Source: an uncultured bacterium
GTDB lineage: Bacteria > Zixibacteria > MSB-5A5 > CAIYYT01
DNA length: 64,000 nucleotides
Assembly: GCA_963726455.1 (NCBI GenBank)
Contig: CAVSCK010000005.1
Coordinates: forward strand, 480,001-544,000
Direction: 5' to 3'
Part shown: positions 1 to 64,000 of the stretch, one piece after another
Layout of the letters: each line of letters opens with the position of its first letter
Numbering within the stretch: the stretch's first letter is position 1
Translations under genes and position numbers: made by a program
Notes under the pieces: generated by a model
Told to the model about the DNA's origin: nothing
What the model saw: the letters and a program-made list of their open reading frames with translations, nothing else
Databases searched by the model: none

Positions 1-1
1 G

Positions 2-244
2 GAATCGTTCAAGAAGATTGGCGTCAAAGTCAGCGAATTGGGAGTCGTGGTGGATGCGCAGATGCAGACGAATCTCGCCGGCCTGTTCGCGTGCGGAGAT
101 ATCATCTCGAAACCGAAAGAGATGAACTTCATCACTGCTGCCAGCGCCGAGGCAGCCGTTGCCGTCAACAACGCCAAGAAATACTGCAATCCTGAGGTTA
201 GCACTTTCCCCGGCTATTCGACCGATATCCGCAAAGCCAAGTAA
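2..244 (+). CDS. FAD-dependent oxidoreductase (thioredoxin reductase / ferredoxin-NADP reductase family), C-terminal fragment
   Basis: Frame is open from the window edge; 'MQTNLAGLFACGDI' second FAD motif and 'PGYST' tail typical of TrxB-like FNR. Confidence 0.8.
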   Translation, partial: ESFKKIGVKVSELGVVVDAQMQTNLAGLFACGDIISKPKEMNFITAASAEAAVAVNNAKKYCNPEVSTFPGYSTDIRKAK

Positions 245-263
245 GATTTCTTACGATCAAAAC

Positions 264-302
264 AAAAACCCCACCCGTCTCTGACGTGGTGGGGTTTCTT
301 TT
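264..302. terminator. Bidirectional intrinsic terminator
   Basis: AAAAACCCCACC...GGTGGGGTTTCTTTT hairpin between convergent genes. Confidence 0.75.
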
Positions 303-326
303 CGCTGCAATTTCGAAGGTGATTCC

Positions 327-779
327 CTAGGCCTTTAATTCAGACGTGCAATTGGGGCAGCGCACCGCCTTGATCGGAATCGTTGAATAACAATAGGTGC
401 ATTCCTTGGTCGTCGGAGCTGTCGCCGGTGCCGGCGCCGGGCGCTTTAACCGGTTGATCGCACGGATCAACATGAAGACGGCAAACGCGATAATAACGAA
501 GCTGATGATCGAGTTGACGAACAATCCGTAATTGAGCGTGACCGCACCCGAAGCTTTGGCCTGCGCGACTGAGGTGTACGGACCCGGCACCGCGCCGTTT
601 CTCAGCGTAACGAACAGATTCGAGAAATCGACATTGCCCAAGAGCAATCCGATCGGCGGCATAATCACGTCGGCCACAAGCGAACTGACGATTGACCCGA
701 ACGCCGCGCCGATGATGATACCGACTGCCATGTCGACGACGTTGCCGCGCATGGCGAATTCCTTGAATTCTTTAAACAT
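327..779 (-). CDS. mscL: Large-conductance mechanosensitive channel with C-terminal zinc-ribbon-like tail
   Basis: '[23 protein letters not shown]' signature; C-terminal CxxC-x10-CxxC; GGAGG RBS. Confidence 0.97.
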
Positions 780-954
780 CAGACCTCCTCCGTCTTGAAC
801 TTTCCAAACCTTGTTGGTACTGACACTCTTTTCCGGCGATATCGCTGCAACTTATCGAAAATCACGTCTGTCGCAAGAGTGAAACCTTCACTTTGTGTCG
901 CTAAGTCACCTTTTGTGGTATCGCCACGGCCGCTCCAAGGGCGGCTGTCTTAAT

Positions 955-2667
955 TCAGAACTTATTCGTGATCGGCCAGCGCCGATCTTTGCCGAAAGCA
1001 CGCGGCGTGATCTTAACTCCGGGAGCCGACTGTCGCCGCTTGTATTCCGCCGCGCCGACCATGCGAATCACACGTGCCACCAATTTCTTGTCAAAACCTG
1101 CCGCTACGATCTCCATTTCGTTGTGGTCAAGTTCGACATAGAGCCGCAAAATCTCATCAAGAACCTCATACGGTGGCAGCGAATCAGTGTCAAGCTGGTT
1201 CTCTTTCAGCTCTGCAGTCGGTGGTCGGTCAATTATCTCCTGCGCAATGATTTCCCGTCCACCGGCACGATTGAGATGATTACAGATCTTGAAAACCAAA
1301 GTCTTGGGAATATCTTTCAGCACCGAAAATCCGCCGACCATATCTCCATAAAGAGTTGTGTAACCGACGGCGGCCTCCGACTTGTTGCTGGTGCTTAGTA
1401 CTAAATACCCGAACCGGTTGGAAAACGCCATCAGAATGTTTCCCCGAATCCGTGCCTGCAAGTTCTCCTGCGTGAGCCCGCTTTCGCCATCTTTGAAAAT
1501 GTCGCAGAGAGAGCTCTGATAGCCGGCCATCAACTCGTCAATCGGCACTTCCCGCATCGCAATTCCCAGCAGCCGTGCCTGTCTCTCTGCTGCCGTGCGG
1601 GACAACTCCGACGAATACTTCGACGGCATATAGAGCGTGAATACATTGTCGCTTCCGATGGCATCCACCGCAATCGCAGCCGTTAGAGCTGAATCAATCC
1701 CGCCCGACAGTCCAATGATCGCTTTGCCAAAACCGTTCTTCCGAATGTAATCACGAACTCCCAAGACCAGTGCCCGATACACTTCCTCTGCTTCCGCCAG
1801 TCGCTCGGCGCATTTTGCGGCAACGGTCTTTCGACGTACGCCGGCGAACGGTGATTTCAACTCCACCTGCTTGACCACTGTCTTGGCGTCGGGCTGAGAA
1901 CTACGCTTTATGGCTGACCTCGCCTCCTGCTTCATATCACCAATCGGAAGGTCAACCACGAGCAATTCCTCCTTGAACTGCGCGGCTTTGGCGATCAGTT
2001 TGCCGTCGGGATCGAGCACCAATGATGCGCCGTCGAACACCAGCTCATCCTGTCCGCCGACCGTGTTGATATAACCGATATAGCTCCGGTTCTTAACCGC
2101 ACGTGAGCGCAGCATCTCGATTCGCTCTTCGACCTTGTGCATGTGATACGGCGACGATGAAATATTCAGCACCAGTTGCGCTCCCAATGCCGCCTGCTGT
2201 TCCGTCACTCCCGGACAAACCCAGATGTCCTCGCAGATATTGATCCCGACCTTCATCTTTCCGATTTGCAGTAACGGAATTTCCTGTCCCACCGCGAAAT
2301 ATCGTTTCTCGTCAAAGACACCATAATTGGGGAGCGCAATCTTGTTGTACGACAAGAGCAGCTTGCCGCCGCCGATCACTGCCGCCGAGTTGTAAACCTT
2401 GCCGCCACGAGCGCCGGCGTACCCGCAAACGACATTCATCCCATCGCTGGCCTCCACCAATCTGCGCAAGTACCGCTGATTCGCCTCGATGAATGCCTTC
2501 TTGAACAGCAGGTCTTCCGGAGGATATCCGCACAATGCCAGTTCGGGGAAAAGAATCAGGTCGCACTTCTGTTCCCGCCCTAGTGAAATAAAACCGACGA
2601 TCTTCTGCAGGTTTCCTGCAAAATCGCCTACGGTAGGATTTATCTGGCTTAGTCCAATACGGATCAT
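955..2667 (-). CDS. nadE: Glutamine-dependent NAD+ synthetase
   Basis: N-terminal nitrilase domain (FPEL, ICEDIW); 'GLSGGIDS', 'ENLQARIRG', 'EYKRRQ' motifs. Confidence 0.97.
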   Translation of the reverse strand: MIRIGLSQINPTVGDFAGNLQKIVGFISLGREQKCDLILFPELALCGYPPEDLLFKKAFIEANQRYLRRLVEASDGMNVVCGYAGARGGKVYNSAAVIGGGKLLLSYNKIALPNYGVFDEKRYFAVGQEIPLLQIGKMKVGINICEDIWVCPGVTEQQAALGAQLVLNISSSPYHMHKVEERIEMLRSRAVKNRSYIGYINTVGGQDELVFDGASLVLDPDGKLIAKAAQFKEELLVVDLPIGDMKQEARSAIKRSSQPDAKTVVKQVELKSPFAGVRRKTVAAKCAERLAEAEEVYRALVLGVRDYIRKNGFGKAIIGLSGGIDSALTAAIAVDAIGSDNVFTLYMPSKYSSELSRTAAERQARLLGIAMREVPIDELMAGYQSSLCDIFKDGESGLTQENLQARIRGNILMAFSNRFGYLVLSTSNKSEAAVGYTTLYGDMVGGFSVLKDIPKTLVFKICNHLNRAGGREIIAQEIIDRPPTAELKENQLDTDSLPPYEVLDEILRLYVELDHNEMEIVAAGFDKKLVARVIRMVGAAEYKRRQSAPGVKITPRAFGKDRRWPITNKF

Positions 2668-2833
2668 AACATCCCCGACATATTTGTACGTAATTTAGCG
2701 ATTAAAGAGGCAGGCGCAACACGTTCCTGGCGATACTGCCGTCAGACAGTGGCAATATCGACCGACAATGCCGATTAGTCCATTTTTGGCCCGCCGTCGA
2801 CCGAAGTTTTTTCATGCTGAACTCAGAAATCCA

Positions 2834-2862
2834 TTTACATTGTTAGAAGATTTGTCTATAAT
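2834..2862 (+). promoter_or_regulatory. Sigma70-type promoter for rrf2 gene
   Basis: TTTACA-N17-TATAAT. Confidence 0.7.
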
Positions 2863-3002
2863 CACGTAATTATGAGTAAAAGAGACCGTTGTTGAACAAG
2901 TTGGCTCATGCCAAAAAAATCAAAAGCGGACGAAACTTATCTCGTGATCGATAGTTTAACAAGTACCGATATTCCATTAATCCATGAAGGAGTAAATAGG
3001 AC

Positions 3003-3416
3003 ATGAAAATTTCCCGCAAAGCTGATTACGCGCTGCGAGCCGTGCTGTATATTTCCAAGCAGGCGGTTGACAAAAGAAATTCCATCAACGCCATTGCCGA
3101 GTCCGAGTCCGTTCCCCGCGACTTTCTGGCAAAGATACTCAAAGAACTCACCCGCGCCGAGATTCTCAAATCATATCAGGGTGTGCATGGCGGCTATCAG
3201 CTCGCCAAATCACCGAATCAGGTGAGCGTCCTTGATGTAATCGAGGCAATGGACGGTCCGCTCGGAATCAATCTCTGCGTTCGCGGCGAGGACGGCTGCG
3301 ACTGCGAGAAATCCGACCGCTGCACCATGTATCCATTCTGGGACAAACTGCAGAAGCAGCTCAAAGGCATTCTCAAGAATGAGACCATTGCCAAGCTGCG
3401 CGGCGGCAGGAAATAA
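3003..3416 (+). CDS. Rrf2 family transcriptional regulator with Cys cluster (probable Fe-S sensor)
   Basis: 'ADYALRA', 'GVHGGYQL', 'CVRGEDGCDCEKSDRC'; AAGGAG RBS. Confidence 0.93.
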   Translation: MKISRKADYALRAVLYISKQAVDKRNSINAIAESESVPRDFLAKILKELTRAEILKSYQGVHGGYQLAKSPNQVSVLDVIEAMDGPLGINLCVRGEDGCDCEKSDRCTMYPFWDKLQKQLKGILKNETIAKLRGGRK

Positions 3417-3435
3417 GCTTTTCGATTGTTCGATT

Positions 3436-3470
3436 CGGGTGGTTGTCAGCTATGACAATCACCCGTTTTT
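3436..3470 (+). terminator. Intrinsic terminator
   Basis: CGGGTGGTTGTCA-gcta-TGACAATCACCCG-TTTTT. Confidence 0.85.
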
Positions 3471-3518
3471 GTTTACGAATCGTTGTCATCTCGAAGCCAA
3501 TTTCATAGATTCCCCTCA

Positions 3519-4386
3519 GTGAGCCGCAATCACATCATTCTCGTCTTTGCCGCCGTCGCCGCCAGTTGTGCGGCGCCATTGATTCGTGCCTGCCAATCCG
3601 ACCCGTTGGTGATTGCCGCCTATCGCATGACTTTCGCCTCGGTATTATTGTTGCCAATCTATCTCGCCCAGGGAAAACGCATCATCCTGCCGCAAGGCCG
3701 CGACCGCCTGCTGATTGCCGCCGCAGGATTGTTGCTGGCCGCGCACTTTGCGGTCTGGATCACCGCCCTGACAATGACTTCGGTTGCCAGCGCGACGGTG
3801 CTGGTGACTTTGCAGCCGTTGTTCCTTACCATACTGGCTCAACTGATTCTCAAGGAACGTGTCGATCGCTGGGGCTATCTGGCAATTGCGCTCGCCTTGA
3901 TTGGTGCGACTTTGATCAGTTGGGGCGATTTCCAACTTTCCGGCGAGCAGCTGGTTGGCGACTTACTTGTCTCTGGCGGGCGCGTTGTTTGCAGCGTTCT
4001 ATCTTCTCGTCGGACGAACGCTGGTGTCCAAACTCGGTACGATCAACTACACCTTCCCGCTATATTCAACTTCGGCTGTGGCATTGATCGCGGTCGCCCT
4101 GATCTCCGGCGGCTCTGTTGTTCCTGCACGAAGTCTCGATTTCGTCTGGTTCGCCCTGCTCGCAATTATTCCTACGCTGCTTGGGCATTCGCTCTACAAC
4201 TACTCCCTCAAACATTTCCGCGCCCACCTCGTGGGAATCGTGATTCTGGGTGAACCGATTATGGCGAGCTTATGGGCGTATCTACTCTTCACCGAGTCGC
4301 CTACGATTATGACCGCTCTGGGAGCGGCTCTAATCTTCGCCGCGATCCTCTTTACTTTCGGCCACGAAGAGAAAGTTTCGTCTTGA
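3519..4386 (+). CDS. DMT/EamA family transporter (frameshift near 3965)
   Basis: ORFs 3483..4253 and 3955..4386 join into one two-repeat EamA protein if one extra base near 3965 is removed; GTG start inferred. Confidence 0.85.
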
Positions 4387-4469
4387 CGAATCGGTACCCG
4401 CGTATATCTTGACCACGTAGTGCGGTCGCTGCGGGCGTCTTCTTGGGCCTGATCGGCCGCGGTCTCAAT

Positions 4470-4542
4470 GGGGCAGTAGCTCAGTTGGGAGAGCGGTACG
4501 TTCGCAACGTACAGGTCGGCGGTTCGATCCCGCTCTGCTCCA
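4470..4542 (+). tRNA. tRNA-Ala(CGC), CCA not encoded
   Basis: Acceptor GGGGCAG/CTGCTCC with G3:U70, D-arm TAGCTCAGTTGGGAGAGC, anticodon stem GTACG/CGTAC with loop TTCGCAA, T-loop GGTTCGATCC. Confidence 0.95.
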
Positions 4543-4583
4543 TTTAGATTTTCCCGGCGCATCGCGGAACTACAAATCCCCCA

Positions 4584-6026
4584 TCAAAGTCTTGATGTAT
4601 CCTGTAGCTGATTTTTTGACGCCACTCGGCGATAGAGTTGGTGGCTCGGTTTGTCGGACGGCGCAACGTAGTCGACCCGCTCGTAGTTGCGCGCGAATTC
4701 AAGTGCGGCGATGATATCCCTCGCGGTCGGATAGTCCGGATCAATGAATATCCAGTCCGCGTTGACTGAATCTGCAAACTCGCGATAACGCCCGGCGCGG
4801 TTGTACGGAATCGCCTGCGGCGTGACCAATCCATCGCGGTCAACAATATTGCCGCGATAATAATGTCCCAGGTAACCGATGTCCTCTGCCAACACGATAT
4901 CTTTCGGCTGTGCATGCAGTGCCAGATATTTCCCCGCCTCCACATGCACATTACGGTATCCGTCCATCTCTGACTTCAAGCCGACGAAACTGGAGGTCAG
5001 GTGGACGAGCGATACTGCGATGACCACGGCAGCGATGGCCACCAAAGATATGTATTCTCGGACAACTGATTTGTGCCACCGCACATATTCAAGCAATCGA
5101 GCGATGCCCATTACAACGCCGAGAAGCACGACGGGATAGACCGGCGCCGGATACCAGAAAAAGACATGTGTGCCGCTCGCGACTAATACCAGCAAGTAGC
5201 CGGCACACCAAAACAGCATTACGGTGAGAAGTCGATCCTTATGGAATGTCGACACCGCGCCGGCAGCAAGTAGCGGCCACAAAATCCATCCGAAAGGCGA
5301 GCCGAGGCCCAATGTCATAACGGCGTTCTGCCACAAGACTGACATTCCTGAGTTCGAGTACAGCGCCATCTTGGCCACGGCCGAATTCGGCACAACTGAT
5401 CCAAAGTAGACGCCCGCGAATAACAACCAACCTCCCGCAATCAGTATCGCCGGAATGGCGCAACGAACTACACGATCTCGGTCGCGTATGAAAACGACCG
5501 TCGCCACCAGCGCCAGCAATGCCCACCCCTCAGGCCGCGCCAGTGTCGTCAGCGATGCCAGGATACTCGCCGATACGTTATGGCGGTTGTGAAGGAAGTA
5601 CATACTCGACGTAAACAACAGCGCTACCAGCGCTGTCTCCATGCCGCAGATATCGCAGATCACCGAGCGCGGGAATACGATGTAGATGATTGCCGGCAGT
5701 ACCGCCAGCTTGCCCAACCCGAGTTTGCACGACCAGCGATAAAGCAATACTGTGGTCAGTCCGGATGCGGCCAAACTCAGCAGGAGTGCAACTGTTTGAC
5801 TGCCGATTCCGACAACGTTGAACGCCGCAAGTACCAGTGTAAACAGAGGCGTTGAAGTCCCCAACACGCGTTCGCCGATGTTGTATACGAATCCGTGGCC
5901 CGCCGCCAGGTTTTCCGCGTATCGAAACGTAATAAACGCGTCATCTACAGTGTATTGCGTCGCAAAATGCACCACCAATCGCACGATAACGGCAGCGCCA
6001 AGAAGAATGTAATCGGCTCTATTCAC
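4584..6026 (-). CDS. Polytopic membrane GT-C glycosyltransferase-like protein
   Basis: 'DDAFITFRYAENLAAGHG..YNIGERVLGTSTPL', 'GMET', 'RPEG', 'DRDGLV' motifs; many TM helices. Confidence 0.8.
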   Translation of the reverse strand: MNRADYILLGAAVIVRLVVHFATQYTVDDAFITFRYAENLAAGHGFVYNIGERVLGTSTPLFTLVLAAFNVVGIGSQTVALLLSLAASGLTTVLLYRWSCKLGLGKLAVLPAIIYIVFPRSVICDICGMETALVALLFTSSMYFLHNRHNVSASILASLTTLARPEGWALLALVATVVFIRDRDRVVRCAIPAILIAGGWLLFAGVYFGSVVPNSAVAKMALYSNSGMSVLWQNAVMTLGLGSPFGWILWPLLAAGAVSTFHKDRLLTVMLFWCAGYLLVLVASGTHVFFWYPAPVYPVVLLGVVMGIARLLEYVRWHKSVVREYISLVAIAAVVIAVSLVHLTSSFVGLKSEMDGYRNVHVEAGKYLALHAQPKDIVLAEDIGYLGHYYRGNIVDRDGLVTPQAIPYNRAGRYREFADSVNADWIFIDPDYPTARDIIAALEFARNYERVDYVAPSDKPSHQLYRRVASKNQLQDTSRL

Positions 6027-6310
6027 GGCTGGCAAGATATGCGATTGTTAGCGCGAACAGCAAACGCATCGTGCCCGTCAGTCGCGGAATTCGGAAGTGA
6101 GAGATTCATGTCATTTGTGCGGCTCACTGTCGCAACTTGAAACAGCGCATCTCAACATCCAAGCCAACTCTTCCGATAAGAGATAAGACAAGGCATCATA
6201 AGGGATATTCGGGTTCTGATCAGCACGACCAGAGGCGAATAATCACTGGTACACGGGGCAAATTTCAGCGACGCTGATAGTACGTCCGATTGCACGAAAG
6301 GGAGTAGCAC

Positions 6311-7450
6311 ATGAAGATCGAGCAGAAAGTCTGGCGGACCGGCATCGGCTGGGAACAAAGTTTAGTCGGAGATTCTGTCCGCGATGCACAACTGGTATTG
6401 TTGTTCGGAGACAGATCAGTCCTGTCGGAATCTCCCGCCTTGGGCGAAGTGAGACGCGACTACCCGAACGCACAGATTATCGGCTGTTCTACTGCCGGTG
6501 AAATCTGCGACACCAACGTCCTCGACGAAACCGTGGTCGCAACTGCCGTGCAGTTCGAACACTCGGAAGTCAGTGGAACCTCCGTCAAGATGGGCGGCGG
6601 CATCAGTAGCCATGACGCCGGCGCTGCTTTGGCTCAGAATCTTGACAAACGCGGACTCCGGCATGTCTTCGTGCTCTCCGATGGAATCAGCGTAAACGGC
6701 AGCGACCTGGTCAAAGGTCTGACCAAAAACCTGCCCGGCGACGTCACTGTCACCGGCGGACTTTCGGCCGACGGCGGTTGTTTCGAACGCACCCTCGTGT
6801 CGTGGAATGATTGCCTTGACTCAGGCACGATCGCCGCGATCGGATTGTATGGAAGTCGGCTACGCGTCGGTTTTGGTTCACAAGGAGGTTGGGACCCCTT
6901 CGGCCCTGAAAGAGTGGTAACCAAGTCCGAGCGCAATGTCTTGCGTGAGTTGGATGGTCAATCTGCCCTCGAACTATACAGAAAATATCTCGGCGAACAT
7001 GCGAAGGGTTTGCCTGCCACCGGCCTGCTCTTTCCGCTGAGCTTAAGAACGGGAGAGCGTGAGGCGGGCGTCGTCCGCACGGTTCTGGCGGTCGACGAAG
7101 GCGCCCAGAGCATGACCTTCGCCGGGGACGTGCCCGAAGGTTCTTATGCGCGTTTGATGAAAGCCAACTTCGATCGCCTGATCGATGGCGCGGAACTCGC
7201 TGCTCAAATATCCGGGAAAGCAATTGCCCCGGCCAGAGCGGAACTGGCGATCCTGATCACGTGCGTCGGCCGCAAGATGGTTCTGCGGCAGAGGGTCGAA
7301 GAGGAAGTTGAGGCGGTAAAGAACGTGCTCGGCAAGCAGACGTTCATGACCGGCTTCTATTCTTACGGCGAGATCTCGCCCTTTGCTCCCGGCGAACCCT
7401 GCGAATTGCATAACCAAACGATGACGATAACGACGCTGGCCGAGGAGTAA
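6311..7450 (+). CDS. FIST-domain (FIST_N + FIST_C) sensory protein
   Basis: 'IIGCSTAGEI', 'GWDPFG', 'CVGRKMVL', 'GFYSYGEI', 'LHNQTMT'. Confidence 0.93.
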   Translation: MKIEQKVWRTGIGWEQSLVGDSVRDAQLVLLFGDRSVLSESPALGEVRRDYPNAQIIGCSTAGEICDTNVLDETVVATAVQFEHSEVSGTSVKMGGGISSHDAGAALAQNLDKRGLRHVFVLSDGISVNGSDLVKGLTKNLPGDVTVTGGLSADGGCFERTLVSWNDCLDSGTIAAIGLYGSRLRVGFGSQGGWDPFGPERVVTKSERNVLRELDGQSALELYRKYLGEHAKGLPATGLLFPLSLRTGEREAGVVRTVLAVDEGAQSMTFAGDVPEGSYARLMKANFDRLIDGAELAAQISGKAIAPARAELAILITCVGRKMVLRQRVEEEVEAVKNVLGKQTFMTGFYSYGEISPFAPGEPCELHNQTMTITTLAEE

Positions 7451-7465
7451 CATCGGATTCACAAT

Positions 7466-9184
7466 ATGCACAGCTTATTGCGTCGGCAATTGATTCGCTT
7501 CTTCGGTTATCCGGAGGCGGTTCCGGAGGAATTGTCCAGTTTCCTCGGGGCTGTCGAAGATGCCTATCAGCAATTTGACGGCGACCGCGCGATGCTGGAA
7601 CGATCTCTGGAATTGAGCTCCAACGAGCTGCTCCAGGCAAACGCCGACATGCGCGCCATCTTCGAAGTGCTGCCCGACCTCTTCTTCCGCATCGACGGTG
7701 AGGGAATCATCCTTGACTGCCGCGCGGGCAAAGCGACCGATATCCTCATTCCTCCCAAAACTCTGATCGGTAAACGAATCCAGGACATTCCCATCGCGGG
7801 CGTCGGCAGAAAATTCTCTGAGGCGATTCAATTGGTGAGTGAGCATCGTGCCATGACCAGTTTCGAGTATGCCCTGGAATCCGACGGCCAACTGCGTCAT
7901 TACGAGTCACGCCTGCTGCCGCTGCAAGAGAGCGAAATCATCACGATCATTCGAGATATTACGGAGAGCAAGCTCGACGAAGAACGCAAGGCCCGCTTGA
8001 CCGCCGCCGTTGAACAAGCAGTTGAGGCCATTATAATTACCGATGCCGAAGGCGTGATCCAGTATGTCAATCCCGCACTTGAGGCCATCACCGGTTATTC
8101 ACGCGATGAAGTAGTCGGCCAAAAGCCGAATCTCTTCCGCAGCGGCCGACACGATACCAAGTTCTATCAGGGTCTATGGGACACCTTGCGCAGAGGCGGA
8201 GTCTGGCAGGGGCGCTTTGTCAACAAGAGAAAGGACGGCTCGCTGGTCGAGTTGGAGGCGTCAATCTCACCCGTTCTGGACGCCGATCGGAGCATTATCA
8301 ACTACGTGGCGCTCGAACGCGATGAAACCGAAATGCTGCAACTGGAGGCCCAACTGCGTCAGGCCCAGAAATTGGAAGCGGTCGGTTCTCTTGCCGCCGG
8401 CATCGCTCACGAAATCAACACTCCCATTCAGTACGTCGGCGACAATGTCCGCTTCATGTCCGAGGCCTTCAATGGTGTCTTGCAGTTGCTGAGCAAGGGC
8501 GTCAGCAGTTGCCCAAAATGCGATCATCCAATACCGTTGCGGATTCTGTGCTCCATAGTTTCTCCCGAAATCGATATTGATTTCTTGAGCGAAGAGGTTC
8601 CGCGCGCCGTCGATGAAACGTTGCAGGGAATTGAGAGAGTGGCAACCATTGTTCGGGCTATGAAGGACTTCTCCCATCCCGATGAACGCGAGAAAGTTCC
8701 GACCGATATCAACAAAGCGCTCCTCACGACGCTTACGGTGGCTCACAACGAGCTGAAATATGTTGCGCATGTAAGAACCGCGCTGGATGAAGAACTGCCG
8801 CTTGTCGCCTGCTGCCCCGGCTCACTCAATCAGGTATTCCTGAATCTACTCGTTAATGCGGCTCATGCCATAGCTGATGTCGTCGGTGAGGGCGCTGCCG
8901 AAAAGGGCTGGATTACCGTAACCACAAAACGCAGCGACAATTATGCTATCATTGAGGTCAATGACACCGGCACCGGCATCAAGAAAGAAATCCGCGACCG
9001 CATCTTTGATTCATTCTTTACGACGAAGGAAGTCGGTAAAGGCACGGGCCAGGGTCTCGCAATTGCCCGCTCCGTCATTGTCGATCAACATGGCGGCTCA
9101 ATCACCTTCGACTCCGAGGAAGGCAAAGGCACCACTTTCCGAGTCACGCTACCACTCATCACCGACACCGTCCCCGTATCCTAG
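7466..9184 (+). CDS. Cytoplasmic PAS-PAS sensor histidine kinase
   Basis: Two PAS domains; H-box 'AAGIAHEINTP'; N, G1, F and G2 boxes; no TM. Confidence 0.93.
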   Translation: MHSLLRRQLIRFFGYPEAVPEELSSFLGAVEDAYQQFDGDRAMLERSLELSSNELLQANADMRAIFEVLPDLFFRIDGEGIILDCRAGKATDILIPPKTLIGKRIQDIPIAGVGRKFSEAIQLVSEHRAMTSFEYALESDGQLRHYESRLLPLQESEIITIIRDITESKLDEERKARLTAAVEQAVEAIIITDAEGVIQYVNPALEAITGYSRDEVVGQKPNLFRSGRHDTKFYQGLWDTLRRGGVWQGRFVNKRKDGSLVELEASISPVLDADRSIINYVALERDETEMLQLEAQLRQAQKLEAVGSLAAGIAHEINTPIQYVGDNVRFMSEAFNGVLQLLSKGVSSCPKCDHPIPLRILCSIVSPEIDIDFLSEEVPRAVDETLQGIERVATIVRAMKDFSHPDEREKVPTDINKALLTTLTVAHNELKYVAHVRTALDEELPLVACCPGSLNQVFLNLLVNAAHAIADVVGEGAAEKGWITVTTKRSDNYAIIEVNDTGTGIKKEIRDRIFDSFFTTKEVGKGTGQGLAIARSVIVDQHGGSITFDSEEGKGTTFRVTLPLITDTVPVS

Positions 9185-9275
9185 CACAAATCACTCAGCG
9201 CGCCAGCGCGCCGCATCCCCATTCAATCCCAAACACTACCTGGCAGGAAACTGTCTCCGCAGGGAGCCAAGTGTC

Positions 9276-9325
9276 GTTGTGCCGGGTCCTGCGCACGACG
9301 AAGTCGGGCGCGTAACCTGCTACGA
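9276..9325. repeat. Dispersed palindromic element (GTCAGGTCCTGCG...CGTGTGACCTGAC family), degenerate copy
   Basis: Near-identical to 14198-14247. Confidence 0.75.
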
Positions 9326-9337
9326 TTGATGGCACTT

Positions 9338-9375
9338 CTCCCCTCGCCCTTTGGGAGAGGGGCAAGGGGTGAGGG
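9338..9375. repeat. GC-rich palindromic intergenic element
   Basis: CTCCCCTCGCCCTTTGGGAGAGGGGCAAGGGGTGAGGG between convergent genes. Confidence 0.6.
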
Positions 9376-9439
9376 AGCGCACCAGCATTCACTTCGATCT
9401 CAAAGCGATACCCTGTGAACCAAATTGCTATCGGAGGAA

Positions 9440-10348
9440 TTACTTCGCCGCCACAACCGCCAGCAACAGCGAATTGTAGCGCACATCGGGAGAGTCAAAT
9501 GAAGAACAAATCACGCACGGCACTTTGCCGCCGACCACGATCAATCCATACTCACTCTTGGTATACATTGCGAACGCTTTGTACACCCCGTAATTGGTGG
9601 CCAGATTCGGCCCAATCAATATCTCTGCTTGTCCCGCGACCGGTCCTGTCGCTCCCTTTTCTTTGGCAGCCGATTCAATCAACGCGACATCCATTGACAG
9701 CGGCCCATCCACGAGGCAACCTTTGATTTGCCCCTTGTCGGCCATCTTGGAGATTACCGCCCCATCGATCGTCACCGGCATCTGCGGGTAAATCACTTCG
9801 ACTGCCGCCAACATCGCCGCCTTGGGTTGCTTGTTCCCCATCTTGTGCGCCAATGCGACCGCGTTATTCAGGATGCTGACCAGATCCATCATCTCAGGCT
9901 CAGGGTTTACGATCGGATCTGAAACATACACCAGCCGGTTCAGATTCTCATTCTTGCAGACCATCACGCCCGATACCAGGTTGGGATGCACTCGATAGCC
10001 GAGCCGCCGTTCGAACAACAACGACAGAAAATCCTGCGTGCCAAAAACGCCCTTGCAAATTCCGCCGACCTTGTTGTCGTGAATCAACTCCAGCGCCGTG
10101 TATACCGAGTGGTTCGCGTCGTTTGATCTGACCAGTTCCCAGCCGCGTATCTCTACACCCGCCTCCTTGGAGGCGTTCATAATCGCCTCTTCTTCGCCGA
10201 TCAATACCGGCTTGACCAGTCGGTTCTTGATCGCCCGATCCAAGCCGATAATCAGCGCCGGATCGTGCGGCTCCACGCAAGCAATCAAAATCGGATCAGT
10301 CGCCCGTTCGCGCGCCAGCTTTTCGATATCGGCAAAATTCGCTGTCAT
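9440..10348 (-). CDS. Phosphate butyryl/acyltransferase paralog 2 (divergent active site)
   Basis: PTA_PTB fold ('AAVEVIYPQMPVTIDG', 'VDGPLSMDVA'); ATGA overlap with upstream paralog gives the start at 10348. Confidence 0.85.
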   Translation of the reverse strand: MTANFADIEKLARERATDPILIACVEPHDPALIIGLDRAIKNRLVKPVLIGEEEAIMNASKEAGVEIRGWELVRSNDANHSVYTALELIHDNKVGGICKGVFGTQDFLSLLFERRLGYRVHPNLVSGVMVCKNENLNRLVYVSDPIVNPEPEMMDLVSILNNAVALAHKMGNKQPKAAMLAAVEVIYPQMPVTIDGAVISKMADKGQIKGCLVDGPLSMDVALIESAAKEKGATGPVAGQAEILIGPNLATNYGVYKAFAMYTKSEYGLIVVGGKVPCVICSSFDSPDVRYNSLLLAVVAAK

Positions 10349-11283
10349 TTCTTCACCTGCTTGAGATGATGCGACAACAGGCAGGCGATCGAAATCGACG
10401 CCAGCTTGTTGAACGCCGTATCCGTCCGCGATACCAGGCTCACCGGCACCTTGGCGCCGATAATCACTCCGGCGAAGGTCGCCGGCGAGAACAGGATCAA
10501 CACCTTGGAGATGATGTTGCATTCCTCGATCGAATCGACCAGGAAGATGTCGGCGTCGCCCGCGACATAATTCTTGATGCCGCGTTTCAACGCGATCTCG
10601 CGCGAGGTCGCCGCCTCAAATGTGACCGGCCCGTAAATCTCGCAGTTGTTGATCTCGCCGTTCTTGTGCATTGATGTCAACTGCGCCGCCTCCGTCGTTG
10701 CCGGAATTCCCGGATGGATATAGTCCACCGGCCCGGACACCGCAACCTTCGGCTTTTCATATCCCAGCGTGTGGAACAGAGAAACGGCATTTTGAATCAA
10801 TTGAATCTTCTGCTCGAATGTCGGCTTGACCACCATTCCGCCGTCCGTGATGCCCAGAAGCTTGTGGTAGCCCGGGAATCCAAGCACCGCGACATGGCTC
10901 AATGTGTTCTGCGTACGCAGCGAAAAATCCTTGGACAGAACGGTTTTGAGCAGTGCCGATGTCGACAGGAATCCCTTCTGAATCAAGTCGGCCTCGCCCT
11001 TATCTGCCGCCTGTGCCGCCAGAAACGCTGACTTGCCGGCGCTGTCGCTCTCGACAATAGTGAACCCGGAAAAATCTATCGCGTTCTGCTGGCCGATTTC
11101 CTTGAGCTTCTTTTCGCAGCCGTACAGCGTAAACTTGGCGATCCCAAGTTTGGCTGCTTCCGAACAGGCGCGCAGAACATCATCGTCCTCGGCAGCCGCG
11201 ACGGCAACTCGGAACGGCCCGTTTTGAGCGCCCAGCGCTTTGGCGCGTTCGATTATCCCGTTGGCAGATGTGATCTTATCCAT
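10345..11283 (-). CDS. ptb: Phosphate butyryltransferase paralog 1
   Basis: 'VAVAAAED', 'LSHVAV', 'TDGGM', 'VAGDADI', 'LVSRTD'. Confidence 0.82.
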   Translation of the reverse strand: MDKITSANGIIERAKALGAQNGPFRVAVAAAEDDDVLRACSEAAKLGIAKFTLYGCEKKLKEIGQQNAIDFSGFTIVESDSAGKSAFLAAQAADKGEADLIQKGFLSTSALLKTVLSKDFSLRTQNTLSHVAVLGFPGYHKLLGITDGGMVVKPTFEQKIQLIQNAVSLFHTLGYEKPKVAVSGPVDYIHPGIPATTEAAQLTSMHKNGEINNCEIYGPVTFEAATSREIALKRGIKNYVAGDADIFLVDSIEECNIISKVLILFSPATFAGVIIGAKVPVSLVSRTDTAFNKLASISIACLLSHHLKQVKK

Positions 11284-11295
11284 ATTCTCAAGCGC

Positions 11296-11324
11296 AATTT
11301 AGAGATGTGCAATACATCTGTCAA
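11296..11324 (-). promoter_or_regulatory. Sigma70 promoter of ptb operon with palindromic operator in the spacer
   Basis: TTGACA-N17-TAAATT on minus strand; AGATGT-N5-ACATCT at 11303-11319. Confidence 0.6.
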
Positions 11325-11510
11325 CTCAAATGCGTACAAGAATCTTATCCAATTTGGCGCCTAATACAGACGTTTGCAGCTTCTTTCTCCTTGACTTTGA
11401 AGCCATCTTTGGGTATCGTGTGGCGTACTAATTCAAGTCTAGTAGAAATGTTCCGCTGATTCACTCAGAGTCCCGGTTATTCATTAGTCCTCTAACAGGA
11501 AAGGAGACAA

Positions 11511-12338
11511 ATGATGTCCGTCAAATTTCGACCAGTGTCTCTGGCAACACTGCTCGTGCTGATTGCAAGCGCCTTCTTCATCAGCACCTACTCACAAACC
11601 ACACCGGACGCACTGGAATTATTGTGCCGGGTCGATTCCGTGGCGACCAAAGTGCCGAATGACAGTATCGTCATTCCGATATACCTGAACAACGTCCTCG
11701 ACTCGGTATCCGGATTTCAATTATTCATCGCTTCCGCCGATCAATACCTGGTTCGCTTTGCCCCCGATTCCTCCCATGGCGCCGTTATCTGGGCCAAGTT
11801 TGATACTGTCGGCACGAGAAGCAGCGGCTGGTCGATAGCTTCACGAATATTGGATGATCTGGGGACCTTTGTCTTGATAAGTGGGATAGCGCCGCCCGGG
11901 CCCAACAGCCCCAATGGAATTCCCCCGGCCGACGGAGTGCTTATCAAGCTGATCGCCCAAACCAGCGGCAAGCCGCTCGGATACTCTGTAGTGCCGATAA
12001 TGCTGAATCACACTCAGACTCAGTTCGCAAATATGAGATTCCGAACCATTGGCTGCAATTACGACAGTCTGGGACATTGCACAATCGACACGACTAAACT
12101 GGTGTTACAGGACGGTAAAGTCTTCACCTATTTGTGCGGCGATGCTAATGCGGATAGCTCGGTAGACATCTCTGATCCCGTATACATGCTGCAATGTATC
12201 TTCATGGGCTGTGAATGGCCGGAGACTAATCGCACTATGGACGCCAACTGCGATCAGCAAGTGGATATTTCCGACATCGTGTATCTGATTCAGTACATCT
12301 TCTCCGGCGGGCCGGCGCCCTGCGCGAGTTGCCCATAG
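11511..12338 (+). CDS. Secreted cohesin-like + dockerin type I protein
   Basis: Signal peptide; 'DSIVIPIYLNNVLDSVSGFQL' cohesin-like start; C-terminal 'CGDANADSSVDISD...DANCDQQVDISDIVYLIQYIFSGGPAPC'; AAGGAG RBS. Confidence 0.85.
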   Translation: MMSVKFRPVSLATLLVLIASAFFISTYSQTTPDALELLCRVDSVATKVPNDSIVIPIYLNNVLDSVSGFQLFIASADQYLVRFAPDSSHGAVIWAKFDTVGTRSSGWSIASRILDDLGTFVLISGIAPPGPNSPNGIPPADGVLIKLIAQTSGKPLGYSVVPIMLNHTQTQFANMRFRTIGCNYDSLGHCTIDTTKLVLQDGKVFTYLCGDANADSSVDISDPVYMLQCIFMGCEWPETNRTMDANCDQQVDISDIVYLIQYIFSGGPAPCASCP

Positions 12339-12364
12339 CGGCTGAACCTGATTCTTAGTATTGA

Positions 12365-12394
12365 GGGTGCGAACTCCAACGGGGTTCGCACCCG
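12365..12394 (+). terminator. Hairpin / probable terminator
   Basis: GGGTGCGAACTCC-aac-GGGGTTCGCACCC after the dockerin gene. Confidence 0.6.
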
Positions 12395-12418
12395 TTCCTA
12401 TTGCTACTAGCGACTCCC

Positions 12419-12447
12419 TTGACATCTTCCGGCTCATCGTCTATCCT
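12419..12447 (+). promoter_or_regulatory. Sigma70 promoter of hbd-crt
   Basis: TTGACA-N17-TATCCT. Confidence 0.6.
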
Positions 12448-12485
12448 TGTCACCAATACATGTCTATGCACAAGTAGGAGGACAA

Positions 12486-13340
12486 ATGACTATCAAAAAA
12501 CTCGGGATTGTCGGCTTCGGACAGATGGGTTCAGGCATCGCGCAGGTTGCCGCCGCTGCCGGTTACCCCGTCGTCGCCAATGATGCCAAAGAGGAATACC
12601 TGAAGAAGGGACTCAGCCGCATCGAAGGTCTGCTCAATAAGGCCATCGAGAAAGGCAAGGCCACGGAAGACGACAAGAAGAAAGTTCTCGGCAATATTAC
12701 CACCAGCACCGACTTCGGCGCTTTTGCGGATTGCGACCTCGTTATCGAGGCCATCGTCGAACATCTCGATCCCAAAGTGCAAGTGTTCGAAACGCTCGAC
12801 CGCGTCTGCAAACCGTCCTGCATTCTCGCGTCGAATACTTCGTCATTGTCCATCACCGATATGGCCGTCGCCACGCGTCGTCGCAACCAGGTAGTCGGAC
12901 TGCACTTCTTCAATCCGGTTCCGGTGATGAAACTCGTCGAAGTTGTCCGCACCATCATGACTGATGACGAAACCTTCAACACCGCCGTCACCTTCGCCGA
13001 ATCAGTCGGCAAAACCATCGTGCGCGCCAAAGATACTTGCGGCTTTGTCGTTAACTTGCTGCTCGTCCCATATCTGATCGATGCCATCCGCTGGTACGAA
13101 CGCGGCCTGGCCAGCAAGGAAGACATCGACAACGGCATGAAACTCGGCTGCGCCCATCCGATGGGACCGTTGGAACTGACCGATTTTATCGGCCTGGACA
13201 CGATCCTTTACATCGGCAACATCATGTTCGAGGAATTCCACGAAACACATTATGCGCCGCCGCCGTTGCTCAAGCGCATGGTAAAAGCTGGATATCTCGG
13301 ACGCAAGAGCGGCCGCGGCTTCTACGAATACAGCAAGTGA
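12486..13340 (+). CDS. hbd: 3-hydroxybutyryl-CoA dehydrogenase
   Basis: 'GFGQMGSGIA', 'SNTSSLSI', 'HFFNPVPVMKLVE', 'HPMGPL'; GGAGG RBS before ATG 12486. Confidence 0.93.
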   Translation: MTIKKLGIVGFGQMGSGIAQVAAAAGYPVVANDAKEEYLKKGLSRIEGLLNKAIEKGKATEDDKKKVLGNITTSTDFGAFADCDLVIEAIVEHLDPKVQVFETLDRVCKPSCILASNTSSLSITDMAVATRRRNQVVGLHFFNPVPVMKLVEVVRTIMTDDETFNTAVTFAESVGKTIVRAKDTCGFVVNLLLVPYLIDAIRWYERGLASKEDIDNGMKLGCAHPMGPLELTDFIGLDTILYIGNIMFEEFHETHYAPPPLLKRMVKAGYLGRKSGRGFYEYSK

Positions 13341-13348
13341 GGTCTGTT

Positions 13349-14131
13349 ATGGAATATCAAAATATCATCGTCGAAACCACCGGCGCGAAAGCCAAAATCA
13401 CGATCAATCGCCCGAAAGCCCTCAACGCTCTCAACCGCGAAACACTGCGTGAAATCAAGGCCGCCTTCACCGAATTGGAGCAGGCGCACACCGTCCGCGT
13501 TTGCATCTTCACCGGCGCAGGCGAGAAGGCCTTTATTGCCGGCGCCGATATACCAGAGTTGAAAGAACTCGATGTCATCTCCGGCAAGGAATTCGTTGAA
13601 CTCGGGCACCAGACGTTCGCCCAAATCGAAAACTCCAAGATCGTCTCGATTGCCGCCATCAACGGCTTTGCCTTGGGAGGTGGTTGCGAGTTTGCGATGG
13701 CGACTGACATTCGTGTCGCCGCCGAAAACGCCAAACTGGGACAGCCGGAAGTCAACCTCGGCATCATCCCCGGCTTTGGCGGCACGCAACGTCTGACCCG
13801 TTTGGTCGGCAGAGGCCGCGCCAAGGAATTGATTATGACCGCGCGCATCATCACGGCCGAGGAAGCGCTCCGCATCGGTTTGGTCGAGGCCGTTGTGCCT
13901 GCCGACAAATTGGCTGAGGAGGTCAACAAGCTGGCCGATGTGATTATCTCCAAAGGTCCGCTGGCTGTGCAGTATGCTAAAGAGGTCATCGACCGTGGCA
14001 ATAACGTCGATCTCGCATCAGCCAACGCCTACGAAATGACGGCCTTTGCGGCGCTTTGCGAAACTGAAGACAAGAACGAAGGTCTCACTGCCTTCCTTGA
14101 GAAACGCGCCCCGGCCTTCAAGTCGAAGTAG
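13349..14131 (+). CDS. crt: Enoyl-CoA hydratase / crotonase
   Basis: 'AFIAGADI', 'ALGGGCE', 'GQPEVNLGIIPGFGGTQRL'. Confidence 0.92.
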   Translation: MEYQNIIVETTGAKAKITINRPKALNALNRETLREIKAAFTELEQAHTVRVCIFTGAGEKAFIAGADIPELKELDVISGKEFVELGHQTFAQIENSKIVSIAAINGFALGGGCEFAMATDIRVAAENAKLGQPEVNLGIIPGFGGTQRLTRLVGRGRAKELIMTARIITAEEALRIGLVEAVVPADKLAEEVNKLADVIISKGPLAVQYAKEVIDRGNNVDLASANAYEMTAFAALCETEDKNEGLTAFLEKRAPAFKSK

Positions 14132-14154
14132 AACTATAGAATGAATCCAAGGTA

Positions 14155-14450
14155 GTAGGTCGGGTTCCCAGCGCAGCGCGGAACCCGACACTTTCCGGTT
14201 GTGTCAGGTCCTGCGCACGACGAAGTCGGGCGTGTGACCTGACACGAAGCCGCCCTACGGAACCGCGTGGCGTCATTCCCACGAAAGTGGGAATCCAGGC
14301 TGATTCGCCCGTAGTCGCGCACGGCAGTGCGCAATTAATATGGGCGAATAACATCAGGAAAGCGTCAAAACCGAAGCGGTTTTGACCTACAAAACTACGA
14401 TTTATTGATGGAAGTTTCTCGTTCCGTCAGGTCCCCCGGCCTGACCCAGC
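14155..14450. repeat. Cluster of mixed REP-like palindromes
   Basis: GTAGGTCGGGTTCC..GGAACCCGAC; GTGTCAGGTC..GACCTGACAC; GTCATTCCCACGAAAGTGGGAATC; GTCAAAACCG..CGGTTTTGACCTAC; GTCAGG..CCTGAC. Confidence 0.8.
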
Positions 14451-14453
14451 AGG

Positions 14454-15395
14454 CTATGGCCTCACAACACCAATCTGGAAATGATGCTTGCCTACGAAGA
14501 CATTCAAATGCCCGCTGCCGCGGTTTGAGTTCGTCCAAAACGTGATAGTGTGGCCAAACCGCACCTCCACCACACCCAAATCAGAATTCGTGAGACTTAC
14601 TGAATCAATCGGCGGTATGCCGGCTATCACTATCTCTTGAAGAACGTTGCCTTCGGCCATCATGCCGCCAATCGTAACGATGCCGGCCTTCTGTGTATCC
14701 TTTTCCGTAATCAGAAATCTCAGTTTAGGTGGTCTAGCAGAATCAGCCGGATGTGACTCCACAGGAAAAGCATCTTTGTCAACGACCAACCGCTTCTGCC
14801 CCTGAATCTCGGGCGGTAGCTCATCCGACTTCTTAATCATCACACCGTTTCCCATATGGTGCCAACCGGTGTCCAGAACGACCGGCTTGGTGCGAGGGAT
14901 CGAATCTACCTTATCGACGATTCTCGACATAAACGCAAAGTGATTCCCGCGCTTACCTTGCGGATCCATATCACTTTTGGCAGTGCAAGACATGATAATA
15001 CCACCGATTTGGTAAGTTCCCTCAAGTGCAGCCATTTCAGAAACGAAATAGGTCTCGTTTCTACCCACTACGATTGGTGTTAACGGCGAAGTGTACTTCT
15101 TCTGTGAATTGTCAGGCCGCGTAATCACAATTTGCGCTTGCCACACCGAGTCCCACCCGCCACAGTCGGGCATCTTGGTAAATCTGAGTGTAATTTGCGC
15201 CTCCAGTTGATCGCCAGCCTTCATCGGCTTCTTTATGATGGTGAGTTCCCACGTTGCCGGCGGCTCTGGCGGGCGATAACTGAAATCGGACAACACGGAT
15301 GAGCGAGATTCTTCGGCAATGCAACAGCCCGTCGATAACACCAACCACAAAGTTGCCAGCCCCACTTTCATCAATATTGATCGTCTCTCGAACAT
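14454..15395 (-). CDS. Hypothetical secreted protein (possible lipoprotein)
   Basis: 313-aa ORF; hydrophobic N-terminus ending 'LSTGCC'; no family recognised. Confidence 0.65.
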   Translation of the reverse strand: MFERRSILMKVGLATLWLVLSTGCCIAEESRSSVLSDFSYRPPEPPATWELTIIKKPMKAGDQLEAQITLRFTKMPDCGGWDSVWQAQIVITRPDNSQKKYTSPLTPIVVGRNETYFVSEMAALEGTYQIGGIIMSCTAKSDMDPQGKRGNHFAFMSRIVDKVDSIPRTKPVVLDTGWHHMGNGVMIKKSDELPPEIQGQKRLVVDKDAFPVESHPADSARPPKLRFLITEKDTQKAGIVTIGGMMAEGNVLQEIVIAGIPPIDSVSLTNSDLGVVEVRFGHTITFWTNSNRGSGHLNVFVGKHHFQIGVVRP

Positions 15396-15505
15396 AAAAG
15401 CATCCCGCGTGAAGTGCCCTCTATTTCTCTCGACTGCGAATCCAAAGACAATATTATCTGTGTCCGTCGATGTGGCAAGAACGGTCTCGCGAATTCACGA
15501 CATCG

Positions 15506-15824
15506 TTTCTTTAGACTTACAACCGTGTCGCTGGATTATTCCCCCCCAAACACTAGCGCCGTCAGGATTCCTTCATTCTCGTTCCGTCAGGTCCTGCGCC
15601 GCGCCGGTTCCTGTTCCCTCTGTCAGCGCGTGTTTTCGCGGCGTGTGACCTGACGGCCTCACCTGTCTCACTCGTGTCAGGTCACACGGCTCTCCCACAT
15701 CACAACCCACCACCCGCCGCAGGACCTGACACAACACAAAATCATTTCTCTAGACCTACCACCGCGTCGCTGGATTATTCCCACCAAAACAATCGCGCCG
15801 TCAGGAATCCTTCCTGACGGCGCC
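15506..15824. repeat. About 70-bp imperfect direct repeat flanking two inverted GTCAGGTC...GACCTGAC elements
   Basis: TAGAC..CGCTGGATTATTCCC..CGCCGTCAGGA occurs at ~15506 and ~15745; palindromic elements at 15585-15655 and 15672-15734. Confidence 0.75.
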
Positions 15825-15850
15825 TTATACTAAAATGTCTGACCGGTTAA

Positions 15851-16819
15851 TTACTCGTAATCTGACTCGAGATAATCCAGCGTCGCTGCTTGTCTGTGCA
15901 GCCGTTCGGATAAACGCTTCGACAATTCCACCGCGGCGTTCTCGCCATAAACCTTCAGCATGTGATTCATCGCGATGACTTCCGAAATAACCGTGATGTT
16001 TTTCCCCGGCGAAATCGGAATCACGACCACCGGAATCTCGACACCCAAAATCGTCGTGTAACGGTCCTCCAGCCCCAGTCGTTCGTACTCGGCGCCACCC
16101 TCCCAGTAGGTCAGCCGAACTTCGACCTCGACCCGCTTCTGCAGTCGGATGGCGCGGATGCCGAACAACTTCTCGATGTCGATAATCCCGATGCCGCGGA
16201 CTTCCATATGATGTCCGAGCAATTCGTTCGATGCCCCGATGATCGTTGTCTGCGTCTTTCTGGTCAGCTTGACCATATCGTCCGCCACCAGGCGATGTCC
16301 GCGCTCGACCAAATCCAGCGCGCATTCCGACTTGCCGATACCCGATTTGCCGGTATACAGCAAACCCACACCGTACACGTCAACCAACGTACCGTGCTTG
16401 GTGATCGAAGGCGCAAAGAAGTTGTCGAGAAACAGCGAGAGGCGGTTGATCAGTTCCGTCGTCGAAAATCGCGTTGACAACAGCGGCAGTTTGTTCTTGT
16501 TGCAAATGTCCAGAAGCTCGCGTGACGGCACGATACCCTTGGTGGCTATCAGCATCGGAATATCGAACTTCATCACCTTGGTGAGCGCATCGATTCGTTC
16601 TTGCGGCGACAACGATTGAAGATAGGTCAGTTCCGTCTCGCCGAGCACCTGAACGCGCTTGTAGGCAAATCGATCGGTGTATCCGGTGAGCGCCAGCCCC
16701 GGGCGAAATATCTCATTCGTCTGAATCTGGCGCGGCAGTCCCTCGGTGCCTGCCAGTAATGTCAGATCCAGAAGTTCGCGGCGTTCTTTGTACAGCTTGT
16801 CAACGGTCAACGACGGCAT
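15851..16819 (-). CDS. hprK: HPr kinase/phosphorylase
   Basis: 'GKSGIGKSECALDLVERGHRLVADD', 'MEVRGIGII'. Confidence 0.97.
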   Translation of the reverse strand: MPSLTVDKLYKERRELLDLTLLAGTEGLPRQIQTNEIFRPGLALTGYTDRFAYKRVQVLGETELTYLQSLSPQERIDALTKVMKFDIPMLIATKGIVPSRELLDICNKNKLPLLSTRFSTTELINRLSLFLDNFFAPSITKHGTLVDVYGVGLLYTGKSGIGKSECALDLVERGHRLVADDMVKLTRKTQTTIIGASNELLGHHMEVRGIGIIDIEKLFGIRAIRLQKRVEVEVRLTYWEGGAEYERLGLEDRYTTILGVEIPVVVIPISPGKNITVISEVIAMNHMLKVYGENAAVELSKRLSERLHRQAATLDYLESDYE

Positions 16820-16833
16820 AGTCTACAGTGCTC

Positions 16834-17190
16834 TTAAAGTTCGACCTCATCGACGCTGGTGGTAAGATCGACTTTTTCCTTCTTGTCGGAAACGATTTTC
16901 TGTTTGCGGTCTTTGATCTTTCCTTTGTGGCGCTTCAGTTGCGTCGCCATCTTGTCCGTCACTTCCTCGATGGTGGCGAACATATCTTCGGTTGAGGCCT
17001 TGGCTACCAGATTGGAGCGGGATACATTCATGGTCAGCTCGCCGTCAAACCGATGTTTGTCCTGTGACAGCACCAGACTCGCCGAGATGATATTGTCAAA
17101 AAACTTCTCGAGTTTCTCAATCTCCGAAGTGGCGCGACCTTTGATGTCGTCATTCAGCTCGATTCGGCGGCCGGTTACTTTGATTTTCAT
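16834..17190 (-). CDS. hpf: Ribosome hibernation factor (RaiA/HPF)
   Basis: 'MKIKVTGRRIEL..KLEKFFD..QLKRHKGK'; AAGGAG RBS; located after rpoN. Confidence 0.9.
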   Translation of the reverse strand: MKIKVTGRRIELNDDIKGRATSEIEKLEKFFDNIISASLVLSQDKHRFDGELTMNVSRSNLVAKASTEDMFATIEEVTDKMATQLKRHKGKIKDRKQKIVSDKKEKVDLTTSVDEVEL

Positions 17191-17378
17191 AAAACGACTC
17201 CTTTCCAGTCGGTTTATTTTCGCCCACAGAAGCAAAACCCGCGGTTTTCGCCCCCGTTGGGTTTGGGATTGAGGAAAGTATTAGATGCTGGTTGTCCGAA
17301 ACAATTGCTCATTTGCACTTCATGAGGAACATACGTACCTCACATCCCATTGCAAAAGAGGAAAAGGCCTTCCAGGCC

Positions 17379-18776
17379 CTATGTCGTTGCCCGACGCCGG
17401 AAGCGCGCGGGCTGTATCCTTAATTCCTCGCGGTACTTCGTCACCGTCCGGCGCGCGATACTGATCTCCTTCTGCTTCAGCATCTTGAAGATCTCCTGAT
17501 CCGACAACGGCTTAGCCGGGTCCTCGGAATTGATAATCTGCTCGATTTCCTGCTTGACCGTCCGCTTGGCCAATTGTTCGCCGTTTTCGGTGTTTACGCC
17601 GGAATTGAAGAAGTACTTTATTTCGAAGACGCCGTGCGGCGTCTGAACATACTTGTCGCTCGATACGCGCGAGATCGTTGCCACGTTCATCCCGACTATA
17701 TCCGCGATCTTTTCCATCGTCAGCGGCTTGAGAAATTCGACACCCTTCTCGAACCACTCGATCTGCTCGCGCACGATCGCCTGCATCACCCGGATCATCG
17801 TATTGCGCCGTTGATTGATCGCGTTCAGCAGCCAGCGCGCCTGCTCCAGCTTCTCCCTGACATATTGTTTGGTCTCTTTGGGAGTAGTGTTTCCCCGCTT
17901 GAGCAATTCCTTGTAGCCCGCGTTCACCCGCAGTTGCGGAATACTGCGATCATTGTGCGAGATCACATACTCTTCGCCGATCTTTTCAACAATCAAGTCG
18001 GGAATGACCGCGGCGGCGGCACGGGAGAATTTTCCAAAGGCCGGATGCGGCGACAACGACTTGATTACTTCCATCGCTTCCTGCACGCGCTCCAGCGAAA
18101 CGCCCAATGATTTCGCCAGTTGGAAATAGCTCTTCTTGTCGAGTGTTTCCAGATGTTCCTCGACAATACGATACGTCAGATTGTTCTCGATTGCCCGCTC
18201 ACGCAATTGCAGCTGCAATGATTCTTTCAGATCGCGCGCGCCGACTCCCGGCGGATCGAATCGCTGAATCTTTACCAGAATCCTCTCCACCCGGTCGGGA
18301 TCGACCTTGAGTGTCTCTGCCAGCTCTTCAATGGAACATGACAGAAAACCGGATTCGTCAATGTTGCCGATTATGAACTCGCCGATTTCAATATCCTCGG
18401 CGGAGAGCTTGAGATAACTCAGTTGTTCCAGCAGATGTTCGTATAGCGACTTCTCGCAGGCGACACCAAACTCCGGAAGATCACGCTGCTCACTTTTGTA
18501 TTCCCTCGCATCGTACTCGCCGTCATCGCGCAGATAATCTTCCCAGTCAACCGTATCTTCTTCATTGCCGTTTTGATTCTCGGCAACCAGTTCCGACTCC
18601 TGCGGGGATTCCTGCTCCAACTCCTGCGTTTCCACTTCTTCCAATAGTGGATTTACTGCGAGCTCATGCCGAAGTACCTGCTCCAGTTTCAAAACCGGCA
18701 TCTGCAGCATTTTCAAAGATTGAATGAGCTGCGGCGCCAGCTTCTGAGTCATTTTCAATGTGAGGTCGAGGCGCAT
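17379..18776 (-). CDS. rpoN: RNA polymerase sigma-54 factor
   Basis: 'PQLIQSLKMLQ', 'NPLLE', RpoN box 'ARRTVTKYRE'. Confidence 0.98.
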   Translation of the reverse strand: MRLDLTLKMTQKLAPQLIQSLKMLQMPVLKLEQVLRHELAVNPLLEEVETQELEQESPQESELVAENQNGNEEDTVDWEDYLRDDGEYDAREYKSEQRDLPEFGVACEKSLYEHLLEQLSYLKLSAEDIEIGEFIIGNIDESGFLSCSIEELAETLKVDPDRVERILVKIQRFDPPGVGARDLKESLQLQLRERAIENNLTYRIVEEHLETLDKKSYFQLAKSLGVSLERVQEAMEVIKSLSPHPAFGKFSRAAAAVIPDLIVEKIGEEYVISHNDRSIPQLRVNAGYKELLKRGNTTPKETKQYVREKLEQARWLLNAINQRRNTMIRVMQAIVREQIEWFEKGVEFLKPLTMEKIADIVGMNVATISRVSSDKYVQTPHGVFEIKYFFNSGVNTENGEQLAKRTVKQEIEQIINSEDPAKPLSDQEIFKMLKQKEISIARRTVTKYREELRIQPARFRRRATT

Positions 18777-18846
18777 AGTATCTACTTGTCCAGTAATAAC
18801 TTACCTAATGCATTGTCTCTATTGGTATTATCGGCTGCTTTTCCCA

Positions 18847-19572
18847 TCAATTTAGCCGGAACTTCTCGCCCAGATAAATCTTCCGCGCCTCCGGATCGGA
18901 GGCCAGGAATTCGGCGCTTCCGGCTTTTAGGATTTTCCCGTCACACATGATATACGCACGGTCTATCGTTTGTAATGTTTCGCGCACATTATGGTCGGTG
19001 ATCAATATCCCTAACCCTCTTTCTTTGAGCGAGTTAATGATACGCTGGATATCCTCCACCGCGATCGGGTCGATTCCCGAAAAAGGTTCGTCCAGGAGCA
19101 TAAAACTTGGGTCAAGAACCAGCGCCCGCGCAATCTCGACGCGGCGGCGTTCGCCACCAGACAATTGATAACCACGCGACTTCGCCAGCGATATCACATT
19201 TAGTTCTTCCAATATCTTCGTAACCCGTTCGGTTCGAGCTTTCCGAGACATTTTCAACGTCTCCGCCACCGCCATCACATTCTGCCAGACAGTCAATTTG
19301 CGGAATACCGATGGTTCCTGTGCCAGATAACCGATACCGAGTCGAGCGCGCTTATACATCGGCAATCCGCCGATATCTCTGTCATCCAAAAGCACTCTGC
19401 CTGACTGCGGTCGAATAAAACCAATCACCATATAGAACGTTGTGGTCTTGCCGGCGCCATTTGGACCCAGCAAGCCAACTACTTCGCCTTGATTGACTTC
19501 AATTGAGACCTCATCTACCACTTTGCGCTTGCGGTAGAACTTGACCAGATTTTCAGAGTAGAGTCTCTTCAT
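18847..19572 (-). CDS. lptB: LPS export ABC transporter ATPase
   Basis: '[13 protein letters not shown]', '[13 protein letters not shown]', '[10 protein letters not shown]'. Confidence 0.97.
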
Positions 19573-19648
19573 CACCTAATATATACCGTTCCTCAGGTTT
19601 TGTCTGCAACATATTACCGTCGGCGGCGCTTTCGGGTAAAGTTTTTGC

Positions 19649-20266
19649 TTACCGCGGATTTGCCGCCTTTGACAGCGCCTGCTTAATCCACGGGAGCTTC
19701 GCCTGCCAGAAGCGACTGACATCCGCCTCAGTAACGACCCTACCCTCTAATGACAACAACACAAACGAGTCGCCCTTCGGCATCAGCCACCCGGTCTCCA
19801 CGACACCGAACAGCGAAAACGGCCCGAACGACACTGCAATCGGTTCGGCCCCGGTGAAACCCTTCTCCTGCAGATATTCCCTGGCGCCGGCGGAACTCAG
19901 TAGCTGGAGCTTGACTGACTTGAGCACCGGCTCATTGGCCACTCTGGTCACCCAGGAACGCATCGGGTCGTCTTTGTATACCGCCACCAGCCGACCATCT
20001 CGCATCACAGGAACGATGATCGAATTGCGAGTTTCCTCGCCATAGCCGAGTACTCTCAGCGGGGTTCCGAGCGAGTCAGATTTGGAGCCGCTTCTTTCCA
20101 ATTCTGTCCGCACCATCTTCAGGAATTGCTCTGTTGACACCTGCCCAATTGCCGAGCACCAAGCAGCCAGCACAAGAAGGAGCGAGACGGCAGAAACGGG
20201 AGCAAGTCTGAGGCGTAAGTAGCCGCTTTGTCTCCCGCATATCAGATCATTGTGATGGCGTTTCAT
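19649..20266 (-). CDS. Hypothetical exported protein in the lptA position
   Basis: Overlaps lptC stop; hydrophobic signal segment; not recognisably LptA. Confidence 0.7.
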   Translation of the reverse strand: MKRHHNDLICGRQSGYLRLRLAPVSAVSLLLVLAAWCSAIGQVSTEQFLKMVRTELERSGSKSDSLGTPLRVLGYGEETRNSIIVPVMRDGRLVAVYKDDPMRSWVTRVANEPVLKSVKLQLLSSAGAREYLQEKGFTGAEPIAVSFGPFSLFGVVETGWLMPKGDSFVLLSLEGRVVTEADVSRFWQAKLPWIKQALSKAANPR

Positions 20267-20798
20267 CGAAACTTCCCTTTAAGTTACGTTTTATCAACAC
20301 TTTATTGAGGCGTTGATCCGTTTCCAATCCGTCACCCGACACCCAGCCATTTTCCCGATAAACCTCTACATGTCCTTCGGTTACGACCTTATCATTCCTG
20401 GCATCCCAACGCAGTGAGTCCGCAACCAGACGGCGTCTATCGGTTATGGTATGTGCTTTGACGTGTCCAGACACCGACATCATGTTCGTGCGCTGGCTGA
20501 CCCGCCCCGAATCGGCAGTCAAAGTCGAAGTTTGTACGCCGGCAGAATCGAAAAAGTCGACGGTTACATCGTACAGGAGGGTGGTATCGGCGCGGTTGTA
20601 GGCCTTGAGCAGACTCGACTTGACTACCGCCGACCGTTTGCTGCCGTTCATCAGAAATATCTCCGAGTTGGTCATCACCTGATCCGGCTCGGCAAGTGAA
20701 CTCTTGTCAGCCGGCCGGTCACCATCGGAAGAAGTATTGCAGGCAACGCTGATCAAGATAATCAGAAGTAGCGCAGAGAAGTAAATTCGGCCGTGCAT
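20247..20798 (-). CDS. lptC: LPS export periplasmic protein LptC
   Basis: Lipobox-like 'ISVAC'; 'STLTADSG', 'ADSLRWD', 'GDGLETD'; synteny. Confidence 0.88.
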   Translation of the reverse strand: MHGRIYFSALLLIILISVACNTSSDGDRPADKSSLAEPDQVMTNSEIFLMNGSKRSAVVKSSLLKAYNRADTTLLYDVTVDFFDSAGVQTSTLTADSGRVSQRTNMMSVSGHVKAHTITDRRRLVADSLRWDARNDKVVTEGHVEVYRENGWVSGDGLETDQRLNKVLIKRNLKGSFDETPSQ

Positions 20799-20993
20799 CT
20801 AAAGATTCTACACCTTTCCCGTTACACAGGCGCATCTATATAAACGCAGACTGCGACGGAAAGATACGCCCCTGTGGGTGAGATGCAATATAGAAACACT
20901 TAGTGCAGGTAGACTTCTGGCGGGTAGGTTTCAGGAATTCCCGGCCGCGCAGCCGCACCTAGGCCGTCATTGCTTCGATCAGGCGAGCACTCG

Positions 20994-22313
20994 CTATTTG
21001 CAGGCGGCACATGGCGCCGGCCCACCCGAGAAGATGTAGATAATCACATACACCACATCGGAGATGTCAACCGTACCGTCGCAATTTGTATCTCCGGCTG
21101 CCAGCGGATCGGGGGCCGGACCGCCTGAGAAGATGTAGGCGATCAGCGCTACCGCGTCCGAGATATCCACGGCGGCATCACCGTTCGCGTCTCCGCACAG
21201 ATAAGACGAAGTATTCTTGTTAACCAGCACGGAAACGTTGTTTGAGGTAGAGTTCGCGGAAACCAGGTCAATATTGCCATCCAGGTTGACATCGAGGGCA
21301 ATCACCCAGCGTGGTTGCGATCCAACCGAGTACGTGGCGCCAGTAACGAACACGCTACCACGATTCTTCAACATTGTCAGGGTGCCGCCCGAGACACATG
21401 CGGTAATCAATTCCGGCTTGTTGTCGCCGTTGAGGTCGGCAGAGGTGATGGCACGCGGGTCGACTCCGACGGCATATGTTGTCGGCGCTCCGAAATTTCC
21501 CGCGGTCGTGTTCAGAAACACCAAAACGTTGTTGGAATTGGCGTTGCAAACAGCCAGGTCAATTTTGGTGTCACCGTTAAGATCGGCGGCACAGATTCCT
21601 GCCGGGCCGTCCCCGGCAGCATAGCTGATGATAGTCGGGAAGGTGCCGCTACCCGAGTTCTTCAAGACGGATATATTATCCGAAGCGAAATTGGCAGTGG
21701 CAAGATCGAGGTCACCGTCTTTGTCAAAATCGGCCGCGATTACCGCGTATTGCCCGCCCGGAAGAGTATAGAATATCTGAGGCAAGAAGGTTCCATCGCC
21801 GGCATTGAGCAGAATCGACAACTGGTTTCCGTTGGCGTTGGCAACTGCCAGATCGGGATACAGATCGTGATTCAAGTTGGCCACGCATACCGCTAGCGAC
21901 CCGACGGCGGTGGTATAGGAAACGGGCGCATCGAACACGCCGGTACCGTCATTCATCAGTATCTGCACCTTACTGTTCAGTTCGTTGCAGACGACAAGAT
22001 CGAGATCGCCGTCCTTGTCAATGTCGGCGGCGGCAATCCCGCGCGGATGGGAGCCGGCCGCGTAACTGACGGGTGGCTGAAACGAACCGTCGGCCAGCCC
22101 GAACAGAATCGCCACGCTGTCAACATTAAGGTCCGAAACGGCAAGATCCTTGATGCCGTCAAAATCGAAATCGCCGGAACAAACCGATAACGGATAGGTA
22201 CCGGCGGCATAATTGAACGGACCGTTGACGGCCACCGAATCACTGAGCGCAAAAACCAAACCTGGCGACAGCAGCAGCACCCCGATTAGCATGACTTGTT
22301 TCTGGAGCGACAC
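20994..22313 (-). CDS. Secreted FG-GAP/VCBS beta-propeller + dockerin protein
   Basis: Seven DxxxDGxxDL-type repeats; C-terminal dockerin; AGGAGG RBS before GTG 22313. Confidence 0.9.
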   Translation of the reverse strand: MSLQKQVMLIGVLLLSPGLVFALSDSVAVNGPFNYAAGTYPLSVCSGDFDFDGIKDLAVSDLNVDSVAILFGLADGSFQPPVSYAAGSHPRGIAAADIDKDGDLDLVVCNELNSKVQILMNDGTGVFDAPVSYTTAVGSLAVCVANLNHDLYPDLAVANANGNQLSILLNAGDGTFLPQIFYTLPGGQYAVIAADFDKDGDLDLATANFASDNISVLKNSGSGTFPTIISYAAGDGPAGICAADLNGDTKIDLAVCNANSNNVLVFLNTTAGNFGAPTTYAVGVDPRAITSADLNGDNKPELITACVSGGTLTMLKNRGSVFVTGATYSVGSQPRWVIALDVNLDGNIDLVSANSTSNNVSVLVNKNTSSYLCGDANGDAAVDISDAVALIAYIFSGGPAPDPLAAGDTNCDGTVDISDVVYVIIYIFSGGPAPCAACK

Positions 22314-22522
22314 GAGCAACCTCCTACAATAGCGATCTATAATGTCTACTATGCACGGCACACCTCAACTTTCGGGGACGGCCCCGAAAATCGGGCGGTA
22401 TTACACCTGTCTAGAAAGGTTCAGCCCTCTATAGTTCTTGACAATTCATCCAGCAGGAATTATCCGAACGTAAGTCGAAAGAAGTATGGCAAGCGCCGAG
22501 TGATGGCTACATGCTGATGACA

Positions 22523-22551
22523 AATATAGATGATGGGGGCTAGTTTGTCAA
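22523..22551 (-). promoter_or_regulatory. Sigma70 promoter for FG-GAP-dockerin gene
   Basis: TTGACA-N17-TATATT, about 200-nt leader. Confidence 0.7.
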
Positions 22552-22578
22552 GACTTTTCCGGCCGGCAGCCGCCTGGT

Positions 22579-23536
22579 CTACACGACTTTACTGTTGAGG
22601 ATATCGTGGATATGGACTATGCCGACCGGCCGCTGCTGATCGTCGACCACCACCAACGCCGTGATCTTGTGGTCTTCCATCAGTTTGAGTCCCTTGACGG
22701 CCAGCGCATCGGGCTCGATTTGTTTCGGATTTACCGTCATTACTTCACCGGCCTTGCGGGCGAGGAAATTGTCGCGGGTGCTGACCAGCCGTCTCAGGTC
22801 GCCGTCAGTGAAAATTCCGACCAGCTTGCCGGCATCATCGACAACCAGACGTGCTGCCCAGTCGCTTGTTCGTCACCACTACCAACGCGTCGGACACCGG
22901 CGTGTTGCGGTTGACTATTGGGAGATCGTCCCCGGAGTGCATCAGATCGCGAATGCGCAAAGTCAACTGCCTGCCCAGCGTACCACCCGGATGCAAGAGC
23001 GAGAAGTCCTCTGAGGTAAATCCGCGCGCCTCCTGCACAACCACAGCCAGCGCATCGCCGAGAGCCATCGCCGCCGTCGATGACGATGTCGGCGCGAGAT
23101 TGTCGGCGCCGGCTTCCTCGGGAACGGATGCATCCAACGCAACGTAGCTTCTCTTTGCCAGGGGCGATGACGAATTGCCTGTAATAGAAATAACTCGTAC
23201 TCCCAGCCGCTCGGTCACCGGATAGAAGAGTTCCAGTTCGTCGAGATTGCCGGACTTAGAGATCGCCAACACCAAGTCATCTTTCTGAATTATTCCCAGG
23301 TCGCCGTGCAACCCTTCGGCTGGATGCAGGAATATTGACGGGGTGCCGGTTGAATTGAAGGTCGCCACAATCTTGCGTCCCACCCAACCCGATTTGCCCA
23401 TTCCCGTTACAATCAGTTTTCCCTTGCAGCCGAGGATAGCTTCGACGGCAACGATAAATGAGCCGTTGATTTTGTCGGCAATTCGTCGTACACAGTCGGC
23501 CTCGTGAAGCAGAACTTCACGGGCGCGGTCAAGCAT
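22579..23536 (-). CDS. kdsD: Arabinose-5-phosphate isomerase KdsD/GutQ (SIS + 2 CBS), frameshift near 22850
   Basis: 'GMGKSG', 'HGDLG', 'APTSS', 'HPGGTLG'; CBS part 'LVGIFTDGDLRR...HIHDIL' continues in another frame to the stop at 22579. Confidence 0.92.
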
Positions 23537-24071
23537 CTTTGAGTCCATCGCGATACAGCTGTAAGAGGTTCAGTCCCCTGGCGTCAAGCAGAAAAGTGAT
23601 CACTTCGCGGCAGCAGCCCTTGCCGCCGTATCTTTCGGTCTGAAAATGCGCATACTCGAGGACTTCGGATTCAGTGTCAGCCGGACATACCGCCAGACCG
23701 ACACGCTCCATCATCACAATGTCAGGCACGTCATTGCCCACACAGGCGACTTCCGACAGACTCACATTGTGCTTTTTCATCAAGTCGTTCAGTGCTCCCA
23801 GTTTGTCCCACTGTTGATGAACATCCGCGATGCCAATTTCCTGACAGCGCCGCTCCGTAACATCGGAATTGCGCGCCGAGATAACGGCATACTGGAATAT
23901 TTTGCCGGCAGTCGCCTTGATCGCAAAACCGTCGGACGCCGAAAAGCTTTTCGCATCCTGATTGCCGCTGACAAAGATCATCCGATTGTCGGTCAGTACG
24001 CCGTCGACATCAAATATCACCAGCTTGATCTTGCCCGGATCGATTTCAAGCTTTCGCTGTAATCTCTGCAA
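23529..24071 (-). CDS. kdsC: KDO 8-phosphate phosphatase
   Basis: 'FDVDGVLTD' HAD motif, 'GGKGCCRE'; synteny. Confidence 0.9.
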   Translation of the reverse strand: MQRLQRKLEIDPGKIKLVIFDVDGVLTDNRMIFVSGNQDAKSFSASDGFAIKATAGKIFQYAVISARNSDVTERRCQEIGIADVHQQWDKLGALNDLMKKHNVSLSEVACVGNDVPDIVMMERVGLAVCPADTESEVLEYAHFQTERYGGKGCCREVITFLLDARGLNLLQLYRDGLKDA

Positions 24072-24857
24072 TCCTCTTAACCTCGTTCAGTACTTCTCCA
24101 CGTCCGCCAGCGGCAGTTGTGTCGCGGCATCGGACTTCGCTTGCGCCGGATCGGGATGTGCTTCGAAAAACAGTCCGTCGATTCCAACCGCAATCGCGGC
24201 TTTCGTCAACGGCAGCACGAACTCGCGGCAACCACCCGACGAACCACCCTGGCCGCCCGGTTGCTGTACCGAATGCGTGGCGTCAAATACGACCGTATGG
24301 CCGGTCGCCTTCATTGTCACCAGTGAACGAAAATCAACCACGAGATCGCGATAGCCGAAGGTCGAGCCGCGTTCGGTGAGCATCACTCTGGTATTGCCGG
24401 CAGCGACGGCTTTGGCGGCAATATGACCCATATCTTCCGGCGCCAGGAACTGCCCTTTCTTGATATTGATCGCCTTGCCGGTTGCCGCAGCGGCGACAAT
24501 CAAATCTGTCTGCCGGCACAAGAACGCCGGTATTTGCAGGACGTCACAGACTTCAGCGGCGACTGCAGCTTCAGCAACTTCATGAATATCAGTCAACACC
24601 GGCAGTCCGAATCTCTCGCGAACAGATTCCAGTATTCGTAGCGCCCGGTCATCACCGATTCCTGAAAAAGACTTTCCCGACAAGCGATTGGCTTTGCGGT
24701 AGGACGATTTGAAGATCAGCGGAAATCCAAACCGTTCTGCGAGCTTGGCAAGCTTCTCCGCAGTCGTCATCACAATCTCTTCCGATTCCACCAGACAGGG
24801 TCCGGCAATCAGAAAGAGCTTCCCCCCGCCAAACTGCTTTTTGCCAATCTCAATCAT
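24046..24857 (-). CDS. kdsA: KDO 8-phosphate synthase (probable frameshift near 24095 hides the last helix)
   Basis: 'AGPCLVES', 'KANRLS', 'PAFLCRQTD', 'FDATHSVQ'; C-terminal 'EVLNEVKRIAE' in alternate frame. Confidence 0.95.
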
Positions 24858-26531
24858 GGCGTCGTTTTGATCTCTGCTTCGCTCGGTTCGGTCTCCAGTT
24901 CCAGTTCCGGCTGATTTGGATGGTCGTGGTAAGTGACCGCGGCTTTCACAAACTCACGGAACAGTGGATGGGCGGCATGGAATCGGCTCTTCAATTCGGG
25001 ATGGAATTGAACCCCGACGAACCACCGGTGACCCGCGATTTCTATGATCTCCACCAGTTTACCATCGGGTGAAACTCCGGCGAGCTTCAACCCGGCACGG
25101 GTGAGCAATTCGCGATACTTGTTGTTGAACTCGTAACGATGGCGGTGGCGTTCCGAGATTTCGCGCTGCGTGTAGGCCTCGTAGCTCTTGCTGTTTTCGT
25201 CCAGCACACAGGGGAAGGCGCCCAACCGCATAGTACCGCCCATTTCGGTTACCTCATGCTGGTCGGCCATCAGGTGAATCACCGGATGTTTCAAGTCCCG
25301 GTAGAATTCATAACTGTGCGCATCCGAAAGACCGGCGACGTTGCGCGCGTATTCAATCACCGCGCACTGCATTCCGAGGCAGATTCCGAAGAAGGGTATA
25401 TTCCGCTCGCGGACGTACCGAATTGATTCGATCTTGCCTTCAACACCGCGCTCGCCGAAACCGCCCGGAATCAACAGTCCGTCGATATTCTGCAAATAGG
25501 CCTCCGCGCCGTTGGCTTTGATATCTTCCGATGCGATCCAGACCAGATCGACCTTGACATTGTTCTCCGCTCCGGCATGAATGAAGGCCTCAATGATTGA
25601 TTTGTAGGCGTCGCGCAGATTGACATACTTGCCGCAAATCCCGATCCGGACATGCTTTTCCGGTTTCTTGATTCGCTGCACCCTGTCTGACCACTCGCTC
25701 AAATCGGGTTGTGGCGCATCCAGACCGAGGTATTCAATGATGTAATCGTCCAGCCCTTGTTTGTGATAGACGAGCGGAACTTCATAAATCGTCTCGACGT
25801 CCAGCGTCTCGATCACGTGCTTGCGGCGCGATACTGCAGAACAGGCCGATCTTTTCCTTGATAGCATCCGACAACGGCTTTACGGAGCGGCAGAGCAGCG
25901 CTTGCGGTTGAATACCGATCTCTCTTAGATCGCGCACCGAATGTTGCGTCGGTTTGGTCTTGATTTCGCCTGCTGTTTCCACCCACGGCACTAATGTCAA
26001 GTGAATGAACATCGTGCTGCCGGGGCCTTCTTCCAGAGCGATCTGGCGGGCTGCTTCGAGGAAGGGAAGTGATTCAATGTCACCGACCGTGCCGCCGACT
26101 TCGGTAATCACCACGTCATAACTGCCGTTCTTTTGCGCCAGCTTGCGAATTCGCGCCTTGATTTCGTTGGTGATATGCGGAATCACCTGTACTGTGGCTC
26201 CCAGGTAATCGCCGTGTCGTTCGCGGTTGATAACCGATAGATACACCTGACCCGCCGTGACGTTATTGTCGCGCGACAAGCTCACCCCCGTGAAACGCTC
26301 GTAATGGCCTAAATCAAGGTCGGTCTCCGCGCCATCGTCGAGGACGAAAACCTCGCCGTGCTGGAACGGGTTCATGGTGCCGGGATCGACATTGATGTAG
26401 GGATCCATCTTCTGCAGATTGACGCGCAGTCCGCGCTTGGCCAATAGCACGCCGATGGATGACGACGCTATGCCCTTTCCCAGGGAGGATACTACACCTC
26501 CCGTTACGAAAATATACCGGGCCTTCTCCAT
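24854..26531 (-). CDS. pyrG: CTP synthase (frameshift near 25825)
   Basis: '[11 protein letters not shown]', 'KTKPTQHSV' in ORF1; 'PGGFGERG', 'GICLGMQ', 'QFHPE' in ORF2. Confidence 0.96.
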
Positions 26532-27278
26532 TTATCTATCTCCTCCCTCACGTGAGAGTATCATACTCGCCGCCTGCAAGTCCTCGGGACTGTTAATCGA
26601 AATCACCGGCCGCTCCAGCCGTGTCACGCCGATTGCATATCCCGATTCCAGGATCCGCAACTGTTCCAGCGATTCGGATATCTCACCGGTCGTCGGAGCC
26701 AGCGCAGTATACATCATCAAAAACTCTTTTCGATAGGCATAAATCCCAACATGGCCAAAATTGGTCGATTGCTGCCCATTACCAGTTATCGGCCGTCGGG
26801 AAAAACTGATCGCGTGGTCGTTTTCGTCCAATGCCACTTTGACCAGATTGCGATCCTCCAGTTCCGAGGCATCAGTGATCGGAAACACCGCCGTTGCCAC
26901 CGAGACTTTGGCGTCGCGCTCCAGCACCTTAACGGAGCGATCGATTATGTCTGCCGTCATGAAGACCTCGTCGCCTTGGATATTGACGCAGATTTCGCAG
27001 TCAATATTGGCAATCGCCGCGGCGCAACGCTCCGAGCCGTTGCGGTACGGCGCCGCAGAATAGAATACCTCTCCGCCATGTCGGCCAATCAGCGCCTCGA
27101 TCTGTCGGTCATCAGTGGCGACTATCAAATGTTTGAACCGACTGTATTGACGCGCGCCGTCATAGGTATGCAACACCAGTTCTTTCCCGGCGAGTTGCGC
27201 CAGTCCCTTGCCCGGAAATCGTGTCGAACCCAACCGCACCGGGATCACGCCGCAAATATTCATCGCGTTCGCTTTCAT
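26532..27278 (-). CDS. kdsB: CMP-KDO synthetase
   Basis: 'IPVRLGSTRFPGK', 'NIQGDE', 'HVGIYAY', 'LEQLRILE'. Confidence 0.94.
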   Translation of the reverse strand: MKANAMNICGVIPVRLGSTRFPGKGLAQLAGKELVLHTYDGARQYSRFKHLIVATDDRQIEALIGRHGGEVFYSAAPYRNGSERCAAAIANIDCEICVNIQGDEVFMTADIIDRSVKVLERDAKVSVATAVFPITDASELEDRNLVKVALDENDHAISFSRRPITGNGQQSTNFGHVGIYAYRKEFLMMYTALAPTTGEISESLEQLRILESGYAIGVTRLERPVISINSPEDLQAASMILSREGGDR

Positions 27279-27428
27279 CGTAACCAATTCAGCATTAATA
27301 CGATCTTTCCAAACTTCGAAGAACTAACGCTCACAATAAAGAACCACACAAGCTCGCCGGCTCATGTTGCACTGATCGATTAATCATGTACGGGTGAACC
27401 CGTGTCGAGACCAAAAAGCACGGGCTTC

Positions 27429-27457
27429 ATGCTACCAGTTTTATGAGGTGATGTCAA
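27429..27457 (-). promoter_or_regulatory. Sigma70 promoter of kdsB-pyrG operon
   Basis: TTGACA-N17-TAGCAT. Confidence 0.65.
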
Positions 27458-27522
27458 GTATTTACGCGAAAATTAGCGGACGCGTCCTTATCTCGAAGGT
27501 GCGGAAGGCCTTGAGGGGGAAC

Positions 27523-28632
27523 TTAATATCCGAATACAGTAATGGAGCGGTTATTGCGCTCAGTGATGAATATTTCTCGACGGGTCGAATTGATCGCAAT
27601 CGAGGTCGGTTGCTGCAAGACGCGATCCTGCGGATAAACCAGTTTGAGCCGGCCTGTCAGATCGTAGACGTAAACCTTGCCCGTGGCGCCATCCAGAAGG
27701 TGCATTCGCATTTGATCGGGCTGCCAATGTCCGGCGGCGCCTATTGATGCACCTGCCGATGACGAATTTCTGGCCGCTGCAAAGGCAATCGGCATCGTGA
27801 TCTTCGTCCGCGTCGGCTGTTCAATTTCGTTGACGTAGTCACCGGTCGGCGAGTAAATCAACGCCTTACCCGTTGAATCGCCAATCCAAAAGCTTCCTTC
27901 CGGTGCAATCGCCGCCGCGGTCGGCTTCGGCAATCGCGAGCGGTCATCTTTCGGTATCAGGTTCATCAGTTCCAGAAAGTCGTAGAAGGGCTGTTCGACG
28001 ATCAGCGAAATTACCGCAACCTGTCCGGCCTTGGCGTCGATCACAGTCAGCAGTTTGCCGTTCGTGGAAAGTTGAATTGGCAGGATTCTTAGCTGCTTGC
28101 CGGGGTACCACGCGGCCGAACTAATATAGTCGCCCTCATGGTCGAAAACTGCCACGATGCCTTTGGTCGTGTCCGTGACTATCAACTGGCTGTCAGTCAC
28201 GGCGATGGCGTGCGGGATCACCTGCGACGGCTTGTCCAGATGCAGCGCACCGAGACGCGCGAGATTCGTCGAATAGATCAGTACGACCGGGTCGTCTGCA
28301 AAGCTCACGTAGATTGAATCGCCGTTGATCGCAATACATTGCGGTGTCAAATCCTTGCCTCCCTCGCGTACCTGAAAACTCGTCAGTTCAACGGGCGGCG
28401 CGTCGGGCGCCAGTGGTTCGTGCCGTGGTAAGCGCATGGACAGCAACGGTTTAATCTGAAAGGCGTAGATGCCGTAGAGGACTAGTAAACTCACCGCAAT
28501 CAGAAACACCAATCCACCCCAGGAACGAGACGCCCGCTTCGTCAGGTGAGATACTGTCGGTTCTGATTGCTCTTTGGTCGCTTCCATATGACCCAGTTTC
28601 TCCACGTTGTGCGGCAAATATGGCTGCCGCAC
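27523..28632 (-). CDS. Membrane-anchored NHL/beta-propeller protein (start uncertain)
   Basis: Single TM then NHL-like repeats ('PHAIAV..LIVTD', 'PTSIAIN..IFITE'). Confidence 0.75.
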   Translation of the reverse strand: MRQPYLPHNVEKLGHMEATKEQSEPTVSHLTKRASRSWGGLVFLIAVSLLVLYGIYAFQIKPLLSMRLPRHEPLAPDAPPVELTSFQVREGGKDLTPQCIAINGDSIYVSFADDPVVLIYSTNLARLGALHLDKPSQVIPHAIAVTDSQLIVTDTTKGIVAVFDHEGDYISSAAWYPGKQLRILPIQLSTNGKLLTVIDAKAGQVAVISLIVEQPFYDFLELMNLIPKDDRSRLPKPTAAAIAPEGSFWIGDSTGKALIYSPTGDYVNEIEQPTRTKITMPIAFAAARNSSSAGASIGAAGHWQPDQMRMHLLDGATGKVYVYDLTGRLKLVYPQDRVLQQPTSIAINSTRREIFITERNNRSITVFGY

Positions 28633-28741
28633 GGCGAATCTTCGGGTGAGTCCTGCAAGTCTCCTGCCTAGAAGTATTATCGGAAAATCGGGCGCAAACT
28701 CACACTATCGTTTTCGCCGCCTGACGATTGTCGACGCCGGC

Positions 28742-28770
28742 TGAAACATTTCGCCGGCGGGCCACGTCAA
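28742..28770 (+). promoter_or_regulatory. ECF-sigma type promoter
   Basis: TGAAAC-N17-CGTCAA upstream of pspC-like gene. Confidence 0.65.
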
Positions 28771-28810
28771 AAGGGCAGATTAACACGTGCAATCACCGAG
28801 GAGGTGTAAG

Positions 28811-29263
28811 ATGAATAAACGGTTATATCGGTCGCGGCAGCACAACGTTATTGCCGGTGTCTGTGGCGGACTGGGGGAATACTTCGATGTTGACCCCGTT
28901 TTCGTACGCATCCTGGCGGTGATTCTGGTATTTGCCCATGGAATCGGACTAGTTGCCTACATCGTTGCCTGGATTGCCATGCCGAAATCGCCGCTGGTAA
29001 CGGCATCTGTCGAAACAGTGGCGAGTACGGAAACTCCAGTGGATACCCAACCGCCGGCAGAGCCGTCAGTCTGGGCCAAGTACTGGGTCGGAATCATATT
29101 GATCGGGCTGGGCGTAATCTTTCTGGCCGATCATCTTTTCTGGTGGTTTCACTGGCGTTACGTCTGGCCTATTCTGTTGATCCTCGCCGGTGCAGCGCTG
29201 ATACTAAGATCATCCACGCGTCATAAGAATAACGGAGGCATTCATGAATCCATCCAGAGTTAG
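28811..29263 (+). CDS. PspC-domain protein with LiaI/LiaF-like TM region
   Basis: 'KRLYRS..IAGVCGGLGEYFDVDP..RI'; 'GIILIGLG..WPILLIL'; GAGGAGG RBS. Confidence 0.9.
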   Translation: MNKRLYRSRQHNVIAGVCGGLGEYFDVDPVFVRILAVILVFAHGIGLVAYIVAWIAMPKSPLVTASVETVASTETPVDTQPPAEPSVWAKYWVGIILIGLGVIFLADHLFWWFHWRYVWPILLILAGAALILRSSTRHKNNGGIHESIQS

Positions 29264-30146
29264 ATGGGGCATAACCCTTATTCTCATCGGGCTGGTCTTC
29301 CTGGCCAACAATCTCGGCCAGTTGAGTTGGTGGGTGTGGTACGACCTGTTGCATCTCTGGCCGGTCTTGTTGATAGTGATTGGCCTGGAGGTCATCGTCA
29401 AGAGATCCAAGCTGCAAATTCTCGGCTACCTCTCGTCACTGATCGTGGTCGCGACTTTCGCCTATGTCGTGATCGACAACCGTGGCAATCCCGACGATGA
29501 ATACGGATCCTATCCATCGTCTCGGTCAGAGGTCAGCGTCAGTTACGAAAATCAGGCGACTGCCAATTTCAAAATCAAGTTCGATGACGGCCGGCTCTAT
29601 TTCAACACCAGTGATGACAAACTCTTCCGCGCGGTCGCCGAGAACTCCCGGCGCGATCTGCAGCTGATTCCCGAGTCATCCGGTTCGAGCAGCGACATCA
29701 CGCTTTCTCCCGGCTCGAAACATTTTCGTCGTTGGGTGAACGTCGGCTCGAATGACAATCACTGGAAATGCTACATCCGCCCCGAAGTGGCCGGAAACTA
29801 TAACCTCGATCTCGCCGGTACTGATCTTCGCTTCTTCGGACAGGATTTGAAAGTTGACAGACTGGCAATTCAGGCCGACCGTTCTGACCTGGTCGTGCGG
29901 CTGGGGAAACAACAGGCGCGTTGTGATGTAAACCTGTCGGGCGACAACACTGATCTGGATATCTATTTCCCCGACTCAGCCGGCGTGCGAATCGAAGGCA
30001 CTTATCCTTCACAGACTGATATTGACGCTTTCAAATTGACCGATCGCGGCGGCTATCTCAGCAACGACTTATACGACCGCGCCGCCGTGAATTTCACGGT
30101 CAAGACCGAATTGAAGCAAGGCAAAGTGAGGGTGAGCAGCTACTAA
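29244..30146 (+). CDS. DUF5668/LiaF-like membrane protein with extracytoplasmic beta domain
   Basis: 'WGITLILIGLVFLANNLG..LWPVLLIVIG'; overlaps pspC gene. Confidence 0.8.
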   Translation: MNPSRVRWGITLILIGLVFLANNLGQLSWWVWYDLLHLWPVLLIVIGLEVIVKRSKLQILGYLSSLIVVATFAYVVIDNRGNPDDEYGSYPSSRSEVSVSYENQATANFKIKFDDGRLYFNTSDDKLFRAVAENSRRDLQLIPESSGSSSDITLSPGSKHFRRWVNVGSNDNHWKCYIRPEVAGNYNLDLAGTDLRFFGQDLKVDRLAIQADRSDLVVRLGKQQARCDVNLSGDNTDLDIYFPDSAGVRIEGTYPSQTDIDAFKLTDRGGYLSNDLYDRAAVNFTVKTELKQGKVRVSSY

Positions 30147-30188
30147 TCTGACATTGGCTTTGTGAACTAGCTTTATCTCAATACTGGT

Positions 30189-31016
30189 TTAGCAACCGTC
30201 GCAGGGTGAGGCGCCCTCGCTGAAGATGTAACTCACGAGAAAGATCACGTCTGCAACGTCGGTTCCTCCGTCACAATTGACATCACCATTGCTACTATCC
30301 TGCGGGGCAGGTCCCGTCCCGAATATGTAATTGACCAGATAGACGGCATCAGCGATGTTGATGCTCTGCGAACCATTTACATCGCCACAGACCGCGGCAA
30401 GAGTAACGCCGGAGCACTCCGGGAAGCGGGGACGAAAGGTATAATTTTCCCAAGGGCTTTGGTAGAGACTCGAAAAGAGCCCGACCGGGTGGTTCCTCAC
30501 CGTCCAAATAGGTTCAATCGTAACTGTCTGCGGGACCAAATCCTGCAATTTGAGATAGAGGTATCCCACGAGGCGAGCAACACTTCCGAAAGTCGGCGGA
30601 ATTGAGTTGAAGCCCGCAAAGTCTACCCAGCCGACTTGGATCGAATCCCCAGATTCACTTGTCCAGGTATTCACAAAGGGTCGACTTCCGGGTGGGATTG
30701 GGCTATCAGGAGCAATCATCCACCGTGCGCCGAATCTAACTCCTGTGCCGTTCTCAGCCAAACCGACTGCAAAGCCGCCCAACTCGTAATCATTCCAAAT
30801 GTAGAACGGTATTGCGATCGAATCACCTGCCTGCATGGTATCGAGTGAGATCGTCATGGTACACCCGATCCTGAAAGTGTCGCAGACGCCTAGGTCCAGC
30901 CTTTTAATATTACCGACCGAGTCGTAATCCACATAACACGTATCCTGGGCGTTCGTGGCTGATGTCAGAAGCAAGCAACACGCAAACATGAACCACAAAG
31001 CCAATATCCGATTCAT
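30189..31016 (-). CDS. Secreted cohesin-like + dockerin protein
   Basis: Signal peptide; 'AGDSIAIPFYIWNDYELGGF'; C-terminal 'CGDVNGSQSINIAD..GDVNCDGGTDVAD..YIFSEGASPC'. Confidence 0.85.
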   Translation of the reverse strand: MNRILALWFMFACCLLLTSATNAQDTCYVDYDSVGNIKRLDLGVCDTFRIGCTMTISLDTMQAGDSIAIPFYIWNDYELGGFAVGLAENGTGVRFGARWMIAPDSPIPPGSRPFVNTWTSESGDSIQVGWVDFAGFNSIPPTFGSVARLVGYLYLKLQDLVPQTVTIEPIWTVRNHPVGLFSSLYQSPWENYTFRPRFPECSGVTLAAVCGDVNGSQSINIADAVYLVNYIFGTGPAPQDSSNGDVNCDGGTDVADVIFLVSYIFSEGASPCDGC

Positions 31017-31195
31017 CTTACCTCCCAGCTTTCAATGCTTAAGTCTTGCAGTGCCGAATATCACAGCCCTCGGCCGCTTTTCGGACGCCAATCACAGTCA
31101 GTTGACAACAGTAGCCATAATATACAAACGTTCCGTCAAATGTCAATGCCATAATCCTTTGGCTGGTCCATCCGCGGCGAGTCGATTTTGCCCCC

Positions 31196-31224
31196 TTGCT
31201 AAAATCGGACTTCGGAGCTATATT
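31196..31224 (+). promoter_or_regulatory. Sigma70 promoter of stand-alone small RNA unit
   Basis: TTGCTA-N17-TATATT. Confidence 0.7.
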
Positions 31225-31229
31225 ATCAC

Positions 31230-31416
31230 GGGATAGGAGCACGTTGGGTCGGTTGCGAAACTGAACCGCGGCCGAAACCCGCTTCCCGTTGCCAATCCCG
31301 AACGATCGTCTCCAACTCAACCAGGAGGAGGAGGAGCCGATGTTCCACACCGACGAACCTCGCACCGAGTACCCAAGCCGGTGGCTCGAAACCTCATAAT
31401 TCGAGCCACTTTTTTT
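31230..31416 (+). ncRNA. Candidate ~185-nt rod-shaped ncRNA (6S-like), containing a 19-codon sORF
   Basis: Own promoter and terminator; 5'/3' pairing GTCGGT/ACCGAC, GAAC/GTTC, CGGC/GCCG, GTTG/CAAC, GGG/CCC. Confidence 0.5.
31381..31416 (+). terminator. Intrinsic terminator
   Basis: GTGGCTCGAA..TTCGAGCCAC-TTTTTTT. Confidence 0.88.
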
Positions 31417-31607
31417 GTGCCCACGAAGCATCCCAATATCTTGCTCAGACCGAATGTCGGGTTTCTCTTCCCGTGGATTCGGAGAGGCGTGTCGAATGAG
31501 GGAAGCGAATGTTGGTGACGGCATTCGTGTGCGGCTGATACGGGACTCGGAACGCCGACCTACGGGACTACACGCCAAGCTTTTGTGAATCAGCAATGAG
31601 GGAAAAT

Positions 31608-32621
31608 CTATTTGAGCAGAATAAATAGCACCGCCGCGAGGGCAACAATCAGAATCGCAATCCACAACAGCGGGCTGATGTCGTGCTTCTTCCTGACTGG
31701 CACGGTGAATCCGACCGTGCTGCCGGCCGGTTGAGGCGGCGCCTCGGTTGTATCCGGGAACTTGCTGTGCGCGATTTGCTCGATCTGCGCTAGTTCCTTG
31801 TCGGTGCCCCAGTCGACGGTGGCGCGCCTGATCTCGTCGAAGTCCGGAATCTCTCCCTGCTCGATGACCCTGGCTATACAGACTGTGATATTATCAGAAC
31901 CACCGGCCTCATTGGCCTTGGCAATCAAAACCTGCGCCAGTTGATTAAGATCATCCGCGCCGGCATTGGCAGCTTTGAGAATCTCGGAGTCGGAGATCAT
32001 TCCGCATAAACCGTCGGAGCAAAGCAGGAACAGATCGTCCTTCTGGAATCGAATTTGCGAGATGTCGGTCTTGATCGTCGGCCTGGTTCCCAGGGCGCGG
32101 GTGATCACATTGCGATTGACGAGATTCTCCGATTCTTCCTCGGTCAAATGATGTTTTTCCATCACCTCGCTGACCCAGGAATGATCGATTGTCACGCGCC
32201 GGATATTGCCCTGGCGAATCAGATACGCCCGGCTGTCGCCGACATGGCAGATCGACACCACTCCGTTTTGAAAATGGCATGCCACCACCGTCGTGCCCAT
32301 CCCCGAACGCTCGGTTGACTCTTTCGCCACTTCGATAATGCGATGGTTGGCGACGGCAATCGCGCCGACCAGCAGTTTGCCCTCGGGTGAAATCTCCTCC
32401 GGATAAGGAAGGCCGTCAACCGCAAAGAGCTGCAGGTCCTGATCCTTAAAGATCGCCGAAATGGTTTCGACCGCCATCTCGGAGGCGACCTCGCCGGCCG
32501 CATGGCCGCCCATGCCGTCGCAGACCATGATCAGGTTTACTTCAGGGATTACCGCGTACGCGTCTTCGTTATGATCGCGTACCTTGCCGACGTCGCTGGC
32601 GCCGGCGTAAATAATTTGCAT
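31608..32621 (-). CDS. PP2C/PPM Ser/Thr phosphatase, tail-anchored
   Basis: 'RDHNED', 'CDGMGGH', 'VGDSR', 'CSDGL', 'DNIT'; C-terminal TM. Confidence 0.94.
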   Translation of the reverse strand: MQIIYAGASDVGKVRDHNEDAYAVIPEVNLIMVCDGMGGHAAGEVASEMAVETISAIFKDQDLQLFAVDGLPYPEEISPEGKLLVGAIAVANHRIIEVAKESTERSGMGTTVVACHFQNGVVSICHVGDSRAYLIRQGNIRRVTIDHSWVSEVMEKHHLTEEESENLVNRNVITRALGTRPTIKTDISQIRFQKDDLFLLCSDGLCGMISDSEILKAANAGADDLNQLAQVLIAKANEAGGSDNITVCIARVIEQGEIPDFDEIRRATVDWGTDKELAQIEQIAHSKFPDTTEAPPQPAGSTVGFTVPVRKKHDISPLLWIAILIVALAAVLFILLK

Positions 32622-32630
32622 CGGTTTTCG

Positions 32631-33704
32631 TTACCTCATCAGCAGGATCAGCACAACAATAAGTGCAACAATTACGGCCGCAAGAATCATTATCCATTTC
32701 GGATTGATCGGACTGGAGGTTCCCATCGGCGCGAAATTTTCCTGTCCGCGGAAACAAAGCCGCATAAAGACTTCGCCCGAGGGCGCGGGTATCGAGATGA
32801 TATCCTCCGGGGCGATGAACTCCCGCTGTCCCGGTTCAATGATCTTGCGATTAACGAATGTACGCAGCTGACTGCGTTTGTCGGTCAGATACAGTCCCTC
32901 ATCGGTAGAGGTAATGACGCAATGCTCGCGCGAGATTGCCGATTCGGGTTGCCCCTGTTCGTCGTGGTCAAGCACCAGGTCGCAAAGTCCGCGTTCGCGG
33001 CCGATCAAGTACTCCTGGGTGTCGATCTCAAAGGCACGTCCCTTGTGCTGACCGCTTAGAACGCACAGTGTATAGACTGAACTGATCTTCTGTTTCTTCG
33101 GCTGCCGCGGAGGCTCCTGTTTCGGTGGTGGTGAAGGTGGATTGGGACGGACTGGACCGGCGTCGCGATGTTCCACCGGCGGCGGCGCCATTCTCTCCTG
33201 CTGTGCCTGTGCCGCCATTTCTTGCGAATTAATAATGACCGTTGCGCGCTCGCCTCTCCTGGCTGCCGGCTTCGGTGGTTCGGGAGCAGGGACAGGCGCC
33301 GGCGGTTGGGGTGTCGGCTCGACAACCGGTATTGCCGTCGCGGTAACTTGAACTGTGGGTTTCGGCGGTTCCGCCACGACCTGTACCGGCTCAACTGCCG
33401 CTACCGACGGTTGGATCTGATAGGTCACGACCATCATGTAATCGAGAAATCCGACCTTGTCGCCTTCCTTCAATATCACGCGATCGCCCGCGACAGCGCC
33501 GTTGATCGTGAACGACATATCGCGCACGCGCGATTCGATTTCATAGCCGGACGGCTGCTTGGCGATAAAGAACAGATCGCCTTCGATTCCGGGAGTCTCC
33601 AATTGCAGGTCAACCGTGCCGCCCGAGCCGATGCGGGCGATGTTGCCGTCGAATTCGAAGACCTTAAGATTCACGCCATTCCTGAGAACAATGAACTTTG
33701 CCAT
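32631..33704 (-). CDS. FHA-domain protein (degenerate FHA, Pro-rich linker, FHA, TM)
   Basis: 'YLIGR...ISREH' FHA motifs; C-terminal hydrophobic anchor. Confidence 0.85.
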   Translation of the reverse strand: MAKFIVLRNGVNLKVFEFDGNIARIGSGGTVDLQLETPGIEGDLFFIAKQPSGYEIESRVRDMSFTINGAVAGDRVILKEGDKVGFLDYMMVVTYQIQPSVAAVEPVQVVAEPPKPTVQVTATAIPVVEPTPQPPAPVPAPEPPKPAARRGERATVIINSQEMAAQAQQERMAPPPVEHRDAGPVRPNPPSPPPKQEPPRQPKKQKISSVYTLCVLSGQHKGRAFEIDTQEYLIGRERGLCDLVLDHDEQGQPESAISREHCVITSTDEGLYLTDKRSQLRTFVNRKIIEPGQREFIAPEDIISIPAPSGEVFMRLCFRGQENFAPMGTSSPINPKWIMILAAVIVALIVVLILLMR

Positions 33705-36130
33705 TATTTCTTCTTTATTTTCAGCGTCACCACATACGTCTGGCCGCTTTTGACTTCCTGTTTCTGGTCGTCCGATTTGTAATCGGGATGGTTCGAGATG
33801 AATTTGTATTTGCCCGGATTAAGATTGAGTGTGAGCATGCCGTCCTTGTCGGACTTGCCCAGGTCGACGTTCTGTTTCTGTTTCTGATTGGCCGGTTGGA
33901 ACTCGGCCGTAATCGCTACGCCGCCAACCGCTACTTGCTTGTTGTCGATCACTACGATCTTGACCTGCCCTTTGCCTGCAGAGGATTCCACCACTGCCGG
34001 CTTTTCCTCTTTCTTCTCCTTCTTGGCGACAGGGCGCATCATCACGACGAATGAATTCAACGATGCCGAGATCGAAGTATCAACATCCGAATATCCATCC
34101 GCGCTCACACTGACACGGCAGACGACACCGGGCAGACGAACTTCCGTTGGAGTGTTCTGGCCTATCGAACTCGATTTCCCCTCGTAACTGACTGTCTTCA
34201 CTCTGCCGTTTACCGAACTTCCCGTAGCCACATCCTGCGCGGAAATCGCGACATTGCGGAAAAGCAGCGTTCGGTAGATCGGCTTGCGTGTCGCAATCGC
34301 CGGTATCTCCAGCGATGCATCGTCGAACCCCGCCTTGCGCAGGGTCAGCATGGTCGCCGCATCCCCAAAATCGGATTTCATCGGGGTCGTTCCGATCTCG
34401 GTTGCAGAACCGGCAATTATCACTGTTGCGCCTTCCGGCACGGTCACTACTTGCGTCTTTGGTTTTTCCGAAAACGATCCACTGATCTGGATGACATTTC
34501 CCGACAATTGGGCAACTTCATAGCCGGTGGCCGAGAAACTCGAAATATCGGCAAGGTTTATCGTGCCGGAACTCAGCACCGGTTTGCTTTGGATTTCGAG
34601 TGTCACCTGCAGAGTATCAGTTGGTGAGGCGGCGAACCGATATGGTGTAGTTTCCGATATCTCCTTGCCGTTGACCGTAATCTTGGCGCCTACCGGTGTT
34701 GAATTGATTTCGACCAGTGCCTTAAGATGAATGGGCGCTTTCTCGAACTGCTCGAAATTGACCGCCAATTGTGTATCCGGGCAGCATTTGCTCTTCAGGG
34801 TCAGCTTGCCACCTTCCTTGGCAGAGAATGTCAGCGGAGTCACTCCCAAAAGCGAATCGCCGGCATAAACTTCGGCGCCTTCGGGAACCGTCGCCAGTTT
34901 GCCGGTCTTCATTTCCGACGCCGTGGTGCTGATCGCCGAGCCACCGCTCTTTTGTGTCACCTTCTTGATAGTAATGGCCACCACCGCGACGAAGAGAAAC
35001 ATCGCGACGATACTTAGCACCAACACCGTTCTGCTGCCGCCGAAGCCCCCGCGCTTGGCGCGTTTCAGGCGTTCACCGTAAGGTGTTTTGGAGATGCGCG
35101 TTTCCTGACCGGGACGATCCCTGCGCCCGCCTTGGGAATCGGATGGCGTTTGATCACTCATCGATTTAGTTCCTTCTTCTAATTCAGCCCGGGTGAATGC
35201 CCGGGTTCGCACGATCTGCCGTTCCTTTTCGGAATACGACTGCAATTTAGGCACGGCAGCGAATTTATCAACAACTTCTCTAATTGTTTTATCGGGCGCC
35301 GAAAGACGATCGCGCAGCAGCCGGTCGATTCTTTCGGCAAATTCCGCCGCCGAGTCAATCCGCTGCTCCTTACGTAGTTTCAGGCAACCGTCCAATAGCG
35401 CAATCGTTTCTTTACTGACGCGCGGTCCCAGAGGCGACAAATCATAAGTTCCGCGCACGATCTCGGCCATCAACTCCGACACATTGTGCTGCGGAAACAG
35501 CCGCTCGCCGGTTATCAGTTCATAGGCAACCACACCCAGACTGAATAGATCGGAGTGTTGGTCTACCGGCGTGCCCTGTATCAGTTCGGGCGCCAGGTAA
35601 GCCACGCGGTCCGCCGTCCGGATTTCCCCGGACGTCGGCAGAACGAAATCCACGACGCGTACGTTGCCTGATTCGGTCAGATGAATCGTTTCCGGATTCA
35701 GCCCCAGATGATACAGGCGCAAGGCCCTGCCGGAAACATGGTCGCGCAATCCGTGCGTGGAAGCCAACAGATGTGCCACCTGGCTGATGACATAAAGCGA
35801 CAACTCCGGCGGGAAATCAATTTCCTGAAAATGCCGCAGCAGTCGACCGAGACTGACCGATCTGGGTGCGTCCGTCAGGACAAAGATGGAATTGTCTTCG
35901 CCGCGACGATGGGACACGAACTGCTCGGCGTTGGGATGATTCAATTCCGCCAGGGCAAACGTGGCTGCCAGGTATTGTTTGACATCGAGACTATCCGACC
36001 AGGCGTGTCGCGAAATCTCCCGCACCTGCACGTTTCGCGCCAATTCCAGATCGCGGGCGATGTGAACCGCGCTCCACTTGGTTTCGTGGAGAATCCCCTG
36101 GAATTCGAACCGTTCATCGAGTACGCGCAT
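33704..36130 (-). CDS. Hanks-type Ser/Thr pseudokinase, TM, extracytoplasmic PEGA repeats
   Basis: Kinase fold ('HPN', 'YLAPE', 'SDLFSLG', 'YELITG') with catalytic motifs lost; PEGA 'TVPEGAEV..LGVTP', 'STPVGAKI'. Confidence 0.88.
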   Translation of the reverse strand: MRVLDERFEFQGILHETKWSAVHIARDLELARNVQVREISRHAWSDSLDVKQYLAATFALAELNHPNAEQFVSHRRGEDNSIFVLTDAPRSVSLGRLLRHFQEIDFPPELSLYVISQVAHLLASTHGLRDHVSGRALRLYHLGLNPETIHLTESGNVRVVDFVLPTSGEIRTADRVAYLAPELIQGTPVDQHSDLFSLGVVAYELITGERLFPQHNVSELMAEIVRGTYDLSPLGPRVSKETIALLDGCLKLRKEQRIDSAAEFAERIDRLLRDRLSAPDKTIREVVDKFAAVPKLQSYSEKERQIVRTRAFTRAELEEGTKSMSDQTPSDSQGGRRDRPGQETRISKTPYGERLKRAKRGGFGGSRTVLVLSIVAMFLFVAVVAITIKKVTQKSGGSAISTTASEMKTGKLATVPEGAEVYAGDSLLGVTPLTFSAKEGGKLTLKSKCCPDTQLAVNFEQFEKAPIHLKALVEINSTPVGAKITVNGKEISETTPYRFAASPTDTLQVTLEIQSKPVLSSGTINLADISSFSATGYEVAQLSGNVIQISGSFSEKPKTQVVTVPEGATVIIAGSATEIGTTPMKSDFGDAATMLTLRKAGFDDASLEIPAIATRKPIYRTLLFRNVAISAQDVATGSSVNGRVKTVSYEGKSSSIGQNTPTEVRLPGVVCRVSVSADGYSDVDTSISASLNSFVVMMRPVAKKEKKEEKPAVVESSAGKGQVKIVVIDNKQVAVGGVAITAEFQPANQKQKQNVDLGKSDKDGMLTLNLNPGKYKFISNHPDYKSDDQKQEVKSGQTYVVTLKIKKK

Positions 36131-36351
36131 GTCTTCTATATTCCCCTGCTCATACTACGCCGCCATCCGGCTTCGCGGAATCCTCATGATCTTCAATCCG
36201 TTATTATATTAACGGATTCCCGTAGGATTTCTGCAATAATACGTTGCCGGGGAAAATAGTCAATCTTCAACACAAGTGGGGGTGTCCTGGCAAAAGAACG
36301 GGCGCAGCCATTGCAGCCGCGCCCACATATGTTGAAATGCTATGCGTGAAT

Positions 36352-37329
36352 CTACATGCCGTAACAGTGCGGAGCGGGTCCGCCGGCGAATATGTATTGA
36401 ATCAAATACACGACATCGGATATGTCATACGCTTGGTCACCGTTTGCGTCACCGTACCCGCCTTGATAGTTGCAGTCACTACTCCCCGGAGCTCCGTCGC
36501 ATCTCGCAACGATGCATTGAAGCGCGAAGACGGCATCAGAGATGTCAAAGGTGCCATCCATGTTCGCGTCGCCGCACGCGGTGCAACACTGATTGTGAGT
36601 CAAAACCGGAGTGTAATACGGCTTCTGATTGGTCACCAAGACGGTGCTGCCGAACGGAGCTACGTAAGAAGTGTCGTAGTCGATCAATTGTGACGGATCG
36701 CCGTTGAGGATGCGCACATTCAGTTTACAGAGCAGAGCATTGCTGAATACAGGAGGGTTAAGTCCGTCCAAAACCGCCACGAGTACTACCTGATTTGTTT
36801 CAGGATAGAATTCAGGCCATAGACTCATGACAGCGACCTGAGATCCCGCCGTGCTCACCGATGTCACTTCCACGTTATCATTCAGGTAGCCCAAGACAAT
36901 ATTCAGCCCCACAACGCCTGGAATCGTCGTTATTCGAATGGGTACTGCAATGGAATCGTTACCCGGATATCTTTCAATAGGCCAGCAATCGATTCTGATT
37001 TCTCCGCCGGTCTCGGTTGGGCAAGCAATGGGGTTTCCGCATTCAAACGGCGGGCCTGTCCAGTAACGGACGTACCGACTAAACAGAATTAAGTCCGGGG
37101 CAGCAACACCGCCACAGCCATCGATCTCTCCGCAAGTGTCGATGACAGTGCCTCCGCCAAAGAAATATTGAATGTAAAAAACTCCGTCCGTAATATCAAT
37201 TGCGCCATCATGGTCTGCATCTCCGCAACTTGCGCAAGCGGCCTTTGATTGAGCGAACGCTGTTCCGGTGACTACCAGTGAAAAAATCAGCCCCAAGGCC
37301 AACGTCAGCAACAGTACTCTGCCATTCAT
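36352..37329 (-). CDS. Secreted dockerin-cohesin-like-dockerin protein
   Basis: Signal peptide; N-terminal 'CGDADHDGAIDITD'; central 'NDSIAVPIRI..VEVTSVS'; C-terminal 'CGDANMDGTFDISD..GGPAPHC'. Confidence 0.85.
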   Translation of the reverse strand: MNGRVLLLTLALGLIFSLVVTGTAFAQSKAACASCGDADHDGAIDITDGVFYIQYFFGGGTVIDTCGEIDGCGGVAAPDLILFSRYVRYWTGPPFECGNPIACPTETGGEIRIDCWPIERYPGNDSIAVPIRITTIPGVVGLNIVLGYLNDNVEVTSVSTAGSQVAVMSLWPEFYPETNQVVLVAVLDGLNPPVFSNALLCKLNVRILNGDPSQLIDYDTSYVAPFGSTVLVTNQKPYYTPVLTHNQCCTACGDANMDGTFDISDAVFALQCIVARCDGAPGSSDCNYQGGYGDANGDQAYDISDVVYLIQYIFAGGPAPHCYGM

Positions 37330-37471
37330 GGTACCTCCCGTGGACTTCTACATGCTCGATGTCTGCCGATTGTATTCAAACCTGCCGGCAACCAGACCAG
37401 GCACCGCCCAATCCCTGAGGGCATACCCCAAAGGCATATCGAGAAATCAGCAGACTTGTCAGTGCAGAAAT

Positions 37472-37500
37472 AATATAGGGGGACAGGTCGTTTTTAGCAA
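37472..37500 (-). promoter_or_regulatory. Sigma70 promoter with structured leader
   Basis: TTGCTA-N17-TATATT; 11-bp stem in the leader. Confidence 0.65.
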
Positions 37501-37549
37501 GAGCCGTTCGGCTTCCAGGAGTGACCCTGTCGCAATTGCTACAGGATAG

Positions 37550-39124
37550 TTACCACCACACCTGCTTGCCGCTGTCGATCGTGAAGACACGCTCATCTTT
37601 ATCTGAACCGGTCGCCACCAGCCAATACAGACAACCGCTCGGCACCTTGTCGAAGGCCAGCGGTTCTTTTCCGGCGACGGCTTTACCCAACGACTGCCAA
37701 CCGTCTTTCCAGTAAAGCAGTTCGTATTCTTTGCCTTCCGCCGGCGCCTGCTTCACAACTCCGTCAGTCGAGATTTCGAGAACGCGCGCGGTGGTCGAAG
37801 TCAGTTCCAATCGTGAAGTGGCTCCTGGTTGTGGCTCCAACCAGGTCAGTTTGCCGTCATCGTTCAATGTAAACGGCGCGCTGACCGGCTCAATCTTCTC
37901 ATTAGTATAAAGTCCGACCAACAACACCAGACCGCGCGCCATGTTAGTGAATGTAACTTTGCCATCCGCTGTGCATCTGCCCCATTGAATTGGCTTCCAT
38001 TCGCCTTCGTTGAACACACAGATGTAGGCGATATCGACCGAGTCCGGAATCGGCTTCTTGAGTTCCACCGTGACATCACTCACCGGACCATACTCGGCCG
38101 TAACGTCGATGTAGTTCTTGCCCGCCAGCCAGGGCGCGATCTTCTCCTGTTTGTGCGTCTGAAAGACCAGGTTTTGCGGCTGCAGGTCATACGTCTTGCG
38201 GTAAACCTTGGCGTACTTATGCGCCAGTCCATATTCACCCGGATTTGCCTCGGCGCCCATAAACGGAATCACTTTACCATCAGGCGTCAAAATCGCATTC
38301 CAAGCGTGGTTGTTGCCGCAGTTGGCCCAATAGGGCGTGTAGTCACTCGTAACAGCCAGGCCGTTGGCGCGCATGGCATAGATTGTTGCGTTGGTCATGT
38401 CCTCGCAACGCCCCTTATGGCCGCTCAACATCTCCGTCATTCCCTGATCCGTCGGATGGAAATAATACCGCTCGTCAAACGAGAACCACGTCTTGACATC
38501 GTTGTTGATCAGCTTCGACGCCTCCAGCGGATCGGTCGAATCCTTCATCTTGCCCGGCAGGTCGCGATACTTAAGCAGAAACGTCTCGCGCCATTTTTCC
38601 AGCGGCTCGTTGCTGCCGCGATAGGGGAGCACGTATTGACAGAACTGTTCGAACGTCAGTTTCTTTGCCCATGGCTTTTCGCGCCAGGCCACAAACGCCT
38701 TGTCGATCTGGTCGATCAGGAAATCGCCTGTGATGACGTCCAGGTCTTCTTTCGCCTCTTTCTTGTCGTAGTCAACCGTGCCATGCTTCTCTTCCAAGCG
38801 CTTGAAATCGGCCGTCAGAGAATCATAATTCGGATATGCAAGCGGATCAAATTCCAGGGCCTTGCCCAGCGTGTCTTTCCAGTAATAGGTCACATAGCTG
38901 TGCCCTTCCATATTTCCGATCAAAAAATACGCGGCTTTCAGCTTCAGCGAATCGTCCGCAGAATTGTAATGCGAAATCACCTTCTCTAGTTCGGCGCTGT
39001 TCGCGCCCGCTTTCTTTAATGCTCCGGTTACGTTGTCAGGATATTGTGCTGCGTCCGATTGGCCGATCATGGCACCGGTCAACAGCAGCAACATCAGCAT
39101 TACCGTGGATACGTACTTATTCAT
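37550..39124 (-). CDS. Secreted transglutaminase-like domain protein
   Basis: Signal peptide; 'AAYFLIGNM', 'YVLPYR', 'GRCEDM', 'NHAWN'. Confidence 0.82.
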   Translation of the reverse strand: MNKYVSTVMLMLLLLTGAMIGQSDAAQYPDNVTGALKKAGANSAELEKVISHYNSADDSLKLKAAYFLIGNMEGHSYVTYYWKDTLGKALEFDPLAYPNYDSLTADFKRLEEKHGTVDYDKKEAKEDLDVITGDFLIDQIDKAFVAWREKPWAKKLTFEQFCQYVLPYRGSNEPLEKWRETFLLKYRDLPGKMKDSTDPLEASKLINNDVKTWFSFDERYYFHPTDQGMTEMLSGHKGRCEDMTNATIYAMRANGLAVTSDYTPYWANCGNNHAWNAILTPDGKVIPFMGAEANPGEYGLAHKYAKVYRKTYDLQPQNLVFQTHKQEKIAPWLAGKNYIDVTAEYGPVSDVTVELKKPIPDSVDIAYICVFNEGEWKPIQWGRCTADGKVTFTNMARGLVLLVGLYTNEKIEPVSAPFTLNDDGKLTWLEPQPGATSRLELTSTTARVLEISTDGVVKQAPAEGKEYELLYWKDGWQSLGKAVAGKEPLAFDKVPSGCLYWLVATGSDKDERVFTIDSGKQVWW

Positions 39125-39175
39125 TATTCCTCCAGAGCATAGAACTACGTGGCCACCTGCTTGATATTCAGGCAG

Positions 39176-40936
39176 CTACTTGATAATCATCACGCCGTAC
39201 GTGTCGGCATTATAGTCAATGGGCGCCTGCCAATCGGCAGAACTCTGCAAGCGCGGTTCCTTGCGGCGGAAATTGAGCCGCCATTCGTCGCCCGATTTCA
39301 AGCTCGCGCCGAACTGGCTGACCGGAATACGCGCCTCCATCGCCCACGAGCCGCTCCCCTTGGCCGTCTTGACATCAATAATCGCATTCCAGCTCTTGTC
39401 CGCCGCAACAAAACCCATGGCGTCCTTGGTGAGCTTCTGGTCGAAGATAGTACCCAGCGGATTGATATAGATCTGATACACCGCACCGCCCGCGACCGGC
39501 TCAAGGAAGAATCCGACACAGTCCTCGGCAGAAATCAGCGCATCTCGATCAGTGAGCTTGGCGCGCAACGAATCGATTTTCGGATCCGTGCATTGTGCGG
39601 CGAGGTAGAGATATTCCTGATCGTGGGCAAAATAGAATTTGACGGGATCGATTGTCATCTCACTACCGTCGGGCGCAAAGAACCGCGCGACCGGATCATG
39701 CCAGCAATTTTCGGTGATCGCACCGTCGAGCCGTGGCGGAGTACCGGCTTCATAGCAGATCACTTGCCGGCTGACCCGGATATCATTCTTCACGACTGTC
39801 TTGCGATCTTTTCCCAGACTGAACGGAAACTCGACCGTCGGCACCGGATAGAGCTTACCGGCGCTGTGCACACGAAACGAGAACGTTTTCGTTTCGCCCG
39901 CAGCCAGCTTGACTTCCATCACAGCCGGTTCAATCGTCCAATCGGACGGCAGCTTCCAGCGCAGACTGTCGGCCACTTCTTTTCCGGAGAACCTGTTGTT
40001 GATCCGTACTTCGACCGTCGTGTCTTTGACAGTCAAGTCATTAGCAACCGGCACGGTCGCCACAACCGCCAGCCCCTGACTGCGAATACTATCGAGGGCA
40101 ATTTGTTCTGTGGTAGTGAAATCATCCCAGGCCAGCACCGAACCGGACTTGATCGGCGCGATATGGATACCCAGACTGTCGACTGTCACCCAGGTAAAAT
40201 GGAATTGTATCCCGCTCGGTCCGGGGTCGGTTGCTCCTCCCGAGCTGCTGACCGTCGTGTACATGATTCCATCGCGCATGCCGCTGAAGTACTCATGAAA
40301 ATGTCCGTTGAATACAGCGTCGACGCCATACCGCACGAACAACTTGTGCAATGTATCCGGCTTGCTCTGTTCGATCGATTCGAACCAGAAGGGTTTGTGG
40401 AAGAAGACGAAACAGTGCTCCGCCATCTCGTTTTGCTTGAGATCGTCGGTCAGCCAATCCATTTCCGGCTTCGGCAGCGTATCCTCGAATTCCCAGCGGC
40501 TGACATCAAGCACGATGAAATGCGAGCCGCCGTAATCAAACGAATAGTATGGCTTCCCCGCATACAGGCGATACCACGGTTCCATCGCATCGTAAGTTAT
40601 ATCATGGTTCCCCGGCGTGAGATAAAGTGGCGATGGCAACGGCTTGACAATCGAATAGTATTCCCGCCACTGCGCTGCGACTTCCGTCGAATCGGTCGAA
40701 TAACCCTCGATTTGGTCGCCGACCGTAATCGAAAAATCAGGTCGCAATCGCGCGATCTCGGCAATGATTTCCTCGTACACGCCCGGCACATGTCCGCCGG
40801 TGCGGTCGCCGATAATGGCAAACCGAATCGTCGCATTACGTGGTCCAACTTCCTGTTTGGTCGCGGGAGTTGCCGCCAGTACTACCGCAATCAGAGCCAT
40901 TACCAAGAGTGTCAATATCAGGAATCTTCTCTTCAC
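39176..40936 (-). CDS. Secreted calcineurin-like metallophosphoesterase with C-terminal CBM9-like domain
   Basis: 'IIGD', 'VGD', 'PGNHD', 'HKP', 'GHFH'; 'PRLDG..W', 'WAMEARIP'. Confidence 0.85.
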   Translation of the reverse strand: MKRRFLILTLLVMALIAVVLAATPATKQEVGPRNATIRFAIIGDRTGGHVPGVYEEIIAEIARLRPDFSITVGDQIEGYSTDSTEVAAQWREYYSIVKPLPSPLYLTPGNHDITYDAMEPWYRLYAGKPYYSFDYGGSHFIVLDVSRWEFEDTLPKPEMDWLTDDLKQNEMAEHCFVFFHKPFWFESIEQSKPDTLHKLFVRYGVDAVFNGHFHEYFSGMRDGIMYTTVSSSGGATDPGPSGIQFHFTWVTVDSLGIHIAPIKSGSVLAWDDFTTTEQIALDSIRSQGLAVVATVPVANDLTVKDTTVEVRINNRFSGKEVADSLRWKLPSDWTIEPAVMEVKLAAGETKTFSFRVHSAGKLYPVPTVEFPFSLGKDRKTVVKNDIRVSRQVICYEAGTPPRLDGAITENCWHDPVARFFAPDGSEMTIDPVKFYFAHDQEYLYLAAQCTDPKIDSLRAKLTDRDALISAEDCVGFFLEPVAGGAVYQIYINPLGTIFDQKLTKDAMGFVAADKSWNAIIDVKTAKGSGSWAMEARIPVSQFGASLKSGDEWRLNFRRKEPRLQSSADWQAPIDYNADTYGVMIIK

Positions 40937-40986
40937 GATTTTGCCTCCATACTTTTCATAATGTCATTCCGAAGAATTGATGCGCC

Positions 40987-41980
40987 CTAGTGTTGCGCCA
41001 GTATCGTCTCAAACAGCACATCCTTTTGCACAAACGCCGTTCCCACGAATTCAACGACAATTCCCGCCGCCTGATTGGCAATGTACGCTGCCTCCAATTT
41101 CGTGGCGCCGGCAGCCACCATCGCCGTCATCACCGCGATTACCGTATCACCCGCGCCGGTGACATCGAATACTTTCTTGGCAACCGTCGGCAGATGATTG
41201 AACGACCCATCGCTCTCGAACAGCGCCATACCCTTGGCGCCGAGCGTGATCAAGATCGAATCCAGATCGAGTTCCTTCAACAGACTCCAGCCGACCTGCT
41301 TCAGTGTCTCATCGTCGCGAATGCGCACGCCCGCCGCAAACGATGCCTCATGATTGTTGGGCGTAATGACCGACACGCCCCGGTAATTGCGGAAATGCGT
41401 CTCCTTGGGATCGACCGCGACAAATTTCCCCTTTTGGCGCGCCAATCCTACCACGCGCTGCAACAGCGTCGCCGTGATTGCGCCCTTGCCGTAGTCCGAT
41501 ATCAGCAGGCAGTTGACATCGTCCATCCGGCTTTCGATATAGTCGATGATTTCTTTTTCCGTGTAGCCGTCGATCTCGGCGCGCGATTCCCGATCGGCGC
41601 GCACTACCTGCTGATTGTGCGCGATAATCCGCGTCTTCAGCGTGGTCGGCCGCTTCTGGTCGGCAACCAGTTTGTGCTTCCCGATGCCGTCGCGTTCCAG
41701 CATGTGTTTCATGCGGGTGGCGTTGGCATCATCGCCGACCAGTCCGGCGATCTCGACGCCGCAACCGACCGCGGCAATATTCTTGGCGACATTGGCGGCG
41801 CCCCCGAGCATGATCGATTCCGACTCGACTTCGACCACCGGCACGGGCGCTTCCGGGCGAAATCCGATCGACCTTGCCCCACAGATATTGGTCGAGCATC
41901 AGGTCGCCATACACCAGCACCTGTCCCCGCTCGAGATTGTCAAATAGTTGTTTCAGCCGTTCCTTGGTAATGATGGGCAA
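40987..41980 (-). CDS. rfaE1: Heptose-7-phosphate kinase RfaE domain I (frameshift near 41855)
   Basis: 'GDLMLDQYLWGKVDRISP|EAPVP', 'GGAANVA', 'SDYGKG', 'DVTGAGD'; TTG start after AAGGAG. Confidence 0.92.
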
Positions 41981-41990
41981 TGGATTCTCC

Positions 41991-42034
41991 TTGACTACAA
42001 CCGCCATTATATTACAATTCCTTCATTATATCAA
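41991..42034. promoter_or_regulatory. Overlapping divergent sigma70 promoters
   Basis: Minus: TTGATA-N17-TATAAT; plus: TTGACT-N16-TACAAT. Confidence 0.6.
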
Positions 42035-42043
42035 GGAGTTACG

Positions 42044-42361
42044 ATGCAACCACAGCAACCGCCGCAACAGATACAACTGGAATTACGTGAAGCCGAAGCC
42101 GAGGGGATTTATTCCAACCTCGTCATGATCGGCCATTCGCCCTCGGAAATCATCTTTGATTTTGCCCGTTTTCTTCCCGGTGTACCCAAAGCGCGGGTGT
42201 TTGCGCGCGTGATCATGACGCCGCAGAACGCCAAGTCGCTGCTCAAGACACTCGAGGACAACCTGAAAAAATATGAAGAGAAATTCGGCGAGATCAAACT
42301 TCAGGGGCTGCAGGAAGAAAAGAACATCGGCTTCATCCGCCCCGACAACGACGCGAAGTAG
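42044..42361 (+). CDS. DUF3467 family protein
   Basis: 'AEGIYSNLVMIGHSPSEIIFDF..ARVIMTP..YEEKFGEI'; AAGGAG RBS. Confidence 0.9.
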   Translation: MQPQQPPQQIQLELREAEAEGIYSNLVMIGHSPSEIIFDFARFLPGVPKARVFARVIMTPQNAKSLLKTLEDNLKKYEEKFGEIKLQGLQEEKNIGFIRPDNDAK

Positions 42362-42415
42362 GGATCGATCTTCAAACAACAGAATCCCGGGAGACTCAAT
42401 TCGGAATCTTGAGAT

Positions 42416-43297
42416 ATGGTCGAAGATAAATATCCTAAGGTCGGGGATTACGTTGTCTGCTTCATAGATGTCCTAGGTCAACGTGCTGCGCTGAGGGCCC
42501 AACGCCAAATGCCAAGAAGCGTGGATCCTGCGGAGATTGGAAAATTTGTCGCTACGATAATGGGAACTGTTGGACAAGTTAGCTCTCTGCATCGCTACAC
42601 CCAGATGACCCTGAAAAGCATTGATTCGCGTAAATCTGCGTTGGATCCCAATCCGGATCCAGTAATCCAAGACGTGCTTGAAGCGTCTCTTCAACACAAC
42701 ATAAGACAGCAAAGGTGGTCAGATGGTATCATGCTCTTCTCATCAATAACGGAAGCCAATGAGGCCTCCAAGATGAGATGCGTTGCCTATTTGATTTACC
42801 TGGCCGGCCTCGATGTTCTCTTTGGCTTGGCCGAAGGATACGCCGTTAGAGGCGGGATCGATATCGGCTGGGCTAGTGAACTGAATCCGAGTGAATTGTA
42901 CGGTGCCGCAGTAGCCAATGCCTACGAATTGGAAAGCGAGATTGCTCAGTATCCACGAATAGTGGCGGGTGATGCGCTCATGGAATACCTCAAGGCGGCT
43001 GCGGCTCGATCTCAGCCCGGAATCGTGGAAGCCGCCAATCAGGCAGCAGCGAGGGTCGCACTTGATCTCTTGCGGCCGGATGTGGACGGCATCTATTTTG
43101 TCGACTATCTGGGTTCCGGATTCCAGATAAACATTGCTCATACAATCTATCCTGAAATGGTACGCAGAGCGTCGCAATTCATTCGTTCTGAGCTTGACCG
43201 GTTTCGCACAGAGCGCAACACAAAATTGGCCTTCCGTTATCAAGTGCTACATTCATATTTCTTAGCAAACGCGGGGGAAATGGCAGAGGAGAAGTAG
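42416..43297 (+). CDS. Class III nucleotidyl cyclase-like protein (degenerate)
   Basis: 'CFIDVLG', 'WSDG', 'VRGGIDIG', 'LYGAAVANAYELES', 'YPRI'. Confidence 0.65.
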   Translation: MVEDKYPKVGDYVVCFIDVLGQRAALRAQRQMPRSVDPAEIGKFVATIMGTVGQVSSLHRYTQMTLKSIDSRKSALDPNPDPVIQDVLEASLQHNIRQQRWSDGIMLFSSITEANEASKMRCVAYLIYLAGLDVLFGLAEGYAVRGGIDIGWASELNPSELYGAAVANAYELESEIAQYPRIVAGDALMEYLKAAAARSQPGIVEAANQAAARVALDLLRPDVDGIYFVDYLGSGFQINIAHTIYPEMVRRASQFIRSELDRFRTERNTKLAFRYQVLHSYFLANAGEMAEEK

Positions 43298-43566
43298 CTC
43301 AGTTGACCGCCCCTCGGGGCCATCGCCGATACAATTCAAACGCTCCCCGCTTAATTCTTTCAATCTTGCTACTCCCTGACCGATAATGTGGCTCAACAAA
43401 CCCAACATTCCCTCTTCTCAACTTCGTACCCTACTCAGCGAGTGGGATATTCTGATATGAACAGCTCCCCTCAGCATCCTCATCTCCCGTTGGCGAGCCA
43501 GTGTTCGCCATCACCGGACGAGAAACCCGACATTCGCTCTTCTCAACCTCGTGATACCCACAAAGC

Positions 43567-43593
43567 AAAAGGGAGAAGCATCCGCTTCTCCCT
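43567..43593 (-). terminator. Intrinsic terminator
   Basis: Minus strand AGGGAGAAGC-ggat-GCTTCTCCCTTTT. Confidence 0.8.
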
Positions 43594-43621
43594 CGTGCCA
43601 TTGCAACCTGTTTTCCCGTCT

Positions 43622-43747
43622 CTAATTTCTCGGAGCAAAGTGCGTCTGGCTGTCCTGTCGACCGTCCCCGACACGTATCGGAATCGGCTGCGGGTGTCTC
43701 CCGCCGATCAAGTCCAGCAATATGTCAATCAGTTTTCTCAGCATCAT
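43622..43747 (-). CDS. Small protein (41 aa) with PQPIPIRV motif
   Basis: MMLRKLIDILLDLIGGRHPQPIPIRVGDGRQDSQTHFAPRN; AGGA RBS; terminator follows. Confidence 0.6.
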   Translation of the reverse strand: MMLRKLIDILLDLIGGRHPQPIPIRVGDGRQDSQTHFAPRN

Positions 43748-43794
43748 GGTCTTCCTACTCTTTGTACACATACGCGCGGAGGAGTTCCCCGGAT

Positions 43795-45342
43795 TCAGTC
43801 TTTTATGATCTTGAACGCTTTGGGCAGGAAATTCACGATATCGCCGGCAGCCATTCCAAACGTGCCGATCGACTTCTGCGCGAGGTCACCGGCCAGTCCA
43901 TGCAGATAGGCGCCGCAGACGGCGGCATCCAGCGGCTTCATTCGCAGCGCCAGCATCGCGCCGATCACTCCGGTCAAGACGTCACCCGAGCCGCCCGTCG
44001 CCATACCGGCATTACCGGTAGGATTGATATAGGCGGTACCATCCGGCGTGGCGATCACGGTGGGCGCGCCTTTGAGCAGTACCACCTTGCCGATTTCGGA
44101 GGCCAGAGCTATCGCATTTCCGAGCCGATCCTTACTGACTTCGGCCATTGGTTTGCCGGTCAACCGGGCGAACTCGCCAACGTGCGGTGTCAGCACCAGA
44201 TCCACCGGACAGGCACGCAGCAGGTCAGTCTTTCCGGAGAACGCAAACAACCCGTCAGCATCAAGAGTCGCCGGTTTGGACAGGCATGGCTATCAGCCGA
44301 CGAAACAGCTCCATCGTTTCGTGATGCCGACCTACCCCAGGGCCGAGGCAAACGGCATCCGCAAGTGCCACATTCTCAAGGATCACTCCCGAGCGATCTG
44401 ACCGCCAAGCAACGGCGGTTCTTGATCTCCGGGAGCGGCTTGGTCATGGCTTCAGTAAGTTTGACTTCTAGTATGTCATTCAATTCCTTGGGAATACCGA
44501 CAGTCACCAGACCAGCTCCTGACTTAACGGCAGCTTCGGCAGCCAAAGTGGCAGCACCAGTCGAGACCAACCGAGCCAGCAACAATAAATAGCTTACCGG
44601 CATCACCCTTGTGGGCGGTCGGACTACGATCAGGTATAAGTTGTTTGACCTCGATGGAATTTGTCAGGTTAATACGGATGTCTTCCTTGTCCACTGCCTC
44701 ACGTGGCATGCCAATATCGATCGTCTTGATCTGGCCGCAGTATCCCCGACCGGGATAGAAGTACTGTCCGATTTTGGGTAGACCGAGTGTCGCGGTATAG
44801 GAGGCCTTAATACACGAACCCGCGACCTCGCCGGTGTCGTTGTTCAGACCAGATGGGGTGTCGACTGCGAGAATAGGTATACCACTGGAGTTGATATAGT
44901 CAATAAGCTTGGCTGTGTGGGATTCGACCTGTCCGCGGAAGCCGGTGCCAAAGATGGCATCGACGACCATATCGAAACCGGAAACCATCGGCAGGACGGT
45001 CAGGGCTGAGATGTTGCTGATGCGGATTCCGATCTGCTCGATCTTCTGCAGATTGACCAGCGCATCCCCCTCGATTTGTTTGCGCTCAGCGAGTAAGAAT
45101 ACCTGAACCTGTGCGCCCCACGAGTGAAGATAGCGCGCGATCACGTAGCCGTCACCGCCGTTGTTGCCGCGACCGCAGAAAATGGCGACCCGTTTGGATT
45201 TGGTCTCGCCTGCAAGGATGTCTTTGATGTGATGTGCAATTCCCCGGCCGGCATTTTCCATCAATTCGAGGCCGGGGACTCCCATTCCCTGGATAGCGCG
45301 CTTGTCAATCGAGCGCATCTGTTGAGCAGTTACCAGCTTCAT
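43795..45342 (-). CDS. nnr: Bifunctional NAD(P)H-hydrate epimerase/dehydratase (several frameshifts 44250-44580)
   Basis: 'LMENAG', 'GNNGGDG', 'DAIFGTG', 'HKGDAG', 'GAGLVT', 'TPHVGE', '[11 protein letters not shown]' spread over several frames. Confidence 0.92.
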
Positions 45343-47715
45343 CGCGAATGCAATGTGGTATCTTTTTTCTTGCCCGCAAATGCAATATCAAGAACCTGAT
45401 CGATATGCTCGACGAAGTGGAACCGGAAATGCGCTTTGATCTCTTTGGGCAGATCGGCAAGATCCTTCTCGTTATCCGCCGGCACAATGATTTCCTTGAA
45501 ACCATAGCGTAACGCGGCCAGGCATTTTTCTTTCAGGCCACCGATCGGCAGCACCATGCCGCGCAGCGTGATTTCGCCCGTCATGCTGAGTTTGGGCCGC
45601 ACCGGGCGCTTGGTCAGCAGACTGACCAATGCCGTCGCGATCGTGATACCTGCCGACGGTCCATCTTTCGGCACCGCTCCGGCCGGCACGTGAACGTGGA
45701 TATCGGTCTTTTCAAAGAATGTCGGATCGATGCCAAGGTCTTTGGCGCAGGAGCGGACGCAGGAGAGCGCCGTCTGCACTGATTCCTTCATCACGTCGCC
45801 AAGCTGTCCGGTCAGCGTCAATCCCGATTTGCCCACCATCTGCGTGACTTCTATATAGAGGATGTCGCCGCCGGTCGAGGTGTACGCCAGACCCGGCACC
45901 ACACCGATTTCTCCCTGTCGCGGCAGTTTGTCAAACAGGAACCTTTCAGCGCCCAGATACTCCGGGACATCCTCCGGATGAATTGTCGATTTGGTCTTAA
46001 TGCCGGAGGCAACTTTCTTGGCGATCTTGCGGCAAACGTTGGCAATTTCGCGGTCGAGGTTGCGCAGCCCTGATTCGCGCGTGTAATTCTGAATAATCTT
46101 GAGCACGGTCTCGTCCGGCATAATAAACTGCGTCGGTTTGAGGCCGTGGTTTTCAATTTCGCGCGGAATCAGATATTTCTTGGCGATCTGCAGTTTCTCG
46201 CGGTCGGTGTAGCCGGGAAGGCGAATCACTTCCATGCGATCCAGCAGCACCGAAGGAATCGTGTCGAGAATGTTCGCCGTCGTGATGAACATGACCTTCG
46301 ACAAGTCGAACGGCACATCGAGATAGTGATCGGAGAACGTGTTGTTCTGTTCCGGATCGAGCACTTCCAGCAACGCCGAGGACGGATCGCCGCGGAAGTC
46401 TTTGCCGATCTTGTCGACCTCGTCCAGCATCAGCACCGGATTGTTTGAATCGCAACGGCGAATACTCTGGATGATTCTGCCGGGCAGCGAGCCGACATAG
46501 GTGCGGCGATGACCGCGGATTTCGGCTTCGTCATGCATACCGCCCAGCGAAATGCGCGCGAACTTGCGGCCCATCGCACGGGCAATTGACCGACCCAGTG
46601 AAGTCTTGCCTACGCCCGGAGGGCCGACGAAACAAAGGATCGGACCCTTGAGGTCGGACTTGAGCTTGCGTACGGCGAGAAATTCCAGAATGCGCTCTTT
46701 GACCTTTTCGAGACCGTGATGATCTTCGTCGAGAATCTTCGTGCGCTTTCCTGATATCAAGTTCTTCCGGCGTGGAGCGCTCCCACGGCAGTGATACCAG
46801 CCAATCGAGATAGGTGCGGCTGACCGTGTACTCCGCCGCTGACGGATTCATTTTGCTGAGACGATCGAGTTCTTTTTCGGCGGCTTCGCGCGCCAATTGC
46901 GGCAGACCACCCTCTTCGATCTTCTTCTTGAACTCGCCGATTTCGGCAGTACGATCGTCATCTTCGCCCAGTTCCTTGCGGATGGCTTTGAGTTGCTCGC
47001 GCAGGATATAGTCGCGCTGCATCTTGCCCATTTCGCTGGCGGCTTCCGCCTGAATCTTCTGTGACAATTCCAGCACTCCGACTTCGCGATTCAGATGGGT
47101 GACCAGCTTTTCCAGACGCTTCTGGACATCATAGGTTTCGAGCAGATCTTGTTTGTCGGCGATATTCAGATTAAGATTCGACGCAGCATAATCGGCCAGC
47201 TTGGATGCGCTTTCCTGATTGATGGCGGTAATATAGATTTCCTCGGAGACATTCGGCGCCAGATCGACGACTTTCTTCAGCAGGTCGAGGCAGTTGCGCT
47301 TGAGCGCTTCGATCTTGACCGAAGTGGTCTCGGTCTCCTCATAGATGTCCATCTCCGCCTGCATGTAGGGCTCGGTCTCAACGACTTTCTTGATGCGTAT
47401 ACGATGCAAACCCTGCACCAGAAAACGCACAGAACCATCGGGGAAGCGCAGCATCTTGAGCACGGTCGCGGCCGTGCCGACGTGATAGATGTCGTCCGGA
47501 CCCGGATTGGGGGTAGTCGATTCTTTTTGGGTGAACAGGCCAATGACCTTGCCGCCCATGAGAGCGTCATCCACCAGCTTGGCCTGCTTCTGATCGACAA
47601 TCATCAGCGGCATCACCAGATATGGGAAAACCACCATTCCCTTGACGGGAAGGCAGGGCATCAAATCGTTTTTCACCGGTTGAATTTCATCCTTGACCAG
47701 CATTTGCGTTTCCAA
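45339..47715 (-). CDS. lon: ATP-dependent Lon protease (frameshift near 46741)
   Basis: LON N-domain; 'GPPGVGKTS', 'DEVDK', 'PKDGPSAG'; GAGGAGG RBS before TTG. Confidence 0.96.
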
Positions 47716-47854
47716 TGGTACCTCCTCTGTTGTCGACGGCCACAATAATAGCAATCGTTCCAGCCCTATAATCGGGACGCACCCTCCTTTGTTCCATTTA
47801 TATATACAGTTATCGTATGTTTTTGGCAAAAGGTTGAATGGCGGGCGAGTTTCG

Positions 47855-48196
47855 GTAGGATAAACATTCTTGTTTGTCCGTCAGACCATCACTGCAAATG
47901 GTCAAACAGGAATGTTTAACCTACCGACGTATCTGCCGCAATTGGGTGGGATAAACATTCTTGTTTGTCCGTCGGCCCGCCACGTCAAAAGGTCAAACAG
48001 GAATGTTTAACCTACCGACGTATCTGCCGCAGTGCGGTGGGATAAACATTCTTGTTTGTCCGTCAGCCCGCCACGTCAAAAGGTCAAACAGGAATGTTTA
48101 ACCTACCGACGTATCTGCCGCAGTTGGGTGGGATAAACATTCTTGTCTGTCCGTCAGCCGCCACGTCAAAAGGTCAGACAGGAATGTTTAACCTAC
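47855..48196. repeat. Tandem array of four 91-bp REPIN/BIME-like units
   Basis: Units start at 47855, 47946, 48037 and 48128; each is GTRGGATAAACATTCTTGTTTGTCC + ~19-20 nt + its inverted copy ending CCTAC. Confidence 0.92.
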
Positions 48197-48328
48197 CCGG
48201 CCTGCTCGGGGCAGAGGAATATGTGTTGCCCTCGCACGCTGGAGCGTTATATTTCGACATTGATGTAGTGGTTCGGTGAACCTCTGTCAACGGCGTTCGA
48301 TGAGAACGAATGGGGAAAGGCACTTCTA

Positions 48329-49897
48329 ATGAGACGATTCGGGCTTTCTCGTGTGCGAGTGATCCTGGTCATCGCGGTCGCAGCAAGCGTAATCACGTTC
48401 CTGGTTCTGCTCATCGGCGGCTGCAGTCGGCCGATGACAGATGCCGAGGCATCAGCCGCGCTAGTCAAAGGGTGTAACCACAACGTCAATCAATTCCTGC
48501 TCGACAAGCTGGAGCAGAACCGGATCGTCATGCTTGCCGACGCCGGCCATGGAAGATCGCTCTATTTGCAGACCGTGATTTCCTTCTTGAATTATTGGCT
48601 CGATTCGCTCGAAACTTCGACCAATACCGATCTGCGCCTTCCCGCCAAGTTGATCCTGGTGCTGGAAACCGATTCAGCAGAGGGTACGCGTCTCGAGCGA
48701 TTTTTCAAGACGGGCAACATCTACGACGCCATGGACATTCGCCTCGCAACGGCGACTCAATTCAGTTGGGAGAAAGTTGAATTCTACAGTGATCTTCGAG
48801 ACATTTGGCTTCGGGCAGGCAAGTATCAGGCAGGTCAGAGCAACACCCGTAATTTCCTTTTTGAAATCTGCTGTCCCGAATCGACAATCGACGCGCAACT
48901 TTGGTCAAGAGCCAGAGGCGCCCAGTTCTTCTTCCATGAAAGAGACGAATACTCATCATCCCAGATCATCGCGAGATTGGATTCAGACCCGGAGGCCAAG
49001 GCCCTCATCTTCTATGGCGCAGCTCATTTAAATCGAGAGCGAACTGTCAAAATGGCGGACAGTCTCAGGGCTGAGGGTTACTTTATGGCGCACTACCTTC
49101 AAGAGCGCTATGGCGACAAAACTGGACTCTATACAGTCTTTCAGTTGCCGATTTCCGAGGCGAGAGCATACTCCATGTTATTTGACGCGCCCGGCTCGAC
49201 GTATGCCATCGACAACTCCGTCATAGCAGGTGCAAATTCTCTTGAGCGGATGGCTACCAACACTCACGGAGGTTCAATTTTCTGGTATTGCAGCCCGTCG
49301 CCGTCAGTGCCAGTTGCGCGCACTTCTACGATGAATCTGGCGAAATTTCTGGCGCAACGACTTGACATTCTGGCGAACATTGACAACGAGTTCAATAGGA
49401 TGGGAATGAATGAAGCCATGAGATTCCTTCATACAATCTCTGGCGTTCCGCTGAGTCCAATTCGTTGGCACGACAGCCTCGAAGTTTCACAGGTTCTCCA
49501 CAGGTGGCTGACTTGGTCGGATACGGCACACGTTGATGCGGTAAGAGATATCACAAGTCTGGCTCTCTGGAAAAGACTGGTCGACAACATGGCGGGGGAA
49601 GATAGAACGTACACTTCGGCCTACGAAACACTTATTGGCTGGTGGGCCGGCTTCACACCGTACCACGACACCACCATGACTCCGCGTGAACGAGCCGATG
49701 AATGCTGGCAGTTCATCCAGACTAACCGTTCTCGAATCGTGATCAACAACCTGATTCCGATTCTGTGGCTGGGGAATCCCGACGAAATCGCCAAAGCGAA
49801 GGACGCCTTGACCAAGGAAACGGGCCTGCATTGGAGTACTGCGAAAGAATGGACGTTGTGGTGGCGACGAAATTACGTCGCGTTGCCGGAGATATGA
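48329..49897 (+). CDS. Lipoprotein, possibly ChaN/EreA-like fold
   Basis: Lipobox 'IGGC'; 'IVMLADAGH', 'ERDEY', 'KALIFYGAAHL'. Confidence 0.65.
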   Translation: MRRFGLSRVRVILVIAVAASVITFLVLLIGGCSRPMTDAEASAALVKGCNHNVNQFLLDKLEQNRIVMLADAGHGRSLYLQTVISFLNYWLDSLETSTNTDLRLPAKLILVLETDSAEGTRLERFFKTGNIYDAMDIRLATATQFSWEKVEFYSDLRDIWLRAGKYQAGQSNTRNFLFEICCPESTIDAQLWSRARGAQFFFHERDEYSSSQIIARLDSDPEAKALIFYGAAHLNRERTVKMADSLRAEGYFMAHYLQERYGDKTGLYTVFQLPISEARAYSMLFDAPGSTYAIDNSVIAGANSLERMATNTHGGSIFWYCSPSPSVPVARTSTMNLAKFLAQRLDILANIDNEFNRMGMNEAMRFLHTISGVPLSPIRWHDSLEVSQVLHRWLTWSDTAHVDAVRDITSLALWKRLVDNMAGEDRTYTSAYETLIGWWAGFTPYHDTTMTPRERADECWQFIQTNRSRIVINNLIPILWLGNPDEIAKAKDALTKETGLHWSTAKEWTLWWRRNYVALPEI

Positions 49898-49922
49898 CGC
49901 ATATTCTTTGGCATCACATGCA

Positions 49923-50240
49923 GTAGCACGAACATTCCTGTTTGTCCCCGCATTTGTAGGTCAGTGAGCCCGGCCCCGAGTCAGTTGAAAATCCGTAGTC
50001 AAACCAACATCCGGGCGTGAACAGTGCCGGCGACGTGTCAAATGAGGGCTCCTGACGGTTTCATTAGATATCCTTGCCTGAAGAAGTCAGGAGCCCTCGC
50101 TTGAACAGACACCGATTCCTGTTCGCCACGCGAATTTGAATCGTCGGGAAAATCGCATGAAACATTCGTCGGGCTCGCTGACCTACTTCGATGTTTGTCT
50201 TTTCAAGCGATGACGCGACATGCAAGAATGCTTATCCTAC
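49923..50240. repeat. Nested inverted-repeat (REPIN-within-REPIN) cluster
   Basis: Outer GTAG..ACATTCCTGTTTGTC / GACA..AGAATG..CCTAC; middle GTAGGTCAGTGAGCCCG / CGGGCTCGCTGACCTAC; inner GAGGGCTCCTGAC / GTCAGGAGCCCTC. Confidence 0.8.
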
Positions 50241-50273
50241 TGAACCAACATCGCACGAAATCGAGTCTTCGCT

Positions 50274-51443
50274 CTACTGGCAACCCTCGCAGGGAGCCGG
50301 ACCGTCCCTGAAGATGTAATTCACCATATAGACGGCGTCCGCAATATTGAAATCACCGCTGCAATCGATGTCGCCGTGCCTGATATCCAATGGAGCAGGG
50401 CCGTCGTAAAGGAAAATGTATCGGATCAAGTAAACGACGTCCGCCAGATCGTAGTTCGCACTGCCGTCGAAGTCGCCGCACATGGCCAAAATCCGGAAGC
50501 CGCCGGGCATGACCAGATTCGGATCGAAGTGATCATTTACATGGACATCCCAAGGCCCCATTAAGGCAACCGAGGGAATAGCGATGTGCGCCTGAAGTTG
50601 GCTGGGTGAAAGAACGTTTACGGCATCGCAATTGAGAGTCGTGCTGGCTCTGGCGAAGTAGACTTCCGTCGCGCTCCCCTGGCCAAAATGAGTCCCCGTC
50701 CCACTGATTGTGACCCAGAGATCGCTGCTGCGCCCCGCGCTGTCGGGTGTAATCGAGATGAGTGCTCCCGGTTCATAAATCTTGAATGGCGAAATACTTT
50801 GCGCCTGTGGATAGTCCAATGTCCAGACCCAGGCAGTCACTTTGCCGGTCATCACATCCTGCGGAATCTGGAACCGAGCGTTCAAATGGTAGCGATCAAT
50901 TACATTCACGGTCGTTGCCGGTATATCAATCAACTGGGACGCTTGATGAAACCAGACAAGCGTCGTGCTGGCCATACCGAAATAGGTGTCGGTTCCGGTC
51001 ATGGCAACCCAAAGGTCGGCGCCGCGGGCACCGCTGTCGGGAACCATTGATACTATCTTCGGGTCAGGATTTACCGCAAGACCACTATATAGAATGAGCG
51101 GACCTATGACTGGATCGATTACGTTCACGTCCCACGCTCCGTAAGGAGCATTTGCCGGAATTGTCAGATAAATGTTTATGCTCGTCATCGATGTCGGGTT
51201 TATCCAACTGGGAACGATCGTGGAGCTTCCCTGCTCGAACCACACCGTCGGACTGCCCATCGAAAAATAGGTGTCCTGTCCCGTGATCGTGACGCCAAGG
51301 GTCTGACCCCGCAATGCCCAGTTCGGTTCAACGCTAACAAGGCCGGGGAAAACGCGGTTGGAATTATCATCGGCTGCGGCTGACGTTGCGCATAGCAGCA
51401 GCAATAGAAAGACCAAAAACAATAACCTCTGTTTCATGTCCAC
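50274..51443 (-). CDS. Secreted protein with three IPT/TIG-like Ig repeats + dockerin
   Basis: Three 'S.xPD....G..L.V.I.G..T.F' repeats; C-terminal dockerin 'CGDFDGS..GDIDCSG..GPAPC'. Confidence 0.85.
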   Translation of the reverse strand: MDMKQRLLFLVFLLLLLCATSAAADDNSNRVFPGLVSVEPNWALRGQTLGVTITGQDTYFSMGSPTVWFEQGSSTIVPSWINPTSMTSINIYLTIPANAPYGAWDVNVIDPVIGPLILYSGLAVNPDPKIVSMVPDSGARGADLWVAMTGTDTYFGMASTTLVWFHQASQLIDIPATTVNVIDRYHLNARFQIPQDVMTGKVTAWVWTLDYPQAQSISPFKIYEPGALISITPDSAGRSSDLWVTISGTGTHFGQGSATEVYFARASTTLNCDAVNVLSPSQLQAHIAIPSVALMGPWDVHVNDHFDPNLVMPGGFRILAMCGDFDGSANYDLADVVYLIRYIFLYDGPAPLDIRHGDIDCSGDFNIADAVYMVNYIFRDGPAPCEGCQ

Positions 51444-51678
51444 TCCCTAAAGCTGACGCCTGAGACGCCAAACCTCACGATATTGAAGAATGTTGAATCT
51501 GGCATAAGATAGCCATTATAAAACCAGAGTCAAGCGGAATTATGATCGAAGAAGACAATCGAACGGCCATTGGCTTCATAGCGGCAAAGAGCTTGCACAG
51601 GAAAGGGAAATCGGATATCCTTTCCTATCAAATGATTCCGTCCGTAACTGAGCCGTTGCGCCGAGGCGCCGAGTTCCT

Positions 51679-53529
51679 ATGCTGAAGTATCTGATTGCAG
51701 CCGCCGTTGTCGTTCTGCCGCTAGTCTATCAGACTACGACGCTTGATCCGACTCAGCCGCTGCGATTCCTGATAGTAGCCGCACTGGCAGTCCTTGTGTC
51801 CCTGACACTTCTGGTTCGCGCGATGCGTAGAGATAGGGGCGACAATCGGCAGGCGCTGCGACGGGCTGTATTCCCGGCAGTGGTAATCTACGTGGTAATC
51901 TCGGCAATCTCGATCTTGCAGGCGGTGAATTCTTCGGAAGCAGTTTACGATTTCAGCAAAGTTGCACTCTTCGCGGCACTCATGGTTTGCACGACACTGA
52001 TTTTCGCTTCGGAGAAACAGGCCTTGCTCGTGTTTACCAAGGCCATGACTCTGAGTGGAGCGATACTTGCGGCCATCGGCATCTGTCAATACTACGGCAT
52101 TGGCTTCACCGACATTCCGGGAAACTCGATTCCCTATGGCACAATGGCCAACAAGAACCTGTTGTCGGCGGTGCTCTGTATGACACTGCCGTTCGGAGTG
52201 TATGCTGCGTTTCAACTAGGACGCTGGTGGCAGGTAGTCGGATTTTTGTCAGCTTTGCTGTCATTAATGGAAGTAATCATCAGTCAGACGCGTGCCGACT
52301 GGATGGCGCTGGCCGTTGCTACGCTCCTGATTATTCCGCTTTACTTTGTCCGCAGCAAAGATCGAACTCTACTGGGGGAGCCGAAGAAACAAAATCGGAG
52401 AAAGAAGGTCGTCCTTGCTCTGGCGGTCGTCGTGATTCTGGTTGCCGGAGTTTCGGGGATCATCATTCGCCCCGGTCAAAGCAGTATCGGCCAGCGAATC
52501 ACTTCGATAGTGACACATCAGGACCCGTCCAGCCAGGAGCGGTTGGTGATCTGGAAGAAATCGCTGGAAATGTTCGGCGGGCATCCGCTTACCGGAATCG
52601 GTATCGGCAACTGGAAGGTAGTCTATCCGGGGCTCGGCACTGCCGGCACACGAGCCGCAGCCGCAGATATTTACTTCCAGCAACCGCACAATGACTATTT
52701 GTGGATTCTTGCCGAGACCGGAATCCCGGGGCTGATTGCCTTTCTCGCGGTGCTGGGTTTAGTACTGTGGTACGGAATTCGGACGTTACGGCACGCAGAT
52801 TCTGGCGAAGACGGCCTTTTGGCACTGGCTCTGCTGTTTGCCGTGATTTGCGCGATGGTTGACGCGTTCTTCAGTTATCCTCGCGAACGCATCGAGCTGG
52901 TAACTTACGTAGCATTCATTTTTGCCGCAATGGTTGCACTGTGCGACCGGGATTCGGTTGCTGCGAAAGGCGGATTTCGCCGCCTGGCACTGGGCACGCT
53001 TGCCGGGTGCACGATAATCGGTGTTGTGGCGACCTGTTTGGGCATCGTACGCCTGAACGGTGAGACGCACACGATGAAGGCATGGCTGGCGAAAGGCGCG
53101 GGCAACTGGCCGGAGGTGATAGCACAAAGCAATCTGGCGCGATCACCTTGGCTCACGCTTGATCCGACTTCGACGCCGCTGGCATGGTACAGCGGGGTTG
53201 CGCGCTTCTCTGTTAACGATCGTGACGGCGCCTGCCGCGATTTTGAGACGGCCTACCGAGACAATCCGAATCATCCGCATGTACTGAACAATCTTGGCAC
53301 TTGCGCCGAACTGCGCGGCGATCATGAAACGGCATTGACATACTATCAGCGTTCGGTGGCGGTCGCGCCGGCATTTGACGATGCCTGGTTGAATCTCACG
53401 GCAGTTTATTACAACATGGGGGAGTATGCGAAAGCCGACAGCGTTCTAGCACAGGTTGGCAATGGCTGCACCGATTCGCGAGTTGGGGTGTTCAGGGAGA
53501 GAATATCTACGGTGCTGAAGAAACCGTGA
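51679..53529 (+). CDS. O-antigen ligase (Wzy_C) family protein with C-terminal TPR
   Basis: 'GTMANKN', 'SQTRA', 'RLVIW..GIGIGNW', 'PHNDYL'; TPR helices. Confidence 0.88.
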   Translation: MLKYLIAAAVVVLPLVYQTTTLDPTQPLRFLIVAALAVLVSLTLLVRAMRRDRGDNRQALRRAVFPAVVIYVVISAISILQAVNSSEAVYDFSKVALFAALMVCTTLIFASEKQALLVFTKAMTLSGAILAAIGICQYYGIGFTDIPGNSIPYGTMANKNLLSAVLCMTLPFGVYAAFQLGRWWQVVGFLSALLSLMEVIISQTRADWMALAVATLLIIPLYFVRSKDRTLLGEPKKQNRRKKVVLALAVVVILVAGVSGIIIRPGQSSIGQRITSIVTHQDPSSQERLVIWKKSLEMFGGHPLTGIGIGNWKVVYPGLGTAGTRAAAADIYFQQPHNDYLWILAETGIPGLIAFLAVLGLVLWYGIRTLRHADSGEDGLLALALLFAVICAMVDAFFSYPRERIELVTYVAFIFAAMVALCDRDSVAAKGGFRRLALGTLAGCTIIGVVATCLGIVRLNGETHTMKAWLAKGAGNWPEVIAQSNLARSPWLTLDPTSTPLAWYSGVARFSVNDRDGACRDFETAYRDNPNHPHVLNNLGTCAELRGDHETALTYYQRSVAVAPAFDDAWLNLTAVYYNMGEYAKADSVLAQVGNGCTDSRVGVFRERISTVLKKP

Positions 53530-53554
53530 TTATCAGATCACACGCGCACAGTGA

Positions 53555-54640
53555 TCAGACGTTAAAGCGAAAGATCACGACATCGCCGTCGTGCATGAGG
53601 TAGGTCTTGCCTTCGAGCCGCACCAGGCCGTGCTTGCGCGCTTCGGCATATGAGCCCGAACGTTTGAGATCTTCATAGGCGACGATCTCGGCGCGAATGA
53701 AGCCACGTTCGAAATCGGCATGAATGACGCCCGCAGCCGACTGGGCTGTCGAACCCTTCTTGATTGTCCAGGCGCGGGTCTCCTTATCGCCAGTGGTCAA
53801 GAACGAAATCAATCCGAGCATGGCGTAGGATTTGCGAATCACCAGATCGAGCGCCGATTCCTTGAGTCCCATGTCGGCCATGAAGGTAGCGCAATCTTCA
53901 TCGGGAAGCTGCGCCAGTTCCATTTCCATCTTTCCGCAAGTCACCGCCAGGTCCAAATTCGGTTTGCCGGCCAGGTCGGCGAATTCGCCGTCAATGCTCT
54001 CGATCTTATCGATATCATTTTCACCGATGTTGATAATAACCAGCATCGGTTTCTCCGAAAGAAATCGGAATCCGCGAATCAATTTGGACTCCTCGGGCGG
54101 CATGGTTACCGATCGCAGCGGTGTATTCTGTTCGAGTATTTCCTTGACCTTGCGCAAGACCTCGGCTTCGTGCTTGACCTTGTCATCCTTGACGACCTTG
54201 GCCTGGCGCTCCACGCGATCGAGACGCTTTTCGACCATCAACAGATCGGTAAAGACCAATTCCTCATCGAGCGCCTCGATATCACGTCGGACATTGACCG
54301 ACCCCTTGGGATGCAGGACGCTATCGTTGGCAAACGCCCTGACCACGTGCGCCAGCGCATCGCACTCGCGCAGCACCTGCGGGATTTCTGATTCGGACGC
54401 CGTGTCCTTCTCGCCGGTGAATCCAGCCACATCGAGATATTCCACCTCGGCATAAACAGTTTTCAGCGAACTGCTCATCTCCGTCAGGAAATCGATGCGC
54501 GCGTCGGGCACCAGCACGCGGCCGCGATGAAACGCGCCCTTCTGGGACTGGAAACTACCCACCTCGGCATCGCCGCGGGTAACGGCATTAAACACGGTGG
54601 TTTTGCCGGAGAGGCCGAGTCCTATCAAGCCAACGATCAT
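53555..54640 (-). CDS. ychF: YchF-family ribosome-binding ATPase
   Basis: 'GKTTVFNAVT', 'VPDAR', 'DVAG', 'AAGVIHADFERGFIRAE', 'FRFNV'. Confidence 0.9.
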   Translation of the reverse strand: MIVGLIGLGLSGKTTVFNAVTRGDAEVGSFQSQKGAFHRGRVLVPDARIDFLTEMSSSLKTVYAEVEYLDVAGFTGEKDTASESEIPQVLRECDALAHVVRAFANDSVLHPKGSVNVRRDIEALDEELVFTDLLMVEKRLDRVERQAKVVKDDKVKHEAEVLRKVKEILEQNTPLRSVTMPPEESKLIRGFRFLSEKPMLVIINIGENDIDKIESIDGEFADLAGKPNLDLAVTCGKMEMELAQLPDEDCATFMADMGLKESALDLVIRKSYAMLGLISFLTTGDKETRAWTIKKGSTAQSAAGVIHADFERGFIRAEIVAYEDLKRSGSYAEARKHGLVRLEGKTYLMHDGDVVIFRFNV

Positions 54641-54710
54641 GCCTTCATTATATATGCACGTCGCCGCCAAGACAAAGGAATTTCCTCAGCCGTGCAAATG
54701 TAAGCGTTCG

Positions 54711-56327
54711 CTATGGGGAGGGAGCACGTCTGATGCTTAACGCAACGATGCGGTCAATGTTGCTGGATATAATCGTATTGTCCCTGTCGGAGCCGGTAAG
54801 CTTGTTGAGCCGTCCCAATTCACCTCTGGAAAAGACGCACAACAGCGTGTCGTGCGCCGCAGCAAAATCGCGCACTTCCTGATCTTCCGACAGAATCGTC
54901 ACCGGCTGCATACTCCAGAATGGCGTCTTGCTGCCGGCCATCACTGCCACCGGATTCCCGGAATAGTAGTAAACGCCGCGGACATAAAGACTGTTGCAGA
55001 GAATCGGTTGGCCGGAATAATGATATTGCTTCACCAGCGCCGGTAGATCGCTGTCGGTGAGCGCCGTTTCGAGTTTGGGGAACAGCACATAGGGAGTGAT
55101 AATCGCGAAACCAATCATGCCGATCACACCGGCAATGACTGCTGATTGCAGACGCTGCCGAAACATGAACACCGCCGCCGCCAACGAAGTCAGCGCAATC
55201 GGGCCGAAACTGAGGAACCCGGCCGTCACGAATTGCGGATAGTCTTTGCGCAGAAACAACGGCGCGATGCCAAGGCCAATTCCGGCGACAACAAGAAGCG
55301 CCGACACGATATAGGAGCGATACTTCTTTAGCTCCGCGCCGGTCGCCGAGAATCCGATCATCATCGCCAGCGCCGGGAAGACGGGCGAGATGTAGGTCGA
55401 CAACTTGGACTGCGCGACGTTGAAAATGATGTACATCACCACGAACCACGTCACTGCGAAAAGATATTCATTTCGCATCTTGCGGAATCCGGCGCCGATC
55501 AGTGGGAAATACGATGTCCAGGGAATCATACCGACAATGATGACGCCGGGATAAAACCATTGCGTGTTGAATTGGTGATGCTCGGCGTGCAGCAGACGAT
55601 TCCAGTGACAGTTTACGAAATACTCCCAGAGGAAAGAATAGCCATACTGGAAGGACGCATACAGAAACCACGGCAGAACCAGTATCAGCCAGAGAAACCA
55701 CCAGCCGGAGAACAGGAATTTACCCACCAGTTTGCGATTGCCACTCACGATGAGAAAAACAGTCCCCGTCACCAGTGGCAACACCAGGCCAAGTGGCGTT
55801 TTGGCGAGAGTCGCTAGTGCCGTAAGAACAGCGAACCAGAGTAGATATCGCAGTCTTTGCGATTTGAACCACAAGTAGAAGCAGTATAGAGAGAAAGCAA
55901 TCAGCGTCGAGAAAACCATGTCGGTCAGTACGACATGGGTCAATCCGATCCACCAGACTGCCGATGCCAAGATCGCCGCCGTTATGAATGCAGTTTCTTC
56001 AGACAGCACCTTCCTGACAAACAGGAAAACGCCGACTACGCTCAGCAATCCAAACAGCGCCGACGCAAACCGCGCCGCGACGGCATCGACGCCGAACAGT
56101 TTATACGATAGCATCACCAGCCAGAAATAGAGCGGCGGCTTTTCGAAATTCGGTTCCTGGAAAATCAATGGCGTCAGGATGCTGCCCTGCGCCAACATCT
56201 CTTTGGCGGTCTCACCATAAAACGTGTCATCCGGATCGGTGAGCGACGGCGCCCCCAATCCCAAGAAGTAGAGCAGGATGCAGAGCGCAATCAGAACCGT
56301 CAAACGACGGCCGGTCGTGTTTATCAT
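54711..56327 (-). CDS. ArnT/PMT family glycosyltransferase
   Basis: 'DPDDTFYGETAKEM', 'FEKPPLYFW', 'ARFASA', 'SKLSTYI'. Confidence 0.9.
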   Translation of the reverse strand: MINTTGRRLTVLIALCILLYFLGLGAPSLTDPDDTFYGETAKEMLAQGSILTPLIFQEPNFEKPPLYFWLVMLSYKLFGVDAVAARFASALFGLLSVVGVFLFVRKVLSEETAFITAAILASAVWWIGLTHVVLTDMVFSTLIAFSLYCFYLWFKSQRLRYLLWFAVLTALATLAKTPLGLVLPLVTGTVFLIVSGNRKLVGKFLFSGWWFLWLILVLPWFLYASFQYGYSFLWEYFVNCHWNRLLHAEHHQFNTQWFYPGVIIVGMIPWTSYFPLIGAGFRKMRNEYLFAVTWFVVMYIIFNVAQSKLSTYISPVFPALAMMIGFSATGAELKKYRSYIVSALLVVAGIGLGIAPLFLRKDYPQFVTAGFLSFGPIALTSLAAAVFMFRQRLQSAVIAGVIGMIGFAIITPYVLFPKLETALTDSDLPALVKQYHYSGQPILCNSLYVRGVYYYSGNPVAVMAGSKTPFWSMQPVTILSEDQEVRDFAAAHDTLLCVFSRGELGRLNKLTGSDRDNTIISSNIDRIVALSIRRAPSP

Positions 56328-56384
56328 GCCGCCATGTTATTCAAACCAATGCCTTCAGACAAGCGATAATGGCAATGACCCGGC

Positions 56385-56413
56385 TTGACCGGGCAGGCGT
56401 ACGGGCGTATATT
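56385..56413 (+). promoter_or_regulatory. Sigma70 promoter of mtaB
   Basis: TTGACC-N17-TATATT. Confidence 0.7.
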
Positions 56414-56490
56414 GGCAGACGGCCGGATTACGTGAAGCGTATCGCCTTACGGTATCGTCTCACAACAAAGTCAATCGAATTGGAGAAACT

Positions 56491-57840
56491 ATTAGCAGGC
56501 CAAGAGCATCCTTACATACTCTGGGTTGCCGTCTGAATCAGGCGGAGACCGCGATCATCGCCAACACGCTGTCACAGCGCGGCTACGATATCGTCGAGTT
56601 CGGCCAGCCGGTTGATCTGGCGGTGATCAACACATGCACCGTTACCGAGCAGGCCGATGCCAAATGCCGGCAGGCGGTCAGGCAGGCGCTGCGGCTAAAT
56701 CCCTCAACCTATGTTGCCGTGGTCGGATGTTATTCGCAGATCGGTCTGGAAACAATTCGGCAGATCAAGGGCATCGACCTGATTATCGGCAACGAACACA
56801 AGCTCAAGGTCGCGGATCATCTCAACGGTTTGACCAAGCAACTTGAACCGATCGTCATTCACTCACCTAAATTGCCTGATGCCGAATTCACGATTGACTC
56901 ACCGGGACTTTACAGCTTCAACACCAGAGCCAATCTCAAAATTCAGGATGGCTGCAATTACTTCTGCTCATTCTGCATCATTCCGACCGTGCGCGGGCGG
57001 GCCCGCAGCCGCACCTTCGAGGATATCCTGAAGGAAGCGCGCGAGTTGGTGGAATCTGGACACCGGGAATTGGTGATTACCGGCATTAACGTCGGCACCT
57101 ATAAGAATGAAGGCCGGCGCTTGCTTCAGGTTATCGCTGAGCTGGAGAAAATCGAAGGACTGGCGCGCATCCGCATCAGTTCCATCGAGCCGACGACAAT
57201 CGGCGCCGAACTAGTGCGCTACATGGCATCATCGGAGAAACTCGTGCCGTACCTGCATATTCCATTGCAGAGCGGCGACGACCGCATTCTCAAGGCGATG
57301 AAGCGCAAACACACGATCGCCCAATTCTGCAAGTTTGTCGAATGGGCGGCGGCGACGGTGCCTGATGTCGGTATCGGCAGCGATGCGATGGTTGGTTTCC
57401 CCGGTGAAGATGAGGAGGAATTCCTGCATACCAAAGACGCGCTGCGCGATTTGCCGATTTACTATTTTCACGTATTCAGCTATTCCGACCGGCCGGGAAC
57501 AAAGTCGTACCCTCTTCAACCGAAGGTTGATCCCCAGACTAAAAAACTCCGCGCGCGCCGGCTGATCGAACTGTCCGAACGAAAAAAGCGTGCGTTCTAC
57601 GAGAGCCACGTGGGTAAAACGAAAAGAGTCCTGTTCGAGGATCTTGAAAACGGCCTGTGGACCGGACACACCGGAAATTATATGAAGGTCCAGGTCGCGA
57701 GTGAACAGCAACTGCACAATCAGATATTGCCCGTGCGGTTGATTGAAGCTCGCAGTGACACAATATTTGGGGGCGCTTCAATAGATCACGCGCCGACACG
57801 CAAACCCTCCAATCGGCAAGCTATTGGCGGAGGATGTTAA
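56491..57840 (+). CDS. mtaB: tRNA t6A methylthiotransferase (apparent ATT start)
   Basis: In-frame 'TLGCRLNQAE' upstream of the listed ORF; 'NTCTVT', 'QDGCNYFCSFC', 'HIPLQSG', TRAM-like end. Confidence 0.92.
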   Translation: MSRPRASLHTLGCRLNQAETAIIANTLSQRGYDIVEFGQPVDLAVINTCTVTEQADAKCRQAVRQALRLNPSTYVAVVGCYSQIGLETIRQIKGIDLIIGNEHKLKVADHLNGLTKQLEPIVIHSPKLPDAEFTIDSPGLYSFNTRANLKIQDGCNYFCSFCIIPTVRGRARSRTFEDILKEARELVESGHRELVITGINVGTYKNEGRRLLQVIAELEKIEGLARIRISSIEPTTIGAELVRYMASSEKLVPYLHIPLQSGDDRILKAMKRKHTIAQFCKFVEWAAATVPDVGIGSDAMVGFPGEDEEEFLHTKDALRDLPIYYFHVFSYSDRPGTKSYPLQPKVDPQTKKLRARRLIELSERKKRAFYESHVGKTKRVLFEDLENGLWTGHTGNYMKVQVASEQQLHNQILPVRLIEARSDTIFGGASIDHAPTRKPSNRQAIGGGC

Positions 57841-59144
57841 TGAGTCAGAGTGGATATCGACTCACGACAATCATAACTATCGTTTTCTTCGCGCTCCTGA
57901 CCTGTCATCCATCGACGGCACTGGCCGGTAACCCAAAAAAATCGCGCAGCAGCAAAGGCCACAAGTCTCAGACTATTCCGAAACGAAATTCTACCGGCGA
58001 ACTGATAGATACCTCGAAGATGAACATCAATGTTGCACCGTCGGAATCGGCGACATTGGGGACAGCTACCAAACCGGGAGTCAGTCGACTGCTGCTCGAA
58101 AATATTCCGGCGCCGTCCCTGGCGGGTAATCTCCTCGGTGACTCGACAATTCAACCGGTCGCCATCTACTTCCCGCCCTCATACAGCTCCAGCAAGCTTC
58201 GTTATCCGGTGGTCTATTTCCTGCCCGGCTTTGGTGATGTCGTGGCGCAATACCTTGATGGCACCTATCAGGGATTCAGACTGCAGCCGGTTATGGATTC
58301 ACTGATTGCCGCGGGCGCAGTCAAGGAAATGATCGTCGTAGTTATCAACGGTCGCAACTTGCTCGGCGGCAGTTTCTATGCCAATTCCCCGGTTAGCGGC
58401 AATTGGGAAAACTTCGTGGAAAAGGATGTTGTCACCTATATCGACAGTCGTTATCGCACGATCCTGCGCCCGAGTGCGCGCGGAATCGCCGGGCACTCCA
58501 TGGGCGGTTATGGCGCGCTCGATCTGGCGATGCATCACCCCGATATTTTCGGCAACGCTTACTGTTTGAGCCCCGGGCTATTTGACGAAAACGGTTTGTC
58601 CCAGAGTCTGATGTTTGCCGACCCCAAAACCGTCAGAGATTATCTGGCAATCGATCGCGAATTAACAGCGATGAACCGCGAACAAGCAGCAACCGGCCTG
58701 GGGCGGATTCTTGACAGTCTGGTGACCGCTCAACGCTGGGATTTGATTTTCACCATGGCATATGGCGCAGCGTTTTCCGGCAAGCCGAGCAAGAATGCAC
58801 CTCATATCAGCTATCCCTATTCACTGGATAACAACGCACTGGCTCTCGATACTCTAGTGTGGCATCGCTGGGAAAGCGGGTTCGGTGATCTCAATCAAAA
58901 GCTGGCAGATAGTAGAACTCAACTGTCAGATCTGAACGCGTTGGGAATTGAGTACGGTGTCGCGGATGAGAATTCCTGGATTCCGAAAGGTTGTCAATAT
59001 TTTGCGAGACTGCTGACCGATCGGCACATTAAGTATCAGATGACGACTTTCGCCGGGCAAACACCAGGACCAACTGGGAACCGGCTGACCCAGTACATGC
59101 TCCCGTTCTTTTCGCAGAATCTGTTGTTCCAAAGACCGCACTAG
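57840..59144 (+). CDS. Secreted alpha/beta-hydrolase esterase
   Basis: Signal peptide; 'YPVVYFLPG', nucleophile 'GHSMGG'. Confidence 0.88.
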   Translation: MSQSGYRLTTIITIVFFALLTCHPSTALAGNPKKSRSSKGHKSQTIPKRNSTGELIDTSKMNINVAPSESATLGTATKPGVSRLLLENIPAPSLAGNLLGDSTIQPVAIYFPPSYSSSKLRYPVVYFLPGFGDVVAQYLDGTYQGFRLQPVMDSLIAAGAVKEMIVVVINGRNLLGGSFYANSPVSGNWENFVEKDVVTYIDSRYRTILRPSARGIAGHSMGGYGALDLAMHHPDIFGNAYCLSPGLFDENGLSQSLMFADPKTVRDYLAIDRELTAMNREQAATGLGRILDSLVTAQRWDLIFTMAYGAAFSGKPSKNAPHISYPYSLDNNALALDTLVWHRWESGFGDLNQKLADSRTQLSDLNALGIEYGVADENSWIPKGCQYFARLLTDRHIKYQMTTFAGQTPGPTGNRLTQYMLPFFSQNLLFQRPH

Positions 59145-59165
59145 TCAGAGTGTTCCCTACCTTTT

Positions 59166-59188
59166 GTAGGAGCGACTTCAGTCGCGAC
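59166..59188. repeat. GTAG-type REP
   Basis: GTAGGAGCGACTTCAGTCGCGAC between convergent genes. Confidence 0.7.
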
Positions 59189-59198
59189 CAGTGATCTC

Positions 59199-61064
59199 CT
59201 ACCCTACCAACAACTTCTCCAACTCATCGACCAGCCGGCCGAACAATTTCGCGGTCGCCTCGATTGCGTCCGGCTTGGTCATATCGACACCGGCATCAGC
59301 CAGAATCTCAATCGGATATTTCGATTCGCCCGCTCTGAGGAAGTTGGCATAACGCTGCGCCTGTTCCCGATCTCCGGAGAGCAGACGCTCGGCGATCAAG
59401 GTCGCGGCAGAGTAACTGGTGGCATATTGGTAAACATAGAAGGCGCGATAGAAATGACTGATGCGCAGGCAGTTGATGTCGTTGTATTCGTCGAGCACCA
59501 GCTCCGGTCCCCAGAACTTCTGGTAGATCCGGCGGTAGATTTGGCGCAAGACATCCGCCGACAGCGGCTTGCCCTGCTCGACCTCGGTATGCACCTCGTC
59601 TTCAAACTGCGAGAACATGACTTGCGTGAAGAACGTCCCGACAATCTGCTGGATGTAGTAGTTCAGCAAGTAGGCGCGTTGGTCTTTGTCCCTGGCGCGC
59701 TCCAGCATGAAATGCATCAGCAGTTCTTCGTTGGTAGTCGAAGCAACCTCGGCGGTGAAGATCGAATGCCCCGAGTAGATATAGGGCTGGCCAAGCTTGG
59801 AATAGTAGGCATGCATCGCGTGTCCCATCTCGTGAGACAGCGTAAACATATTGTCGAGGGTATCATTGTAGTTCATCAGGACATAAGGATGCGCGGCATA
59901 CGTACTCCATGAGTACGCACCCGATCCTTTGCCCTCGCTTTCGTAGACATCAATCCAGCCCGACTCCATTCCCTTGAGCAGGTTCTCGACATATTCAGCA
60001 CCCAACGGCTGCAAACCTTCACGGATATATTTGATCGCTTCGTCATACGTGATCTTCATTTTCGCTTCGGGCACCAGCGGCACGTAAACATCATACGCGT
60101 GCAGCTCGTCGACACCCAGAACCCGCTTGCGCAGTGAGGCATAGCGATGGAGCACTTCCAGATAGTTGTCAACGGTCGTAACCAGATTGCGGTAAGTCGC
60201 TTGCGGAATGTTATCGCCATCAAGCGCCGCCCCGAGACAACTATCATACTTACGCGCCCGCGCCACATACAGATCTTTATATATGGAGGTGGCAAGCGTG
60301 GCGCCGAGAGTGTTCACGTAGGTCTTATACGCGTTCGTGAACGTCTCCATAGTCTCACGACGGACACGACGATCTTTCGATTCGAGCAGGTCGTAGTAAC
60401 GCTGCTTGGTGAGCGCAACCTTCTCACCCTCTTCGTCAACGATCTCACCATACTTGATATCTGCATCGTCGATCATGCGGAATATCTGCGACGGCCCACG
60501 CGTGACGTTGCCGGCGAGCGCCATCAGTTTTTCTTCAACAGGCGACAGGATGTGTGCCCGCATGCGGCGAATTTCGTCCAGATGATGATCGTACAGCGAG
60601 AGTTGCGGATACTCAGACTTCATTTGAGCAAGACGTTCGTCGGAAAGGGCTGTGATTTCGGGCGTGATGTAGGCGCCAACTTCACCGAATACCGTCGACA
60701 GCGCCGAGATTTCATCGCCCATCGCCTGGTAATGACTGACGCGGTTATCCTCGTCAAGCTTGAGGTGGGCATAGACATATAGTTTGTAGAACAGAATTGA
60801 GGCCTGGTCGCGATGATCGAGGCAACGAAACAGCATCTCCCCGGAGTCGGCCAGTTTTCCACTGAAGTCAGCTACGCGGCCGATCATCTCCTTAACCTTG
60901 ACCAGATCCTGCCGCCAGGAATCGTCGGATTCATACATGTGATCAAGGCGCCATTTATAACGGTCATCGATCTCTGACCGTTGTCTGACTTTCTTGCCAC
61001 TAGTCGCAGTGTCAGTCCCTGAGGTCGCGCCCCGCAACAGCTTACTGATCTTCCGACGTCTCAT
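59199..61064 (-). CDS. pepF: Oligoendopeptidase F (M3B)
   Basis: 'GKGSGAYS', 'HEMGH', 'AEVAST', 'FYVYQYAT'. Confidence 0.95.
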   Translation of the reverse strand: MRRRKISKLLRGATSGTDTATSGKKVRQRSEIDDRYKWRLDHMYESDDSWRQDLVKVKEMIGRVADFSGKLADSGEMLFRCLDHRDQASILFYKLYVYAHLKLDEDNRVSHYQAMGDEISALSTVFGEVGAYITPEITALSDERLAQMKSEYPQLSLYDHHLDEIRRMRAHILSPVEEKLMALAGNVTRGPSQIFRMIDDADIKYGEIVDEEGEKVALTKQRYYDLLESKDRRVRRETMETFTNAYKTYVNTLGATLATSIYKDLYVARARKYDSCLGAALDGDNIPQATYRNLVTTVDNYLEVLHRYASLRKRVLGVDELHAYDVYVPLVPEAKMKITYDEAIKYIREGLQPLGAEYVENLLKGMESGWIDVYESEGKGSGAYSWSTYAAHPYVLMNYNDTLDNMFTLSHEMGHAMHAYYSKLGQPYIYSGHSIFTAEVASTTNEELLMHFMLERARDKDQRAYLLNYYIQQIVGTFFTQVMFSQFEDEVHTEVEQGKPLSADVLRQIYRRIYQKFWGPELVLDEYNDINCLRISHFYRAFYVYQYATSYSAATLIAERLLSGDREQAQRYANFLRAGESKYPIEILADAGVDMTKPDAIEATAKLFGRLVDELEKLLVG

Positions 61065-61205
61065 ACCTAATCTCGTCTCGCTATAGTGTGACGGTTGCCC
61101 GCATATCGACAGGTGCAGCTAGGCCGCACAAAATTGTCCGGCTAATGTAATGGGTGGTAGCAATTTTGCCAAGAGAATGGTAGCAATTATCGTTACGATT
61201 ATCAC

Positions 61206-61883
61206 CTAGCGGGGTCGGTGACTTTCAAGCGACAATGAGGACTGTGTCTGGGAGCTGTTACGGTATGTGGGCCAGTTAACCTCATAGACTTCGGCCTCAT
61301 TTCCCCACTGCGTCCAACCCGGCCGGGCACCTCTCGCGAACATCTCGAGATAGGGTCCCGGGCTGCAAGATTCAACAATGTTATACAACTCATCCGGTTT
61401 GCGAGAGTGTTCACGTTTGGCTATACGAATTACATTTACCTGGCTCCGTCCCGGAGGCAGGGTACGCAACTTGCCGCGAATACCAAAAAGGACCAGCTCT
61501 GTTGTATTGCGAAAATAGAAACCGACGCCCCTGCCGTCAGGACCGCCGTCCTTTCGAATCTTGTGCCAGACGATGTTAGTCTTATAAGTGAATCCCCATG
61601 CCTCCATCACCGCCAATCCTTCCTGAAGCAGTGCATTGGGTACCCAGAGGTAAAGATGGGATTTCGACTTGGCCACTTGCGACACGGGAATTTCCATTAT
61701 CTGCTTCAGACTCAGCGTCTCATACCGCGAAAGGCGCCGATGTTCAGGTGCAACCTTTCCCGTGCGGTTCGAAAATCTCCACGGTGGATCAGCCAGAACC
61801 GTTCCGAAACTACCAGAGAGACTCCGAATGAAGTCCTCAGCCGGGCTCAGGACTTGAGTTGGTGTAGACTTATCTCTCAACAT
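61206..61883 (-). CDS. MT-A70 family N6-adenine methyltransferase
   Basis: 'LADPPW', 'LYLWVPN', 'WGFTYKT', 'EHSRKP', 'LEMFAR'. Confidence 0.92.
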   Translation of the reverse strand: MLRDKSTPTQVLSPAEDFIRSLSGSFGTVLADPPWRFSNRTGKVAPEHRRLSRYETLSLKQIMEIPVSQVAKSKSHLYLWVPNALLQEGLAVMEAWGFTYKTNIVWHKIRKDGGPDGRGVGFYFRNTTELVLFGIRGKLRTLPPGRSQVNVIRIAKREHSRKPDELYNIVESCSPGPYLEMFARGARPGWTQWGNEAEVYEVNWPTYRNSSQTQSSLSLESHRPR

Positions 61884-62457
61884 AAAGCGACTTCGTTATG
61901 CCCAACACGAGAACCGGGCAACCTCCGCCCCCTCCGCCTTCAATACGCGGGATCAGCTTACTCAAGTGGGTCGTCGAGGATCCGTAAGACTTCCCACGAC
62001 CCAATTTGTCGAATATTTCCTGCAACTCATCGCAGCGAGTTACGATGATTCCGACACTGATGGCACGCAGGTCGAACAGTAGCCGGAAATTGTTTAGGTC
62101 CCTGTCGAAAAAAGGGTCCTTGTTATTCCATTCAATCTCCAAAGCCACCTGATTCTTGAAACAGTCGATTTGGTGCGTCGGGCTCTCCATCGACTTCTTA
62201 TCGACCACTATTTTGGTCTCAAATGCTTTTTCCTGCCATCCCCGCGCGAACAAAGCATGATCAATTGCCTCAGAGACAAGTGATTTACGCCCACCGCCGA
62301 CTGTGATCCAACTCTTACGTAATCTAAATTCGGTGAATACGTCAATCACATCTTTGAACTCTTTTGGAAAATCGGCTTTGAGCACTGCACAGGCGTGTTT
62401 CCATTCCAGAACGCTGTAATTGGTCCTTATGACGCTTGGCAGAAGCTCAATACCCAC
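61870..62457 (-). CDS. BglII/BstYI family type II restriction endonuclease
   Basis: 'THQIDCFKNQVALEIEWNNKDPFFDRDL', 'VGIIVTR', 'CPVLVLGI'; overlaps MTase. Confidence 0.85.
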   Translation of the reverse strand: MGIELLPSVIRTNYSVLEWKHACAVLKADFPKEFKDVIDVFTEFRLRKSWITVGGGRKSLVSEAIDHALFARGWQEKAFETKIVVDKKSMESPTHQIDCFKNQVALEIEWNNKDPFFDRDLNNFRLLFDLRAISVGIIVTRCDELQEIFDKLGRGKSYGSSTTHLSKLIPRIEGGGGGGCPVLVLGITKSLYVER

Positions 62458-62697
62458 AAGGACGAATTAAACAACTAAAGCATAAAAGGCAATCGCAATT
62501 CTCGGATCTTCCTATATGAAGTAACCGTCCTTTTCGGTCAAAGGTTTTAGGAAAGCCATTTCGCCTCGTTCCTCTCGTAGCGTGGTTCAGATCCTTGCGA
62601 TATTGCATTCCAGTCCCGGCCAGAATATTTCGCCGTTCCAATTAGGGTTTGATTTTCCGCCCTGCGTATCATTATACTTGCTATGAGAAAGGAAACT

Positions 62698-63870
62698 ATG
62701 GCGCCGACAGACAATCGCACTCCGCAGAAACGGACTCGGGAGCAATTCGTCCGCCCGGGACTGGCTAAGATCACCAACATTATAGCCGTGGCCTCCGGCA
62801 AGGGCGGCGTCGGCAAATCGACCGTGTCGGCCAATCTGGCGACCGCGCTCAAACGTGAAGGCGCCAGAGTCGGGTTGATGGATGCCGACATTTACGGACC
62901 CAGCCAGCCCGGAATGTTGGGAGCTCGCAATGAGCAGCCCGAGATACATGACAACTCCCTCAAGCCGCTGGTCCGTCATGGTATTACCTTTATGTCGATG
63001 GGGCTGCTGCTTGGCGAAGACAGTCCGGTCATTTGGCGGGCGCCGATGGCGATGAAGATTATTCAACAGTTTATTGATAACGTCGATTGGGGCGAGCTGG
63101 ATTACCTCTTGATCGATCTGCCCCCCGGCACCGGTGACGTTCAACTTACTCTGGCGCAACAGGCATCACTGACGGGAGCGATTATCGTCACCACGCCGCA
63201 GGAGGTTGCGCTGGGAGTTGCCCGCAAAGGACTCAAGATGTTCGAGCAGGTGAACGTTCCGATTCTCGGCGTGATCGAGAACATGAGCGGTTTCATCTGC
63301 AAGCACTGTGGCAAGGAGACGGAAATTTTCCGTGTCGGCGGTGGACGTAAGATGGCATTGGAGTTTGGCGTGCCATTCCTGGGAGCCATACCACTTGATC
63401 CGGAGATCGTCATGAGTGGTGACAACGGCAATCCGATCCTGGAAAACGGCAGTAACTCGCCGGCAGCACAGGCAATTGTCGGTATCGCTAAACGCCTGCA
63501 ACAGTATGCCGCCGCGGAGCATAGTCGCACCAGTGCTATCGAACCACAACAGGTAGAGATACTTGCGGATGGCGGCCTCGGAATTATCTGGCCGGATGGA
63601 CACAACGGAGTGCACAAGGCGTACTCACTGCGTATCAATTGCCCATGCGCTTCCTGTGTCGATGAAAATTCCGGCGAGAGAATGATTGATGCCGGCCGGG
63701 TGCCGTTGGGTATAAAGATCGATGCTTTTGATATCGTCGGACGATACGCAGTGGCGCTCAAGTTTTCCGACGGCCACTCAACCGGTTTGTACTCATTCAC
63801 CTACTTGCGCAGCATGTGCGAATGCGAATTATGTCGCGGTGGAAACCAGCAGGGTTCATTCACCGTTTAA
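62698..63870 (+). CDS. mrp: Mrp/NBP35 Fe-S carrier ATPase fused to DUF971
   Basis: 'SGKGGVGKST', 'DADIYGP', 'DLPPGTGD', 'CKHC'; C-terminal 'CPCASC..DGHSTGLYSF'. Confidence 0.92.
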   Translation: MAPTDNRTPQKRTREQFVRPGLAKITNIIAVASGKGGVGKSTVSANLATALKREGARVGLMDADIYGPSQPGMLGARNEQPEIHDNSLKPLVRHGITFMSMGLLLGEDSPVIWRAPMAMKIIQQFIDNVDWGELDYLLIDLPPGTGDVQLTLAQQASLTGAIIVTTPQEVALGVARKGLKMFEQVNVPILGVIENMSGFICKHCGKETEIFRVGGGRKMALEFGVPFLGAIPLDPEIVMSGDNGNPILENGSNSPAAQAIVGIAKRLQQYAAAEHSRTSAIEPQQVEILADGGLGIIWPDGHNGVHKAYSLRINCPCASCVDENSGERMIDAGRVPLGIKIDAFDIVGRYAVALKFSDGHSTGLYSFTYLRSMCECELCRGGNQQGSFTV

Positions 63871-63888
63871 TAGGTAAGGAGATTAGTC

Positions 63889-64000
63889 ATGAACGATCAG
63901 GATATAAAGATCACCGCGCAACCGCTTCTGAATCCGGAAGTTTGCATCTTCACGGTCGACCGTCCGCTGCTGCCTTCCGGTTCAATCAACTGCAAGAGTG
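63889..64000 (+). CDS. NifU/Nfu N-terminal domain protein (partial)
   Basis: AAGGAG RBS; MNDQDIKITAQPLLNPEVCIFTVDRPLL resembles the Nfu_N start; follows mrp. Confidence 0.6.
   Translation, partial: MNDQDIKITAQPLLNPEVCIFTVDRPLLPSGSINCKS

Follow-up and report, generated by a model that had tools for sequence, protein, structure and literature searches.

The locus and its boundaries

The window analysed here is the whole 64,000-nucleotide stretch C5:480001-544000 of a Zixibacteria genome of 3.64 Mb that comprises five contigs and is rated 100% complete, from a phylum known only through metagenomes. Within it, two minus-strand genes, one encoding a dockerin-domain secreted protein (30189-31016) and the other a PP2C phosphatase (31608-32621), flank a gap of 591 bases that holds a compact unit on the plus strand at 31196-31416. 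The dockerin gene lies upstream of this unit and points away from it, the PP2C gene lies downstream and converges with it, and beyond the latter come an FHA-domain gene and an 808-aa open reading frame (ORF) that, judged by eye, resembles a Ser/Thr kinase.

The unit opens with a predicted promoter whose -35 box, TTGCTA (31196-31201), continues into a conserved extension, AAAATCGGAC, up to 31210 and is separated by 17 bases from the -10 box, TATATT (31219-31224), a combination that gave nine of 12 consensus matches in a promoter scan. It closes with an intrinsic terminator (31380-31416, plus strand) in which an 11-pair stem (31380-31390 with 31400-31410) carries a nine-base loop, ACCUCAUAA (31391-31399), and leads into a run of seven U (31410-31416); this terminator was absent from the motif scan list because the scan permits loops of 3-8 bases only. 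Promoter geometry and terminator position together predict a plus-strand transcript of about 185 nt (31230-31416), which would start at about 31229-31232, 6-8 bases past the -10 box, and end within the U run.

Promoter-like sites numbered three in the interval 30900-31750, against 0.6 ± 0.7 in 50 shuffles, with the other two in the opposite orientation. It is conservation that lifts the unit above chance, which consensus matches alone do not. In the three congeners, sequence identity sets in a few bases upstream of the -35 box and ends just past the U run of the terminator, and the flanks are unalignable. A 208-aa ORF on the minus strand (31039-31665) was considered as a gene and dismissed, having no Pfam hit and carrying 1- and 3-base indels among close relatives. 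It is very probable that a genuine gene for a structured non-coding RNA lies at 31196-31416 (+): its own promoter, an intrinsic terminator, a conserved non-coding unit and variable neighbours are what a free-standing small RNA (sRNA) gene should display, and as far as sequence can tell all of them are present. The first-pass annotation had described just such a stand-alone RNA of about 185 nt, with no credible long ORF, between a TTGCTA-17-TATATT promoter and a strong terminator, and on each of these points it was borne out, the stand-alone character by conservation confined to the unit and the promoter by its retention in homologs at the place assigned to it.

Distribution and genomic neighbourhood

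When 41 related genomes were searched at the DNA level, the region came back at 78-79% identity from each of the three congeners, and the remaining 37 gave no hit. A covariance model built from the four closest sequences, those of this genome and its three congeners (R1), gave full-length matches in nine of 13 genomes of a second genus, and pattern scans contributed two new sequences from the species-genome collection and four from metagenomes; the homolog set used throughout consists of 24 sequences from three genera (g1, to which this genome belongs, g2 and g5) of one Zixibacteria family. Across 151 genomes of the class, a further model, R2, which spans the 3' 130 positions, contains just 12 pairs and amounts largely to a sequence profile, placed the RNA in 18 of the 20 other family genomes (g1 3/3, g2 13/13, g5 2/2, g3 0/1, g4 0/1) and matched once in the RNA's own genome. 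Among the 130 class genomes outside the family there was no convincing match to R2. Weak matches in 11 of these (E 3e-4 to 9e-3) were taken as chance; ten were inspected by eye (G041 was left out), and they were without a promoter, mostly without a terminator and without the look of a separate gene. Because R2 is mostly a sequence profile it may miss distant homologs outside the family, and absence there means not found by R2. Within the genomes searched, the RNA thus appears confined to a single family-level lineage of Zixibacteria.

The first-pass annotation had called for a comparison with Rfam, and this returned no family, 6S RNA included, for 30950-31700 at E values up to 10 or for seven homolog loci at E values up to 1. 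A full-text literature search for small or non-coding RNAs in Zixibacteria retrieved no paper on the subject. What the locus holds looks like a new family among bacterial small RNAs, a well-known class of gene in which lineage-specific members are a common find.

The promoter has been retained across the family with great fidelity. The string TTGCTAAA is present in 23 of the 24 homologs and TTGCCAAA in the remaining one; the spacer is exactly 17 bases and the -10 hexamer fits TAnnTT in all 24, and the first RNA stem begins 5-10 bases past that hexamer. The promoter is, to judge by its form, sigma-70-like and the RNA's own, and it is as strongly conserved as the RNA itself.

The genes around the RNA differ between genera, as expected of a free-standing gene. 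Downstream of it lie, depending on the genus, a convergent aminotransferase or TPR gene, a convergent dockerin gene or a tRNA-Asn gene, the last on the same strand about 110 nt away in all seven complete loci of g2 subgroup B (in an eighth the contig breaks off). This variety bears on whether the unit could be a cis element, that is a leader, a riboswitch-like aptamer with its terminator, or a 3' end processed from a neighbouring gene. A structured domain followed by a terminator does resemble a transcription-attenuating leader, and the tRNA-Asn arrangement would suit one, but the next gene in this genome, that for PP2C, is convergent, so that there is nothing here to regulate in cis; no Rfam riboswitch matched, and with such changing downstream genes we consider the cis reading highly improbable.

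Dockerin-domain genes recur in this neighbourhood and are abundant in the genome, which has about 130 of them (129 Pfam matches; 135 of 3343 rough gene calls). One adjoins the RNA divergently in this genome; in the congener G003 the dockerin neighbour is convergent and 34% identical over its full length to that of this genome; and in two g2 species a dockerin gene lies upstream on the same strand, with only the dockerin domain in common. The promoter type TTGC(T/C)AAA..TAnA(A/T)T, a pattern defined post hoc, precedes four protein genes in the genome, all four of them dockerin genes, and plain TTGACA consensus promoters are followed by dockerin genes in 23% of cases (37/163) versus 4% overall. 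The dockerin, promoter and tRNA-Asn leads yield no mechanism.

Fold and covariation

The minimum free energy (MFE) of the RNA is -67.9 kcal/mol (z -2.67), a value equalled by two of 200 shuffles. The MFE structure, the consensus of the four g1 genomes and separate folds of the 24 homologs all give three local hairpins followed by the terminator, and the fold has no stem closing the 5' end onto the 3' end. The first-pass annotation had pictured the two halves of the RNA pairing into one long irregular hairpin; that rod is replaced by the local hairpins, and it is in this form that the structure proves to be conserved in relatives.

When 19 sequences were aligned to R1, 85.6% of cells were paired, against 67.7 ± 0.9% with shuffled partners (none of 500 shuffles reached the observed value) and 34-45% in a control with partners slid by 1-3 columns, and 35 of the 55 pairs changed on both sides. 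As the alignment was fitted to a model from the four closest sequences, these counts favour the structure under test, and the independent check on it is provided by the separate folds, which returned the same four-hairpin layout (terminator included) in homologs folded singly. Frequent G-U pairs, for example at columns 257-283 (GU in 11 of 19), fix the strand as plus.

SL1 is a long irregular hairpin of 72 nt (31229-31300) on a basal stem CGGGAU/AUCCCG; its helices 1-3 have 94.7, 89.5 and 78.8% of cells paired, and 19 of their 22 pairs changed on both sides. It is followed by SL2, a 45-nt hairpin (31301-31345) with the basal stem (G)AACGAUCG/CGAUGUU(C), in which a pyrimidine tract, UCUCC, pairs with part of a GGA run (31324-31336) and helices 4-6 are 83.3, 91.7 and 100% paired. 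The SL3 region (31355-31373) comprises GAACCUC (31355-31361), the hairpin CUCG-CAC-CGAG (31359-31369) and then GUAC, and in the other genera places CCUC(A/C)C in the loop of a CCGA/UCGG hairpin. Its inner helix 8 is 82.9% paired with no double changes; an outer helix 7 drawn around SL3 was only 37.3% paired and is not real. In the terminator helix 92.7% of cells are paired and three of 11 pairs changed on both sides. Alignment across genera with MAFFT and RNAalifold was set aside, having thrown stems out of register (19-32 pairs) and produced spurious 5'-3' pairing, and a kissing interaction between the SL1 and SL2 loops (CUGG with CCAG) was rejected, amounting by eye to three or four pairs that are not kept in all subgroups.

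Invariant letters in unpaired places

Where the sequence is invariant in cross-genus alignments, the invariant letters fall in unpaired places. The apical loop of SL1, AAACUGAAC (31258-31266, plus strand), carries a constant CUG(G/A)ACC that, with base-pair span limited to 85, lies within a hairpin loop in 23 of the 24 separate folds, and the 3' internal loop of the same hairpin, GCUUCCCGU (31281-31289), is conserved across homologs as UU(C/U)CC..GU(A/G)AC, with the core UUCCCGU. The apical region of SL2, ACUCAACCAGGAGGA, contains a near-invariant CAGGAnGA (31322-31329), of which AGGAnGA is invariant in 19 of 19 sequences and the preceding C is kept in at least 90%; CAGGA stands in an apical loop of 8-9 bases closed by three pairs in 22 of the 24 folds, the exceptions being G001 and this genome (G000), in which the GGA repeat offers several registers. 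At SL3, GAACC and GUA are constant in 19 of 19 sequences, within the wider GAACC(UC) and GUAC.

The terminator loop exposes a further ACCUCA, the second such motif in the RNA. Its CUCA(C) is kept in two genera, with CUCA invariant in 19 of 19 sequences, and is absent from the third, g5. Every lineage nevertheless exposes at least one ACCUC(A/C) loop: this genus in the terminator loop, g2 in both SL3 and the terminator loop, and g5 in SL3 (AAAACCUCCACA). The 16S rRNA of the organism ends in GGAUCACCUCCUUUCU, with the anti-Shine-Dalgarno portion CACCUCCU, and it is to this that the ACCUC(A/C) loops bear a resemblance.

Peptide and 6S readings

The first-pass annotation had remarked on a strong ribosome-binding signal, GGAGGAGGAGGAG (31324-31336), ahead of an ATG at 31340 and a 19-codon ORF (MFHTDEPRTEYPSRWLETS, 31340-31399, plus strand), and had raised the possibility of a dual-function sRNA that also encodes the 19-aa peptide. 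These features exist in the sequence as stated, and a Shine-Dalgarno-like run 4-16 bases before a start codon speaks, in this one genome, for translation. Conservation tells against it throughout. The ATG is a TTG in all three congeners, where a 1-base indel also shifts the frame after 4-5 codons; no ORF of at least 15 codons is common to the 24 homologs, one of which, the g1-type metagenome sequence M031, has none at all; and the g2 and g5 homologs have no start codon or ORF at the position of ATG 31340. The run itself is peculiar to this genome, being AGGAAGAGGAAG in the congeners and reduced to CAGGAnGA in the other genera, and the ATG belongs to the basal stem of SL2, on its 3' side (GAACGAUCG with CGAUGUUC); ATG and run alike are parts of stem strands that vary by compensatory change (helices 4-5). 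The GGAGGAGGAGGAG run is the 3' half of SL2 and not a ribosome-binding site, the ORF is a chance one, and the RNA unit lacks coding potential; we give the peptide gene next to no credence.

A divergent 6S RNA, mimicking an open promoter and binding RNA polymerase, had been the other inviting suggestion. A length of about 185 nt, a strong promoter and near-universal presence in three genera would all suit it, and the idea is kept alive by the fact that RF00013 has no match over its cut-off in this genome or in any of the 151 class genomes. The same model, however, is silent at the unit, in the window at gathering score, at seven homolog loci and in the whole genome, where the first-pass annotation had advised looking for a separate ssrS. 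Covariation supports three local hairpins and contradicts an end-to-end rod, the closing stem and central bubble are absent, a local terminator hairpin forms the 3' end of the RNA, and the RNA occurs in a single family of the class where a 6S RNA should be broader; we regard this identity as very improbable. The related search with RF01685 found nothing in the genome, and its control also matched in none of 14 control genomes. One 6S-like match below threshold, G019:C18, scored 45.6 bits against a cut-off of 46.4, and none of the other 20 family genomes has a homolog of it. SRP RNA was set aside as well, the genome's RF00169 match (66.8 bits) lying elsewhere, at C5:21393-21492.

Possible functions

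The interpretation we favour, with moderate confidence, is that the RNA is an independently transcribed, housekeeping-type small regulatory RNA of a new family that acts in trans through its loops. A trans-acting riboregulator fits the combination of invariant loops on covarying stems, changing neighbours and the lack of a Pfam match to Hfq. In the mechanism we propose, the RNA would be transcribed from its own promoter up to the intrinsic terminator and fold into three hairpins and a terminator, with stems that vary by compensatory change and four constant unpaired elements, namely CUG(G/A)ACC, UUCCCGU, CAGGAnGA and at least one ACCUC(A/C) loop. The ACCUC(A/C) loops would then base-pair with target mRNAs at ribosome-binding sites of the GAGG type and so prevent initiation. 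Expression, action in trans and the role of the loops as pairing seeds are all inferred from sequence. Hfq (Pfam PF17209) has no match in this 100%-complete genome, and any such pairing would therefore resemble that of RsaE and RoxS, the Firmicutes sRNAs that engage Shine-Dalgarno regions through C-rich loops and do so independently of Hfq.

Pairing of the ACCUC(A/C) loops with ribosome-binding sites as the specific mode of action is a more tentative proposal, which we think somewhat doubtful. In this genome and its congeners the CCUC of SL3 is partly paired and the terminator loop alone exposes the motif, and the terminator loop of g5 is without it. RNAduplex energies of five loop segments against positions -35 to +20 of 3343 roughly called genes gave no outlier besides the antisense self-match and no enriched class, the 135 dockerin genes included, and the best duplex of the SL1 loop, of 13 pairs, was at about the estimated chance level. 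GUGAGG or UGAGGU occurs near the starts of 95 genes, fliW and the neighbouring PP2C gene among them, which is too unspecific to serve as a target list.

The purine-rich CAGGAnGA loop is better explained by the binding of a protein, CsrA, than by pairing with ribosome-binding sites. The genome encodes CsrA (PF02599, 81.7 bits, C4:301621-301773) in a gene that has flgK on one side and a flagellin-family gene on the other; fliW follows 2.3 kb downstream, and this CsrA is of the flagellar FliW-CsrA type. The leader of the main flagellin gene has a GGA hairpin (GUCGG-UAAGGAAU-CCGAC) and a AAGGAGGA Shine-Dalgarno sequence, the layout of a classic two-site CsrA target. In a CsrA-binding RNA, the SL2 loop would be the CsrA site, and the RNA would either titrate CsrA or owe its delivery or stability to it. 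CAGGAnG is present in 23 of the 24 homologs and equals the repeat of CsrB, given as CAGGA(U/A/C)G and situated in hairpin loops in the passages of PMC7652899 that describe it. The same source, where it treats base-pairing sRNAs with few GGA sites, names McaS and GadY as reported to antagonise CsrA (PMC7652899). Much counts on the other side. A single GGA site is conserved, and this genus lacks the second candidate, which lies at the base of the terminator. The RNAs have three to nine GGA each, of which one to six are unpaired in the MFE structure, a total ordinary for their composition: in only one of the 24 homologs did five or fewer of 200 dinucleotide shuffles reach the observed count, and as many GGA were found in 37 of 200 shuffles for this genome and in 144 of 200 for G002. 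Co-occurrence is likewise imperfect. CsrA was found in 18 of 21 family genomes, two of the 19 that bear the sRNA show none (G017, 97% complete, and G019, 89%), and one of the two without the sRNA has it. The sections of PMC7652899 on FliW-type systems, moreover, report a negative correlation between these systems and the regulators by which Csr sRNAs are driven, and for FliW-type flagellar CsrA the antagonist named there is FliW and not an sRNA (PMC7652899). Of the GGA-motif sponge that the first-pass annotation had suggested, then, there remains one near-invariant CAGGAnG loop in a host that encodes CsrA; GGA is not enriched, and the GGAGGAGGAGGAG run is specific to this genome. We judge CsrA binding unlikely.

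A scaffold or partner RNA of some other protein or ribonucleoprotein, whose invariant loops would be protein contacts, strikes us as less unlikely, if still no better than an outside candidate. Four invariant loop and internal-loop motifs on freely covarying stems are a pattern often seen in RNAs bound by protein, conservation of the promoter is very strong, and the RNA is near-universal in its three carrier genera with one match in its own genome; yet no neighbouring protein gene is conserved across genera, a one-family range is unusual for a core ribonucleoprotein, and the reading is without a candidate partner. More improbable than either protein-based account is a bolder one, in which the RNA would partner or antagonise a FliW-type flagellar CsrA, the first RNA to do so outside the Proteobacteria, and its anti-Shine-Dalgarno-like loops would also pair with mRNAs in the manner of McaS. 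If it were true, the FliW-CsrA-flagellin switch of an uncultured phylum would gain an RNA input through the CsrA-binding loop.

The locus is a well-bounded, covariation-backed RNA gene, and offers a handle on promoter usage and Hfq-independent riboregulation in Zixibacteria, and on whether FliW-type CsrA has RNA ligands besides flagellin mRNA. The analysis also corrects two attractive readings, the 6S RNA and the micropeptide.

Comparison with known systems

With 6S RNA (RF00013) the RNA has in common a length of about 185 nt, a strong promoter and the status of a conserved non-coding gene; it differs in having no rod, closing stem, central bubble or model match and in being confined to one family. 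The CsrB, CsrC, RsmY and RsmZ RNAs of Gammaproteobacteria are, like it, stand-alone sRNAs with their own promoter and an intrinsic terminator, and CsrB, as characterised in the relevant part of PMC7652899, shares with it a hairpin loop bearing CAGGAnG and a host with CsrA. That family nonetheless has 5-22 GGA loops where this RNA has one conserved site and no enrichment; no Rfam Csr or Rsm model matches here, and the host CsrA is of the FliW type. McaS and GadY may offer an analogy in a possible double mode that combines pairing loops with one or two GGA sites, but they are enterobacterial, Hfq-dependent and unrelated in sequence, and for the present RNA both modes are only predicted. RsaE and RoxS would be similar in their overall plan, being multi-hairpin RNAs that end in a terminator and display pyrimidine-rich motifs in loops, the terminator loop included, and also in their independence from Hfq, for which the host of the present RNA has no Pfam match. 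They differ from it in that their motif is CCCC where this one is ACCUC(A/C), in being about half as long, and in sharing no sequence or covariance-model similarity with it (no Rfam hit).

Genomic surroundings of the sRNA

Within the genus, two genes lie upstream of the sRNA, one with a pspC domain and one for a LiaF-like membrane protein (window 28787-30146, plus strand; positions 42-1443 of extracted locus L006). In the congener G003, whose first ORF is a putative pspC-domain gene, the sRNA begins 58 bases past the LiaF-like ORF, whereas in the genome studied here a dockerin gene (30189-31016, minus strand) intervenes between the two. Pointing toward this gene, at 31016, is a near-consensus minus-strand promoter, TTGACA-16-TATATT (31146-31117; 11 of 12 consensus matches), which is divergent from the sRNA promoter, the two -35 boxes lying 50 bases apart.

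The 3.64-Mb genome encodes around 130 genes with dockerin domains: Pfam matching gives 129, and 135 were counted among 3343 roughly called genes. Their share is 23% among genes that follow a TTGACA-consensus promoter, compared with 4% among all genes. A further example in the window (36352-37329, minus strand), 6 kb from the sRNA, is preceded by a promoter closely resembling that of the sRNA itself, TTGCTAAAAACGAC..CTATATTAT, at 37471-37500 (minus strand). When the whole genome was scanned with a relaxed pattern, TTGC(T/C)AAA-N-TAnA(A/T)T, defined post hoc on data already seen, it was found upstream of four protein genes, all with dockerin domains (window 37471-37500, minus strand, and sites at C5:447644, C4:356475 and C4:836139 on contigs C5 and C4).

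Elsewhere in the window, translations read by eye indicate that CTP synthase is apparently split into two overlapping minus-strand ORFs (24854-26531): an N-terminal part of 249 aa (25782-26531) and a glutamine amidotransferase part of 337 aa (24854-25867), sharing 86 bases. A frameshift, or else an error in sequencing, may account for this.

Relatives and further model matches

A tRNA-Asn(GTT) gene follows the sRNA on the same strand in one of the subgroups of the second genus, approximately 105-115 nt 3' of the sRNA terminator (loci L012, L015, L016, L017, L028, L048 and L050, plus L049, which is truncated at the contig end). The 3'-part covariance model also returned a weak second match in the congener G002 (G002:C493:243-377, minus strand; 19.3 bits, E 9.9e-4), which could be either a degenerate second copy of the sRNA or a product of chance. 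Across 151 genomes of the class there was a single 6S-like match, L066 (G019:C18:19239-19455, minus strand), which spans the full length of the model and scores 45.6 bits, slightly below the 46.4 cut-off. No homolog of it was found in the other 20 family genomes, and it may therefore lie on a contaminant contig.

The csrA locus and flagellin leader

The csrA gene, whose 107-aa product has a long C-terminal tail, stands in the order flgK, csrA, a 46-codon ORF and a gene of the flagellin family; fliW follows 2.3 kb further on (locus L018, C4:300121-303273, plus C4:304085-304444). Within the 46-codon ORF, ACTGGACCGC (L018 1846-1855) reproduces exactly the loop motif that SL1 carries in the second genus and matches the genome's own SL1 loop at 9 of 10 positions; this resemblance is probably due to chance, because an estimated ~7 such 10-mers are expected at random in this genome. 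The leader of the main flagellin gene (C4:315996) combines a hairpin, GUCGG-UAAGGAAU-CCGAC, with the Shine-Dalgarno sequence AAGGAGGA, and the predicted arrangement is the classic two-site CsrA layout.

Follow-up and report, generated by a model that had tools for sequence, protein, structure and literature searches.

Which function remains to a membrane phospho-signalling operon whose kinase is dead? The question is raised by three genes in the window analysed here, a stretch of 64,000 nucleotides from an uncultured bacterium of the Zixibacteria (contig CAVSCK010000005.1, positions 480,001 to 544,000). Open reading frames were confirmed on the minus strand at positions 33704..36130, 32631..33704 and 31608..32621 of the window. 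They encode, in this order, a receptor pseudokinase of 808 aa (dead kinase domain, juxtamembrane tail, transmembrane (TM) segment and PEGA/CarboxypepD_reg-like ectodomain), a tail-anchored FHA adaptor of 357 aa identified by its profile match, and a PP2C phosphatase of 337 aa assigned to the Stp1/IreP/PstP type by profile matches. The receptor and FHA genes overlap by 1 nt (TAATG) and the FHA and PP2C genes are 9 nt apart (TAA, 9 nt, ATG), as expected from a sequence-only reading of this DNA that had described three tightly coupled genes. Each protein has one hydrophobic stretch (receptor, 362-393; FHA adaptor, 331-357; PP2C, 312-337) with a 19-residue Kyte-Doolittle mean of 3.0-3.55, in line with the earlier statement that all three are membrane-anchored. 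Upstream, a terminator-like hairpin (36298..36326, minus strand; 13-bp stem, 8 GC, T-tail) is predicted to close the preceding dockerin gene and to set the upstream boundary of the operon. A sigma-70-like promoter match, TTGACT-16-TATTAT (36236..36263, minus strand), is a consensus match only and precedes the start codon (ATG) of the receptor by about 100 nt. No secretion genes were found near the operon.

The N-terminal domain of the receptor (aa 1-290; 35261..36130, minus strand) has the Hanks-type fold. It matched Pkinase PF00069 with 64.5 bits over residues 32-259 (cut-off 31.7), its AF2 model reached a pLDDT of 84.5 and a pTM of 0.81, and the top Foldseek matches of the model were PknB kinase domains (TMt up to 0.83). 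Motifs were called from a residue-by-residue alignment with M. tuberculosis PknB. The Gly-loop GFGGMS of PknB corresponds to HETKWS (15-20, with HETKW at 15-19), VAVK in β3 to VQVR (R37), the αC Glu to A56, the catalytic loop HRDVKPAN to HLGLNPET (141-148) and DFG to DFV (161-163), whereas APE (180-182) and SDxxSLG, as SDLFSLG (193-199), were retained. The protein thus lacks the HRD Asp and the catalytic Asn, the β3 Lys/αC Glu pair, the Gly-rich GxGxxG and the DFG of an active kinase, and the list of lost and retained motifs given in the sequence-only reading was correct. The activation loop is 9 aa shorter than in live relatives. Judged from the alignment and the model, the kinase domain is predicted to be folded and catalytically dead.

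The degenerate motifs, whose conservation in relatives had been proposed as a check, are a property of the family. HRD was found in 0/25 orthogroup database clusters (an HLGLNP-type loop in 22/25, the region being missing in the other 3), and none of the 11 full-length genome copies from the window's taxonomic family, the window included, has the β3 Lys, the HRD Asp or the Gly-loop; the description of the kinase as dead therefore stands. An exhaustive search of 1.84 billion representatives returned only 12 matches at E<=1e-30, five of which belong to the dead family and lack the β3 Lys, αC Glu and HRD Asp. The dN/dS of the pseudokinase domain was 0.068 and 0.053 in two unsaturated pairs, which indicates purifying selection; loss of one or more residues of the catalytic triad, kept across a family under selection, agrees with the definition of a pseudokinase (10.1101/2025.01.12.632604). 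Nothing was found to favour the view that an ordinary kinase gene was lately damaged or misread, and it can be dismissed because of the absence of HRD from the 25 clusters, the state of the 11 family copies and the purifying selection. Decay, a pseudogene or a misread assembly is likewise ruled out by a frame that is intact across 808 codons, by catalytic substitutions that recur in independent assemblies down to 36% identity, and by the dN/dS of 0.05-0.07.

The receptor, FHA and PP2C genes were found together in 17 of 20 fetched loci and in 12/12 sampled genomes of the window's family, so that synteny in relatives, which had been proposed as a check, was observed. In other Zixibacteria families the kinase of the orthologous operon is intact, degenerate in a second way, or altogether missing as a domain. 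The syntenic genes of families f4, f18 and f5 keep GGFG, VAIKE, the αC Glu, HRDxSPSN and DFG, and an 'RDRxTGxPL' insert ahead of the catalytic loop is common to these live forms and the dead ones. As this operon encodes an intact kinase in more distant relatives, the conversion must be ancient, and the receptor, to judge by these sequences, descends from the active receptor kinase of the same kinase-FHA-PP2C operon. The kinase domain is missing in genus g3, family f6 and G020 while the rest of the module persists; the ectodomain tree shows three or more separate losses of this domain. Family f6 and L050 have the module without an FHA gene, and an FHA read-out is therefore not universal.

The pseudokinase domain is followed by a juxtamembrane region (aa 291-364; 35039..35260, minus strand) with the family-specific motifs VRTRA (T309), EEGT (T321), M324 and ERLKRAKRGG; residues 324-364 are predicted to be disordered. 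Within it the QETRIS motif (aa 342-347; 35090..35107, minus strand) carries T344, a candidate phospho-acceptor and FHA docking site. Written as PG-x-E-T-x-I, this is the most conserved cytoplasmic feature of the receptor: GQETRI was kept in 25/25 database ortholog clusters, kinase-less ones included, divergent members of 36% identity have the form PGEETVI, and the motif is still present in genus g3, whose gene lost the entire kinase domain. The segment around it has a pLDDT below 50 in the AF2 model. Many FHA domains prefer I/L at position +3, which in the T344 motif is S, R, A or G; T344-R-I-S fits this preference less well than T-V-I-I in the linker of the adaptor. A TM segment (about aa 365-390; 34961..35038, minus strand; KD19 max 3.02) leads to the extracytoplasmic domain (aa 391-808; 33707..34960, minus strand), which contains PEGA repeats (PF08308, 57.3 bits in 2 stretches, cut-off 20.8), a CCPD motif (449-452) and a C-terminal CarboxypepD_reg-like β-sandwich. 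This ectodomain is common to live, dead and kinase-less orthologs.

The canonical FHA domain of the adaptor (aa 212-320; 32745..33071, minus strand) matched PF00498 with 53.4 bits over residues 232-305. The motifs IGRE (234) and SREH (258) are present and the phosphothreonine (pThr)-binding residues G235, R236, S258, R259 and H261 are invariant in 18/18 sequences. The profile alignment to GarA has 'S-Q-L-R-T' in place of 'S-l-N-G-t', so that GR and SxxH are kept and NG is replaced by LR, as had been noticed from the sequence. The domain therefore has the features of a pThr-binding FHA, NG excepted, and operons with a live kinase likewise have MR or LG there; the Asn of NG usually contacts the peptide backbone. 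Ahead of this domain a Pro-rich linker contains the motif ERATVIINS (aa 152-160; 33225..33251, minus strand), in which T155 is a conserved candidate phospho-site of the TxxI type; in genus g3, without the kinase domain, the linker has extra KETRIIS/KETQIIS copies. The C-terminal TM anchor is at 32637..32705 (minus strand; KD19 max 3.55). The N-terminus of the adaptor (aa 1-97; 33414..33704, minus strand) forms a degenerate FHA fold (pLDDT 91.1; Ki67 FHA match, TM 0.84) without the pThr-binding residues of GR and SxxH, and both halves of the protein align to GarA. This second, pThr-blind FHA fold (residues 1-100) had been overlooked at first.

The PP2C scored 256.2 bits against NF033484 (Stp1/IreP; cut-off 230) and aligned end to end with PstP (2cm1, E 3.6e-34). 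Its gene encodes a catalytic domain (aa 1-255; 31857-32621, minus strand) and a C-terminal TM segment located by hydrophobicity (aa 316-336; 31614-31676, minus strand). It has every one of the motifs HNED, DGMGG, GDS, SDG and GxDN, which do not vary across 16/16 aligned orthologs, and neither do the metal-binding residues D20, D35, D129, D203 and D243; the score and the complete set of metal-binding Asp motifs place it in the Stp1/IreP/PstP type, and the earlier statement that these motifs are intact was confirmed. It is the sole PF13672/PF00481 match in the window's genome, and in 6/6 genomes checked, which have 10-21 kinase matches each, the operon copy is the only Stp1-type phosphatase (single PF13672 match). 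Because it is the only such enzyme of the genome, conservation of the PP2C alone is no proof of action on the receptor; a role across the whole genome may be what keeps the enzyme conserved and its active site intact.

Our preferred reading, with a probability of about 0.5, is that the receptor is a non-catalytic scaffold that would be phosphorylated in trans, read by the FHA adaptor and reset by the PP2C, by analogy with MviN-FhaA. What is observed is the fold, the missing catalytic residues, the selection, the synteny, the conserved motifs and the descent of the receptor; from these we infer phosphorylation, docking and reset. The PEGA-type ectodomain would be connected by one TM helix to the dead Hanks-kinase domain and the disordered tail with its invariant PG-Q-E-T344-R-I, and in the window's family phosphotransfer would have been lost and the receptor kept as a membrane platform. 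T344, and probably also T155 of the adaptor linker, would be phosphorylated by one of about 14 intact Ser/Thr kinases encoded elsewhere in the genome. The tail-anchored adaptor would then bind the phospho-Thr through its canonical C-terminal FHA domain, and the presumably co-transcribed, membrane-anchored PP2C would strip the phosphate and reset the complex. Profile matches show that kinases for action in trans are available: of 17 Pkinase matches in the genome, 12 score 130-195 bits, and the operon match (67.6 bits) is the second-lowest of the 17 and the lowest that spans the domain. The mechanism fits because the pThr-binding residues of the FHA are invariant, the PP2C is intact and the Thr motif of the disordered juxtamembrane tail is conserved. 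The tail of the MviN pseudokinase is phosphorylated by PknB and recruits the FHA domain of FhaA (PMC12599244), and the FhaA FHA-Rv3910 complex (PDB 3oun) was among the fold matches. Several observations speak against a scaffold: the kinase domain is dispensable in g3, f6 and G020, and strong selection on the retained dead domain is left unexplained; the adaptor FHA lacks the NG Asn and position +3 of T344 departs from the I/L preference; f6 and L050 have no FHA gene in the module, and the conservation of a sole PP2C is ambiguous.

Alternatively, the receptor (ectodomain, TM and tail) may localise or gate the genome's only Stp1-type PP2C, which would act on the substrates of the many other kinases. 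Receptor and PP2C would then be the invariant functional pair, and the FHA adaptor, like the kinase domain in either state, live or dead, would be an accessory modulator. This explanation, which we hold tentatively and at a lower probability, draws on the adjacency of receptor and PP2C in 18/20 loci of one set and 5/5 of another, which covers all informative loci regardless of a live, dead or absent kinase domain, on the lack of the FHA gene in f6 and L050, on the single PF13672 match in 6/6 genomes, and on an ectodomain held at a dN/dS of 0.016-0.054 against at least three losses of the kinase domain. It is weakened by a PP2C without TM anchor in g3 and f4, which leaves no obvious direct membrane coupling, and it explains neither the purifying selection on the dead domain nor the invariant pThr-binding residues of the adaptor. 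More speculatively still, the module might be a split 'receptor phosphatase', in which ligand-gated control of global Ser/Thr dephosphorylation would be exerted via PG-x-E-T-x-I and the tandem-FHA adaptor. The PEGA receptor and the sole Stp1-type PP2C would be its constant pair throughout Zixibacteria, and with control of dephosphorylation as the true output, the kinase domain would repeatedly have been first inactivated and then deleted.

In a further reading, which selection over the whole domain favours, the dead domain would pair back-to-back via its N-lobe, as in PknB and MviN, with an active receptor kinase and activate or inhibit it, much as in eukaryotic pseudokinase-kinase pairs. Conserved R7 and L30 align with R10 and L33 of PknB, which we take to be dimer-interface residues, and mutants L33D and D76A appear in PDB titles among the fold matches. 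A back-to-back N-lobe dimer is also known from the MviN pseudokinase (PMC12599244). We nevertheless regard such pairing as unlikely, given that R7 and L30 are conserved in live relatives too and are not specific to the dead form, that no partner kinase gene was found nearby in any of the 12 loci from the window's family, and that the domain is dispensable in g3. Very improbable is an atypical enzyme, which would either transfer phosphate with residues in new places, like WNK, or use a nucleotide in a different reaction, like SelO and SidJ. The window protein does have a Gly-loop Lys (K18) and retains the DFG Asp, as do P0109/P0110, and β3 has Arg in the window's genus and in divergent members, but K18 is H, A, P or S in orthologs, and most of them have V, I, L or T at the β3 position, where Lys was found in 0/22 full-length orthologs and 0/5 representative clusters. 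Throughout, the HRD Asp has given way to Gly, Cys, Ser or Ala, the DFG Asp position varies (D, N, G, E), and the list of invariant columns has no polar residue near the active site that is invariant across the family.

Returning to the scaffold, a close parallel is MviN (Rv3910) with FhaA of M. tuberculosis, of the ActPs3 family, described as a membrane protein whose intracellular Hanks-fold pseudokinase has three degraded catalytic motifs, a shortened activation loop and a following tail in which a Thr, once phosphorylated in trans, is recognised by an FHA protein (PMC12599244); T344 is the candidate counterpart. ActPs3 is described as actinobacterial, with an activation-loop deletion of about 40 residues (9 in the window protein) and an ATP pocket filled by family-specific aromatic residues. 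The window pseudokinase is N-terminal, with one TM segment and a PEGA ectodomain, whereas MviN is fused to a lipid II flippase, and its FHA partner and PP2C, unlike the MviN arrangement, are presumably co-transcribed and are membrane-anchored. Since its nearest live relatives are the HRDxSPxN kinases of the same Zixibacteria operon, we argue for an origin independent of ActPs3.

As in PknB-PstP-FhaA/FhaB, Stk1-Stp1 and PrkC-PrpC, a receptor Ser/Thr kinase gene shares an operon with the genes of the cell's main PP2C and of FHA proteins, and the PP2C aligns with PstP and the kinase fold is closest to PknB. Those modules need kinase activity, however, and here the cognate kinase is dead or absent, the sensor is PEGA rather than PASTA, and the adaptor joins two FHA domains, the first degenerate and the second canonical, to a C-terminal TM segment. 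In GarA and OdhI, likewise, a flexible segment ahead of the FHA domain contains a conserved Thr motif, which is phosphorylated by kinases and can be bound by the protein's own FHA domain; the adaptor differs in its two FHA folds, its membrane anchor and a Thr motif between the folds, and implies no metabolic-enzyme targets. YukC/EssB of type VIIb secretion is described as another bacterial membrane pseudokinase scaffold in a system with FHA domains (PMC9600267; 10.1101/2020.05.09.085852), but it belongs to a secretion machine, has no PP2C pairing and is highly divergent in fold, whereas the window protein is a clear PF00069 match.

Seven bacterial pseudokinase families have been annotated, ActPs1, ActPs2, ActPs3, GLW, CP1, DYD and DLHK, described as having lost the VAIK Lys, the HRD Asp and mostly the DFG Asp, as here, and ActPs2 shares the β3 Arg of some members of the window's family (10.1101/2025.01.12.632604). 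GLW is described with GLW for HRD and poly-Leu/Trp for the β3 Lys (PMC12599244), where the window protein has HLG and VQVR; CP1 and DLHK are described without TM regions (10.1101/2025.01.12.632604), unlike the receptor. PEGA, Zixibacteria and an HLGLNP loop are missing from the main-text descriptions of the seven families (PMC12599244; 10.1101/2025.01.12.632604). The receptor represents a tight pseudokinase family from a candidate phylum, of which we found no description.

Bacterial pseudokinases are described as largely unexplored experimentally (PMC12599244). The presumptive reader (FHA) and eraser (PP2C) are here hard-wired in the operon of the pseudokinase, and orthologous operons with a live kinase, two dead forms or no kinase domain make up a natural allelic series, in which the phosphatase and, of the receptor, the ectodomain and a short Thr motif are seen to survive the loss of catalysis. 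The locus also offers a testable case in which the sole Stp-type phosphatase has outlived its 'cognate' kinase and 10-20 other kinases remain. To our knowledge, only MviN has a worked-out scaffold mechanism; if the scaffold model is true, signalling of this type arose independently outside Actinobacteria, and if the receptor instead controls the phosphatase, the reading of kinase-phosphatase operons changes. A bolder extension of the split 'receptor phosphatase' idea concerns the invariant Met324 of the receptor, which follows an SD-like GAAGGR and corresponds by homology to the initiator Met of the genes that naturally lack the kinase domain; as an internal start it could give rise to a kinase-less isoform in all species of the window's family.

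The receptor pseudokinase (33704-36130, 808 aa), the FHA adaptor (32631-33704, 357 aa) and the PP2C phosphatase (31608-32621, 337 aa) are encoded by consecutive ORFs on the minus strand. The receptor stop and adaptor start codons overlap by one base (TAATG), and 9 nt separate the adaptor and PP2C genes. A strong terminator-like hairpin (36326-36298, minus strand) lies 3' of the upstream dockerin gene, and a TTGACT-16-TATTAT match (36263-36236, minus strand) is placed about 100 nt before the receptor ATG; with the tight spacing, these features make the three genes look like one transcription unit. A look-up of public sequencing runs covering 31400-36400 listed none, RNA runs included. The receptor was matched to Pkinase (residues 32-259, 64.5 bits) and PEGA (57.3 bits), the adaptor to FHA (residues 232-305, 53.4 bits), and the third protein to PP2C, with NCBIfam Stp1/IreP at 256.2 bits (curated cut-off, 230). 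Exactly one strongly hydrophobic segment was found per protein (receptor 362-393, adaptor 331-357, phosphatase 312-337), those of the adaptor and phosphatase being predicted tail anchors. The tight coupling and membrane anchoring described in the sequence-only reading are thus borne out.

Dockerin genes flank the operon on both sides (30189-31016 and 36352-37329, both minus strand), and their secreted products carry a type I dockerin domain at the C-terminus; similar proteins occur within a few kb in three relatives' loci (L047-L049). About 1.5 kb downstream, on the opposite strand, is an overlapping pair of envelope-stress-type genes (28787-29263 and 29244-30146, plus strand), one with a PspC domain and a LiaF-like TM region and the other with a LiaI/LiaF-like TM region. 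This pair is not kept beside the operon in relatives.

Kinase motifs were read from a HMMER alignment with M. tuberculosis PknB. The window receptor has HETKWS for GFGGMS in the Gly-loop, VQVR (R37) for VAVK in β3, A56 for the αC Glu, HLGLNPET (141-148) for HRDVKPAN in the catalytic loop and DFV (161-163) for DFG; APE (180-182) and SDxxSLG (193-199) are retained. A domain that had lost its catalytic motifs and kept the last two had been proposed from the sequence, and the alignment confirmed this. An AlphaFold2 model of residues 1-364 (18-row alignment) had a pLDDT of 84.5 and a pTM of 0.81, and its nearest PDB folds were PknB kinase domains (TMt up to 0.83, about 25% identity); the predicted kinase fold is intact. 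Confidence was low at 165-168, the shortened activation loop, and at 324-364, the tail before the TM segment. A WNK-like relocated Lys (K18) was rejected because K18 is not conserved in the alignment. Elsewhere in the genome, the otherwise intact kinase L006 (C5:43202-43948) has HLD for HRD; it is a non-RD kinase that keeps the catalytic Asp, unlike the HLG of the operon.

In a word-indexed search, 25 clusters shared the receptor's architecture at 42-67% identity; wherever a source was named, it was Zixibacteria. In the alignment of orthologs every full-length member has an HLGLNP-type loop, and the β3 position is R, V, I, L or T, never Lys. The Gly-loop is gone from the aligned dead orthologs, their DFG Asp is D, N, G or E, and live PEGA kinases have 9 more residues in the activation loop than the dead family. 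Homologs keeping the catalytic residues, which would speak against the sequence-only reading, were looked for in these clusters: a regular-expression tally found HRD in 0/25 and an HLGLNP-like loop in 22/25, the other three being one 5'-partial protein and two kinase-less proteins. An exhaustive search of 1.84 billion representatives gave only 12 hits at E<=1e-30, and the best 2+51+1 hits were classified. Among these the dead family forms five 50%-identity clusters (P0006, P0015, P0109, P0110 and P0111), none with the β3 Lys, αC Glu or HRD Asp; most of the others are live HRDxSPxN or HRDxKPxN kinases, and in a few (for example P0114, P0151 and P0154) the catalytic loop is degenerate. In two unsaturated pairs, dN/dS (Nei-Gojobori) of the pseudokinase domain was 0.068 (dS 0.60) and 0.053 (dS 0.36), similar to that of the ectodomain in the same pairs (0.016 and 0.054). 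On these data the catalytic loss is old and conserved, and the domain is under selection. Recent decay or sequencing error is refuted by the family-wide conservation of the loss and the low dN/dS.

Receptor orthologs, full-length or partial, were searched for in 150 genomes of the phylum. They were found in 12/12 sampled genomes of the window's family and patchily in other families (f4, 3/3; f6, 5/5; f18, 2/2; f15, 2/2; f5, 2/11; f2, 0/55). Synteny was scored in 20 loci with 6-kb flanks by running phmmer with the window's trio of proteins against every ORF; second matches in G116 and G150, plus G140, were left out of this survey. Conservation of the trio in relatives, a check suggested with the sequence-only reading, was found in 17/20 loci, with order and strand alike (all 12 of the window's family, two of f18 and three of f4). 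One further locus (L050) has the receptor and PP2C with FHA not matched, and one (L051) is cut by a contig end. Another, L057 (G037), holds an unrelated, ordinary HRDVKPAN kinase that lacks the insert described below and has no FHA or PP2C gene beside it, and was left out of the state counts.

In f4, f18 and f5 the genes at the syntenic position (L051-L056) encode live kinases, with GGFG, VAIKE, the αC Glu, HRD(I/V)SPSN and DFG intact, a long activation loop and Pfam kinase scores of 146-154 bits versus 64.5 for the window receptor. Immediately ahead of the catalytic loop, both they and the dead proteins carry an unusual 'RDRxTGxPL' insertion that is absent from the genome's other kinases. L050 (G070, f15) is a second degenerate form (AESTTED, without a Gly-loop; VLVRE, with β3 Arg; HLDVCPAN; no DFG; 80 bits). 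In this locus (L050:5995-9857, plus strand) the kinase is directly followed by a 441-aa PP2C that has a TM segment and, at its C-terminus, an additional domain of about 120 aa that is shared with the f18 PP2Cs. In genus g3 of the window's family the receptor starts at the juxtamembrane tail (M-N-A-N-S-S-D-D...GQETRIG) and has no kinase domain, with FHA and PP2C still downstream. Kinase-less TM+PEGA receptors also adjoin PP2C in four f6 loci and in G020, with an FHA gene in G020 only. In an IQ-TREE tree of the shared ectodomain (25 rows) the window's family is a 100/100 clade in which g3 is sister to the dead-kinase genera (84/84); another clade (100/99) unites a live, a dead and a kinase-less form. 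Subject to its long branches and midpoint root, this topology implies that catalysis was lost at least twice, independently, and the kinase domain at least three times. The window pseudokinase is derived in situ from a receptor kinase.

The same seven bacterial pseudokinase families (ActPs1-3, GLW, CP1, DYD and DLHK) are given in a review (PMC12599244) and in a kinome atlas (10.1101/2025.01.12.632604). Neither 'PEGA' nor 'Zixibacter' occurs in the texts of these two, the preprint's supplementary tables lying outside the check. A full-text search for Zixibacteria with pseudokinase found no paper; by titles and listed abstract openings, none of 11 papers matching 'PEGA domain' with kinase deals with a PEGA-linked pseudokinase, and among the pseudokinase/FHA/PP2C matches listed (the best 25 of 181 and 12 of 434) there was no comparable dead-kinase operon. 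A live STPK-FHA-PP2C operon in Deinococcus and the YukC/EssB pseudokinase are described. The present family, not found described, arose in situ from a receptor kinase and offers a natural series of live, dead and absent forms.

Adaptors from dead, live and kinase-less operons (18 sequences) share invariant G235, R236, S258, R259, H261, D275, S278 and N285. The C-terminal FHA domain alone gave 0 phmmer hits to PDB sequences at E<=0.001; the alignment profile was needed, and it matched the GarA FHA domain twice, once per protein half. In the C-terminal half GR and SRxH are aligned and 'SxLRT' stands opposite the GarA 'SlNGt'; the N-terminal half has G-S without the Ser/His pair. Residues 1-100 had no Pfam match, and their model (pLDDT 91.1) superposes on the FHA domains of Ki67, GarA and FhaA (TM up to 0.84). 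From this model and the profile alignment, the adaptor is predicted to run from an FHA fold blind to pThr, through a Pro-rich linker, to a canonical FHA domain followed by a TM anchor. Retention of GR and SxxH with absence of NG, as first read from the single sequence, was seen in both alignments. NG is missing across the whole clade, live-kinase operons included, so its loss is not linked to kinase death. Two other FHA loci were observed in the genome: a 548-aa frame with FHA and SpoIIE-type PP2C matches that looks like an FHA-phosphatase fusion (C5:169172-170743, plus strand), and two FHA matches (C4:1413685-1414275) about 2.5 kb upstream of the intact kinase L003.

Between pseudokinase domain and TM segment, the receptor tail carries VRTRA (T309), EEGT (T321), an invariant Met324, PGQETRIS (T344) and ERLKRAKRGG, motifs restricted to the dead-kinase family. 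GQETRI, in a predicted disordered segment, is present in 25/25 clusters, kinase-less ones included, and 36%-identical members have RPGEETVI at this position. The adaptor linker has a conserved motif, G-E/D-R-x-T-x-I-I-D/N-S (T155, with Ile at +3), and g3 linkers contain extra KETRIIS/KETQIIS copies resembling the receptor GQETRIS. These are features expected of linear phospho-acceptor and FHA-docking motifs, and the threonines are candidate sites. The g3 adaptors encoded beside kinase-less receptors are longer (439 aa, L048:4652-5968; 407 aa, L049:4313-5533; both minus strand).

The PP2C aligns end to end with PstP, and its metal-binding motifs, all present as had been claimed, are invariant in 16/16 sequences. 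The C-terminal TM segment is found in the window's genus and g2, and g3 and f4 lack it, so not every phosphatase of this group is membrane-anchored.

The best-supported reading, held at a probability of about 0.5, is an MviN-like scaffold. The dead domain and tail would form a membrane platform, another kinase would phosphorylate T344 and perhaps T155, the canonical FHA domain would dock at the phosphorylated site, and PP2C would reset the complex. Across the 3.64-Mb genome, 17 Pkinase matches fall in about 15 frames; the operon match (67.6 bits in this search) is the second-lowest and the lowest spanning the domain, and 12 others score 130-195 bits, so trans-kinases are plentiful. The sequence-only mechanism, a scaffold or trans-phosphorylated receptor read by FHA and reset by PP2C, is supported in part: the dead, conserved and selected receptor and the intact FHA and PP2C motifs stood, and the scaffold reading stays a proposal. 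A complex prediction for receptor 1-364 with adaptor 1-330 (18-row alignments) scored 0.00 without controls and counts neither way. Two other uses of the dead domain are less likely: its allosteric pairing with a live kinase is improbable, and atypical catalysis is very improbable.

In the main rival reading, itself rather unlikely, the chief task of the receptor would be to place or gate the only Stp-type phosphatase, and the kinase domain and FHA would be modulators that can be dispensed with. Across the class, it is receptor ectodomain and PP2C that are paired most constantly, not pseudokinase and FHA. No protein of the genome other than the operon PP2C matches PF13672 or PF00481; the eight further PP2C-fold proteins are of the SpoIIE/RsbU type. 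The picture is the same in five relatives, whose kinase domains are live (G004, G130), dead (G018) or absent (G015, G017): each has a single PF13672 match, always the operon copy, beside 10-21 Pkinase matches. Given this sole status, PP2C conservation may reflect a genome-wide role. No single model explains both how strongly the dead domain is selected and how cleanly g3 has deleted it.

The Met324 codon (35159-35161, minus strand) aligns with the start codon of the kinase-less g3 genes in L048 and L049. GAR-GAA-GGR codons lie 9 nt before this ATG in 11/11 full-length genes, with GAA as the second Glu codon and GGR as the Gly codon in 11/11 each, and read as an SD-like GAAGGR. Juxtamembrane dS (35039-35260, minus strand) is 0.09-0.8 versus 0.3 to >3 elsewhere in the gene. 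Translation may also begin internally at Met324 and yield an isoform without the kinase domain, or composition alone may account for the pattern. Against an internal start, the segment spans only 79 codons, with an abundance of two-fold-degenerate residues, and sub-clades still differ at many synonymous sites. The database representative P0023 begins at Met324 but lies on a 2.6-kb contig and is possibly cut at its 5' end. Absent from the live relative P0026, a CCPD motif (receptor aa 449-452, first PEGA region) is present in 24/25 database orthologs and in P0110.
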